Assembly: GCA_973895155.1 (NCBI GenBank)
Contig: OZ316897.1
Span: 15,499,375 to 15,563,374, forward strand
Origin: Marsupella aquatica
Taxonomy: Eukaryota > Plantae > Marchantiophyta
Length of the DNA stretch: 64,000 nt
Reading direction: 5' to 3'
Made by a program: the position numbers and the translations under genes. Below, in pieces: positions 1-64,000 of this stretch (position 1 is the stretch's first letter; each line of letters starts with the position of its first letter). A model generated the notes under the pieces. It was not told where the DNA came from and searched no databases. It saw only the letters and a list, made by a program, of their open reading frames with translations.

Positions 1-2902
1 GGTTGAATTGTTGGTCGCCTTGGAGCCATCCTAACTTTAAATTTTTTATTTTTAAAAGGCAAAAGGAACCCAGCCAAGGAAAGCAATTTGCACGTACGTA
101 CAGCTATCCTTAAGACCTCGACCGAATCCAGTTCCAAACTGTAAGGGAGTACTGGTCTGTGTTACTCTCCAATCACAGTCAAAAATCTCAAGGGTACCAA
201 CAGTTGAATTGAAAAGGCAGAAACTTTGTTAGAGAAACGAATTAAATGAGCTTCAGCGTGTCTTAAGGAAGATAACGTGTATACTAGGGCTTTCTCTTTA
301 TAACTACCTCAGAAGTGGATCGATGGAGGGCTCGATTGAATCCTTCGAAAATGAGATGCCGTTGTATATATAGTCTTTTGTTGCAAGGCGCCTACAACCC
401 CTCGCCTCCCAGCCGACGGAGCGTTATACGTAACTCACTCAGAGAATTTCGTGCAACACACACTTGCTGTCTTGATTTATTTAAAATTTAAAATTCAATG
501 TATATAAAGCGCTTATAATTACTTGACTCTGATCCCGTGTCAAATATAACTCTAGCTAGCTCATATAATTTTGACGACTGGTGTTCAACAACATAGGAAA
601 GACTAGCTAATTGAAAGTCATGCACAATACACACATGTCCAAGATAGTGTTCATCTCTGGAGATTGTCACAAACACCTTACGAAAATTGATGATATATCT
701 AACAATATGGTTTGGAATAGATTATAGTGGATTGTAATTACTTTACTGAGAACTATGATAAATAAATCGTATACAAATACCGTACAGTTACTACGTACCA
801 GTTTACGTACTAGTACCCTTTAAGAACTCGTTGGTGGGTGATGCTCGTGATCCGGAACCCTTCGGTGTATATTGCACACAGCACACGCAATCTTAGTAAA
901 GAGGCTCGTACTATGTCCAGCGTGGGTCAATCAAGATCTACCATGTATTTCGTTATCATGATAACGAAAGAAATCTTGGGGGAACAGAATCTGGTGATCC
1001 CATGATTTACGTTCGTACCAGTAAACTACTCAGATTTTGTCGAGTCTCAGGAGCAAAATCTAGGCCTATCCCGAACCCAGACTCGAAGCAGCGAGTATGT
1101 CGTACCAAGCTCACTCTGGGAGTGGCTAAAGTATACATGTACGGATATCTGAACAGATTAGGAAAATTCAGGGCAGTCAGGATACATCTCAACTTCTTTG
1201 CTTTTGCTTTCTTTTGCATTTAATCTCGAGGGAATGCAAACTTAAAACTCAGTTGCTTCATTCAGTGTACTTTGAAAAGACAGTGTTAGCATAACTTCCT
1301 GAACGTTCTAATTTAGGCTCGCCTTGCCTTTAACTTGCTCGTTTACTTTGCAGCTATTTTCTAGACATGGGTGCCGCTTGACTGCATGCTCTCAATTCTA
1401 AATGAATTCCCAAAGTAGAATTCTAATTAGCAAGACAGCATCACTTGCTGCAGCCTTTAATTTGCATGGGAAAAAAAGTTGCAGTCTTGTTTGCTTTTTT
1501 GTTTTTGTGGTGGAGGAAAAGACACGGAAACCACGTCCGGGTGATAGGGCCGTCAACAGGACTGTTTTGTTTAATTTTCTTTGAAACTACTTTGTCAATT
1601 GCTAGAACATGCATACCACGCAGATTTGCCAATTGCTACTACATGCATAACACGCAGAGTTCACATCGAGATATAATAAGACCAACTTGCACTGATAGCT
1701 AGATAACCGTACGTTAATGACGGAAAATTCGTTATGTTGATTCACAACGGCAACAGAAGCGGCTTGGTTCCAACCAAAACAATACTGAAACACCGGAGGC
1801 TACCAAGAAAAAGGGCCATGATCTCAATCTAGCTCATTGGGTTAAGTTTCTTCTTGGGCTCGCTAGGAAACTCTACCTTGCATATCAATATATACCTCAG
1901 AACTAGCTACCTGACTTCGAACTTGGACGATTAGATTTAGTAGCACTAACGGCCAGGTTCGCTCAGATAAATTGAGACTCAAGAAACCTGATCATAATGT
2001 AGTCACTCATTTCTAAACTTCTGATTTTTGACCAAGAAGTCAACTGAGATTTTAGCAAGTTGGATGGTATTATTTCGTTACAGCCGGCTGAAGACCAGGT
2101 GAAGGCTGTACTGAATCGTCTTCGTATCAAAGAGTGAACTCAAAGAAAACTAAAAAATGCAACCAGAACAGGCGGACTTTTCATAACTAGGAAAGTGAGT
2201 ACTCAATGTGGGAAAAGGGATCGGAGGACCAAAACGCTGTATACGTACTAATTGTCGCGCCTTTGAGTACGTGTCTACACCTGAGCGCACAAGCCCTTGG
2301 CAAGTTGCGGTCATAAATTTGATATGGTGGTCAACAACTCTATTAAAATGCGGTATAGATTATGTTGCGATAGCTAGTGAACAAGGGTGTTGCATTCCGT
2401 ACGAATTCTCCTATATACTGGCCTGCTTTTGTCCATATTGACTTAGTTATATAATATTGCTGCTATAGGCTCAATTCTCTCACAGTGCCTTGGCTCGAAA
2501 CTTGATTCTTTCACAGGCACCACGACATCCTCAATGAGGGATAAAATTTTCCTGACTGTTCATATATGTACTAACCATTCACACCAGCAAGGTACATTTT
2601 GGTGAAAGTTGTAGTCCTTACAATGTCAGAGAAATCAATGAAAATACTATCGTCTGATCTCTGGACACAGGATCGGCTTATTCTTGTCGGTCCGTTATTG
2701 CATCAACCCGTTACCTACAGCGGAAAAGGGGACTTGAACCCTCAACGCTCCGGAAGCTTAAGCTTTTGCAGCGAAAAAGTACAATAACAACATGGATCTA
2801 AGAGCGGATCCAGCGCCTGATTTCCTGCTCTTGTCATGCAATTAATGAATAGCAGCCTGATATACAAGAAGCGTAAAATTGAATTGAAAGCAAGGCAAGA
2901 AA

Positions 2903-3052
2903 AAACGAATCGGGAAAAATATACTGAAAGTCTATTACAATTCTCTAGGTAAGCGAATTCCTGAGGATGAGAAATAAACGAATCGGGAAAAATATACTGA
3001 AAGTCTATTACAATTCTCTAGGTAAGCGAATTCCTGAGGATGAGAAATAAAC
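2903..3052. repeat. Perfect 73-bp tandem duplication
   Basis: aaacgaatcgggaaaaatatactg...gaggatgagaaat at 2903-2975 and again at 2976-3048. Confidence 0.95.
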
Positions 3053-3558
3053 AAAGCGTGATAGTCCTCTGTGGAAGAAGATCATATTGAAAATTACAGT
3101 GACTGTGAGGAAGACCTACAAAAACCAGGCTATCCCTTACAATGAATTAGGAGTCACGTGTTTTAGGAACGCACGTACTGCCTGGCCTGTTGGTGAGCGT
3201 TGTGTTCCCGGCCATTACAGAAAGGCATGTGCTTAAATCTATATTTGGCACTGTGCACATTACTACGTACAGGAAGGTTGTGATGTTTCGAGGTCAGGTT
3301 TTTCCATATTCTGCAGTCTCACTGTAAGTGTTACACACTGAAATTTTCTGTTTGTATTTTGGACAACCTTACTCAGTGCAACAATCTCCTTGGAATGCTT
3401 TATAGTTGAGGGTACGTTTTCCCCACCCAAGATCTTTGCCAGTTGTGCAGAGGCACTAGTTGTAGAGTGGAGTTTCCCCTTAGGTAAGAAAAAACAACAA
3501 CAACCGAGCCTGTATAATGACTTAGTAATGATCTAAGACATTGAAACTCAGCAGGGTT

Positions 3559-3652
3559 CATATAATGTAATTCCTGTCAGGAGAAGAGGAGGTTACCACT
3601 GGTTACCACTGTATATAATGTAATTTCCTGTCAGGAGAAGAGGAGGTTACCA
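3559..3652. repeat. Short (~40-50 bp) direct duplication
   Basis: atataatgtaatt(t)cctgtcaggagaagaggaggttacca occurs twice, separated by an extra ggttaccact. Confidence 0.85.
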
Positions 3653-3962
3653 ATGTGTAACCATTTCTGTAGGGGCTTGTTATAGTCATAATCTACTGTC
3701 CTGAATAGTCTAGCCAGTAACGTCTTTTCGGGCAGGAGTTACTTATGCTAGTGCAAGTCTGGGCTGGGTTATAGATTGTAACCTGCTCCCAGAATATTCA
3801 AAGAAGCTTTCCGGCTGCCGCCGGTCAGCTTCTTTTCATATTCCAGACGCAAGGTTACAGCCTAGTAACCCTGCGCCCAGACCTGCATTACCCTATACTT
3901 CAATCAATGACATACATAATCATCCATGGCCTCCGCAATAGCAGCTTTAGAGGTGTAAGATG

Positions 3963-4306
3963 TGTTGAGCAGAGACGACATTCGTAACGGCAAGCCCATG
4001 AACCATTCAACGCACAATAGTCGACACAGAGAGATACGTGGTTCACCTCCACATGAGGCTACGTCCACGGGCACACACAAGAGCTTTACTGCACTCTAGG
4101 TTGACCGGCCATACCAAGCATCCACAACACAAGTTCTCCCTATCTCTCAACTAGCTCCGTAACAATGAGCCTAAGTTCCACCAGGGTCTGGCATCAGCCC
4201 TGGCTATATGCACAACAGCACTATCGCTAACATTAGCTAAGTCCTAACCCGAGTTAGACTAACTGTGGTTAGCTCATGAGTCACAAGACTAGAGCAATAT
4301 CTAACA
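3963..4306. mobile_element. Solo LTR (344 bp)
   Basis: TGTT...AACA termini with 5-bp TSD AGATG (3958-3962 and 4307-4311); internal gtggttc...ctacgtccac motif typical of plant LTRs; no internal domain. Confidence 0.85.
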
Positions 4307-5571
4307 AGATGATGCCTGGGAGAAAATCTCTGGACAATCAGAGCAAGTACATAAACACGTGTGAATGAACACCCCTAATTATGTATGCCCCTTATTATAT
4401 TACTTTGCCAGATTTCCAAGTAATTATATATTTCATATTTGTCTACTTGTCACTATCAACTCAAAGGATTCATTATGTTGCAAAATGTCACCCCAAATGT
4501 CACTAGCTTAATAAAAATCAACCATTTTTTGATGTGAAAAACTTGATCAAGTCCAAAGTATATGGCTTTTTTAAATACAGGTTCTACAATCAAACTAGCC
4601 CAGCATTTTAGGACTTTTAAATATACACATATCCAAACTTTTTTTAATAAAACTACAGCAAGTTTAGGAAATCCTTTTTATCTTATGTGGAAAAGGAAAA
4701 ATTTAACCAATTGAAAATTTATATATGAGGAATAAAAGAAAGATAAAAATTAAGTGGAATACCCAGGTTTTTCCAAATTTTCTTTTTCACTACATGCAGC
4801 TTCCTAGTCCATATATTATTAAAAATGTAGTCACTTGCCTCTTATACAAGAGTTGTGTACCTAGGGTTATATGATTGCCATTGCGGTCATGTGTGCGTTG
4901 GTTTCATAATGCCCGCGAGGCAAAGAAGTGCAGGTGAGGCAAGAATTGTTGTCGTTCCAGTTGCTGAAATGCCAGCATTTGATTGGGTGGTGGTCGTTAC
5001 TGAAAATATTGTACCATTTTTGTACATCTTGTTGTTGCAAAAGTGATGTTGTGGGGGAGAGCAAAAGTTTGGAAGAGAGGAGTGCAAGATAGGCAACACT
5101 GGCTGGGCCATCATCAATGCCGCACCCTCTCTTTCCCTCCTTTGACTCTTCCAGCCTCGGTCCTCGTCGCTCCATCCCTCCTCCTCATTTCCTTCCCTCC
5201 AATACAATTATCAAAAAGAGAAGGAAAAGTCATTTAGAAAAAGGCAAATATATTACCCTTACCCCCACCCCACCAAAGAAAAGGAAAGTCTCTCCTCATC
5301 AACAGAAAGCCAAAAATCTTTCATGCCAAATGAATGTATTTCCCATGTAATCTTTGCATGTGTGTGCAGAAAGTACATACTAGAAGAGTACTACACTCTA
5401 CTCTAGGACATGTGCCTAGCAATCTAGTGTACAAACAAATTGAATGATATGATCTCCTTGGGCACCGTCCTTCATTCAATCCCACTTGTGCCAGAATTTT
5501 CCCTATTGAAAAAGTTTTTCAAGACATTATTGGGATGGATTGGATTTTTCTGGGATCCCTTGTTATAGTGA

Positions 5572-5787
5572 CCCTGGGCCCTCGGTCCAAAATAAAATTA
5601 GTGAACCCCCTCCCATTGTGACCCCTTTGCTCTCACCCCTTGTTATTTATGTTTTCCTATAAAAAGTCACCTTGTTACCGATAATATTAATAATTATTAA
5701 TTTAAAATCAATAAAAACCAACCTTTCAAGCATTCGCACTTAGTCTGCGAGGTACTCCACATATTATTGAAGACTGAGGGCCCAAGA
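5572..5787. mobile_element. Diverged MITE of the CCCTGGGCCC-TIR family
   Basis: Termini ccctgggccctc / gagggcccaaga; internal sequence clearly similar to the copies at 39804 and 61183; TSD not preserved. Confidence 0.8.
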
Positions 5788-7700
5788 TCATAATCTCTCA
5801 AACACTTTGGGTGCCCAATTTTATGGATCCCATGTACTGCCAATGCAAAGCCCATTGAATTTTTGCAAGACCAGTGAGAATGAAACAGTCTGGAACGTAC
5901 TGTCTTCTTGAACCTTCGTTGAATTAATGACCATGATTCGCCCCTTATTGGAATTAATCCGTGGACCCCCATGTTCATCCAAGGAATGTGTGTTTGATGA
6001 AGTGAAATCAATTTTCAACAAGGCGGTAATCGCCCGGGTAATCGACGGTTTTGAGTCTCCCGATGGTCTTGGTGTGTGCTCGTACAAAAGAAAAGTAACG
6101 CTCAAAAGATGGAGGAGATTTATTAATGGAAGGTTGAATATGGAAGAATTGAGTTTTCTGATGGTTTTTGCTTACACATTAGAGAAATCATGTTTCTATC
6201 ATTCATGATTGATCGTTTGTGAGTTACATTGAGCATTACCGCCACAAGACAGACTGGAGGACAACACTTAGCTATTGGCAAAAGAGCGCTTGTCGATTCG
6301 GTGGGAAGAACACACAAAACAAACAAGTCATCGCGTCACATGAAGGATTTGTAGTTTTTTTATTTAAGAAAGCTATGGTGTGAGAGGGAGACCAATGATT
6401 GTTTCTTTGACATAGAAGCTACATTTGGCGTCAACCTGTGTTCAGAGTGAGCTTCAGTTGAAGACTAGAGGAATGCAAACAATTCAAGCCGGGAAGCAAG
6501 CATTGTGGACAAGGGATGGCGACGTAATCAAAGAAATCAATTTTCAACGGCTAAGTTTGTGACAGTGATGACATTGTGATATCTCTTAATCGAGAAAGGG
6601 TTTCCAATGAGCCTCAGATTGACAAATTTTGTCAAGTTCCAAATGAGTTTTTGAATTTCTTTGCCTTTCCAATGAGTGAGTATAAGAAATATTGATCATG
6701 AGTCCATGAATTCTTTTAGCTTTCCAATATGATTGAGTCCGACATTGACAAATTTTACGTCAGATTTTGTCACGTTACTAAAGAGATCATGAGGTTTTCA
6801 ATCTCTCTAGCTTTCTAATGTGTGACATTGAGATTATTCGTCAAGAATTACAGAGATCATGAGTATATGAATTTCTCTAGCTTTCCAATGAATCAAACAT
6901 TGATAGATTTTATCAAGTACTAAGGAGATTGATTATTTAGTTTTACAATGTGAAGCCAAAGGGGTTTTAACTATGTACATTTTTATTGGTTGGTTTTTTC
7001 AAGCTTGCAAACAATTAAAAAATACAAGCATTTTGATATAAAACACTGATATATCTTTGACAAACATCAAAATGGTAACTTTATTTTACTAAATGACATA
7101 TCTCCCTTTGTATTTTGGTTTTTTTTACGTTCAATATTTACGGCATGGTGCCCCAAAAATTACGTTGCTTTTGCCACAAACAGGAATGTGCACGTTTATT
7201 ATTGTTAAAAGTATGATCATTCCTGTTTGTGGCTGGTTGTGATGATGTGGCTCAACCTCGTGGCAGGGAATTTGCAAGAGACCTCTCATGGGGGTCCGTA
7301 AATAAGTTGATGGAATTAGATAACATTAATTTGCGCTTCCATGCATTGTCATTTCCCTATTGCATTGTAAGTCAGAAAGTCTCAGTCATAAAGGCTGGAC
7401 AACATATGATAGTTTGTCTAATATTTTGCTTTCAGATTTCATCACAATTGTTCATATCAAGTGACTATGGATTTGGAAGATTTTGAGTTGTAGGACACTT
7501 GAAATCTTCCAATCCTACATAGACTTCATTGGGTACCAGAATGCTTATGTGGACACTCAGTTAAATTCTGGCCAGAGTTTGGACCTCTTGAGGTGGTATC
7601 TAATTGGAAGACCATTATATTTTGGTCTCTTCTTCATGCTGGCACTTGTAAGCATGACCTATATCTCTTCTCATTTTGGCCCTGCAGTTTCAATGTATTA

Positions 7701-7818
7701 CCTGACCACCTTTTCTAGTCAAAAGACCATTTAAATGGACCTGTTACTAGGTATGGTAAGAACTAAGTGACTCACCTGACCACCTTTTCTGGTCAAGAAA
7801 CCATCTAAATGGACCTGT
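7701..7818. repeat. Pair of ~44-bp direct repeats
   Basis: cctgaccaccttttct(a/g)gtcaa...accat(t/c)taaatggacctgt at ~7701 and ~7775. Confidence 0.8.
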
Positions 7819-8227
7819 GAAAATAGATTTGGTAAAAGTGACTCAACTATTGTTGCAGTAGTGAGTGAACCATGTCCTATGAGCAAGCTCTCAGGAAGAC
7901 ATTAAAAGCCAGCACTTAATTATTCAGGGAATGCATTATCCTATAAGTGCATGACTCAATTGATAAATGCATCAAAGTACTCTATGTAGTTGTTTGTTGC
8001 ACTTTAATATATATCAATAAACTCTTCTTATGTATGCATTGCATGAAGTAACTGATTATAAATGCATGACTGTGTACACTTGTAGATGGTCATGCACTTC
8101 TATAATATTTGTCATTTAATTAGTGCTTCTAGTGTTGACCTGCACTACGCAAACTACATTTTATGGTGCATTTACAAACTAAGGAAATCACTATAATAAT
8201 AGAGGACTATATGGGCCGGCCTGCATT

Positions 8228-8378
8228 TATCTGCACTCATACATGGAATTTCACTATCCACATTTACTGCACTTATCCATGGAACTTCACTACCACACTT
8301 ACTGCACTTATCCATGGAACTTCACTACCACAGTTACTGCACTTATCCATGGAATTTCAGTACCACACTTACTGCACT
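8228..8378. repeat. 35-bp minisatellite, ~4.3 copies
   Basis: ttactgcacttatccatggaa(c/t)ttcactaccacac repeated head-to-tail with no unique spacers. Confidence 0.9.
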
Positions 8379-11178
8379 GCATCCAATTCTCAGCATTGGG
8401 TGGGTGAACCGGTGAAGCATTTGTAAGTTTGGATTTCTGAATGCGGCAGGACAAAGCCCCATCCCCAAAAATGCAAATCTTGGAGCAAACAGAAGTAAAA
8501 AATTGCAGGTGACCAAAAATAACTATGGGTGGCTAAAATATAGGATATAGGAGGCTGTCATGATATGGATGGTTTTTGGATGGTTTTTGGATGCACGGTT
8601 CCCTGTATGCGCTTCAATCTCGTAAAGCCTCCCGCACGTGTACTCCAATGACTAGTGTTAGCAACAGCACTTGGCTCAATCGTCGAAGCTATCCTTCCTG
8701 AGATCGATCGAGCTGTGCTTACAGCTCCGGTCGAAGCTTTTGTGGGTCCACAAGATTGACCCATTCATCAGCCGGGAACTCAGCTTTCGTCTCGATCATC
8801 AATTGCCACTTGCACTGTGCAGTGTGCGCGCGCGTGAGCTTTACGATTTGAGCGCCCGCATCTCTTTCTGCCATTGAGTGACGTACGTACACCAGTGGAT
8901 AAACTTGTAACACCAGCTTTGTGCAGTCTCAGCGGAATAAGCCCAAATATAGATAGCACAGACGTCATACACCAAGCCATTAATTAGTTAGAGCAGCGTG
9001 CCTAAGAACTGAACGAGGAACCATTGTCATGCTAACCTCCCACTGGAGTACTTGATGACTTAATTCCCCTTATAATTGTACCTGGAGAGAACTATTGTTG
9101 GTCTAAAACCCTCACTAGCTCTAGAAGAATTAATCTATAATAATAATTTTCTATTCTGATTGATTAAATCTCTTCATAATATACTCATCCCACGAGGTCG
9201 CCACTACATTCGTTTTCCCCTTCACCTACGTAGTCAGATACTCTATTCCTATAGGTCACCAATTGACTGACTGATCGAGAATTTGAGAAGACAGTGATTT
9301 CCAATGATACTATAGATGCTTTCCAATTTAAACTAACAAGTTGTGGGACTCAAAATACATGCCTGGCTAGTAGCGTTCGAGAGCACAAGCAGTTACAACA
9401 ATAGGACATGACTTGTCTGAGTTTATGGAAGGGACTAACTGTTGCAGTATGGAAGGGACTAATGAATCAACGCCTCGATTGTTAAATGCCATGAGTGTCG
9501 TGCTCTAGCAGTACTGTCTAAATCAACATGGAATTCGAGAGAGGGCATTTCATTATTGACCTAGTTAATGACCATGATATATGCTGTGACAAATTGCCTG
9601 ATTAATTGAAAGCAACTGAGTTTATATATATATGAGCTTGTTTGTAGTCTTGATGATGCCTTCACCACGTCTACTTTGATCATTTGGGCATCTCTGCACG
9701 CCATCAGGTCCTAGAGTTCTGGGCTTGGCTCTCTATAGGTCTGTTCACCCACCTTGGACGAAAGCCTTATCACGTGGCTTTCTATTAGACGAGCTCTACC
9801 TGGTCCGATTCCTGGTTTCTTTATTTTTTATGATTCGTTCCGTATCAGACACCTAGTACCGTACAAGAGCAGCAGCCAAGCTAAGAGTTCTATCGATGTT
9901 ACTCAAGGGGTGTGATCAAATCAATGATAAGCTTGACTAGTTGCAGTTGCGACCTGCAGACCAAAACGAAACCATGTATTAGGTGTTGCCTATCACCTAA
10001 CACAGTACTGCGCTGTCCACGGATCTCCCTGATGTTAATTTGAGTTTCGGACCCATATAGAGGTCTGAAACTTCTAAATTAGAATTCTGAAATATATTGA
10101 TCGATCACGTATCCACTTGCATTGGAGGAAAACGAAGAATTCCCAAATTGCCACGAGTTATATATGAGGACAAGTGCCGTCCAAGAATAAAATTAGTGGA
10201 GAAAATTTGTGATCATAATGTTCTCTAGTGTAAATGTACACTAAGAGAGACTTGAGAATCTCGAAAGACTGCCATGTTTTTGCTTTTGCTGGGATCATGG
10301 GATCATTGTGGCCGTGAGATCTTTCGTATTGTTATTGTTTGATTTAGAGGCGACCTTCGTCGGCGCCCATATATCTTAGTTAGCGTTTCCTTGGAAAAGT
10401 CACTCGGATTGGGGCAGGGTTAATTTAGCTCAGTCAGATCGATTCAGATTCTGTCTTGTTCCATCACAACGTCGCATGCAGCGAAAGAACTGGGACACGT
10501 CCATCCATGATGTCAACATATATAGCACAAAGAGAAGTTTTACTACCGGCATTGCATGTGGGCCAAGCCACATCCGTCGATCCGATAGAAGGATCGGGTA
10601 CCGGTTTCGCGTGAGGAATAAATAATCAATCCAGAGTTTGTGATATATCGGATTGACGGCTTATTTATTCCTCTCCCGAAACCGTAATATACCTTACAGA
10701 AGCTTCAGATAAGTGGGATCAACGGCATTGAGAGACGTGAATTGCGAACAAGCCATAAATTGATACGACTTGGGATGGAATAACGTGTATTGGTGAAAAG
10801 TGGGGATTACATGAGGGTGAAAGCTTGCAATATCCATATGAGGGGAAATACTTGAGATAAAAAACTACACGAGAGATTAAAGTGGATGATGAAGAAGAAT
10901 TCAGGTGCAGGCTGCTGGACATTGGTAGAACTCTCGGCATTATAGGAATTGGAGAGCGGACGTTCGAGCTGTAATTACATAAAGATGGAGACTGGCTAAT
11001 TCAGATATATAATTGCGGACTCCGGACGGCTGCATCCGATGGCATTGCTTTGGCCGGCTGCCCAAAGCAGCCAGTCCCGGGCTAAGGTAATGGCCTTTTT
11101 GTGCCCTTTTTGATCTCATGGGCATTATGGCAACGCAACAGTCTATAGTCTATCATTTTATACGGAAATTAAAGTGAA

Positions 11179-11238
11179 CCAATTGTATTGGTTACTTTTA
11201 GCCAATTGCCAATTGTATGGGTTACTTTTAGCCAATTG
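11179..11238 (+). promoter_or_regulatory. Tandem 30-bp duplication with four CCAATTG sites ~100 bp upstream of the HypX-like ATG; candidate promoter element
   Basis: ccaattgtat(t/g)ggttacttttagccaattg x2; the duplication is seen, regulatory role is inference. Confidence 0.45.
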
Positions 11239-11336
11239 CAAGAAAGTCGGGAGGAAAATGATACTTTTGTCGAGCCTGAGGGCTGCGGTTCTAGTACTTA
11301 ATTCCGTTGTTGATTGTGACTGAATCAGCTTCGAAC

Positions 11337-13328
11337 ATGAACTGTTGCGCGGTACGTGCCAAGGTGCACTGGTGTTCTACTCTGTCGACTCTTCGTCCTC
11401 CTCCTCGACCTTTTACCTTCTGTACGAAGCTTGATGATCGATCTCGAACAGCTAGAGTCAGGCTGCTGTCCCTATCGAAAGTAGTGCGAGCTGTCCAGGA
11501 CACGCGTTTCAGCAAAAACATGAAGATCACACCGGTAACTGCAACTCTACCCAAAGATCTCAAGGTTTTGCTGTTCAGCGACGCCAACAACTGCATGACG
11601 CAAAAGACTTGGCTAGAATTGACAGAACTCGGCATCGAAGTCTACACGCACTTCGACACCAATGCCAACGCCATGATTCTTGCAGTCCACGCCGTAAAGC
11701 CCGACCTGATCATTTGCCCATTTCTGACGAAGCGCATTCCGGCTGAAATCTACAAGAACAAGGCTGTCCCGTGCCTGATAGTTCACCCTGGACCAGAAGG
11801 CGATCGGGGAATGTCGTCCCTCGACTGGGCGGTGATGAATGGCGAGCAGTCGTGGGGAGTCACACTTCTGCAGGCAGAGGAAGACATGGACACCGGTGCG
11901 ATCTGGAGCACTCACAACTTCGCCATTGACAAAAATGGTCTTCCGACCAAGTCCGGTCTGTATCGGAGGGACTGTATTGAAGCAGCCATGAAAGGACTTC
12001 ACGATGTCTTGGCCATGGTCACTAGGGGCAATCCCCAACCGCGTCAGCTCGATTACACAAATCCTAACGTCAAAGGGCGGTTGCAGCCACGTATGCTGCA
12101 GGCCGATCGAGGAATCGACTGGACTTTGCCTGCAGCTGATATCGCCCAAATCGTTCGAGCAGCTGACTCCCAGCCCGGCGTTCTGGACTCCATTTGCGGC
12201 ATTAAATACCTTCTCTTCGGAGCTCACGTTGAGCCCAATCCACCCATGACTGGATCTTCACCGCCTTTGTCACCAACCAAGTCTCTGCTGGCCAAACGGC
12301 GCGGCGCGGTCCTCATCTCTTGCGGCACAAATGGGCAAGAAGCGGTGTGGATTACTCATCTCAGAAAGCCCAACGCGGGTGAACGTCACCACATCAAGCT
12401 CCCGGCTACAGCAGTTCTGCCATCCAAGGTAGTGGAGTACCTGCCGGAATTGCCCGAGCCAAGTTTACTGTTGCCTTTTGGCGAACTTCCCAAGACATTT
12501 CAGGAGATCTTCGTATGGGAGAAGAGCCATGTCTGCTACCTGTGGTTCGATTTCTACAACGGTGCTATGAACACGGAGCAGTGCGCTCGTCTTGCCGTCA
12601 CTTTGGAGAGCATCAAAAAGTCGACCAGAGCACATGTCTTGGTGCTAATGGGAGGAAGAAACTTCTTCAGCAATGGGATCAATCTCAATTCAATTGAAGC
12701 AGCTCCTGATGCTTTCGAGGAGTCGTGGCAGAACATCAACAGCATGAATGATTTCGTAGAGGAGGTGCTGACGGCCTCTGACTTCCTGACCGTTTCTGTG
12801 TTCGGTGGAAATGCTGGGGCCGGTGGGGTAATGGCAGCTCTCGCCGCTGACGAGGTATGGACGACTGGAAGCACTATCCTCAACCCCCACTACAAATCTA
12901 TGGGGCTCTACGGGTCGGAGTATTGGACATACACCTTGCCGAAGAGAGTGGGTGCCAAAAAGGCTGCGGAGCTGACCGGAAACTCTATTCCCATCTCGGC
13001 AACCACCGCTCTTCAGATCGGCCTGGTCGATCGTGTCTACAAGGGCCGCTTCGGACCCAGTCATTTCCAAAAGTGGGTTGTTGAGCGCGCAGAAGCAATT
13101 GCGAATGACCCTGCAGTGCGGCAAAAAATCATTGAAAAGAAAACTAAGATCGACAACGAAGTTTTCAGAAGTAAAATCCAAGAATGTCGTGATTTTGAGC
13201 TGAAACAAATGCAGAAGAGTTTTGGAAGTCATGAATACAACGCCAAACGGCATGCGTTTGTCTACAAAATACGCAAGGGCACCTCATGCCTCCCAAGTCG
13301 CTGTATTGTAGAAAAACAGACACGGTAA
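11337..13328 (+). CDS. hypX: HypX/HoxX-like protein (N10-formyl-THF formyltransferase domain + enoyl-CoA hydratase/crotonase-like domain) with putative N-terminal organellar transit peptide; intronless, intact
   Basis: Family motifs PDLIICPFL, VHPGPEGDRGMSSLDWA, WGVTLLQAEEDMDTG, FYNGAM..QC, FFSNGINLNSIEAA, ESWQNI, GNAGAGG, LNPHYKSMGLYGSEYWTYTLPKRVG; first ATG at 11337 (track start 11307 is TTG). Confidence 0.93.
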   Translation: MNCCAVRAKVHWCSTLSTLRPPPRPFTFCTKLDDRSRTARVRLLSLSKVVRAVQDTRFSKNMKITPVTATLPKDLKVLLFSDANNCMTQKTWLELTELGIEVYTHFDTNANAMILAVHAVKPDLIICPFLTKRIPAEIYKNKAVPCLIVHPGPEGDRGMSSLDWAVMNGEQSWGVTLLQAEEDMDTGAIWSTHNFAIDKNGLPTKSGLYRRDCIEAAMKGLHDVLAMVTRGNPQPRQLDYTNPNVKGRLQPRMLQADRGIDWTLPAADIAQIVRAADSQPGVLDSICGIKYLLFGAHVEPNPPMTGSSPPLSPTKSLLAKRRGAVLISCGTNGQEAVWITHLRKPNAGERHHIKLPATAVLPSKVVEYLPELPEPSLLLPFGELPKTFQEIFVWEKSHVCYLWFDFYNGAMNTEQCARLAVTLESIKKSTRAHVLVLMGGRNFFSNGINLNSIEAAPDAFEESWQNINSMNDFVEEVLTASDFLTVSVFGGNAGAGGVMAALAADEVWTTGSTILNPHYKSMGLYGSEYWTYTLPKRVGAKKAAELTGNSIPISATTALQIGLVDRVYKGRFGPSHFQKWVVERAEAIANDPAVRQKIIEKKTKIDNEVFRSKIQECRDFELKQMQKSFGSHEYNAKRHAFVYKIRKGTSCLPSRCIVEKQTR

Positions 13329-16316
13329 TCGAGCCATGCATTAATTATTAGGAGCTTTTGAATTTTCGATCAGTATCTAATATGTCCGACACAAAACAGC
13401 CTTTGTTTTCTTTTATTAAAGATCGTGGGCTGTCTTGCTAGCCGGAATATACATAGAGAATGTTGACAAGGTTTTGGTATCAATCCTTGTGTAGCTAGCC
13501 AGTAATGGAGCCATTTCCATATCTATCAAAATTTTCTGCAACATTTCAACCATTGAAATGCACAGGCGGAAGAATAGGAAATATTTTGCAGATCAAGTCT
13601 ACGATTGTAGCCTTTGGCTATTATGAGTGGCGGCGCTTTTGCAATCCCCGGGATCATATTCTAGTTTGTCTCCAGTAGATGGCTAGAATCGTGAAAGTCA
13701 TCACTAGGACCTGTATAAATGCTAGGTTCCCAAGCTTTGATTTCGGATGTATCATGCATGACCCGTATTATCTGTTTGGACAATTAATGTATTATAAATA
13801 TGCGAGTCAATCTGGTTCATACTCTAGCCCATACAAGATGACTTGTATTCCAAATGTAGTCAATTGTACTTGGATTGGATGTGCAGCGAATTCAAAGATT
13901 TCATACAACTCTCGATGGTCAAGCGTTTAAATCTCGACCAGGGTTGAGATCCGGTCGTTGCCACTGTTTCAGATATCCATGGCAATTGGTTTCTAGATTT
14001 CTTTGCAATCCAAATCTGAAACATAGTGGTCCATTGTACACTAGGCATAGCTTAAATCAAGGAGTTTTGTGTTCTTGCTGATTAGTGTCTGTTTGCTGAC
14101 CTCGAGGTCTGCCTGACAATCTCGGCCTTAATTTCTTCATCTTTTCAATTCTTTTTACACTGCAGGTCCAATGACGCTGTGGCCAACCCAGCTCGGGACA
14201 TTTGAGTAATTCACTCACGAAGCTTTGGCTTCATGTGGATCTTTCGTCGAGGATGTACTTCAATTTGGCCTTCTGTTGTTTCCTTTCTAAAATCCCTTTG
14301 GTTATTGTGAAATGTGATTTACCACTTGCTCGTCACCTGTCCCTGGGACTAGTATTTACGTTCAGGTTTTCCTCTAGACCGTGAGCCTCAGGGGTAGACA
14401 GAGCCAGCCCTAGCTGGAATATTTTCAGAAATATATATAGTTAAGGTTGCATTCCCAACAGTTCCCGCACCAAAGGGTTAGTTTGTGCTCATGTCAGCTT
14501 CATGACAGAAACGTATGTTTATGACTTCCTTTCTTTTGTGCTACTCGACAGTATAGTTGCAATATTATTTTGGGTCTGGGTTTCATTTCGCCACCGGTTG
14601 AGTGTAAGCATAGTGAAGCATAACGCGTTTTGAAATACTCAGGTGGTACCAGTTGGTGGGCCTTCTTTTGACCTTCAAAGTTGAACATATGCTACGCTTG
14701 ACCTGACTTCAGAGAACCCATATTACATAATTTCTCAATGAATGTATGTCAGTACATACAGGACAGGTGCTATACCATGAAGGATCGGAGTTCTTTCAAT
14801 GGTAGCCTGATGGAATTCATACGGCGTAGTCATTCCAGTCATAAAAACTGAAAATGTTTGGAGGGACAGGGCGAAGAGACATTTCTTTCCTTCACGGTTT
14901 GATAATTGCGTTCGAGCCATTCAAATGGAGAATTTCAGGCAGAAGTAGCGAAGGAACTGGGATGGACCGTTGCACTTTGATAGCAGCTAGCATCAATACA
15001 ATGGAAGACACGAAGACCTGCGTTGCCTGAAGAGTTGATACCACTACTTTGTTGAGCCACGTAACTTTGCTCTCAGCCAAGAAGCAAGCAGCCATTTAGA
15101 TAGCACAAGTATTAAAATAATAACGTGAAATTGATCTATATTATTATTCATACGCATATCTTCCATTTAGCGTCTTTGCTAGAAGTGTCTGACGTCATAA
15201 ACTAACTGCCGTCTAACTGGCTCATTTGACTGCCCCGTCGTATGAGTCGGTAATCATCATACAATCCCACTAATGATTGCCTTCAGAGAAAATCGGATAC
15301 ACAATCTCGTACATCTGAACTAGTAGCAGTACACACCACGTTAATGGGAACATCTCTATAAATCTATGTCTAAACTAGACGACATAGATTCTAGCAGGAT
15401 CTGTTTTAGGGAGCATTGTACTAAATGACTAAGTAACACGGGAACCATTGTCATCAGACACTTCTCCAGTTCTCCATAAGCCTTGCTGAGTCCCCTTTCA
15501 TGGATGCTAAGTAAAGGTCTCCTGACTTCACATCGCCATGAAAGCCCAACAGAAAGCACAGTCAAGCAATACCATGTCAGAGACTTACCAAGGCATCGAA
15601 ATTAAGCATCGATGTACAGTCAGACTGAGAAAACCTTAAATTCTACCTTTTTAACCAAGTACGGCAGATTCATCACATATGATGCACAAGTGTGTACTCT
15701 AGTTGAGCAAGGCTTTTTTTAATGGTGAAAATTTGCCAAATCCTGCCTTGGGATTGCCTGGTGCGACTCAATAATGGGAATTTCTGCCAAAACTAGCACC
15801 CCACTAGCCGAGGTTAGAGCATGTTTACTCTTAATCTAGCACTCGTGGCGGTTGACCGTACCTACTCTCCACGCCTTTCTCAAACTCACCATATCCTCAC
15901 ACACGGGCGTATATTGGATGCATTCAGTTGAATGTATTTGGGTAATGTATCAAAATGTGATAATATAAAGTGTACTATGTCTAATTTGAAGTCCCCATGG
16001 ACTTCTAGGCGTGACTGATACAGAGTCACATAGGAATATTAAACATAAGAATAGGCAAAAGTTAAACACTCTATATTCCTAATGGGAAGGAGACCCCCCC
16101 CCCCCACCAAAAAAAAGTTCTCAACTAGGTCTACATTTGTTCTCGTGCACAACCGATGTTCATTGTCAAGCCTTGGACCAGCTCACTACTTTTGACTTGC
16201 ACAGACTGGCTGCAAATAAAGAAGCAGGCCAAGATCAGACTACTAGCATATATAAGTAAACCCTACCAATCACACTCTGTAAGAGTAGAAGATGAGATGA
16301 ATTTCTATTGTGGTTA

Positions 16317-16677
16317 CACTGTTCGCCATAATTAGTGTGACTAACACTAATTCAAGAGCGCCCATTTTCAGGGTCTACTCGCGAATTAGTGTTAGTCACA
16401 CTAATTTTGTGCTAACACTATTTTCGTGCACATGAATTAATGTTACTATGGTCTTAAGAGTGGCAAAATAGAGAAAAAAACTATTTTGAAAAATCCACAA
16501 CAATTAGTGTTACTTTGGACTAAATATTATCCATTTTTTACAAGATTTAAACTAAAGTGACAAAAATATGTTTTGAAAACCGACAAAAATTAGTGTTACT
16601 TGGATTCAAAATCATTTTTCCCAAAATTAGTGTTAGTAACACTAATTCTTGCATAACACTAATTACGGTGAACAATG
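16317..16677. mobile_element. Tc1/mariner-type MITE (361 bp)
   Basis: Imperfect ~22-bp TIR cactgttcgccataattagtgt / acactaattacggtgaacaatg, TA TSD both sides, many internal aattagtgt/acactaatt repeats. Confidence 0.8.
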
Positions 16678-16702
16678 TAGTTCAATTATAGAATTTAATC
16701 AT

Positions 16703-17116
16703 TGTCATGCCGAGGGGCAGTGCCTCTTGAATGTGCACATAGGCATGTCCCTCGCATGCTTGCTAGGTATGTAGTTAGGGCTAGTGTACTACTTGAGTTA
16801 GTGTCATGTTCTTGTAGCGAGTCTGGGCCGATCTTGAAGCAAAGGTGTTTGTTAGTGTGACGCCTGGACCCGGTCCTACTTAGGGCATGTTTTTCTTTGC
16901 CATTTTTAAGTTCTTCTTGAATCGTTGTTGACAGAGCTCAGACAGTACTCGTCGGTTCCGTACATGGGATTCACACAGTGATTCGTTAGATGCTCCCGAC
17001 CGATCTTGGCATCCCGCCGGTTTTCGATTCGATTTCAGTACTCTTGTTTCTCTTACGCCTTTTATTCAAGAAGAACTCTCAAGATAGCGGTGAAGGGAAG
17101 AAGATTGCTCATGACA
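16703..17116 (+). repeat. Putative 5' LTR of the Gypsy element (414 bp)
   Basis: TGTCATG...CATGACA terminal inverted heptamer; TGG-starting PBS-like tggtgaagccgg at 17131; gag downstream; partner LTR not in window. Confidence 0.65.
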
Positions 17117-18271
17117 ATTTCGACAATTTCTGGTGAAGCCGGTGCAATTTCTATGGAAAAACGTTGTGCGATGTGGTGGAAGTTATGACTTAAGTGTATA
17201 CACTTAGGTATACACTTAAGTCAAACAAGGCCCCCCTCCCTCTTTTCCTTTGCGTTTTTTGCCCAGGTTTTTCTTTTCTGGCCGCAACCTGTTTCATGAC
17301 TTGCTGTTGTCGACTGCTGCATCGACGCCGACTGCATAAGGCGCACCCGCGCTCGCGTTTTTAACGACCTCTTTGGGACCCTTTTTTGTTTACCGGCCAC
17401 GACTGCCTCGGCCACCGTGCACCCCTTTTCGTTCGCCCTTTTTTGCCTTGCCAAGCCTTGAAGTTCCTCCCTCCGTTTGTTTTCCTGCCTTTTTCTTCTC
17501 TCGGTATCTCGCAGGCTGTGCATATAGGGCATCGTGCCTCCCACTGCCAGCATTTAATTAAGGAGAGGAGGGGGAGAAAGTACGAGCTGGGAGTCGAGAG
17601 GAGAAGGCACGGAGGCCTATGAAGCATTAAAGTAGGGGGAGGGGGAATTCAATTAGACTCCCTTCTCTTGGGAGTAGGTTCACCTGTGGCCAGGCAGGAG
17701 CGCAAGGAGAGGGCATGAGGCCCTAGGCAGCATTAAGAGGGAGTCGATTCCTTTTGTCAGGCCCAAAACTCATTTAAGGAGGGGAGGGGGATTTAGTCGC
17801 TCCTTTCTCTTCGGGAGCACATCAGGAGCCAGGAGGGGGGCGCAAAGCCCTATGTAGGGCCCGAGCCATTAATTGGGGCCCCATTTGTTTTCTTTCGCTG
17901 CGCCCTCGCTTTGCTTCCTCGTTTTGCCGCGCCTTTTCCTCCTTAATTAAGTGCTCCGCAGCCTGTACGTACATAGGGTCTCGTCGCTTTTCCCTTGTGC
18001 TAGCCAGTTTCCGGGTCCACAATGGGGCCCGATGTGTATACACTTAAGGGGCCCGTATATGTATTCACTTGAAGGGGGTCCATTTTCAGTGTATTTTTCA
18101 CTGCCGCCTTTCAGGACAATTGGTCGCCACTGGTCATCTGCATCGGGCTACGGGCCCAAGGTATACACATGGGACGGCAATCCCACATCACCTATGTATA
18201 CACATAGGCAAGCGCGACGGGGACACAATTTGAGGTTTTAAGGGTCCTTTTTCCTTGACGGTTTTTTTACG

Positions 18272-19205
18272 GTGACGGGTTTTCTCATTCTTTACACATT
18301 TTGCACATTTTGGGTACTGTCACACAGCTTGTTAGCAGACAAGCCGGGAGGTAGCAGCTCATCGCCATCAACACCCCGGTACCACTTACGGAGTGATCCA
18401 CGACCATTGGTGCCAATTTCATTGGAGTCTTGGCAATTTCGACAACGTCACCAGACAGCAGCAGCACCCACACCATGCAACCCTTCTGCTACATTTGGCG
18501 GTCGCTTCACCTCTACCCCAAAGCCTGCTATCACATTTTTGCCCTTTATCCTTCTACATCAGTGATTGTTCCAGCTTCACCAACATACAGCATGGATGCC
18601 AGTCACTCATCTGGCCGCATTGAGCACTTCAGTGGGCGGCCAGGCACTGTTTCTTTACGTGAGTTCAAATCCACTTTCTACACTGTTGTTTACAAATTGG
18701 AGTTGAAGTACGGCAGCAATTTCACAAATGCATTTGCATTTAAGCAACTAGCCAGGTATGTGCACCATCATGAGGCTTTGGATATGTATGAGAAGCATTC
18801 TCAACGGCTGCTTGCTATCACCCAATTGCCTAACCCTGCCTATGCCAGTGCAATTGTAGTAGCCTCACAACTGGCCTTATAGAATGCCATTGCAGCCCAT
18901 GCTGCTGTTCTTGCCACTTCCCCTCCTACTCCAATTCCTACCACTGCGCCAGTTACTCCCACTGTCTTGGCACAGGCTACATCAGGCATTTCTTCCACCA
19001 TTGATTCACCTGCCTTTGCTGATCCAGTGGCTAAGTTTTTCCAGGTTCTTGAATTGGAATTCCCAATTAAGAATGCTGACAAAATCATGTAGTTGGCCAC
19101 CTTTGTGACGCAACGTGATGAAACATTGAAGATGATGTATCGCCGACTTCTCAATCTGAAGGAGGACACCCAGAGCATCACTGACCTGGAGGCTGCTCAT
19201 CGCTA
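18272..19205 (+). pseudogene. Gypsy gag, 5' part (disrupted)
   Basis: PRYHLRS, IEHFSGRPGTVSLREFK, DETLKMMYRRL; in-frame TAG stops; cut by the Sola-like insertion. Confidence 0.75.
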
Positions 19206-20419
19206 AACACGTTGACGGACCAAACGAGAAGTGTGACCACCAAACGAGAAGCCTCTTCAGATTTTGCAAAAAATGGTGATACAAAACATGTTTTTGTGTT
19301 AAAACAAGCTTTTTTGAAAAAAATTAAGAAATGGATCAGTTTTTGTATTGCGCCTAGTGACATTTTGGGAGCTAAACTAATGATCTGGAAATAAAATATT
19401 TGGATGTCATGTTTTGCGAGAGACTAGAGACTAGAATACTCACATTTGGAAAAATAAAATGTGTTAGATAAATTTTTGCAATTGTTTCCAAAATCAAGAT
19501 TTTGACCAAAAACTAATTTTTTTATGATGAGCAACAGTACGCTTAACTTTTCACATACCAAAAGTGATACCGTGTATCAAATTTTGGATTTAGTTTACGA
19601 ATTGACTTTTGTAACCTGCCCAAACGATGTTTGACAACAAATTCAAAATAACGGTAATAATTTATGAATTAAAAGATACCCATTTGAAACTCCAAATTTG
19701 ATCGTCATGTGAACCCAAGGTTTAGGGACTACCACGCAACTGCGCAGTTACATCCACAGTCAGTTATTTTAACTCACTTCTGGTTAAGCTAAGACTCACG
19801 ACTAAACGACATTGTTGCATGATTCAAACCATCAAACCTAATCCCAACCATGATCCACGGATCATGGATTGTTGCCAATACACAAAACTACCCATTGAAA
19901 ATACAAATAATTTTCTAGCCCATAAAATAATGGGAGGAATTCAATCTGTGATCAGTGGATCATTGGGTTCCCAAACTCAAAACACATCTTCAAAAACATG
20001 CTTTAAATTATTTTCCAGTCCTCCAAACCTTGAGAGGAATTACAATCGTGATACACGGATCATAATTATTGCGAACACACAAAAACCTCCTATCAAAACA
20101 CCTGGTCAATCCATTTGTCACTAGAAGCAAAACATTGAGTATAATCCCAACCATGATACCTGGATCATAATGCTCTCAAAATTCTGGAAACCAGATCATT
20201 TCTATATTTTGTCTCTTAGTGAAAACCAATCAAGCTATGCCACATGGCAAACACAACCCCAAAACTATAAAAGCATGGTCCGTCATCAAATTTTGAGCTT
20301 CACTTTCATAGGACCTTCATATTTTTCATTTGTGGGGCGCTCAAGATTTTGAAAATTTTGTAATATTTAAGCAATCGTAGAGGCACATCCTGTGAGGAAA
20401 CCTTGGTTGTATAGAGTTT

Positions 20420-23400
20420 ATGATAACCATGTCTAGCTGTGAGTCAGAAGAAAGCATTGCTAGTTCCATCCAATCCTCCCCCGGGGTTGTTCATAGATTT
20501 ATTCCTTCTCATTTGCAAGCCAAACTTCCACCCTCTGAGCGAGTGGAGCCCCAAGTAGACATTAAAGACTCCGATTCAGAGGGAAGTGATTATTCTATTA
20601 GTATGCATGCTTTGGTAAAATTTCATTGTCTAAAATGCATTTTTTAGAGTCCTTTTGAGTCCTGAAATGATGTGACTCGTTGCGTGACAAGTCCTTTTAT
20701 CAATTTTTGAAGGACATATAAGGAAAGCTTCAAAGTCTCAAATGCTAGATAGTTTAATGAATGTTACCAACCTACAGGATGTTTATTAAGTATAGTACAT
20801 CAAATTTTCTATATCATCTCATTACACCCTACAAATGATATCCTAAAGCATAATAAACTATGGTCACTTTTGAGTGTGACGTTCCTTTTGGGTCCTCCAA
20901 TTGTGAATGAGGCCAAACGTCGTCTACTCAGTTTTCCATGTCAACGAAGTCAGATTGGCTCACCTTTAGGATCCCCGGAAGCATTTGTTCAATTTAGAAC
21001 AGAGAGAAAGCAAGTCTCGTCCGTGATGAGAGCATTGGATATAGGAATACCTACACCAGATTCAAAATCACCAGGAATTCGCATTGGAATGCGAAGGATG
21101 ATCACCGGATCAAATTTGGTATTCCCCCCAAAGGAACAAGGATCCGAGGAGGTTGAAAGGTGTGCTGGAATACCAATGGTGATCCATAGATCATCTTTGA
21201 GATTCACAACCAAGGACGGTTCGAAGGAGTCTAGAATTTGTTCTGGAATACCAACCATGATCCCTGTATCATCTAAGGTATTCCAAAGCAAACTTGGACC
21301 GGAGCAAGAGATAATCCAAATTGGTCCTCGACGGATGATCACATGTTCAACTTTGGTATTCCCAAGAGTTAGGGAACATGTACCAGAGGATACTCACATT
21401 CGATTAAGAAGACGAAGGATAATTACAGGATTACTCAGGCAACAATCACCAGGACAACCCCGAGTTAGTCCTTGCATACATGGAAATGGAGAATCGCCTC
21501 GTTTGTTGCAAAGTCGTAATTTTCCATTGCGTGAGGCAAGACTTCCATGTGTGCATAGGTTATTTGATCACTATCTCCAAGCTGGAAATGACCCCAAAAG
21601 TGACAATAGAGACACTCCATTGGAGGGTCCGCCTCGTAGAATTACACCTGAGAATGTGGGGAGCATCTCAAGGATTAAACTAAGAGGGGACGATGTCCTC
21701 AGTTCAGGAGATTCATTACGCTATCGGAAACCACGGACTCCTATAGTAGTTGAATGTTATAGTGAACTAGATGATGAAACTGAGAGTGAAGATACCAAAA
21801 ACATTGCTAGAGTTGTGAGGACTATTCTAGGATCACAACAGACTAGCAGTCCTTGTGAGGCCTCTGATAATGTGAATTATGAAGGTAATACCTCCTATGA
21901 TGGACATGCAGTTCCATCCAGTCCTTTATCTAGTTTCAGTAGTGCAGAGGAAAGTGAGTCAACTGAGTCTAGTTCTACCCATGGTCCTCTCGAAGATGGT
22001 GTTGGGGATGTTAATTCTACAATCAAGTTTCAAGATGGAATATTGAGAGAGAAAGGCCCTAGTAAAAAGTTGAGAGACAGAATAAGCAGGAAAGACAATG
22101 TTATAAAAAGACAATTGAATAGAAGAATAACCAAGGATGTGTTCAAATATTCATGTTGTGAGAGTTTTTGTTTGAGGGATTTGGGTTTAGAGCAATGTGC
22201 CAAACAACGCAAATATTATTTTAGTCTCTCACGTACTCAAAAGAATATCCTTCTTTGAGGTTGCGTGATAAAGAGTGGATCCTATGGATTGAATGAGTAT
22301 AGTGTTAATGGAAAGGTCTTATGTCGAGGAGGGTTTAAGAAACTCTTTTCAGTAGGAAACAACCAACTTGCAAAAATTTCTCAAAATATGTATAGTCGAA
22401 TACAATATGATCCAAATTGCAAAGAGATTTCTCCTATGAACTTGACACTCATAAGTTGGTTAGAGGAATTCTTTCGAAAGAATGTGGAAAGCCTTCCTAA
22501 CAAAGATATTTTCCATTTGCCTAACAACTGGTCAAAGTTGGAAGTTTTTGACACATTCCAAACTGAAACAAGATTGCGCAATGAGGTAGGTGTTACATAT
22601 TCTTGGTTTTGTCGAATTTGGAAAAAAAGTTTCTCAAGAGTGCAAATCCCAAAGAGGAGTCGCTTCTCCACTTGCGGTCCATGTACCGAATTCAAAGCTC
22701 TTCGAGACAAAGCTATCTTGGAAGTCAATCGTCGTAAGTTCTCAAAACTATCTTGTTAGTTTGGTTATTTTTTGAATTTTATTTTGGATGATTTGCAAGA
22801 CTAACACCATTAATTGATACCTTAACTTTAATTGACTTGATGACTTAGTTTTTTTGTGTGCTTCATTTGACCAAGCTAGAACTAATTTAATTTCTCCTAA
22901 TTGCAGTCAGATATTCGACAGCACTTCAAAAACACCGTGTCACACAAAGTATTGAGAGGGAGAAATTGGCAAAACATCGTCAAAAATGTTACAACCATCC
23001 AAATAAGTATTTGAGACTTTGCATCGATGGCATGGACCAGAAGAAGACAGAGCTACCTCATTTTCTCAGATGTCCTAAAAACATGGATGAAAAATATTTC
23101 ATTCCTATACATGTTGTAGGTTGTTTGATATGTAGTGGTCGCCTTTCATCAAAGGTTTTCTTGAATTACCCTAATATTCAGAATGATGCAAATTTGACAA
23201 TTCATGTCATCCAAAATGTGCTAAATACATGGCAAGGAAGTCTACCTCCAATATTGTATTTACAGTTAGATAACACAGCTAGGGAGAACAAAAATCAATT
23301 TGTGATGGCATATTTAAATATGTTGGTAGATTTAAATATCTTCCAAAAGATAAAGCTTGGTTTTCTTTTGGTAGGGCATACTCATGATCAAATTGATCAA

Positions 23401-24522
23401 ATGTTCAGCAAATTCTCTTTAAAGTTGAACAAGCAAAGGGCATTTAGGTTGGAAACACTCACCAAAATCATTAAATCCTCATACAAACCACTACCGGAGG
23501 TGATTTTTGTAAGTGAGACAGCAGATTTTCGGAAATTTGTGAAGGACCAGGATCAGCCAAATGACAAGGAGCTTGCAGGAAAAGTTTTACAACCGCTCAA
23601 TCTCATCAGCTATCAAAGACAATTTTGAATGAAAAGGAGTGTGAGCAGCGATGGGACTGTTAAAATCTTATTTCATGGAAAACATCTATCTACAACAATT
23701 GGTTGGGGAGAAGCAGTGGAATTTGTTAACTACATTCCAACATCCCCAATGTGGGTTGCATCACAAATGCCGCTCAAATTCTCTGGCATAAGTGATGAGA
23801 TCGAGGAAGAGGGTAATGCAACTAGCAAAGGACTTGCTCATCTGGAGAAATATCAAAAAGCAATTGAAGCAGGATTCAATTATTTTGATAATGATGATAA
23901 AGTTTGGTGGTATTCATTTTTTGATCAGCAGAAAGATATTTTATGTAACCATCTCGAGGATGCCACATGGAGTTTCAATTGGGTTTGGCCCAAATCGGCA
24001 AGTGGCTTAGTGATGCCAACCCCGGAGGCCCTAGTGATTATCAAAGATACTTTGCAAGAGAAAATAGTTGGACCAGAGAGAGCCATGTACTCGGGTACTC
24101 GAAGAAAGCAAACGGAGTTGGGAGATTTCAAAGACATGGAGGTCAATAACAAATATTCCATGATTTGTGTTGCTGCTTATCAAGATCCTAGTGGAAGGCC
24201 TTTTTGGATGGCCAAGGTGACAAAGATAGTAACCAAAGTTGATGATGTTCCACAAAAGATCAAAATCACTTGGTATACAACTGAGTGTGAATCCGAGTCT
24301 GCAATTGATGGAAAATATTATCCAGAGAAAGAGGCATCATCATCAAATAAACTTCTACATGCAGAGTTGAACCTATTAGAAACAGTTGCCTATGCATACA
24401 ACTTTGCTTTGTTAGCCAACAACACAATAGCAGTGAAGACAAGGCAAATAATACAAGCTGCACTTTTGGAGCGCAGTCTTGAATTAGTGGAGGCAAATGA
24501 AGAAAATGTTGACAATAGCTAA
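20420..24522 (+). pseudogene. Sola-like DDD transposase, spliced, disrupted
   Basis: CIDGMDQ, LQLDNTARENKN, FLLVGHTHDQIDQMFS, CxxC motif FSTCGPC; in-frame GT-AG intron 22734-22906; in-frame TGA at 22256 and 23626; N-terminus interrupted at 20588-20904. Confidence 0.85.
20588..20904 (-). mobile_element. One-ended fragment of the 638-bp GGCCTCATTCAC-TIR element
   Basis: Near-identical reverse complement of 50789-~51115, ending in ccaattgtgaatgaggcc; other end missing. Confidence 0.9.
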
Positions 24523-24622
24523 ACATTGTACAATCATCATAGCATTTGATTTTATTGAGTGTAATCCTAAATTACAATAGCATCAATTTAATGATTTATG
24601 TATCAAATTTGTTGTGTAACTA

Positions 24623-25288
24623 TCAAATTTTTCTTGTCACGAGTTGTAAAATCACTTCTCTTCTAAACCTCTCCATATCACTTGAGGTGAAGTCAAAAGC
24701 CAAATTTAAACTCCGACAACTAGCAAACTTGAGAAGAAACATCCCACAATTATAGTCATCTAATTGTTTAGGAATATTTTTGGGAGTGACTCTTTCCCAA
24801 GTCATTGCATCAAGTTGTGGTTTGGATTTGTGGAGTGCTTCGTCATCAAGATATCTAGCCAAGTTTATGAGTACCTGTGTATCCTCATTACACAACGAAT
24901 CTAAGTATTCAAATTTCCTTGCCCTCAGGTCGATTATTGCCAAAGACCAATGTCGAGATGAGTCATTATGAATAGGAACAAGAACCTTGTCACATTCAAA
25001 TATGCTATAGCCTATCCTCTTTGTCCAATTTGCAACACTTGTGCTATACCCATAAGATGGGTTTGAAAGACGTTTGTAAAACCAAGTATAAAAAAAATGA
25101 CACTTCATGGTGGGGAAAGTGTTGCACACTTCCCTCTTGGCTTTCCTTTCCTTTAGTAGAATTAAATATGGATTTACAACCTCCGATGTTAGCCATCCTC
25201 CAGGTAACAAACATTTCATATGTTTGCGATTTAACTCATAATTGTCAATTGTGGTTAGAATTTCATTCGGATCCAAATCATCGTTCAA
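24623..25288 (-). CDS. ULP1/C48-family SUMO-protease-like protein (transposon cargo; probably last exon of a longer gene)
   Basis: GWLTSEVVN, VPIH...HWSL, YLDSL, PKQLDDYNCGMF (His/Asp/Gln/Cys catalytic residues present). Confidence 0.9.
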   Translation of the reverse strand: MNDDLDPNEILTTIDNYELNRKHMKCLLPGGWLTSEVVNPYLILLKERKAKREVCNTFPTMKCHFFYTWFYKRLSNPSYGYSTSVANWTKRIGYSIFECDKVLVPIHNDSSRHWSLAIIDLRARKFEYLDSLCNEDTQVLINLARYLDDEALHKSKPQLDAMTWERVTPKNIPKQLDDYNCGMFLLKFASCRSLNLAFDFTSSDMERFRREVILQLVTRKI

Positions 25289-25318
25289 ATCAATGTTGGG
25301 TATTTACTCTTACGCCTA

Positions 25319-25491
25319 GGTTAGGTATGACGTGGTTGGTACAACAACGTGGGTTGGTACAACTACGTGGTTAGGTACAACTACGTGATTAGGTACAACT
25401 ATGTGGTTAGGTACAACTACGTGATTAGGTACAACTATGTGGTTAGGTACAACTACATGATTAGGTACAACTATGTGGTTAGGTACAACTA
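25319..25491. repeat. 18-bp tandem repeat, ~9 copies
   Basis: g(g/a)ttaggtacaacta(c/t)gt units; reads VVPNH(I/V) on the minus strand. Confidence 0.95.
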
Positions 25492-26411
25492 AGTTGCACA
25501 CTATATCATAAGAGGCATGTGTGCTTGGAGAGGTAGAACCAAGGCTCATTGTTATGGAGCCACTTGAGAGATAGGGAGAGCTTACACTGTGGAGACTCGG
25601 TATAGCCGACGGGCTTAAAGTTCAGTAAAGCTCTCTTGTGTGTTCCCGTGGACGTAGCCTCAAGGAGCACTACAACATATTTTGCCCTTTTGCGAAGCTC
25701 ATTTGTGTCCGGACACACGTTTGCAATTTCAGATGCTTCAAACCGTTGATGACTCAATACGCATCGCAATTTGCGATATTTGTGGTATTGCAACTTTGGT
25801 CTTCCATGTGATTTGCATCGCAAACATTTTGGAAACTTTATTGTATCACAATATTTTGCGAAACTACAGAGATTACAAAACACATTACGAAGGCTCTGCG
25901 ACCGCTCCGAAAGTCCGAAACCACGGTAACATTAATGATGCGAAACAATTAGTATTGGAGGATGTTTGCGAAAAGGTTAGCTTCAAACAATTTGCGATGG
26001 GTTTGTATGGCAAATGTGCGAAACGATGTGGATGGTAAAGGTGAGATGGTCTGGATATCGCAAAATAGTGAAGCGTATAGTATGGAATAATTGAGAAACG
26101 GTTTAAATGGCAGAATTGCAATTTGGTTGGGATTTGTTTAGTTTCGCAAACAGTTCGCAAACGTTTATGTTAGACTTGTGTGTGCATCTAGGTTAGAGTT
26201 TGAATGGGGGAGGAGGAGGGAGGGAGGTGAAAGGTGAAAGAGGGAGGAAGGGAGTTGGAAGGTGGATGAGGGACGGAGGAAGAAGGGAGTCCAAAGAGGG
26301 TTTACTAAAAATAGGAGAGACTTTAGCGAAGAGGGAGGGAGGAGAAAAAGCTATGGAGTTTTTGGAAGAGGAAGGGGAGTTTGGGTTCAAAGAGGGAGGA
26401 GGGAATCTCCA

Positions 26412-28284
26412 CTATACGATTCCAGAATTCACGTCTTTGGCCAACACTAAGCACCCAAGGAGCAGAAGGACGATGTTCCAACCTGTGGCAGGATCAACTT
26501 GTACCCATACATCTGGATGCATTTCCAACTCTTCACATGCCTCCCTGAAGTTAGTGTCCTTCTCCCCATAAAAATGAGCTATCAACGCCTTCCCCACATT
26601 TCCCTCTATGTGCATGGGGTCTAAAAGATGGTGGATCTTCAACTCTGACCAATAGGGCAAACTGGCTAGTATACTCCACCTCGTCAACCCAGTACCATCA
26701 AAGGTGAGGGGATCATCAGGGTCTGCCACCCTATCAGCTAGTGACTTCCAATGCCCAAAAGTTGTTGGTTCCGGAATTTCCCGCATATCACCAAGGGGCA
26801 TGTCAAAGGAGGAAAATAAAAGTGGGTCAGACCTCATCTCATGCCCCATCGGAAGAAACTTTGTATGCCCAATGTAAACAATCTTCCTAAGCCATGGGGA
26901 CCAAATTGCCATATCTTGCAATTGTGGACCACAGGTGGAGCAAGCTTTGTACCCCTGAGTTTGCAATCCAGAGACAAAGCCAAACCCTGGTTACACCAAA
27001 AATAAAACCAGACTAAATGTTAGGGTTGTCACATGACAAACAAGTATATTAAAGAGCATATCAAAGAAGGGTGGCATATGGTCAAAAAGTCATCTTACCA
27101 GGATAGTCATGCATTGTCCAACAAACTACCCCTCTCAATTTAAATACACGTGGAATGCCTCCTGTATTTTTCCTGCCATCATATGCCCACACTCCACCCC
27201 ACAGTTTTTGGAGTTCTCCAATCAATAGTGCCAAATAAGTGTCAAAGTTCTTCACCTTTTTTGGACCTGGAATAATCAAAGACAGCAAGAGGAACCCCTT
27301 CTTCATGGATAGCCATGGTGAAAGGTTGTAATTCATCACAACCACATGCCAAACTGATGTAGGTCTTCCCTTGCCTCCAAGGGCATGAGGACTAACCCCA
27401 TCAGATGCCAATCCCAACCTCACATGACGAGGATCATGTGCAAAGTCTGGCCATGTTTCCTCAATATGTTTGACTGCAAGAGAGTCAATTGGCAACCGCA
27501 TAACACCAGGCTCTGATCGATGAGTCTTATGCCATACCATCAACTCTGCCAAATCAGAACACCTGTACATGTGCAACAACCGAGGAATGATGGGAAACCA
27601 ACGAACAGCTTTTCTTGGCACCTTCTTTGTAATCATGTTGGGGTCATACCGTGGCTCATGACATTCAGTACACTGTGTCTTCTTCTCATCGGCCCCATGA
27701 AATAACATGCAATCATTCACACATGCATGAATGATATGATATTCCATGCCAATTGATGAGAGAACACGCTTGGCCTCCTTCCAAGTTCCTGGCAACACAT
27801 TGCCAGAGGGTAACATAAGGTCATGGCAAAGTGCAAACATATCAGATAACAAGGCATTGCTTGCCTTGTGTTTGGCCTGTAGATTCATCAACCCCAAGAT
27901 AGCAGAAAGATGACTCAAACGAGCACCCTCATAGATAGGAGTTCGGGCATGTTCCTCTGCTTCCTCCCATTGGCGCTGTCCCTCGGGGGTATGTCTTGGT
28001 CGTGGATCATTGGGGGGCACATGACCTCCTTGATCAGCAGACACCTCAGCATCATCACCAGGGATGTCAACACCAAACCAATCAACCATAAAATCATCCA
28101 TGGCTCTATCTTGGTCATCAATAACCTGTTCATATGTTCTGGGTACATTGCGATCAGGGTTGTTGCTTCCACTGTCACTTGATGAGGAATGTGACTCAGA
28201 GCCTTGTCCTTCTTCTGGCATACCCATTTCCCGATATGCTGCTCTCAATCTCCGCGGTAACATATTTTGAGAGGGTCGCACATT
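26412..28284 (-). pseudogene. CACTA TNP2/TnpD transposase, C-terminally truncated
   Basis: IHACVNDCMLF, VRWFPIIPRL, VRLGLASDG, LIIPGPK, WTMHDYPG, LPYW...HLLDPMHIEGNV; intron ~27098-26988; C-terminal part absent. Confidence 0.9.
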
Positions 28285-28427
28285 CTAAAAAAAATGCAAA
28301 CAATTGAAAGTTACAAAGCAAATAGTTACAACATGTAGAATAATATATGGGGGTGTGCAAACATGAAATAATATCGGTACTGGTGTAAATACAAAATGTG
28401 GCCAAACGCCATGTGTATGGTCATTTT

Positions 28428-29243
28428 CTAATCCCACACATAGTGAGTAAACAACTCATCACCTGAGTGAATGGTCCTAGTAGCTACAACCAGACAATGG
28501 TCATGATGATATGTCTGGCCATAAGGGGCTGGTGGAGGACCCTCAATGAAAACCCACTCACAATTTTGCCTACGCTTGGGGCGAGTCCCCACAGTACTGT
28601 TTATGAAACCAGCTATATTCCCAGTTCGTATGGGGTCCCCATCTATCACCCGCTGCTCACTATACCTCCTAGTGTTTCCATCAAAAGTATCTAACTCCAA
28701 GGCATAAGTCTTCCACTCAGGATGTTGTGCAAGGATCATGTTCCAATGTCTTCTCTTGTAGATGGGTCCACCATAAGGAAACAACGTAGGTCCTTCTCGA
28801 CCGCGTCCACCACTACCACTCTCGGTATCCACAATGATGTCTTCACAAGCAAAAACTCCATAGCCATGTCTATCCCCAAGTGTGGAAGGTTTGATAACCC
28901 AACGTCTTCCCCAAACCTCTACCTCCTCACCATAGGAAAGCTCTTGTGGCAAACCAAGAGTCTGGGGATCCCAGTCCTTGATGATAGGAACACATCTGCC
29001 AGTAAACTCACAATCACCCCACCTACCGGTAACCACTGCCTTGTACAAATCAGTATCCCCTCGGAGCCATCTCTTGGAACGCTTTCTCCCTCTTGGGACA
29101 ACAGGCTCACCCCCAACTGCCCTAGGACTGGAGGGGGCTGTTGCTAGACCCAAGGCTTGTGAGAATGCATTGCCTATAGCATCTAGAACACCTTGTGATG
29201 GGACATAAGGTGCTGATGCCGCAGGTCTAGGCCTACTAGATAC
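28428..29243 (-). CDS. SET-domain (lysine methyltransferase-like) exon inside CACTA-1
   Basis: IKPSTL..HGYGVFACEDI, FPYGG, IDGD...GNIAGFINS, VVATRTIHSGDELFTHY; AG acceptor at 29245-29244 in frame; ORF open. Confidence 0.88.
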   Translation of the reverse strand, partial: VSSRPRPAASAPYVPSQGVLDAIGNAFSQALGLATAPSSPRAVGGEPVVPRGRKRSKRWLRGDTDLYKAVVTGRWGDCEFTGRCVPIIKDWDPQTLGLPQELSYGEEVEVWGRRWVIKPSTLGDRHGYGVFACEDIIVDTESGSGGRGREGPTLFPYGGPIYKRRHWNMILAQHPEWKTYALELDTFDGNTRRYSEQRVIDGDPIRTGNIAGFINSTVGTRPKRRQNCEWVFIEGPPPAPYGQTYHHDHCLVVATRTIHSGDELFTHYVWD

Positions 29244-29288
29244 CTATTCCACCCAAACCAAAACAAACAACAAGAGGTGTGAAATTAA

Positions 29289-29585
29289 CTCAGGGGTCTC
29301 ACTATATGGGGACCTCCCCATCGCCTACGACGTTTTTAGGCCTCGGACCCCCTAAAATGTAAGAAAAAAAAATTATTTATTAACCCCTATAAAGTTGGAA
29401 TATTCTTGGAATATTCTAAAAATTGGATTAAAAGGACCCTAATGTTCTTATAAGTCTCAAAATTGAATTTAAAAGACCCTATTGTTCTTCTACAAAAATT
29501 CTTAAGTCTTCCCTTAGAACCAATAAAATGAGCCTATCCTTCGTCGCACGTGAAATGCCATTTTTGTGGAAGTGAAACCCCCGAG
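29289..29585. mobile_element. MITE, CTCGGGGG-TIR family (297 bp)
   Basis: ctcaggggtctcact...agtgaaacccccgag, 8-bp TSD GAAATTAA; lies in a CACTA-1 intron. Confidence 0.9.
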
Positions 29586-29649
29586 GAAATTAAAAACCTT
29601 CACCATTGCAATGTGGAAATAGGGTAGAAACTAACGCGTAAACACTTAC

Positions 29650-29883
29650 CACATGGGATGAGGAAGCCCCTGTTGTATGACGTCCGTAACGTCCATATCT
29701 CTCAATATGCTGGGTGCATATATAGGACTTTTGGGAAACCTGACCCACGCATTTGGCACATTGGCAAAGCTGATGGGGTGGACCACGAGGAGGAGGTGCA
29801 GTCGTGTGAGGTTGAGGAGGAGGTGGTATATCTTCATCGGAGGAGGAAGAATCTGTGGTGGAGATCTCAGAAGATGAAGACAT
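29650..29883 (-). CDS. First exon of CACTA-1 transposase/SET gene: transposase-associated Cys/His (CxCxxC...H) domain
   Basis: CQCAKC...ICTQHIERYG; exactly 78 codons before a GTAAGT donor at 29649 (phase 0). Confidence 0.75.
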
Positions 29884-31247
29884 TGCCCCTACAAAGATGT
29901 ATAATTTGCAAGTTAGGGGTTATTACCAAATAACATCACAATATCAAGCTGGACAAATGTAAGTTCTCAAGTAATGATGACATGAAACCAAACACAAAAG
30001 GAACACTAAAAAATACCTTTCTGAGACCCAGGCTCAGCGGTGCCAATAGGTCTTGTGGCTCTAAAATAATGAACCAAATCTGGAAGTATGAGAAAAGCTG
30101 CAAGTACACAAAGCGAACACCTTACATACATGTCCTCTTTATAGATAGTGGGAACCAAAAATTTTAATTACATGAATAAGCCTAACTAGACCCATCTATT
30201 TTAGTCCGTACCTCCAGATGCTCGGGCTCTCACGATGCATACGCATTAGCTAGTATCAATTCATGCAAAAGTGCTGCACCCTGCAAGTTGTCATAGCTCC
30301 TCCTCCTTTGTTAGCATAAAACCCATGAAAAACCATTAAAACCCAAAAGATCCATAAAACCCATTAAAACCCATAAAACCCATGGTAAAACAACTAAAAC
30401 ATTAATCTCATCTAACCTTGCTTTGCCTTTTCCAAACCCTCACCCCCAAACCTCTGACCTATTACAAAAACCTAGACCCTCACTCCCAATCCCCTTCCTC
30501 TCTTTTGTTTTAAACCCTAAACCCTTGCTTGAACCCTAAAAGCCTACAACCATAAATGCAAACCCTGCTTAAACCCAAAATTAAAGACTTAAACCCTAAA
30601 CCCAAACCCAACTTTAATCCTAAACCCTTTCCTCACTTATTAATTTTAAACCAAAACCCAACTCTTATCAAAATTAGCCTACACCCACACCATGTATAGC
30701 TTAAAAAATGGAAGGTTTGACTGGTAATCTCGCTTTTAACCCCTAAAAAAACCAGCTTCATCCAAGACCCAACCCTAACAAACGCCGGGATTTGAAACGG
30801 CGGAATTTCTTAATTACACAAAAGGGCATAGTATAACTTACATGGCCTAAACAAAAGGAGGAGGGAAAGAATGTGAAAAAAAATTCGCCAGGAATTGCCA
30901 CGATATTGAGAACCGACCTGCTTCGCAACCTGCTTCAGAATTTGGTCACATTATTTGCGAAGCAAAATGTTTCGCAACAGCTTTGGAAAAACAGAGCCCG
31001 AGAGCGTTTTTTCGCGTCTCTGCAGCTTTGCGAAGGCTTTGCGAAGCGTGTGGTTTCGCATTGGTTTTGGAAAGTTGAGATACTAGTTGTGAAGCAGGCT
31101 GATTCGCAAATTGCGATGCAGACTACGTCGCAAATGTGTTTTGTCTGGGCATTCGGACCTTCCCGCCGGGTTACGAGGCCCATTCGACGTTTTTTGAAGT
31201 GAGGGAGGGCAGGAGGAGAGCTTGCGCGCGCTTGGTGTTGGATAGCT

Positions 31248-33297
31248 ATGGATTCTAGTGGAGGGCGTGGAGGGGATGGGGCAGGGGCAAGTGGGAGTGG
31301 GAGTGGCAATGGCAATGGAGGGAACAGGAATGAGGAGAGTAATCAATGGACGAATTTGATGGCTGAGCATCTCAATGCCACACAGCTGAGCCATTTGGAT
31401 TTGAGTACACCAGCTGGGATTGCTTCTTTGAGTGCAATTCTAGGGCAAGCTTTGCAAACCGGGGTTGCAGCAGGGCAGGCTCAGAGGGAGAAAGAGGCAA
31501 AGGCTGCAGCTGAGGAGAAGGCCAGAGAGAAGAAACGAAAGAAGGAGGAGAGGGCTAAGGCAGGAGTACTCTCTCCTGCAGCCCTCGAAAAGAAGAGGAG
31601 AAGGGAGGAACGAGATGAGATTCGAGCACAACGTGAGGCGCAGCGGAAAAAGGAGGAAGAGAGGAAGAAGCTGCCATTGATTGCCTTGGTTGAGGGCATT
31701 CCTACTGAGTTGGCCTAGACTGGGGCAAAGAGCACTATCAGGCTTGCTGTGAGGACTAGCTTTGCACGAGGTGTTGAGTGGGGGAAACTAAGCAGAGGAA
31801 AGTAATGACTCAGGTCAAAGATTCATTCAGAAATGGAGCAGAGATTGATGACCAGTGGCTTGCAGATAGAATTTCGAATTCAATGTCTCAAGCACGATAC
31901 CATGATAGGAGGAAGGTGAGGGCCTACCTGGCAAGCTTGCAGGAGTACAGGAACGTGAGGAGGCCAGTGCAATTCACAGAGGATGTGTGGAACGCGTTCT
32001 ATAAGGTCGAGGTGCAGCTAAAAGCAGCCAAGGACCTCCAATTCTGGAAGGAGAAGGAGGCCAAGGCACTTCAGGCCGGGAAGTCAGACCAAGACCTCAA
32101 GGCATTGGTTGAGAAGGTCTCTCAGCTGCAGCACATCGTGGATGAAGTGGGGACACCACTCCAGAAGTTCATCCTTGCAGCAGACCGAGTCAGCAAACGC
32201 CCCAAGACCACACACAAGATGGGGCAAGGTGGACTTCCCGGCCTGAAAGCAACCTTTGTGAGTCCTCTCCCCTCCTCCCCTGCTTCTTTTCCTTCACCTT
32301 CAATTGTTGTTTGCTTGCCTGCAATGCCCCTCGCAGACCTCTGCTTTACCCCTTATGGCCTCCCCTTTCATTTTAGGTCACCCTGACACATTGCGTGCCT
32401 TAGCCATTTCTCGGATTTTTTTTAAAGCACAGTTTGCGAAACAATTGCGAAGCGGGTTGCCTCGCAATTGTTTCGCAAACTCTATTATAACCTTTTTCCT
32501 GTAAGGTTTGCGAAGCCATTGCGAAGCAATCCGATTCGCAGTCTATTTCGCAAACTTAAATATATTTGAATTTGCGAAGGTGGGAGTTTCGCAAAACTTG
32601 TTTCATTTTGAAAAACATTTAGTATCGAGTGACAAATGTTTGTGAGGGTAATGGGGTTTTTTTCTAGTTAGGGTACCCTTTTTACCCTTTTTAGGATTCC
32701 TTTTTTGCTTAAGTACCCTTAGTTACTAACCCGGGCCCCTTATGTTTTGGTGTTTCATTTTTTTGTGGTAGTATAAGAGGTACCGCCGCAAGATAACAAC
32801 AAAGGAGATGGAGATAGGGGCAGAGCATGGGGCCAGACATCTCTTTGAGTTGGTTGATGTAGAGTTGGCTAGTGTGAGTGATTTGTAGTACCCTTTCTAA
32901 ACCCGCACCCATTCCATTTATAAGGTTTATACATTTTTCCTATTAACCCTAAACCCGAATTAACCTTGTGACATGGAAGCAGGATAAGGAGGAGCAGGAG
33001 GGGAGTGAGGATAGCAGTGAGGAGGATAGCGGCGCTGATGATGGGGACACTACCGGGGCCACCACGAGTGGGTCCAGAGGGGCAGGGAGTGCTGCCACAC
33101 CTAGCACACCAGGAGACCAGGAGGATGATAATGAGGATGATGACGATGATGAGGATGAGCCAGATGGGGAGGAGCAGCAGGCACCACCACCACCGCCACC
33201 ACCACCACCACCCCCCTCCCGTCCAGCTCGTCCCGCCCAAAGCAAAAAGGACAAGGGGAAGATGCCAGCAAAGAGGAGTAGGCGGGCTCCATTCTAG
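31248..33297 (+). pseudogene. TnpA-like gene of CACTA-1 (divergent from the transposase), spliced, disrupted
   Basis: Homologous to 48873-51864 (QVK..FRNGA.IDD..L..RIS.S; TH.MGQGG); stop/frameshift near 31716; acidic/Pro-rich last exon. Confidence 0.6.
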
Positions 33298-34453
33298 AGG
33301 ATGCAGATGTAGTTCACTCCATATGGCATATGGATTAGTCAAAGGACAGTGTCTTGGTATTTGATACCCCATAGGGTTTTAGAAAACCCTAATTTTTGTA
33401 CATTCAGGGATTTTTGGCATATATAAAGTTTTGCTTTGGTATCTTCATGTGGAGCAATAAGACACCAACCCAATTATGAACCCAAATATACAAAACCCAG
33501 CCCTCAAACTATCCTTGTGAAACACATGCGAACGCCATACTATCGCAAACTTGCCATACATTGAGTATTGGAACATTGCGATACTTTTGGTTCCGCAATT
33601 GTGCGACACCCTGACTGACGCAGTTATGCGATACCATATGAATGGCAACGGAATTGTCAAGACAACAGCTTCGCAAATAAGTTATAGTTCAGAGCGCGTC
33701 GCAAACCAATAAAGAGTCTGTCGAGATCGCATAAATGTGATTTATGTGCGATAAAATAAGTTTCGCAGTGTGCGAAGGTGTTGCGAAGGGGTTGCGAAAG
33801 TCCGATTGCGAAGCTGTGGGTTTCAAAGAATGCGAAAGGGTTGCGATGCGTAGCGTTTCGCAAACGCCGGAATTTCATAATTTGGTCCTTTGTTAGTTGC
33901 GATGGGACGGGGTTCGCAAAAGGGGTCGGTAGTGTTGTAGTGGAGGTGAACCACGTATCTCTTGTGTTGACTATTGTGCGTTGGATGGTTCATGGGCTTG
34001 CCGTTGCGATCGTCGTCTATGCTCAACAATCAATTTCCTTGGGAACCAAATCCTTGTTCAAAACCTTCTTTGCAAGCAAATCATCCAACTCAATTTTGCT
34101 GATGCTAGGTGGAAGATCATTGGAGATATCATTATGCAATGGACGGAGCAAATATTTAGTTACATACACTATCGAGGAACTAAGCCAAACTAGATAAGAA
34201 AAAAGAAAAACATAACATGATACTAGTATCACATTAGATATTGATCGGGACTAGAAAGCAAGCGACAAGGTAGCCACCCCTACTGGCCAAAGTTCATGAC
34301 TAAAAAATCTACTCTTTACAACATATTTAGTGCACGGAACTTGGGAGAATATCCAAGATTACCAGCGGGAAATACTTGTTTGATTACTTCAAGAAAACAA
34401 ATTACAAAATGTTTATTGACCGGTCTAACTTTCAAAACTTAATACAAAATCAG

Positions 34454-35548
34454 TTAATCTTCCAACATATCATCAAAATTAGCTGGATGATCTTCCTCAG
34501 GTGCTTCTACTACCTCATCCTCTACATGGTCCTCGTACTCGACAACCTCAGTCATAACCGTGCTAGTTTGTAGTCCACCAAATGGCGGTTGAATCTCCAT
34601 AGCTTGAATCCCGGTCCCTTGGACTTCATGCTCCTCAGTCAATTGCCACCTAGAGTCTAGAGTTAAAATTTGCCCTACAATAAAATCTACTTGAGTAGGG
34701 CTCAACTCAATTGCTGCAGCATGTCGATGACTGAGGAGGGCTGCACAGGTTGTGGAGCCTGTCCCTGCACAAAAGTCTATAATAACCCAATCCCCTTCAT
34801 AGCTAAAATGATCCACAAAATATTGTGATAAAGCTGCTGGCTTTTGGTAGGGGTTTACTATTTCCCCCAAAAGAGTCACTGACTTCACAGTTACGCATGG
34901 GACTTTAATGATGTTTCCTCTACTCTCTTCTTTTGTGAAATTGTACATCTCCCTTGTCCTGATTCCATCTTTGCTATGAAAACCAATTGTCCAATTTTCA
35001 AAAGACCAGGCCAACCTGTTACCTGATGGATGATCATGAACATTAGTCTTCTCCCAAATACCAGCTTCAATTCCCGCATTGCAGGTTTTACCAAGAGCAT
35101 TCATAACACTATTAACCTGCTGCAAAGAATGTATTACAACAAAGCGCCAAGCCTCAGCTGTTGTCACACTTGCAAATCCCTCCACCATATCGATGATATC
35201 ATTCTCCTCAAATGCCTTCTCGTCATTCTCAGACCCAACCGCATTGAAACCGTATGGGATGTCAGCTATGGCCAAAGTATAATTTTTTGGTGGCAAAAAT
35301 GCCTTGCAAACCCTGGCATCTCCTGTATGAAGAGCATAGGACATCACATCGCCATCAGCATTCTTCCATGTGAATTCAGATGATTCAACTTCCTCGCTTG
35401 CAAGCTTCTTGTTGTAGTCTTCAATTGCTTTGGCCACAAAATTCCTGAACTGTAGAGGAATCTTATCTGCAGGAAGTTCCTCTTCTCCGACTTCATCAAC
35501 CTCATTTCCAATCCTTGGCTTCTTTTTCCTCTTTGAGCAGAGTTTGAT
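34454..35548 (-). CDS. Beta-class amino (N4-cytosine/N6-adenine) DNA methyltransferase domain exon
   Basis: LHTGDA, motif IV-like ADIPYG, NPYQKP, then motif I IDFCAGTGST...AIE; motif IV precedes motif I; AG acceptor gives exon start 35548 in frame. Confidence 0.85.
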   Translation of the reverse strand: MKLCSKRKKKPRIGNEVDEVGEEELPADKIPLQFRNFVAKAIEDYNKKLASEEVESSEFTWKNADGDVMSYALHTGDARVCKAFLPPKNYTLAIADIPYGFNAVGSENDEKAFEENDIIDMVEGFASVTTAEAWRFVVIHSLQQVNSVMNALGKTCNAGIEAGIWEKTNVHDHPSGNRLAWSFENWTIGFHSKDGIRTREMYNFTKEESRGNIIKVPCVTVKSVTLLGEIVNPYQKPAALSQYFVDHFSYEGDWVIIDFCAGTGSTTCAALLSHRHAAAIELSPTQVDFIVGQILTLDSRWQLTEEHEVQGTGIQAMEIQPPFGGLQTSTVMTEVVEYEDHVEDEVVEAPEEDHPANFDDMLED

Positions 35549-35845
35549 CTATAAGTACAAAATGAAGACATCTTGATTAAACAAATGACCAATAACAAAT
35601 TTGATACTCCACATCATGTCTGGGATTGCTAAGGCTGAATTTCCCAGTAAACATATAGGTCAATACCAAAGATGATACTCAGTATCATATTTTGAATTCA
35701 GTATCAGCTAATCAAGTCTCTCAACTACTACAAAACCAGAGGTCCAATAATAAACTTGATACTTGGATCATATAAAATATCTCTAAAATCTAAACAACAA
35801 TCAAATTAATTAACTTCAAAATAATTTGAGGTTTGGAATACTTAC

Positions 35846-37959
35846 AGCTGCGGCCATGACCTCAACAAATCGCTTGAGCTCTTTCGATTCAGTTTCTTTG
35901 GGAAACATAGCTCGACATGCGGCCCAATTCTCTTGATTCGCTAGTTGGACAAATGTATTTTTAATTTTTTCAAGCTTTTTGTACGTATCGGCCTCGTGCC
36001 CCATTTCCTCTAAACTGATGTATTTTGCCACCACTCGTTCTAAGAGTTTTTGGATGACAGTCTCATTGGAGATACCTTGGATATCTTTCCAAGGTGTAAG
36101 ATTCATGTCATCAGCCAACTTTTGAATTGGTTTTGGAACCGGAGCTTTTGTCTTGCCCTTGCCCTTCCCTTTGCTGGCCGTCACTATCACTGGTGCTTGC
36201 ACTTTCTTTTGCCCTTTCAATTCAAGCTTGCAATACATACTCATAATCTTTTCTTGAAGCTCCCACACTGTTCCTGTCCGAAAGGCAATCTGAAAAAGAG
36301 CCCTATTTCCAGGAATGTAATGCTCCATGTGGCACTCAACAGCACAGACTGCACGAAGGTCCAAGGTCCTCTTTCCACCCCTGGCAATGAATATCTTGTG
36401 ACAAGTTCTAATCTTGTCAATTCTATTCATCTTCTTTCTATATTCCTGATCAATATTGTGCTGCCAACCTAACCCTTGAACATCTTGAGGGGTTGAATTT
36501 GCATAAACCCAAGCTTCAATTTCGGAAAATATCTCCTTTTTGTATGCTCTGTAAAGCTCTGCCTTTGCCCTTGCTCCATGATTTCCTCCAATTATGCGAT
36601 ACCTCCAAAGTTTGGACTTGCTGATATCCCAATCTTTGACTCTTGGGCAATCTTCAGGTTCAACTGCAAGAACAAATGGAGCACTAAAATTTGAAGGGCT
36701 TTTCTTCATCAAAGTTTTGATGTTCTCCACGTGCAACTGGTCAATTGCTCGAACAAGTGTCTTTTCCACTCTTGTTCGAGCCATCAATCAAGTGTCTTTT
36801 GTTCGAGCAATCAAAAATCAAGTTTGCAAGGGACAGAGAGACTGTTGTCTTTTGTACGCATTTGGTTATCATAAGCATGGCCAAATCAGTGCGTGCTGCC
36901 TCGGTCTCATGTCTTTCTAGAGCAGTGGTCATCTCGTCCGTCTCCTGTCCACAAATTACAGATATAAGATCAATCCAAGCTGATGGTTCCATGATTCTAG
37001 CCAAGATCAAGCCAAACCAATAATTCTAAACAATGATCAATGGAATATGTATTTACCATTGTAAAAGCCATGTCGGAGACGCGTAGACTGAGGTCAGAAG
37101 TAGCAGCACCCAATGCACTTTTATTGTCAAAAGTGCTATTAGCAACCGTCAAATGAATCTTTGATTGATCAGCTGATGCATTTGTTTGCTCTGAAAGCTC
37201 TTTGCTATCACTATTTGCAGATGTCCCACTCCTTTTCTTCCTTGTAGTTTTCAGGGGGATGGGCTCATCTTCTTCTACTCTCTCTCTTGGTTTTTTTGGT
37301 ACTATAATTCTCAACTTCCTTGGCGACTTCCCAAGATCATCTCCTATCACTTGTCTGTAATATGTTTGCAATTTCGGAAAGAGAATAGGATCACTCAGGC
37401 TACAAAAATGCACAAACCATCTCTCCAAGTTTGGATCCTAGAGAGCAAGAATCTCTGTAACAATAGGATCATCCTCATACGGTGTCATCAAAACTGGGTC
37501 AAATTTCTCATAGGTAAGAACAACAGAAGAAAATCCCTTTGTCCCGGCCATCACCAGGAACATTAATCCTTTTTTTTGCTTTGTACCTTTTCCCCGCTTC
37601 TCCTGGAAATCTGCCATGCTCACCGCCAATATTGGACCAAACGAAAGGGTAATTGACTCCGTCTTCTTGATCTGGACAAATAGGACTGGTCCTTCGTATT
37701 GGTTGTTTGGATCCACAATTCGCCCATCTCGGAGGTACCAAGATCGGGTCACAAATTTCTCCTCTGAACAGATCATTTCATCTTGCCAAATAATGTCACA
37801 GATTGACCCCATAGTCTGCATTTTTTCCATGGAAGCCTTCTTGCTCCCGCCTGACATCCTAACGGCAAATAATAAACTAGCTCCCACCTGAACAGTTGAG
37901 GAATGAAAAATCTGATACTCAGAATCAGATTTGGTATTGCTCCAAGAAAAACAAGACAA
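35846..37959 (-). pseudogene. Upstream part of the same cargo gene, with a ParB/Srx-like domain; frameshifted
   Basis: VRAIDQLHVENIK...PFVL...YRIIGGNHGARA; phase-0 GTAAG donor at 35845 joins the MTase exon; stop at 37438 and frameshifts near 37000 and 36790 (small local duplication). Confidence 0.65.
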
Positions 37960-39803
37960 CAGAGTCTCAAATTGTTTTTCAAAATCCCGTGCTTGGAGGA
38001 ACCTTAGCTTGTCGAGAGAGTTTGGAACTATTTCTCAACTCAGTTCAGGTTCATCTTGAATTCTACTTGAAGCTCAAGAGAATAAGATCAAGGAGAAAAA
38101 AAATTAAATCAAATGATTGAGCAAAGCTTCAGAATGAAGTCGCCGAAGTCGCGCGCGCCTATTTTCTGTGACAAGTTGGAAAATTCGATTTTCCCTAACT
38201 TTCTTAATTTTAGACGAAAATCAGAGTATATATAATCAAAAGATGCGGAATTCCAAGGCCTTTCCAATGGATCATCAATATTTTTGATTCATTAAGTCAT
38301 TGAGGAGTAATCAGTGAAATTGATTATTAGAAAACAACTCCAATGATAAACAAAAAAATTCTACAATGAGATGCAAAAGTCAATTTGCCTAACTTTCTGG
38401 GTTTTGCACAGAAATTAGAATATATAGAGTCAAAAGATGCAGACTGAATAACAAGACAGTACTTTCCTATCCACCATTAATTACTTTGGTCCATCCAGTG
38501 CTTGATTAATAACATGAATTCAAAGATCAGAAATTATTAGGAAATGACAATTACAAATCCATGACTGAGGAAAAAAACATCGACAACAGAGCTCTGAGCA
38601 AAAGGCTGTAAACATCGTACCTCAATGTAATCAATCCTTGTTCACAATTATTCTAGAAAACGTTGTAGTTTATATAGCAAGGCAAACTGAGACATTGTCA
38701 TCAATTCCTGGTCAACAAAACCTGGTCAATATTTTCGTACACAACCACTAGTCAACAACCACTCCCTAAACTTCTCCAACCACAACCATTAGTCAACAAT
38801 TCCTGGTCCATAAAACCTGGTCAACAATTCCCTGTATTTGTCTCACTAATAAATTCTTCCAATTACCAGCAATGTCTACGCATGTAGACTTACCCTCTAA
38901 CCAAGATAATAAGTTAAGAACAAAATCTCTATGAAGAATACAAAATCTGATACACTTATCAGATTTTGGATTCTTCAAGCAAGTATATCCAAAATCTAAT
39001 TCTCAAGCCCAATACCCTCGTTTCTCACTCAAACTAATACCTCTTTCAACCCTTTAGGAATCCAAAATGTGATACAGCGTATCACATTTGGGTTTTGCTT
39101 TCAAGAGTACTCTATCACTTTTGAATGGTAAAGTAACATTAAGAATCTGAAATGTGATACGAAGAATCAGATTTGGGTTTGAAGTAAAGGAAAAGGAGGA
39201 TAAGTGAGGATAACTACTAGCAGTTTAGTCGGTGGCCTTGTTGAATCCGGGTTTGTATGGACAATTGCTTTCAACATTGAGGAAGGAGTAACATGGGTTA
39301 GAGGACACAAAACAAAATTATGAAGCTAATTATTTTTTGTGGTCCTTTATTTATACTTTTCAGATTGAGCCTAGTTTAGTTTGTACTGTGGTCGAGTTAA
39401 GTTTTACCATAGTACAATTATTAATGGGTTAACTTGACCACAGTTGGTATCTTTTTGGAATATTCTCTATTGATAAAGAATCACATCGAATTTACTTGTT
39501 AAGGAATGTGAAATGTGATGCCCCGTATCATATTTCGTATTGCCTCCATAAAACTTGGTGATACAAAATGTCATTTTACCTTGTTTCGTAAGGTTCACTA
39601 GTCAAAGTTTGAGATGTTTTGATTTTGCGCTTGAAAATGTTTGATTTTGTAGGAAATCTTGGTTTGTATCACGTCGCGTTTTACACTTAGAAAAAATTTG
39701 GGGTGGCCCAAACGAGAAGCCTGTCACACTTCTCGTTTGGTCCGTCAACGTGTTGCTATCTTCGTGCATTGGAGGGCACACCAGCTCTCCATTCACAAGT
39801 GTT

Positions 39804-40006
39804 CCCTGGGCCCTCACTCCATGTAAAAGAAGTGGACCCCCCTGCGATCGGGCCCTTTTCATGTTTACCCCTTGTTATTTCCATTTTACCATTAAAAGTT
39901 CCCTTATTACCGGTAATAATTATAATTATTAGTTCAAAATGAATAAAAACTACCCTTCGAGCGTTTGCATGTCCTCCATGTATTAGTTAAGACTAAGGGC
40001 CTAGGG
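39804..40006. mobile_element. MITE, CCCTGGGCCC-TIR family (203 bp)
   Basis: ccctgggccctc...aagggcctaggg, 8-bp TSD CAAGTGTT, in Gypsy gag. Confidence 0.92.
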
Positions 40007-40118
40007 CAAGTGTTGCAGCAAGTATTCTCAAAGTTTGGAGATAGCTACACTGCTCAATGTTTATGAAACTATTGATAAACTTGAGTTGGCCCATGCACAT
40101 TATGAGGCCAGTATTGCG

Positions 40119-40783
40119 CCCTGGGCCCCCAGCATTATTAATAATGGGCTGGACGTGCGAACGGATGAAGGGTGCAAAAATTCTGATTTGAGATTAATTT
40201 TTATAATTGGGTTAGAAATATCAAGGGATGGTTTTATTCAAAGAACCCTTTCTAACTAATATAGGCTTATATAAATGTCACTCAAGTTAATATGCTTCAA
40301 GAGGTGATGTAATATGGATGTGACACGCGTCACAATAGGATTGGTCCTTGTGGCCACCCTTTATTGGAACATGTGTATATGACATATAATTATGCTTGCA
40401 ACATCTATGATTCAGAGTAGTTTAGGACTTTGGAGCTTTTGAACCTTGACTACCCTGCCCTGTGGTTCAAAAATGCCCCAAAGTTGAAGTTTGGGGTTAA
40501 AGGGTCACGGACACAAAAATGTATGTACCCAAAACCCTTCCAAAACACTCCCATCAGTTTTAGAACCGTTTGCACATGATGAATTTATAACTTTTCAAGG
40601 CTTTCATAAATGGTTTAAAATGTGAAATTATAATATCTCAAAGCGGCAGATTTATTCTCCAAAATTAGGTTTTTAAGAATAACAAGAGAAATTTTTATAG
40701 GCTTCCAAAAATAATAAGGGGTACTAGGGAGGGGGGTGTACGCACATATACCTCTTTAGTTTACAAAGGCTGGGGGCCCAGGG
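40119..40783. mobile_element. Non-autonomous TIR element (665 bp), CCCTGGGCCC family
   Basis: 15-bp TIR ccctgggcccccagc / gctgggggcccaggg; TSD GTATTGCG, right copy with a 3-bp insert. Confidence 0.88.
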
Positions 40784-40794
40784 GTATAATTGCG

Positions 40795-42457
40795 CGTCCA
40801 CCGCGATCCAGGTACCAGGCTGTTGCCCCTACACTAGCCATCCCTTCCCTGTGCCACAGTATGGTTCCAAGACCAAGCCAGCCCATGCTGCTTTCATGCT
40901 GCCCTCTTGCAACTACTGTGGTAATCCCAATCACAAGACTAATGAATGTGATATTGTTGCTGAGGACCTGTCTTGTGATTTTTGCGGGAAAGTGGGTCAC
41001 TTGGAGGCAGTTCATTTTGCCAAATTCCCAGAGAGGAAGCAGCTATGACAACAGGCCACTCATCCTGCTCTTGGTTCCACTCCCGCCCAGCTAGGAGGGC
41101 TCCTACTACATCAGCTGCTCCTCCTTCCAGTGGCAAAGCACCTGGTGCCAACAAATAGTCCAAGCAGCAACAGAAGCAACTAGCTCAAAAGGAGGCTCAC
41201 AACGCACAGGCAACTCAACTCTAGTCTCTGACTCATGAGGTTGAGTCCCTACGTGCCCAACTTGCCAACATCAAAGGCAAGTCATCTACCTCTGCTGGTC
41301 CTTCTCAACGGGCTGGTCACGTGCAACCCATCCCTGACCCAGGCACCACTGATAGTTCAGCACCTCTACCCTGCTCTTTCTATGGCTTGCCCTTTGATGC
41401 TCATATGGGTGAGTGTGTGCTGTCCACTACTACACAGTCTGGCCTTACAGCAAAAATTTTCGATTCATTCTGCCCATCCTATTTTGCTTACCAGCAGGCC
41501 AGTGCTACTTCCTGTTCTGCTCCCACACGCCGCATTGTACAGGCTGCTGGTCCTATGACTAGAGCCAAGGGAGCTCAGGCTGTCATGCCCCAATCTTTTC
41601 AGCCATTCACACTTGCTAAAGAACGCACCTTGTTGGGGAGGGAGCTGCAGCTACATCCATTCCACCACCAGGTGCTGCTGATATTTCACATGGAGTTTTT
41701 TCTCCTGAGCTGCTTGAGCATTTCACCTCCGGTATGGCACAAAGGATTCTTACAACTCCACTTTTTAGTTGCCATGATTTACAGCTGGATGCTAGAGCTG
41801 TCATTAGAGCGCTAGAGGGCTCACTGCATTCTTCATCAACCCCTGTGACACCAGTTTTGGAGGTCCAATATCATGTACATACTGGACCTTTTTCTTCTCC
41901 ATTATATGCTTCCACTGGTTTGGCTATCCCAGTACCAATTTCCAATGGTAGAGATGACAGTATTGCTGCAGATTGTGTGACCAGAGCTACAATTGATTCT
42001 GGTCATGCTGCTCCATCTTTCCTGGCTATGCTGTAGAGTGGGAAGACCGTGGACACTAACTCCCTTCACAAGGTACCTCATCATTTGCCAAAAGTGGTGC
42101 CTAGTGATAGGACTTTAGTTTCCACCACCATTGCCATTGTTGACAACAGGAATTCAGCAGTCAAGTTGGAGGGTCACACTCCTTAGGTGGTCATGCTAGA
42201 CACAGACACTCAACCAGTGATCTTGGGCATTCAGTTTGCCAAGAAGATGGGACTCCTAACTGATAATTTACAGCAATCCAGGTGGCACATTCGGACTGCT
42301 AGTGGCACTGTGGAGGATGTGCTAGGTGAGAGTTCTACTTTACTCACTCTCACTTTTAATGGAGGTACAGATCAGGAACTGCGTTTCCCAGTCAGATGTT
42401 TGGTTACCAATGCCACTACGTATGATGTGCTCATTGGCCAGGAGGCTTTGTTCCCAC
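40795..42457 (+). pseudogene. Gypsy gag C-terminus (Zn knuckles) and aspartic protease, disrupted
   Basis: CNYCGNPNHKTNEC, CDFCGKVGH; VMLDTDTQPVILG...YDVLIG. Confidence 0.8.
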
Positions 42458-43411
42458 TGTTAGGAATTGACTCGAGTTCCCGACTTAGTTTACTTAGTTT
42501 GGCCTTACTAGGGTTAGTTAACCCTGGATTACATTAGGATAAGATCCGCTTTGTTAGGCCTACTCATCTTGGCCCCCTTGGGGGGTATAGGCTGGAGGGA
42601 GAGAACTCTCTCCCTCATTCTTCACATGTACTCTCATTTGCTATGGAGCCTTCAGGAGTTTCTCACTAGTACATTTTAGGCACTTTTCCAATACTAAAAA
42701 CACGCGTTTCTCAACGCGCCCGATACTAAACACAACGGAAAAGTTCCGATACTCTCAGCTACAGAACTTCCGATACTACCAAAATCGGACATTACTATCC
42801 GATAGTTTTTGTATCGAAAACCTTATCCAATCCCCATTATATCGGACAATGTCCGAAACATCCTGTATCGCAAATTGAGAGCCGACATGTTTTTCAGATG
42901 TCCGATAAGAATAGTATCGAAAGCTAATTCCGATAGGTTTGGTTTCGGACATTTACCGATACAAGTGTTATCGGACATATTTTTGCGATACTAGTTACAA
43001 CGGAAATCATTTGCGAAGGCTGAGGTATCGGTTATTATCCGTTGAAATTTCTATCGGACCCCTCCTCGGCCTCGGGCTTAAGTGTTCGATCTGTGGAGTA
43101 TCGGATAGTGGCTTCCGATTGTTATAGTATCGGAAAATCCGATACTTTGAGGATGGGAAGGGGTTTTTGGCTTTGGCAGTACTGATGTGTGTCCGATATG
43201 TTTCCGATGGTATTTGAATGGGACATATGGGACTTTAGTGTTTTACAATGTATAGGTTGCATGGAATTAATGGATTCAGATATGGGGCATACTTTAAGCA
43301 ATAGATATGTATATTGCATGAAATTGTGGACAATGAGAAAAATCGTAGAATGCCGATAAAAAGATAGTGCCGGTAAAAATATACATGAAGATGGTGGGTC
43401 TACAATTTATA

Positions 43412-45800
43412 CTAACTCGTGGGGGGTATGTCTCTATCTTCCACTACAACTACGTTGGGTCTCTCTTGGACTATGGACCGTGATCTGGGAATATACGGCA
43501 TGACAATGGACCACTCGGGGTCATTGGGATAGGGTAGGTAAAAGCATTGCTCAAGGTGATGTGGGAAGGCAAAGGGATCTGAGGACCTCCAGTTGGAACT
43601 GATGACACTATTTGCGGATGTCTTCAAACGAGTAAAACCGCATGCATCATCTTCACAAGTACGATTGTGGCCTACAAGATTCATCTTGAACCATTTGCAC
43701 TTGAATACCACTTCCTCCAAAGTAGTATGTGCATGGTACTTCACTGTTAGGATCTCCTCAATCTTCCCATAATGGGCCACGGTGGAGCGAATGGGATTCA
43801 TGTCTGACATGCTACTCTGGGAATCTTGGGTGAACCAACCCATCACCCCACAATCCTGTGTAGCTGCCCTCTTCTCATCAAGTCGTTCCACACGAAAATG
43901 TCTCCCCTTTGACCACATGGCAGTCCGAGTCGTGACTATAAGTAGTGGACCATGAACCAAGGTACGAAGTTTATCTGTCACGTTTGGGTAGTGTAATACA
44001 CTCTCCCCGGTACCCACCAGGGCATCCACTTCTAACAACTTCTCCTTCATGTATGGGTGAAACTTGGGAAATAACCGTGGGCGTCGACTGTTTTGCTTCT
44101 CCTCCTCATAAAATATTGTCCACTCCCCGACAACCTCGGGTGAGTTATACAACATAAATGTTGTGAGCTGTAAATGCTCTGCTAAGCCTATGAGACGCTC
44201 TCCAGATGCCCCAGTGAGTCTATCATCCTCGTAGTCAGCCTCTCGTGCTGCCTCATCTATCCATCCCCTAGGAGCACTAGGATCTAGTGTGGCAACTATG
44301 TTTGTACAGTAAAACATACTCTCTGCTCCAGGATGACGCTCCGCAATGCTACCTTCCACCCTAGCGCGATTAAAGACATATGACTTCATCACCCCCATAT
44401 AACGCTCTACCCAATACATCCATCGACAATGTACTAGGCCTGCAATTGCAACCTCGTGCACTAAATGTATGAGGAAATGAACCTGACCATCAAAGAATGA
44501 GGGAGGGAGTGCCTTCTCCAACTTGCAGACAACCTCTACTCCAAATATCTCCATAGCAGCAATGTCATCGGACTCCTGTACCTCCTTTTGACATACCCAT
44601 CTTAAGAGCTTACCCAATGACCAAAGGGCATCACGAAGTTCCTCACTACCCAATCCAATAATAGCAACTGGAAGAACATGTTCAAGCAACCGATGATAAT
44701 CATGTGTCTTCAAGAAAGATGGCCATTTTGGAGAATCCTCCCCCCCAAATGCCTTCCGAAGATTGGTACCATAACCTGTGGGAAACCTCATCAACCCAAT
44801 ACGTCTGCAAAACTCAATGCGCTCTGCCCTTGTCAAAACCCAAGGAGGATGGATGCTAGGGGGAGCACCAGGGGGGTCCAAAGATGGCCAAAAACCCAAA
44901 AGACCATGCATCCCCATCTCCTCACAACTTTCTCTCCAATTGTTATTTTTCTCCCCATATAGATGGCGAATCAATGATTTCCCCACATTCCCCTCAATGT
45001 GCATAGGGTCTAATAAGTGATTAATGGGCATATCTGACCAATATGGCAATTGTGACAATGCAGACAAACTCTGCACATCGGAATTGTGACAATGCCAACT
45101 CTGCACATCGGAATTGATGTCGCAATCGAGGGATAAGAGGAAAGTACCTCATAACCTTTTGCGGTACCTTCCCCGTCAACATGTCATCACGGTACCGTGG
45201 CTTCTGACATTTAGGACATGTAGTGGTATTTTCATGCTCACCCCTAAAAAGAATGCAATCATCCACACATGCATGTATCACCTCATACTTCAGGCCAATG
45301 GACCTCAACACCTGTTTAGCCTCTTTCCAAGAGGTTGGCAATGCATTGCCTACTGGCAAAATACGATCATGCAAGGTACGGAAAACATCATCCAAAAGTA
45401 GATTGCTTGCCCCATGTCTTTGCTGCAAGTTGAGCAACAACATTATTGATGAGAGCCAAGATAACCTACTCCCCTCGAATATGCGAGTACGGGCATGACG
45501 TTGCGCCTCCTCCCATTGCTTGTCTTGGGACCCCCTAGAAGGATGTGGATGACTAGTCCTTTCATGGGTTGAACCAATGTCCTCCAAACCAATGTCATCG
45601 TGATCATCATAGAATTGGTCCATGAGCTCATCCATGGCCCTCTCCTCATCAAGATGGTCTTGGATAGGATCATCACCATCATGTCGTACCCCATCCTCTT
45701 GCCTTTGTGGTTCATGCCCACGGTTGGCCACCATGGCCTCAACAAGGTGTTGTCGCATAGCTCGTGATATTACCCCAATATCAGGAGTTACATATTGATT
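43412..45800 (-). pseudogene. CACTA TNP2/TnpD transposase with central deletion
   Basis: IHACVDDCILF, MRYFPLIPRL then jumps to LPYW..HLLDPMHIEGNV, LKTHDYH, PPSFFD, RWMYWVERYM, FKCKWF; catalytic middle (SDG..DYP) missing. Confidence 0.9.
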
Positions 45801-45928
45801 CTATCATACAACATCAATTAATTAATCTCATCAACACATGCACTGCTGAACAACATCATTCAATTCTCATGTAAACATGTAAAATAAATTGACATATATA
45901 TATACATGTATGTAAGTCCAAGAAACTA

Positions 45929-46885
45929 TCATGGACGACAACGCAAGGACAATTTTGGTGCATCCCACTCATACTCACACAATAACTCCTCACCAGCTCT
46001 AATGGTCCTAACAGCTACTGTCATGATATGGTCGTCCATATGTTTCACAAAATATGGATGTCTAGGTGGACCAAACATTTGAATCCACTCTACATTAGCC
46101 TCCAAACCTCTATCTCTACCTGTGGTACTATTGATGTACCCTGCTAAATTACCGTTCCAAATAGGGTCACCATCAATCATCCGGCAATGCCACAGCCTAG
46201 TGAAGACCTCATCCGGGTCTGAGTCCATCCTCAATGCATACACCCCCCAACTTGGGTGTTGACGCAACAAAATATTCCAACTCTTGGAGTTATATACAGC
46301 CCCAATGTAAGGAAAGAGGTGCTCTTCATCATAACCACGTCTCCATGGCTTTGGAGGGACCACAATATCCTCCAAAGCAAAAAGACCATATCCTATATCA
46401 TGACCAATAGAGGATGCCTTCACTATCCAAGGGCGACCCCATATCTGAACTAGTTCATCTGTAGGAATAAAATCTGGAAATTTGAAGAGACTTGAAGAAA
46501 AGTCCTTCAAAACTTCGGCAGCCCTACCAGTGAGATAGGATAGTCCAAACCTGCCCTCAACGCAAATATAATCTACGTTACCGGCTGGTCGATCACTAGT
46601 ACCTAACACCTCCTCTCGTCTGTCTACCTGGTCCAGTGGTCCATACTGCCGTCTACGTCTACCAGATCGTGGTCGTGTATGTAGGACCCTAGTAGTCACA
46701 ACCTCGGGCCGAGAGACCGGTTCCCCCTCTACATGCTCATGTGTGGGCACGGGAGTGGGGATAGGAGCAGGTGGGCTAAGAGGCATCTGGGCAGGAGGAA
46801 CTGCAAGCAACTCCCTGGCCCTTGCTAGAAACCCTTCCAACCACACAACTTCAGGAACCAAAGGAGGTGGGGGCCTACGAGGCAC
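45929..46885 (-). CDS. SET-domain exon inside CACTA-2
   Basis: VKASSI..IGYGLFALEDI, FPYIG, IDGD...GNLAGYINS, VAVRTIRAGEELLCEY; preceded directly by AG acceptor; ORF open. Confidence 0.88.
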   Translation of the reverse strand: MPRRPPPPLVPEVVWLEGFLARARELLAVPPAQMPLSPPAPIPTPVPTHEHVEGEPVSRPEVVTTRVLHTRPRSGRRRRQYGPLDQVDRREEVLGTSDRPAGNVDYICVEGRFGLSYLTGRAAEVLKDFSSSLFKFPDFIPTDELVQIWGRPWIVKASSIGHDIGYGLFALEDIVVPPKPWRRGYDEEHLFPYIGAVYNSKSWNILLRQHPSWGVYALRMDSDPDEVFTRLWHCRMIDGDPIWNGNLAGYINSTTGRDRGLEANVEWIQMFGPPRHPYFVKHMDDHIMTVAVRTIRAGEELLCEYEWDAPKLSLRCRP

Positions 46886-47023
46886 CTATTTCAACACACG
46901 TACAATGGTTTTACACAAATCAATAAATGAAGTAGTGCCAGGATGTAAATGCAAGATAATTAAGCAATACCCTAAATTGGAATGCATATATGGAATGAAT
47001 AGGGGACATAAACATATATATAC

Positions 47024-47284
47024 CTGGCTAGGCAAATACCCTGGCATATCACCCTCGTGGCAGCCATAGTTCTCGATGTGCTCACAAGTCTCCCACGCAT
47101 GTCGAACCACAAGTCCCTTACATCTCACACACCAGCAAGGTATGGGTCCTAGTGGAGCACGAGGACGATCTGGAGGAGGGGGTGGAGGAACCTCTCCCTC
47201 AGACGAGCTTGTGTCTGAGTCTGAATCTGACGTGGAACTATTAGAAGTAGACATCTGCATGCATGAAGTACACTCTGAATTCAT
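47024..47284 (-). CDS. First exon of CACTA-2 transposase/SET gene (CxCxxC...H domain)
   Basis: CWCVRC...TCEHIENYG; CAG|GTAT donor after 87 codons (phase 0). Confidence 0.72.
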
Positions 47285-47573
47285 GTAAGCTGCATAAAAG
47301 AAGACAAGTGTTGGAGTATCAAAATAGAATTAATTAATGCATGAGATACAAAAGTCCTGTTGTACCTCAATGATACCCGCGCTTTGCCAGCCTACTGTGT
47401 CGTATTTTCTACACACAAGGTGTGGGACATCCAAAATCTCTGCATATATGGGTGAGCATTTTGCTAATGAGCATACATAATCTGTAAGTGCGAAAGAGTG
47501 TAGGAAGAACACACCACATATAAAAAAATTCCAACATACAAATTAAGTGTAAATGATGCGGCTCGTGAAGCGG

Positions 47574-48283
47574 GGACATCATACCTCCTGGATGCGCGGT
47601 CTCACACTATGCATAGTGCATTGTCCAAAACAAAACCTATCTACCCCCTCACAAACATTGAACCACCCCTCCAAACGCAAGGTACTGTGCATCAAATCCA
47701 ACACAACCATTAGCCTAGCTAATATATGGAGGTTGAACCTTATCCTAAGAAAAGGTGTAACCTTATCCTAGTAAAACCCCATAACCCTAAGCCCATAAAC
47801 CCCTCCAAAGAAATGATCCAAATAGCTTTCACCAAGAAATGGTTCGTACAAAAACTTCTTGTAGTATTTTGTCTATCATATATCATAGTATTGAGTTCCC
47901 ATCACCACAACCATCCCTAAACTTGCAAGGAACTTGCAAGAGGACATCATACCTCCTGGATGCACGGTTTCATGCATAGTGCATTGTCCAAAATCAAAAC
48001 CTCCATACCCCCTCAAAAAAAGTTAACCACCCCTCCAAAAGCAAGGTACTACACATCAAATCCAAACACAAAGATTAGCCTAATGAAGGGGTTTAATATT
48101 ATCCTAACAAAAGGTATAATGTTATACTAATAAAACCTCTACGTACACCCATAATCCCCTATAAAGAAATGAAACAAAAGGCTTTCACCCGAAAATGGTT
48201 CATACAAAAACTTCTTGTAGTATTTTCTTGATCCTATATTACATATCATAGTATTGAGTTCCCATCACCACAACCACCCCTAA
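47574..48283. repeat. Diverged ~350-bp tandem duplication in the CACTA-2 intergenic region
   Basis: ggacatcatacctcctggatgc...tcccatcaccacaacca at ~47574-47920 and ~47942-48283. Confidence 0.85.
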
Positions 48284-48872
48284 AACACCAAGACTCTATA
48301 CACAATTGCATCATTAATTAGAGCCCAATATATTAAGCATGCAAGACCATAGCTTATCAAAAAAATTACATAGTCTGGTACAAACCCCAAAATTTGTTCT
48401 CCGCAACAAAGAAACTTGCAAGAGGTCCCTCTACATGCATGACACGTTCACTGTCCCGTTCACATATGTAGAGCCCTACAAAACACGGATTCAAATATGA
48501 AAGCAAATAATAACTCCAACCATGTGCCCTTACCCCATATTATATTGGACCCCCTTTGGGAAAGCCAAGAGTATCCGATATAAATTCATGAGGGGTCCAA
48601 TGCAATAGGAAACGGGCCACACTTGGTAAATACATGGCCACAAGAAAAGGACGAGGGGTCCGAAGCAGATAGTTTCGGAAAGTCCGATTTCGTGTCCGAT
48701 ACCTTTGGTTTCGCAAAGTCCGAAATAGAAAGAATCGGAAGCAGCAGGTTTTGTTTCGGAAAAAAGAACCGATGCAGGTGCGAAGACCCGCGCGTCGGGC
48801 CCCGTTTCGCACTTGGTGTTTTTCAAATTTTTTGAAGCTGGATCAAGGAGGAGAGCTTGAAGGAGGAGGAGA

Positions 48873-51864
48873 GATGGAGGGGGGCGGGGGATCAGGTGGC
48901 GGGGGAGACGAAGGGGGATCAGGTGGTGGTGGAGAGCAAGGGGGACCGTCCCAGCCATACAATGAAGTTATGAGGGACATTTTTGTGGCCAAGGCAGGGC
49001 TGAGTGTGGAGGACGCAGAGAGAGTAGTCCCACTCCTCCAAACGCTGATTGATGCCTCTCGGCGTGAGGCAGAGAAGACTGCTGCTGCAAGCATTGCAAG
49101 TGAGAAGGAGGCAAAGAAGAGGAAGAAAGAGGCAAAGAGAGGCAAGGGGGATGCAGAGGAGACACTGTCTCCAAGAAAACGAGAGAAAAAGCTTCGAAAA
49201 GAAGCTAGGGCAATTGAGAAGGTGCGATTGGAGGAGCAGAGGCGAAAGGAGGCAGAGAGAGCTCTCAATCCTGAGCTAGCTCTCAATTCGGGTGGTGGTC
49301 CATTGCCTAAGAGCTACCATCTATTCCGAAGCCAATTCAAGCAGGTGCTGAGGGCCAATTTGGGGCCACTGGATTACTGGGGCAAGAAGGAGGAAGAGAG
49401 ATTGAGAATCAGAGAGCAGGTGAAGGAACGGTTCAGGAACGGGGCCTACATTGATGACAGGTTCCTAAACAAACGAATTTCAGCATCACTCTCAGACATG
49501 CGCAATCATCAGTGAGAGAAATTCAAAAAGTACCTTGGAGATATGGCAGTGGATGCAGAGGTGATCAGGGAGGAGGGTTGTCCAGACGATGTTTCCCCGG
49601 ATGAGTGGGCGGCTTGGCTTGAGGAGGAACTCTCAGTCCGTGCCTGGCTGAAAAGAAGACATTGGGACAACAAAATTAGGCTGGCAGAGAAGAAGCGAAA
49701 GGCTGGGGAGAATGTTGATATCCTCCCCCTTCAACAGAACCTGCAACAATGGGCAGCTCAGGCAGCAAGACTCCCCAAACCACCAAGGCACATCATAGCA
49801 GCATTGGAGAGAGTGCAGGGGAGGCCAACCATCACTCACCGGATGGGGCAAGGCGGCTCCAATCGATTGAAGGCTGAGTTTGTAAGTGCCCTCCCTCTCC
49901 TCCCCACCTCGACTCCCTGATCACCTGACTCCTCGCACGAAGAATGAGTTGTTTGTGCCTTATGTCTTTTGTTTAAACCCTTTGCAAAACTCATTTTTGC
50001 TCTCGGGCCTGTTCTTTCTGATACTCATCCGATAGGTTTTGCATCGGAAGCAGCATCGGACACCGTGTCATGCCATTTTTCTTGTTACGCATCCGATAGA
50101 CGTCTGATGCAGGCTGTATCGGACTCTGAATTGGACCCCTCGGCAAAACATTTAAATTTTTGAATGAACGTACTTAACGTTAATTTTTTACTAGGGTAGA
50201 GTATAAGTTAGGGTGAACTATGGTTTAAGGTTACATTAGGGCTATGTAGGGTGGCTTGGTTTAGGGTAGGGCACGCTAATACTAGATTTGATATTAACCT
50301 GGCCTCTATGGTTTGGATCTTTAAATTTCAGGAGCGGGAGTATGGTCGCCCTATTGCGCCATTGGAGAGGAATTTGGCAAAGACGGATGGACCCCGCGCT
50401 CTAAAGCGCCACCTTGAGGATGAGTTGGGAGAGGTAAGTGTTCACCCTAGGGTGATATAATGTTTAAGGTTGTCATGAATTTGTTAGAGTTATGGTCGGG
50501 ACCATTCATTCTAACTGCAATTAAACCCTATTGCGCGGGATGAGGAGGGGTCTGGGTCGGAGGAGCTGGACTCAGATTCTGAGCAGGATGCTGAGGCAGG
50601 GTTGGGGAGGGTGCCCACAGTCACCCCTACTCCTCAGATCCGAGGTGTTGTTGCCCCATCTGGTGCCGTTGCCCCATCAGCAGGGAGGGGTGGGTCACAT
50701 GCTGCTGATGGTGTGGGCTCCCATCGCTCTGGAGCATCACGGGGTGCGGGGCCCAGGCACTCAGGGGGTAGTAGAGGTGATGGCATGGGGCCTCATTCAC
50801 AATTGGAGGACCCAAAAGGAACGTCACACTCAAAAGTGACCATAGTTTATTATGCTTTAGGATATCATTTGTAGGGTGTAATGAGATGATATAGAAAATT
50901 TGATGTACTATACTTAATAAACATCCTGTAGGTTGGTAACATTCATTAAACTATCTAGCATTTGAGATTTTGAAGCTTTCCTTATATGTCCTTCAAAGAT
51001 TGATAAAAGGACTTGTCACGCAACGGGTCACATCCTTTCAGGACTCAAAAGGACTCTAAAAAATGCATTTTAGACAATGAAATTTTACCAAAGCATGCAT
51101 ACTAATAGAATAATCTTATATTTCAAAACTCAAATATTGACACACACTAAACCTTTATGTACAGGACAAAAATAATCAGTAATTTTGGCTTATTTTGGGC
51201 CATCAATAATAGGATCCCTTAAAACAATTGAAAACTTGATTTATCTACATGGTGAGGTAGGTAACACCATGTAAAATAGTCTTGTGAAAAAATTAGACTT
51301 AAATGTCTTGAGATAAAATCATGATGGTGTTTTTTCCATGTTACAAAAGTCATTTTTCACTAAAAAAACATGTTTTTGAGTCCTGAAAGTGGTTCCTGCG
51401 AGGTACACCCAATTGTGAATGAGGTCATGGGACGAGGCGATCGCGTAGGAGTATCTGGTGCAGGTGGCCCTTCTCGACGAGGTAGTGGCGACATGCCGGA
51501 TGGTGGATCTAGAGGGCGCGCATCATCTCGTGAGTCTGGTGGGAGTACAGCACGACATGGGCCACCCACAGGATCTGTCGGCACACCATTCCATCACTCT
51601 AGCAGGTCTGCGGGAGGAGCTGAGGCGTCCTTTCACTCTGCCGTGTCGGGGGTTGGTGGGACATCTACCTTGCCTGACCACCCTAGCGGTGCATCTAGTG
51701 GGTCAGGGTCTAGGCCTGCATCAGGCCAACCCATGCCATCTGGTGAGCAGGTGGCTGCCACGGTTGTGGGCAGCCAGAGGGAGGAGGGCTCTCATGATGC
51801 TAGACCTGTACCCACCCTTCGTTCTCACCCAAAGAAGAAGAAGGGATGCAACACACCTTTTTAG
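48873..51864 (+). pseudogene. TnpA-like gene of CACTA-2, spliced, disrupted
   Basis: Homolog of 31248-33297; in-frame TGA at 49513; GTAAGT donor at 49882; Gly/Ser-rich last exon split by the 50789 insertion. Confidence 0.6.
50789..51426. mobile_element. Non-autonomous TIR element (638 bp), 4-bp TSD (Sola-like)
   Basis: TIR ggcctcattcacaattgg / ccaattgtgaatgaggtc; TSD ATGG (50785-50788 / 51427-51430). Confidence 0.88.
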
Positions 51865-52857
51865 AGGTTAGTTGCATTTAGGTGGTCGGGTATCTAGTGC
51901 TAGACAGCTTTGATTAGACACTCACTCGGAGGTACCTTGTATATAGCTCAGTGTAGTCTCTAGTCAAAGCTCTCTTTACATCTTCTATCGTGCCATCACG
52001 ACCAGGATGGGTCTACCCAGTAGGCCTAATCCATTTTGTACATATTGGGGTGATCCCCTTTTTGAATATGATATTTTGACCTCGTGTTTATAGCATTATC
52101 TTTGGTTCCTAATTGGTGCATGTCACCTTCAACCCTAAACCAATACCCAAACCCCCAAAAAACCACCCATGAAACCTTGTATTCCACCCCCAGAACATTT
52201 GATAATCCGTTGCAAGTCCGTTACCATCCGTATCGGTAATATAGCAGTGTCCGATGCTGCTGCCTTCGAACTTTCCCATCCCCAACGCATCGGACCCCTC
52301 CTTCAAGGTTCCCATCTTAAATATATCGGATAGTCCGATACAAAAAGTAATGCACTTTCTGTTATTATAAATAACGCAATGTCCGATACAAATTCCTTCG
52401 CAAATTGCCATGTCAAATATATCGGACATACCGATACAAATTACTCGCAAATTGCCATGTCAAATATATCGGACATACCGATTTAAATAGTATCGGACAT
52501 AGGAAATCGTCGTGTGCCGTCGCGTGTTAGTTATCCGATTCATTTTACAACGGACATAAAATATCCGTAACACGTTACAACGGAACGTCCGTTGTCAAAA
52601 ATATCGGAAAGTCCGATGGAAGTCCGATGGTCGATATGTGATGGTTTGTGCATCGCAAAGTGCGTTGGGAATTGCATCGGATGATAGAAATTTTTGCGTC
52701 AATTTTCCTGAAGGGATCCGATGTAAATCCTATCGAATAAAGGCCCAAAAATGTACTAGTGTCTCCACTCGGGGTGTCTCATCGGTGTAGCATCTGATTG
52801 AGTGTCTCTCATGTTTCCGCATTGCTGTCTAGTCCGGAGCCGATGGTTTCTTACAAG

Positions 52858-52869
52858 TGGTATCAGAGC
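52858..52869 (+). other. Primer binding site (tRNA-iMet) of the Copia
   Basis: tggtatcagagc 2 nt after the LTR end. Confidence 0.93.
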
Positions 52870-54408
52870 CTCGTGTTTGTGGTTCGGTGGCCTGGGCAGT
52901 GGTGAGAGCGTTTCGTTGTGTTGGATCGAGGTGGAAGATTGAATCGTCGTCGACGGTTGCGTGATCATTTCACTGGTCGTTTTGCGTTAATAGTTTCGTG
53001 TTTGAAAATGGTGACGGTTTTCCGATTGAAGCTTCATCGTGAAGTATCGGATGTGTCACAATGTGTCTAAGAAAACTTTCGGGAGGACAGTCCGGCAATT
53101 TATTGTGCGCATCGACGAGCACTACGTCGCGGTGGAAGTTTCACAACGTTTCATCCGGCGAGTGTGGAACAATCTTATCTTATGTATTGCTCGTTTAAGT
53201 GCTTGGAACTCTCGACTATGGCTCTTAGTGGTTAGATGAATCACTTGTGGGGTCGTCGGGGGTGCTTTTTTCTTCGTAAAAAGGTCGTGTCTTGTGGGGC
53301 AGTTGTTGCAATTTTCTACTCTTTCGTATACTCATTGTGGTCGCCGCACGCAACCTTATACGGCGCGTCGGAAGGTATTCCCTGGCGCGTACGTGGCTCC
53401 CTTCCCACGGGAGCTCTTGGCACGAGGCCCTAAGGAGGCGTAGCCCAAGGCGGCTTGTGTAGGTACGATTGTACCTACAGGTACAGTCTTAAAGTAAGAG
53501 GGGAGGGGGAGTTTGTATCTCCATCCTCTCAGGAGCTCTTTAATAGGGCACAAGGCCCTGTGCAGGTACGTAAAGGTGGGGGCACAAGGCCCAAAGAGCT
53601 TTGAAGAGGAGGAGAGGGGCAGTGAGGCACTCCCTTCTCTTGGGGGCATTTAACCTGGGCACAAGGCCCTAAGTACTTAAGGAGTGGACGGGAGGAGAAT
53701 TTAATTCCCTCTTTTTTGGGAGATTTTAAAAGGGGCTCTAAGCCCTATGATGAGCCAGGAGGGCTCGGAAGCACTTTAAGGAGGAGCTTAGGGGGCGCGA
53801 GGCCCTATGCTCTTGGCAACAGGTGGCGCGAGGGGGACAAATGTGTGAACGAGAATTTTTTTGTGGAAGTCTGTGGGGCGAGTACCTCCGGTGACTTTTA
53901 CACAGAAAACATCTGTTTTTCTTTTCACGCATTGGGGTTTCTTTTGAGCCGGACACATGTCATTACTGGGTGCCTTCTTCTGTAAAATTCGACTGTACTT
54001 TGATTCCCTCCAAAAGATACTTTTCCAGAGAGCTGATTTTTGGCCAAAAATTCCAATTTCGGCAGTCGTCGAGGAAGAATTTTTCCTTAAGACTTTGCAA
54101 GGGGATGCTCAAGGGAGTTGAGCACGGGCCTGTGAAATCGATTTGCAGTTAACTATTGCAGAATTTTTTCGGGACCTAAGATACCCGTCGGGGGTCAAAA
54201 CGGCCATTTTGACCCACCTCCGGTCCGGGTTGAATAAGTTTTCGCTGAAGAAGTTTTTTTGTCAAATTGTTTTTAGATCTTGGCAGTGTACCTTGCAGGC
54301 TACGCGGCGGTGCATTCCATTTCCACTTTCACCAACTTTCATTTTTTGGTGAATTTTTGGGTGGAGGTATTTTGGTTGTGTGTTTCCTGTGTGTTTGTAG
54401 CAGCATCA

Positions 54409-57400
54409 ATGACTTCAAGAAAGCTTGCGGCGCCGAAGTTGGAGGTGGAGAAGTTTGATGGGAAGGTCAGCTTCAGCCTCTGGACTTGGAAGGTGACCAA
54501 CGTGTTGATCCAACAGGGTCTTGAGAAGACCCTTACTGGAGTGAAACCCTCAAATCTAACAGATGAGGAGTGGGAGGACATGTCGGTGCAGGCGTGTAGC
54601 ACAATTGAGTTGTTCTTGGCAAACAACATTCTCAAGAACGTGTTGGGAATGGATCGTAACGCCAAGAAGATCTGGGATATGCTTACTCAACTCTACCAGA
54701 GTACTTCGTTGACTACTTGCATTTATCACTTGGAGCGGCTGTTCAGGTTGAAGTTGAAGGATGGTGGCAACATGCGTGATCACCTCAGTCTCTTCGATGA
54801 GATTGTGCACGAGGTGGTCACGGCAGGAGACAAGTTGACCGATGAGTATCTTGCAATGCATTTGTTGATGTCGCTTCCTCAGAGCTATTCGACGTTGGTG
54901 ACGGTCATCACACATGACAAGTCTATGTTGAAGCTGGATGAGGTAAAGGCTACCATTCTTGTAGAATGGGGCAAGCGACAACTTTTTGGCCGTGACAATG
55001 ACTGTGCTGCCTTAGTGGTTAGAGGTAGATCGACAGAGTGTACTACGGATTAGTCTAGATCTAAATCACACAGTAGATCTAAATCTAAGTCCCGTAGTAA
55101 GAAAGTTCAGTGTTGGCATTGCCATGAGAAGGGCCACACCAAGTGGAATTGTCCTTCTCTGTCAAAGCAGAAGCGTCCTGCTTCCAATGGTGCGTCCTCA
55201 TCGTCAGCTGGTATTGTGATTGCTGACAATGAGGATGCTGCTGAAGTGCTATGTATTGGTGCTGTGAATTCAGTGTATGACAATAAATGGATGTTGGATT
55301 CGGGTTCCTCTTATCATGTGTGTCCAACGCAATCGTATTTCTCCACTTACCAACCTTGTACCGGTACTGTGGAAATCGGAAATGGAGTCCGATGTGCGAT
55401 TGTTGGCATGGGGACTATCAAATTCCGGATGTTTGATGGTGTTGTGCGAGCACTGACGCAAGTTAGACACATACCATACATCTCTAAGAATTTGATTTCT
55501 CTTGGTGCTTTGGAAGCTGGTGGATCTCATTTCACCGCACGTGATGGTGCGCTCTTTGTCGTCAAAGATGATGTATCTTTGATTAAGGCGCTACGGCACA
55601 ATAATTTGTACATCTTGGAAGGAGATGTCATTGCTCCTAGAGTGGAGCATGTGGATTCTGTGGTGGAACGGTCGGATGCAACGGCAACATCTGCTATAGA
55701 ATCATCTACGGCTGCTTCAATTGAAGCACCCTCAACATCTGGTCGCACACAAGCCATAGATTTGTGGCATGCACGGTTGGGGCACTTGAGTGGTAAAGGA
55801 TTGGCAGCCTTGGCAAACAGAGAATTGCTGCAAGGCGCTCAATCTGGTAAACTCTCTTTCTATGAAGATTGCATCTTCGGCAAGCAGAGGAGAGTGACTT
55901 TCAGTTCTAGTTCATACCATTCTCATGAGATTCTTGAGTATGTACATTCGGATGTCTGGGGTCCAGCATCGGAGCCGTCGTTGGGTGGAGCCAGATATTT
56001 TGTGACGTTTGTAGATCATTACTCTCGAATGTGCTGGTTGTACTACATGAAGGAGAAGTCTCAAGTCTTTGAGATTTTCAAGGAGTGGAAAGCCATGGTA
56101 GAGCTACAAACTGGGAAGGAGTTGAAGTCTCGGTTGAAGTGTGTTCGGTCCGATAACGGTGGCGAGTATAAGTCCAATGAGTTTGATCAATTTGGTCGGG
56201 ACCTTGGCCTCAAGCGTCATTACACTATACCGGAGACCCCGCAACAGAATAAAGTTGCAGAACGGTTGAATCGGACATTACTGGAGAAAGCACGCAGCAT
56301 GCTATGTAAGTCCAAGTTGCCAACAACTTTTGGGCTGAAGCTGTCAACCAAGCTGCATACGTCTATAATCTATCACCGCACAGTAGTAAGTTGATGCAGA
56401 CTCCATTTGAGTTGTGGTATAAGAGACCTGCTGATTACTCTAGACTCCGAGTTTTTGGTTGTGCTGCCTATGTTCACATTGAGCAGACACACAGGTCTAA
56501 GTTGGATCCCAAGTCTAAGAAATGTATTTTTCTAGGCTTTAGTCCTGGGCAGAAGGGCTATAAATTGTGGGATCCTATCGATTGCAAAGCAGTTGTGAGC
56601 ATAAATGTTGTTTTTGACGAAGAATGGTTGTCAAGACCCCGGGATATTCAGGAGGAACAGGTGGAGGAACCCACTACGGTGGAGCTTGGTGGTGATGAGG
56701 AAACTGCTGGTCCCTCTGGTAGAGGTGCAGTTCCTTAACCAAGGCGCTCCACCAGGGCCAATTTTGGCCAACCCCCTGATAGATTTAGTTTTGCAGATCC
56801 TCGTGTTCACGTTGTTGAACATGAAGATGATCCCGGTGTTGTTTTGCTTACTGAAGATGGAGACCCCTCTAGCTATGAAGACGCTATGGCCTCTCCAGAG
56901 AAGGATAAGTGGATGGAGGCAATGTTGAAGGAGATAAAATGTTTGAAGAAGAATTCAACTTGGCGCTTAACTGACATGCCTTGCGGGAAGACACTGGTTC
57001 CGTGTAGATGGTTGTACAAGAAGAAGCAGGATGGCACTTACAAGGCACGCCTTGTGGCCAAAGGATACACCCAAAAGGAGGGCTTGGACTACACGGAGAT
57101 TTTCTCACCAGTTGTCAAACTCGCCACTATCCGTGTTTTACTTGCGATTGTGGCATTCTATGATCTTGAGTTAGATCAGATGGATGTAATTACTGCTTTC
57201 CTGCATGGATTGCTTGATGTGGAGATTTATATGACTCAGCCTCCAGGTTTTATTCACGAGAAGACCAGACACTTGGTGTGTAAGCTCTTGCGCTCGTTAT
57301 ACAGATTGAAGCAGAGTCCCAGACAGTGGAATAAGTGTTTTGATTCCTTCATGTTATCTTAGGGGTTCACACAAAGTGAACATGATTGTTGTATTTACAT

Positions 57401-58776
57401 GAAGGAGGTGGAGAATTACTCACGCTTTGGTTACATTGTGCTGGCATTGTACGTGGATGACATGTTGATCCTAGCTGAGAATAAGTCTGATGTTGCCCAT
57501 CTGAAAGCAATGCTGAGTAAGGAGTTTTCAATGAAGGACTTGGGTCAGGCCAAGATAATACTAGGGATGGAGATTCATCGTGACAGGGAGCAAAGGCAAT
57601 TATGGTTGTCTCATAGGCAGTATTTAGAGAAGGTACTTGCCAAGTATGGAATGGAGAATGCAAAACCAGTTGGTACTCCATTGGCTTCTCACTTTAAACT
57701 CTCAAAGAATGATTGCCCTTCTAGTGCTCAAGAGTGATAGATTGGCGATGAAACATGTTCCCTATGATAGTGTTGTGGGTAGTTTGATGTATGCGATGAC
57801 ATGCACTAGACCTGACATTGCCCATGCTGTTAGCATTTTGAGCAGATTTATGGCAAATCCTGGTAAGCTTCACTGGGAAGCAGTGAAGTGGGTTTTGCGG
57901 TATCTGAAAGGTACCTTAGATTGTGGGATCTTATTTGACGGTAAAACAGACTCTACATTAGAGTTGGAAGGTTTTGTAGATTCAGATTATGCTGGTCACT
58001 TGGATAACAGGAAGTCTACTACAGGCTATGTGTTTATGTTGGGTGGAGGTTGTATCAGCTAGAAGTCAGCAACTCAATCTTGTGTTGCGTTGTCTACTGC
58101 TGAGGCTGAGTACATGGGTGCATGTGAGGCAACCAAGGAGCTGATCTGGCTACGGAGATTGGTGAGTGATCTAGGTCTTTCACCTGAAAGACCGGTGCTG
58201 CTGTGTGACAGCTCGGGGGGGTCACTATATGGAGGGTCATACATCGCGTGCGACGTTTTAGGGTTTGACCCCCCTAACTTTAAAGTGAAAAATATTTTTT
58301 TGCAAAGCCCTTTCTTTCTTAAAATTTTGTCATTTTTTATTAAAAAACCCCTAAAAACTTTATAGAAAGTATTTTTTGCAATTAAATAGGCCTATGTGTT
58401 CTTTAAATTCGACCAATCAATAAAACATGCCCTATGTGTTCTTCCACCAAACTTTGGAAGTCTTCCGCCACACCCATTTAAATGGGCCTATACTTCGTCG
58501 CACGTGATGTGTCACTTCCGTGGAAGTGACCCCCCCGAGTGTGACAGTCAAAGTGCTTTGCATCTGGCTAAGAACCCTGTGTTCCATGCCAGGACAAAGC
58601 ACATTGATATTCGTTATCACTTCATCCGTGAGGTGATTGAGACGAAGTAGATATTTCTAGAGAAGGTGGCTTCAGAGGAGAATGCGGCAGACATGCTTAC
58701 CAAAGTTTTACCTACCAGTAGCTTTAGTCATTGTGTGGATATTATTAATGTTAGGGCCAAACCGGAGACTATGTAG
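54409..58776 (+). pseudogene. Copia gag-pol (gag, PR, INT, RT, RNase H) with stops and frameshifts
   Basis: [81 protein letters not shown]. Confidence 0.96.
58212..58539. mobile_element. MITE, CTCGGGGG-TIR family (328 bp) in Copia RNase H
   Basis: ctcgggggggtcact / agtgacccccccgag, 8-bp TSD TGTGACAG. Confidence 0.95.
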
Positions 58777-58848
58777 ATAGTTACTTATGTATAGTTACAT
58801 ATTGTATATCACCTGACTCATTGTGTGAATTGGAGTCAAGGTGGAGAT

Positions 58849-59145
58849 TGTTAGGAATTGACTCGAGTTCCCGACTTAGTTTACTTAGTTTGGCCTTACT
58901 AGGGTTAGTTAACCCTGGATTACATTAGGATAAGATCCGCTTTGTTAGGCCCACTCATCTTGGCCCCCTTGGGGAGTATAGGCTGGAGGGAGAGAACTCT
59001 CTCCCTCATTCTTCACATGTACTCTCATTTGCTATGGAGCCTTCAGGAGTTTCTCCACTCGGGGTGTCTCGTCGGTGTAGCGTCTGATTGAGTGTCTCTC
59101 ATGTTTCCGCATTGCTGTCTAGTCCGGAGCCAACGGTTTCTTACA
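58849..59145 (+). repeat. Copia 3' LTR
   Basis: Matches the rebuilt 5' LTR with about 6 transitions by eye. Confidence 0.97.
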
Positions 59146-59440
59146 CCCACCAGGTTTTACCATTGACAATTGGCATGAGCATGCATACTACAGAGTTGAT
59201 TGGCACACTGATGACTCACACTTGGGCTACATTCCACTTGATTTGCATGGTGCCCATACACCTATGGCTCACCACTGTGTGTTGAAAGAAGTGCACACAG
59301 CTACCTATGTCAATCACTCATTGCAGGATTGGATTGAGGAGGATGACGATGAGGTGGCTGTTGCACATATAGCAGCACTTTCCAGCAACATGGATCATCA
59401 ACCAGAGGTGGTATAACGGCTCCAAGCAGCCCACGGACCT

Positions 59441-60470
59441 TTGGTGGCTGCATTGCGCAAATTTAAGGACCTTGGGCAGCACAATGGACAACCAATAGCC
59501 CCAATCTTGAGCGCACCAGTTACATGGACTCCTCCTCCGGATGGCCTTACATTGCTTGAGCTTTTTGGTGGCATTTCTACATGCCTGGAAGCTCTTCTAC
59601 AGTCTGGCATGGTGGTGAAGTAGTACATCTACATGGATATTGATCCAGGTGCAAGGCAAGTGGCTAAATCCCATCTATTGGAATTTTCAGAGCAATTTTC
59701 CCAGCAATTTCCACACAGTGCATGGAAGTTTGCCTTTTCTTTCTTCCCTCCAGATATCCAGCTTGTCCAGTACCGGCACTTAACCCTTCTTGGCTCCCTT
59801 GATTTGATCATAGCTGATTGGGAATGCCAAGGATTTTTAGCTACTGGTCACGGTGCTGGATTGCATGATTCTTGTTCTGGCCTTTTCATAGCATTGGTTC
59901 AGATTCTCACCTGGGCTTAGGCCCTCTACCTTGCTGTTGGTTACATCATTGAGAATACTCCATCTCAGTTTGACCAACGTCCACAGGTCAAAGAGGATTT
60001 CAGTGTGGTCCAACACTACTTGGGACCACCCCTTCTCATTGATGCAGTGCACTTGTGTGGTGAAGAGCTAACTCAGCAAGGAAGGTGGTGCAAGGTTAGT
60101 CCAAAAGTTACAAAGATGATGTGCATAAGACCCACAGTGGACCAGATTTTGGATCCTGACAGTTCTTGCCAACCCATTACACAGCAAGAGCTAGCCCCTT
60201 GGTATCCAGCCAATACCATTGGACAGCCCCGTGCTGCTTGGCCTACATTTGTGTCCTTTCCAGGTGCACATGCTTTTCAAGGTGATGGTCCAGGCCTGGC
60301 TTATCAACATTCTACCGGTACATGGGATGAACCTAGTCCTGAGGAGAGAGAACGTGCTATGGGCTTCCAATCCGGTACTATAGGCCACACCAAAATCACC
60401 AGGCTGGCCAGGAATGCTTTACTTGGCAGGGTAATGGATCTTAATGCTCTCACTTGGCTTCTGGTCACTT
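59441..60470 (+). pseudogene. C5 cytosine DNA methyltransferase domain within Gypsy pol
   Basis: Motif I LLELFGGI, II MDID, IV LIIADWECQGF, VI IIENTP, IX-X ERERAMGF...LLGRVMD; in-frame TAG stops; motif VIII region replaced. Confidence 0.82.
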
Positions 60471-60829
60471 GCATCCTTTTTCAGATGTACATTCATCCAG
60501 CATCAGGAGTTCCAGCCCTACCACTCCATGGTGCTCCTCCATGGTTGAGACCAGGTGCACTTACCTCTATTCAACACTCACCGCTTCAGTCCAAGTGTTG
60601 GGGGGGAGGAGGTCCCTTGTAATGTGGCTGATATTATTTCCAAGTTTCATGGTGTGGATCAGACCAGAGCAACAGATACAACAGGCCTTGGAGAGGCCTC
60701 ATCACCTTATTAGCAGCATGCTAGCAGCTTGGACAGTGAAGAGGCTCTAAGCACTTCTGGTTCTTCAAGCACGAGTACATCAGGTCCTATTCCTGGTGTT
60801 GCCAACTACACATTCATCATGGGCAACCA

Positions 60830-61934
60830 CGTGAGTAAAAGACAGAAGGACCAGCTGCTGAATTTGCTCCTCAAGCATGAAAATGTGTTTGCTTTCTCTA
60901 TGAAGGACTTGGGTAAGTGCAAGACCATGCAATTCTCCATTGAGTTGGCTAATGAAACACCTATCTTTAGGCGGAGACATCGTTTGAGTAAGCATGAGTG
61001 GCAGCTGGTGGATGAGAGGTGCCAAGAGTTATATGAAGCTGGTCTTATTCAACCATCTACATCAGATTTTGTAGCAGCTACAGTGATGCCAACAAAGAAG
61101 GATTCCAGTCGATTGTGGATAGAGAAGCGCAGCCATGTGTGGGGACTACAGGCCACTGAACCTGGTCACACCCCAGGACAGACCCTGGGCCCTCACTCCG
61201 TGTAAAAGTAGTGGACCCCCCTGCGATCGGGCCCTTTTCGTGTTTACCCCTTGTTATTTCCATTTTACCATTAAAAGTTCCCTTATTATCGATAATAATT
61301 ATAATTATTAGTTCAAAATGAATAAAAACTACCCTTTGAGCGTTCGCACGTCCTCCATGTATTAGTTAAGACTGAGGGCCCAGGGAGGACCGGTACCCCA
61401 TGCCAAGGCTAGAGGAGCTATTTGACAGCATTGGAGACTCAGACATCTTCACTCTTGTGAATCTAAGGCAAGGCTTTAACCAGATTTTGCTGCTTGCAAA
61501 GGACCGCAAGAAAATAGCTTTCCATGGTAGTAACCAACTATGGGAGTGGTTGGTGATGCCATTTGGCTTGAAGAATGCGCCCATATTCTTTCAAAGAGTC
61601 ATGGACCAGGTTCTTCAAGGTGTTGAGTTTATGAAATGCTACATTGATGATATGTTGGTCCATAGCAAAGGATTTGACCAGCATCTACCTGACCTTGAGG
61701 AGCTATTCATGAGGCTTAAGAAGGTGAACCTAAAGATACACCCCAAGAAGTGTAAATTTGTTGTCAGATCAGTAGTATACCTTGGGCACCGCATTCTTCC
61801 AAATGGAACCATGGCTCACGTACTGGGCCACGGTGGTATCCATCTTGGAAATGCCCACTCCTACCGATGTTCACACTTTGAGGAGTTTTATTGGGTTGTG
61901 CAATTACTACCGGATCTACATCAAAGATTTCAGT
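60830..61934 (+). pseudogene. Gypsy reverse transcriptase, disrupted
   Basis: AGLIQPSTS, DYRPLN..TPQD|RYPMP, MPFGLKNAP, YIDDML, KCKF..YLGH, LRSFIGLCNYYR. Confidence 0.92.
61183..61385. mobile_element. MITE, CCCTGGGCCC-TIR family (203 bp)
   Basis: ccctgggccctca / tgagggcccaggg; near-identical to 39804-40006; degenerate 8-bp TSD aggacaga/aggaccgg. Confidence 0.92.
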
Positions 61935-61972
61935 CTCGGGGGGTCACTATATGAAGGGTCATACATCACGTG
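61935..61972. mobile_element. Left end of a CTCGGGGG-family MITE, interrupted
   Basis: ctcggggggtcactatatgaagggtcatacatcacgtg matches the start of the 58212 element, then similarity stops. Confidence 0.85.
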
Positions 61973-64000
61973 TGTGGTGCGTCCCATGGCTCCCTAAACC
62001 CAAGAAACCCCCCAGCTCAAGCCGATTCCCGCAGGTTTCGTGCTTGGCGAGGCCGTTTCCGCGGCTTAGCGGCATGGGACGCTGCTAACCTTCTACTACT
62101 ACTATTAACATTTTACACACATATACTGGACAGATCCTTCATCGGGTCATGAGATACGTAGCCGGCCTAATATAGGCCTTCCCCTGTCTTCCCCTGTCTT
62201 CCCCTCCGTCTTGTTAGGTATGTTTGGATTCCGCCGCCGGAATGATCCCCAATAGGCTTGGTTAAGCCGCTAAGACCTCTCTTAGCTCGACACATCCAAC
62301 TCTCACTCCCCTGCTTACTTTCCTTCCTTCTGTTGATGTGGGCACTCTTCACACAAGTTAATGCGACACACAAATAGCAAAATGACTCATTCTGACTGAG
62401 TCATACCATGCACTTGCCATACAAACAGTACATCTCATACACAAGTTCTGCGAACTAAGCCGTGAGGCCAACTCTATTCAGCTCTTAGGCATGAGGAAAC
62501 ATGAATATACACAAGGGTCACTGTATGACTAACCGAGAGCTTCTCGTACTACTTGATCCCAGCCCGGCTGGTGCAAACTAAAAACTTGCTAAAGAAGAGG
62601 CCCTGAGCTCCCCGCTGCCCAGGTACTTATCCTGGTAGTGGATCCGCCATTCTTTGCATCGTAAGCCTAATCTACTTAACAGTAATCTACTTGCCCGAAT
62701 CTACCTATGTACAGCAAGGCAGGAGCACAAGTGTTGCTCCTACCAGTGGGACCGCAATCCCACTAAGCTAAGTGTCAGGGCCGCTCCTGGTTCTGATCCT
62801 AATCCTAAACGTGGAGATCCGCGCCCGCCCTGCCCACTCACGCCTCCTCCCTCCACGTCCGCCCTCCCTAAAAGGAACGGCGCCCTTGCACCGTCACGAC
62901 ACCGGTGGTGGATCCTTAATGGACGCCCCCAACGCTTCCTCCTCAGCCACTGCCGTAGGCTCATTCCCTGACAGATTACCTGCCCTTGACTGAGTCAACT
63001 CTCCATCGGCCTGACTGGGTCCACCATCGGCGTCGGCATCGGCTCGAGAATCGGTTACGGCCTCAGCCTCGGCTACGGTCTCCCCGGCCTGCTCAAGAGG
63101 CGGATCTGGAATACTGGCCTCCTTACTGAGTAGTTCGGCTTGGGCCGCACCATCCCTACCTGTGATCATAGCGGGATCTATTGCCGTATTCATGTCGGAG
63201 GATGGTGCTGGTTCTACCTCTTTGGTCACCACGGCTTGTGGAGTCGGATTACTCCTTGACCCTGAAGGTTTCCGCTTTTTCTTCTTTTCTGGTTCGGCAG
63301 CTGGTCCCTTCCCCTTCCCACTTACCTCCGGCACTGGTGCAGTTGGCGCGGCTTTTTCTTCGGCCAGTACCACTCCTGGTAACTTGGTTGCCCCAATTGG
63401 AGTTGGGCCTGATGAAGACAAGCACCTAAATACTGCGGCTTGTTTCTTCAGCCGCTCCGTTTGGTTGTCGGCCCGCCGCTGGAGGTTCTCCATCTTTCTC
63501 GTGATTTCCTCCAACTCCTCCTGGGTCTCATCCAGGTCCTTGTGTGCCTCCTCTAGTTCCTTCTGGGCTTCCTCCCGTTCTTGTTTCAAGGTAGTCCTCT
63601 CCTCCTGGGTTGCTTTTAGCTCCTTGTCGAGCTCTACAATGATGACAGACTCCATCTGGTTCATCTTGGCGTAAGTCTGTTCGAGCATCTCGTCCTTCTC
63701 CCTTAGGTCGGCCTTGAAGCTGGCCGTCAGGGACGCAAGCTCCTGCTGCAGCGCCATAATCCCTTGATAGGATTTCCCTAACTCGGCCTCCTTCTGCTCA
63801 AGGGCTCCGCGGATTTTCTCGAGCTTCCCTTTCAACGCCCATTCCTTTCTTTGGGTCTCCGCCATGGCCCGGCTGTTGGCTGTTATGTGGGCCTCCTCTG
63901 TATTCTTCAGCTCTTGCTTCCACTTCTCCCTCTCTTTGATCGTGTCGACCAACTCTTCCTGCGTCTGAGTCAGTTTATCCTTGATATTCTGATTATCAGC
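61973..64000. mobile_element. Probable further LTR retrotransposon inserted in the MITE, extends beyond window
   Basis: Abrupt junction starting with TG; GC-rich, CpG-retaining sequence; LTR end, PBS and PPT not resolved. Confidence 0.5.
62894..64000 (-). CDS. Partial coiled-coil protein with disordered C-terminus (probable TE accessory ORF)
   Basis: Frame open to the window edge; E/K/Q/L-rich heptads then KGKGPA/KKKKRK low-complexity tail. Confidence 0.6.
   Translation of the reverse strand, partial: ADNQNIKDKLTQTQEELVDTIKEREKWKQELKNTEEAHITANSRAMAETQRKEWALKGKLEKIRGALEQKEAELGKSYQGIMALQQELASLTASFKADLREKDEMLEQTYAKMNQMESVIIVELDKELKATQEERTTLKQEREEAQKELEEAHKDLDETQEELEEITRKMENLQRRADNQTERLKKQAAVFRCLSSSGPTPIGATKLPGVVLAEEKAAPTAPVPEVSGKGKGPAAEPEKKKKRKPSGSRSNPTPQAVVTKEVEPAPSSDMNTAIDPAMITGRDGAAQAELLSKEASIPDPPLEQAGETVAEAEAVTDSRADADADGGPSQADGELTQSRAGNLSGNEPTAVAEEEALGASIKDPPPVS

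What the first reader, a model, noticed from the sequence alone, without database searches (positions are those of the whole stretch)
11337..13328. Intact hypX-like CO-synthesis gene in a plant-type genome, with a transit-peptide-like leader and no hydrogenase client
Seen: a full two-domain HypX, intronless, visibly more GC-rich than its flanks, stop-free beside decayed TEs, with ~70 extra N-terminal residues rich in S/T/R and poor in acidic residues; no hyp or hydrogenase genes nearby. Established: bacterial HypX makes CO from N10-formyl-THF via formyl-CoA for [NiFe]-hydrogenase maturation, and plants have no [NiFe]-hydrogenase. Inference: a horizontally acquired, organelle-targeted enzyme repurposed as a heme-oxygenase-independent CO source or a one-carbon/formyl-CoA valve. 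HoxX-like genes are annotated in some other eukaryotes, so the donor may be bacterial or fungal.
Basis: partly seen in the sequence, partly recalled or inferred. Interest (0 to 1): 0.82.

Follow-up and report, generated by a model that had tools for sequence, protein, structure and literature searches.

The report
Liverwort HypX-like CO-synthase gene, old eukaryotic lineage
A liverwort-type nuclear genome carries an intact copy of HypX, the bacterial enzyme that makes carbon monoxide from formyl-folate, but it belongs to an old, unstudied eukaryote-wide branch of that family rather than being a recent bacterial import, so some plants and animals may have a CO or one-carbon pathway that nobody has tested.

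Summary
Window 11337-13328 (+) is one intronless 663-codon ORF with the full HypX/HoxX architecture (formyltransferase N+C, then crotonase). It matches Aquifex HypX at E=5.6e-112, and the model superposes at TM 0.91. All five catalytic residues and five of six CoA-binding residues are kept, as are 111 of 112 family-invariant columns. No hyp or [NiFe]-hydrogenase genes lie in the 64 kb, which carries plant-type CACTA and copia elements.

The "horizontally acquired" reading is only partly supported. The nearest relative is a liverwort protein (Calypogeia, 77%), followed by mosses (including Physcomitrium A9TPZ2, "uncharacterized"), Chara, a tardigrade, a fungus gnat and Trichoplax. All named eukaryotes form one clade (support 100), apart from all named bacteria (44% identity or less). 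Streptophyte monophyly is recovered but weakly supported (52/52).

The 73-residue basic, acid-poor leader is real in the DNA and is modelled as disordered. Its translation is unproven: Met62 is an alternative start.

CO synthesis, organelle targeting and physiological role are inferences. I found no paper on eukaryotic HypX.

The scan had already noted a second copy about 303 kb away in the same genome (s1-822076).

The parts
11337..13328 (+). Intronless CDS of a HypX/HoxX-like protein (663 aa from the first ATG, stop TAA included)
11337..11555 (+). N-terminal leader, aa 1-73: basic, S/T-rich, acid-poor, modelled as disordered (aa 1-68 pLDDT below 50). Candidate organelle presequence; translation not verified.
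11520..11522 (+). Met62 codon, an alternative start that would give a 602-aa leaderless protein. The Calypogeia gene model starts 6 residues upstream of this position.
11556..12371 (+). N-terminal formyltransferase module (aa 74-345). Catalytic triad codons: H150 (11784-11786), D156 (11802-11804), D185 (11889-11891). CoA contacts: Q89, R210, S278, Q279.
12492..13265 (+). C-terminal crotonase/ECH-type decarbonylase module (aa 386-643). Y519 (12891-12893) and E528 (12918-12920) correspond to Aquifex Tyr416 and Glu426. CoA contact N408.
11179..11236 (+). Tandem ~30-nt duplication carrying four CCAAT motifs, 100-160 bp upstream of the ATG. Possible promoter element, function unverified.

Best explanation
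This is a functional nuclear gene of a liverwort-type plant. It encodes a HypX-type bifunctional enzyme from a distinct, eukaryote-wide branch of the HypX/HoxX family, and was most likely inherited vertically within streptophytes (Chara, mosses, liverworts). Proposed mechanism, by homology: the N-terminal module (H150/D156/D185) moves the formyl group of N10-formyl-tetrahydrofolate onto a tightly bound CoA. The CoA arm then swings through an internal cavity into the crotonase module, where Y519/E528 decarbonylate formyl-CoA to CO and CoA, regenerating THF. No [NiFe]-hydrogenase exists to receive the CO. The in-vivo role is therefore most likely either a folate-dependent, heme-independent CO source or an overflow valve that frees THF from 10-formyl-THF, probably inside an organelle if the 61-73-residue leader is translated. 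Shown here: architecture, fold, residue conservation, purifying constraint, clade membership and genomic context. Inferred: catalysis, CO release, targeting and physiological role.
For: Pfam finds Formyl_trans_N, Formyl_trans_C and ECH_1 in HypX order. Aquifex HypX matches at E=5.6e-112 over query 74-643. The AF2 model (pTM 0.79) superposes on 6J0P at TM 0.91, rmsd 2.8 A. The catalytic residues His74/Asp80/Asp109/Tyr416/Glu426 defined in PMC6802093 are invariant in 48 of 48 aligned sequences, including the query. The CoA-binding residues Q15/R131/S194/Q195/N306 are identical in the query (alignment). Of 112 columns invariant in 15 diverse homologs, 111 are kept. Nearest relative is Calypogeia fissa at 77%; Ceratodon, Physcomitrium (A9TPZ2) and Chara are next. 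The eukaryote clade has support 100 in three analyses, and the streptophytes form one clade in all three. Another clade member, L081, lies next to Sybindin, Utp11 and Nicastrin genes, so it is truly eukaryotic. Fusions to a FolD-type methylene-THF dehydrogenase/cyclohydrolase, the enzyme that makes 10-formyl-THF, occur in brown-alga, dinoflagellate and other relatives, which supports 10-formyl-THF as the substrate. Leaders are common in the clade: 81-99 aa and S/T-rich in mosses, 'MLR...' type in the Trichoplax group, none in bacteria.
Against: There are no expression data, so transcription is unproven. No biochemical data exist for any eukaryotic member. Streptophyte monophyly has only 52/52 support under the site-heterogeneous model, so vertical descent is consistent with the data but not demonstrated. 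GC3 of the leader (0.47) is lower than in the core (0.60), the Calypogeia model lacks the leader, and the stop-free run upstream of Met62 is only mildly unlikely by chance (P about 0.04-0.07). The sixth CoA contact (R542) is K644 here and lies just past the end of the alignment. No CO acceptor or sensor is known in these organisms.
Confidence: 0.66

Rival explanations
1. Recent, lineage-specific horizontal transfer from a bacterium or fungus into this plant.
For: The gene is intronless, more GC-rich than its flanks, belongs to a family best known from bacteria, and has a patchy eukaryotic distribution.
Against: The best hit is another liverwort at 77%, while the best bacterial hit is 44-45%. 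All named eukaryotes form one clade with 100% support, apart from all named bacteria. Mosses and Chara group with the liverworts. No fungal sequence is in the best 120 hits. A relative in a protist contig is also intronless. The GC excess is what coding DNA normally shows.
Confidence: 0.05
2. Bacterial contamination or misassembly of the contig.
For: None beyond the family's bacterial reputation.
Against: The same 64-kb window holds CACTA (Transposase_21, DUF4218/DUF4216) and copia (gag, Pol_BBD, rve) genes. The protein sits in the eukaryote clade next to a liverwort ortholog. Bacterial homologs have no N-terminal leader. The scan notes a second copy about 303 kb away.
Confidence: 0.02
3. The enzyme handles formyl-CoA but does not serve as a CO source. 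It could run the transfer in reverse, salvaging formyl-CoA (for example from oxalyl-CoA or 2-hydroxyacyl-CoA cleavage) into 10-formyl-THF, or it could release formate.
For: No CO client is known in eukaryotes and no hyp genes are present. The formyl transfer step is chemically reversible (inference). The plant step that disposes of formyl-CoA has no assigned gene (my own knowledge, not checked here).
Against: The decarbonylase residues Tyr416 and Glu426, whose mutation gives a HypX-minus phenotype in Ralstonia, are invariant in every eukaryotic member examined. That is hard to explain if the second half-reaction were unused. Fusion to FolD points to 10-formyl-THF as the input, not the output. 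No member of the clade carries a peroxisomal PTS1 signal.
Confidence: 0.17
4. A cytosolic enzyme translated from Met62; the 'transit peptide' is 5'-UTR that happens to be open.
For: The Calypogeia model begins at this level. Leader GC3 is 0.47 against 0.60 in the core. A chance open frame is not very unlikely (P 0.04-0.07). The insect-type relatives have no leader.
Against: The moss and Chara proteins carry leaders of 80-110 aa, and many other clade members have presequence-like N-termini. The leader has net charge +12 and no Glu. The other two reading frames over the same stretch have 4 stops each.
Confidence: 0.35
5. A decaying or unexpressed relic with no current function.
For: TE-rich surroundings; no expression data.
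Against: The ORF is 663 codons without a stop, against a maximum of 231 in shuffles. 111 of 112 family-invariant columns and all catalytic residues are kept, despite 23% divergence from the nearest ortholog.
Confidence: 0.05

Closest known systems
Bacterial HypX/HoxX (Aquifex aeolicus, PDB 6J0P; Cupriavidus necator/Ralstonia eutropha HypX), the N10-formyl-THF decarbonylase that supplies the CO ligand of O2-tolerant [NiFe]-hydrogenases
   Same: Same two-module architecture and fold (TM 0.91). Same catalytic residues (His/Asp/Asp and Tyr/Glu) and CoA-binding residues. About 38-45% identity over the whole core.
   Different: No hyp or hydrogenase genes in the window, and eukaryotes have no known [NiFe]-hydrogenase. 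It sits in a separate eukaryote-type clade. It has a 73-residue N-terminal leader that is absent from bacterial proteins.
Database-only eukaryotic 'HoxX-like' proteins: Physcomitrium patens A9TPZ2/XP_024383899 ('uncharacterized'), Ceratodon KC19_9G128500, Chara braunii CBR_g23882, Calypogeia fissa, Bradysia coprophila, Hypsibius exemplaris and Trichoplax 'hydrogenase maturation factor HoxX'
   Same: Same clade, same architecture and same invariant residues. The streptophyte members also carry long N-terminal leaders.
   Different: 77% identity to the liverwort and 46-51% to the rest. None has a tested function, and no paper on them was found.
10-formyl-THF dehydrogenase (ALDH1L1/FDH) N-terminal hydrolase domain and ArnA/Fmt formyltransferases
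   Same: Same N-terminal fold and the same His/Asp catalytic pair acting on N10-formyl-THF. FDH likewise disposes of 10-formyl-THF and regenerates THF (established knowledge).
   Different: E about 1e-14 and roughly 16-20% identity, covering the N-terminal module only. FDH passes the formyl group to a phosphopantetheine arm and oxidises it to CO2, whereas HypX uses bound CoA and a crotonase module to make CO.
Heme oxygenase, the known CO source in plants and animals
   Same: Only the proposed product, CO.
   Different: Unrelated fold, substrate (heme) and chemistry. No sequence relationship was tested or expected.

Membership tests
HypX/HoxX (N10-formyl-THF decarbonylase) | Single chain with an N-terminal formyltransferase module (N and C subdomains) followed by a crotonase/ECH module | tested here: met
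   Pfam PF00551 aa 103-200, PF02911 aa 255-345, PF00378 aa 410-642
HypX/HoxX (N10-formyl-THF decarbonylase) | Full-length similarity and the same fold as a solved HypX | tested here: met
   6J0P E=5.6e-112, query 74-643 against HypX residues 1-541; Foldseek TM 0.91, rmsd 2.8 A, 582 columns
HypX/HoxX (N10-formyl-THF decarbonylase) | Modified formyl-transfer triad His74/Asp80/Asp109 (Aquifex numbering, PMC6802093) | tested here: met
   H150, D156 and D185; invariant in 48 of 48 sequences
HypX/HoxX (N10-formyl-THF decarbonylase) | Decarbonylase residues Tyr416/Glu426 | tested here: met
   Y519 and E528; invariant in 48 of 48 sequences
HypX/HoxX (N10-formyl-THF decarbonylase) | Residues holding the constitutively bound CoA (Q15, R131, S194, Q195, N306, R542) | tested here: met
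   Q89, R210, S278, Q279 and N408 are identical. The R542 position is K644, one residue beyond the aligned region, so that one is uncertain
HypX/HoxX (N10-formyl-THF decarbonylase) | CO release from N10-formyl-THF via formyl-CoA | not testable with these tools
   Needs an enzyme assay
Hydrogenase maturation factor (functional class) | Linked to hyp genes or a [NiFe]-hydrogenase that receives the CO | tested here: not met
   No HypA/B/D/E/F or NiFe large-subunit similarity in the 64 kb. Only 23 of the 80 closest bacterial loci have such neighbours within 8 kb. The rest of the genome could not be searched.
Eukaryote-type HoxX-like clade | Falls on the eukaryote side of the branch separating named eukaryotes from named bacteria | tested here: met
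   Support 100 in FastTree (121 rows), 100 SH-aLRT in LG+G4 (76 rows), 100/100 in LG+C20 PMSF (32 rows)
Eukaryote-type HoxX-like clade | Vertical descent within streptophytes (liverworts, mosses and Chara as one clade) | tested here: inconclusive
   Recovered in all three trees: 90, 90 and 52/52. Neither shown nor rejected under the best model
Organelle-targeted protein (transit peptide or presequence) | A translated N-terminal extension with targeting-peptide composition that directs import | tested here: inconclusive
   The composition fits: +12 net charge, no Glu, 15 S+T, disordered in the model. Against that: a Met62 alternative start, the Calypogeia model lacks the leader, and leader GC3 is low. 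No targeting predictor or localisation data were available.
Recent horizontal gene transfer | Nearest relatives are from the donor group, not from the host's own lineage | tested here: not met
   The nearest relatives are a liverwort, mosses and Chara; bacteria are at 45% or less and in a separate clade

The most novel reading that the evidence does not exclude
Bryophytes, charophytes, several animal lineages and many protists share an organelle-targeted, folate-dependent CO synthase (HypX type) that works without any hydrogenase. That would give eukaryotes a heme-independent route to CO (as a signal or metal ligand) and/or a one-carbon overflow valve that releases THF from 10-formyl-THF. The same hydrogenase-independent use may exist in bacteria, where HypX sits beside MHYT-domain putative gas-sensor proteins.
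Probability: 0.35. Interest if true: 0.82.

Novelty: new variant of a known kind. Interest (0 to 1): 0.6.

Why it matters
HypX is the only enzyme known to make CO from the folate one-carbon pool, and it has been studied solely as a helper of aerobic [NiFe]-hydrogenase maturation. Here is a catalytically complete, strongly constrained copy in a plant genome, inside a eukaryote-wide clade that includes the model moss Physcomitrium. That makes a concrete question testable: do hydrogenase-free eukaryotes make CO, or dispose of formyl-THF, this way? It also corrects the HGT reading. The gene is an old streptophyte and eukaryote gene that did not turn up in vascular plants among the best hits, not a recent import.

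Tried and rejected
I therefore could not fetch Calypogeia, Ceratodon or Physcomitrium DNA to check introns, synteny, dN/dS or the upstream leader in orthologs.
2. The Atlas did not hold the query. The Physcomitrium homolog returned only bacterial HypX-like clusters plus an Ascomycota cluster.
3. Six literature searches for eukaryotic HypX/HoxX, and for the Physcomitrium accessions, found nothing relevant.
4. A peroxisomal role was rejected: no PTS1-like C-terminus in the query or in 52 clade members.
5. Retrocopy or TE capture: no poly(A) tract or flanking long repeats around the ORF. This is not conclusive.
6. Flank ORFs within about 9 kb have no Pfam match, so no neighbouring host gene was identified.
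7. The metagenome scan returned only one eukaryote-type locus, L081; the other 79 were bacterial-type.
8. The first 121-row IQ-TREE run did not finish and was replaced by FastTree and smaller ML sets.
9. The search of earlier findings by sequence was blank.
10. The big representative search was not used, because family membership was not open.

The gene is intronless, so no spliced model was needed.
Full report
**Observation**

Window 11337-13328 (+) is a single open reading frame of 663 codons from the first ATG (673 from an upstream TTG). It ends in TAA, and the upstream in-frame stop is at 11292-11294. The stop-free run of 677 codons compares with a maximum of 231 in 200 shuffles of the surrounding 9 kb. 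GC is 0.521 (GC3 0.58) against 0.40-0.44 in the flanks, a value reached by only 0.8% of 2-kb windows. That is the usual contrast between coding and intergenic DNA and says nothing about origin. tblastn with bacterial HypA, B, D, E, F, NiFe large-subunit and MHYT proteins finds nothing in the 64 kb (best E=0.011 over 38 residues), and HypX itself hits only this locus. The window is plant-type: Transposase_21, DUF4218/DUF4216 (CACTA) and copia gag/Pol_BBD/integrase ORFs are present. ORFs within about 9 kb of the gene have no Pfam match.

**Family membership**

Pfam gives Formyl_trans_N (aa 103-200), Formyl_trans_C (255-345) and ECH_1 (410-642). NCBIfam gives only sub-threshold hits to ArnA, Fmt and enoyl-CoA hydratases and has no match to a HypX-specific model.

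The solved HypX of Aquifex aeolicus matches at E=5.6e-112, collinear over query 74-643, so there is no intron. An AlphaFold2 model built on a 17-sequence alignment (pTM 0.79; core mostly pLDDT above 80) superposes on 6J0P with TM 0.91 and rmsd 2.8 A over 582 columns. The next hits are ArnA, 10-formyl-THF dehydrogenase and Fmt for the N-terminal half, and enoyl-CoA hydratases for the C-terminal half.

The structural paper (PMC6802093) defines His74/Asp80/Asp109 as the formyl-transfer triad and Tyr416/Glu426 as the decarbonylation residues. It defines Q15, R131, S194, Q195, N306 and R542 as CoA contacts. In the query these map as follows:

| Aquifex HypX | Query | Role |
|---|---|---|
| His74 / Asp80 / Asp109 | H150 / D156 / D185 | formyl-transfer triad |
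| Tyr416 / Glu426 | Y519 / E528 | decarbonylation |
| Q15, R131, S194, Q195, N306 | Q89, R210, S278, Q279, N408 | CoA contacts (identical) |
| R542 | K644 | CoA contact; lies just beyond the aligned end |

The five catalytic positions are invariant in all 48 sequences aligned. Of 112 columns invariant in 15 diverse homologs, the query keeps 111. By sequence and fold this is a HypX, and it is under purifying constraint.

**Relatives and descent**

The word-indexed search gives Calypogeia fissa (a liverwort) at 77% identity. A block at 46-52% follows that includes:
- Ceratodon purpureus
- two Chara braunii proteins
- Bradysia coprophila
- Hypsibius exemplaris
- several unnamed assemblies

Trichoplax and the forms fused to FolD are at 41-45%, as are named bacteria. 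One unnamed moss-clade cluster contains Physcomitrium patens XP_024383899 / A9TPZ2, annotated as uncharacterized. A scan of one genome per bacterial species finds more than 596 relatives, the best at 44%.

Three trees were built:

| Tree | Rows | Eukaryote/bacteria split | Streptophyte clade |
|---|---|---|---|
| FastTree | 121 | 100 | 90 |
| IQ-TREE LG+G4 | 76 (with named bacteria) | 100 | 90 |
| IQ-TREE LG+C20 PMSF, ultrafast bootstrap | 32 | 100/100 | 52/52 |

The query pairs with Calypogeia at 100 in every tree, and Chara plus mosses get 96/86 in the third tree. The 11 streptophyte rows form one clade in all three, but only at 52/52 under the best model, which means neither shown nor rejected.

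One unnamed member of the clade (L081, a JGI contig) is an intronless gene flanked by Sybindin/TRAPP, Utp11 and Nicastrin genes, so it is truly eukaryotic.

The simplest reading is an old eukaryotic lineage of HypX, present in the streptophyte ancestor and not seen in vascular plants among the best 120 hits. That absence is an inference from a capped, length-filtered search. A recent transfer into this plant, and a fungal donor, are not supported. An ancient bacterial origin of the whole clade is possible but cannot be resolved here because the tree has no outgroup.

**The leader**

The conserved core starts at residue 74. Residues 1-73 carry 9 Arg, 6 Lys, 15 Ser+Thr, 3 Asp and no Glu (net charge +12), and residues 1-68 are modelled as disordered with pLDDT below 50. 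Moss homologs have S/T-rich leaders of 81-99 residues and Chara has 80-110. The Trichoplax subgroup starts with 'MLR/MLK' presequence-like N-termini, the insect-type group has none, and bacteria have none. This supports organelle targeting as a recurrent feature of the clade.

For this gene, however, the evidence is mixed:
- Met62 is an alternative start.
- The Calypogeia model begins six residues upstream of it.
- Leader GC3 is 0.47 against 0.60 in the core.
- The chance of the upstream frame staying open is 0.04-0.07, although the other two frames each have four stops.

No clade member has a PTS1-like C-terminus. Targeting is therefore plausible but unproven, and I cannot say which organelle.

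**How it most likely works**

By homology with the Aquifex and Cupriavidus enzymes, the N-terminal module transfers the formyl group of N10-formyl-THF to bound CoA. The C-terminal module then decarbonylates formyl-CoA to CO.

Fusions of the HypX core to a C-terminal FolD-type methylene-THF dehydrogenase/cyclohydrolase occur in the brown alga Ascophyllum, the dinoflagellate Togula and other rows, and also in a bacterial-type (Chloroflexi-like) group. FolD makes N10-formyl-THF, so these fusions support it as the physiological substrate. The invariance of Tyr/Glu in all eukaryotic members argues that the decarbonylation step is used.

What the CO, or the THF regeneration, is for in organisms without a [NiFe]-hydrogenase is unknown. 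The two leading ideas are a heme-independent CO source and a one-carbon overflow valve analogous to 10-formyl-THF dehydrogenase. These are inferences.

**Bacterial context**

Among the 80 closest bacterial loci:

| Neighbours within 8 kb | Loci |
|---|---|
| hyp or NiFe genes | 23 |
| MHYT-domain, LysR or strictosidine-synthase-like genes instead | 25 |
| neither | 32 |

In 15 loci from Actinomycetota and Gammaproteobacteria, an MHYT-domain gene lies 34-220 bp from HypX. Lacking a hydrogenase client nearby is therefore not peculiar to eukaryotes.

**Novelty and earlier notes**

I found no paper on eukaryotic HypX/HoxX in the searchable library. The 2025 review of [NiFe]-cofactor biosynthesis does not mention eukaryotes. 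Database names ('hydrogenase maturation factor HoxX-like', 'uncharacterized protein') show that the sequences are public but unstudied.

After I had reached this reading, the scan's notes showed that a second HypX copy about 303 kb beyond this window had already been followed up with the same conclusion (s1-822076). I could not read that copy. This window's gene is thus one of at least two copies.

**Limits**

The Atlas did not hold the query. No expression or localisation data were available.

Noticed in passing
L009, L023, L029, L030, L036, L041, L045, L052, L053, L057, L064, L071, L073, L077, L080 (e.g. L045:9905-10681): In 15 of the 80 closest bacterial HypX loci, a ~260-aa MHYT-domain membrane protein (PF03707) lies 34-220 bp from HypX. 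This occurs in two phyla (Kitasatospora/Nocardia/Streptomyces, and Cellvibrionaceae-type Gammaproteobacteria), with no hyp or NiFe genes within 8 kb. MHYT has been proposed as a gas-sensor domain (my own memory), so this could be a CO producer/sensor pair that works independently of hydrogenase.
   Followed up: partly
L016, L021, L024, L027, L028, L032, L043, L046, L062 (e.g. L027:9941-10831, L046:11988-13028): Pseudomonas HypX homologs have a LysR regulator directly downstream and a strictosidine-synthase-like/SGL gene about 2.3 kb downstream, and again no hyp genes nearby.
   Followed up: partly
P0036, P0060, P0052 (eukaryote-type) and P0065 / L006:580-3243 (bacterial-type): The HypX core is fused at its C-terminus to a FolD-type methylene-THF dehydrogenase/cyclohydrolase (PF00763 + PF02882). 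The fusion occurs in both the eukaryote-type and bacterial-type clades, as a Rosetta-stone link to the supply of 10-formyl-THF.
   Followed up: partly
L081:1414-3207 and neighbours 3805-8179: An unnamed JGI metagenome contig carries an intronless HoxX-like gene (50% identical to the query) beside Sybindin, Utp11 and Nicastrin genes. It looks like a compact protist genome with this enzyme.
   Followed up: yes
P0010 (Hypsibius exemplaris) and P0026: The tardigrade protein groups next to the streptophyte clade in the LG+G4 tree (97*), but its position is unresolved under the site-heterogeneous model. The animal members (tardigrade, fungus-gnat group, Trichoplax group) do not form one clade, so the eukaryotic history includes losses and/or eukaryote-to-eukaryote transfers.
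   Followed up: partly
window 11179-11236: A tandem ~30-nt duplication with four CCAAT motifs lies 100-160 bp upstream of the ATG, and an ATTAAA lies 87 bp after the stop (13415). These are possible promoter and poly(A) signals; neither was tested.
   Followed up: no
window 34454-35437 (-), 45929-46885 (-), 27082-28281 (-), 43412-45106 (-): TE-associated ORFs with unusual passengers: an N6/N4 DNA methylase domain (34454-35437) and a SET domain (45929-46885) next to CACTA transposase parts (Transposase_21, DUF4218/DUF4216). This agrees with the first-stage notes on this window.
   Followed up: partly
same genome, about 303 kb beyond the window's end (not readable here): The scan's notes report a second intact HypX/HoxX gene of about the same length, so the gene is at least duplicated on this chromosome piece. 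Which copy is the ortholog of the Calypogeia protein is unknown.
   Followed up: no
Atlas cluster: A 206-member, mostly Ascomycota cluster (~708 aa, ECH_1 + Formyl_trans_C) resembles the family. It is not among the best 120 sequence hits, so fungi have a more distant version.
   Followed up: no
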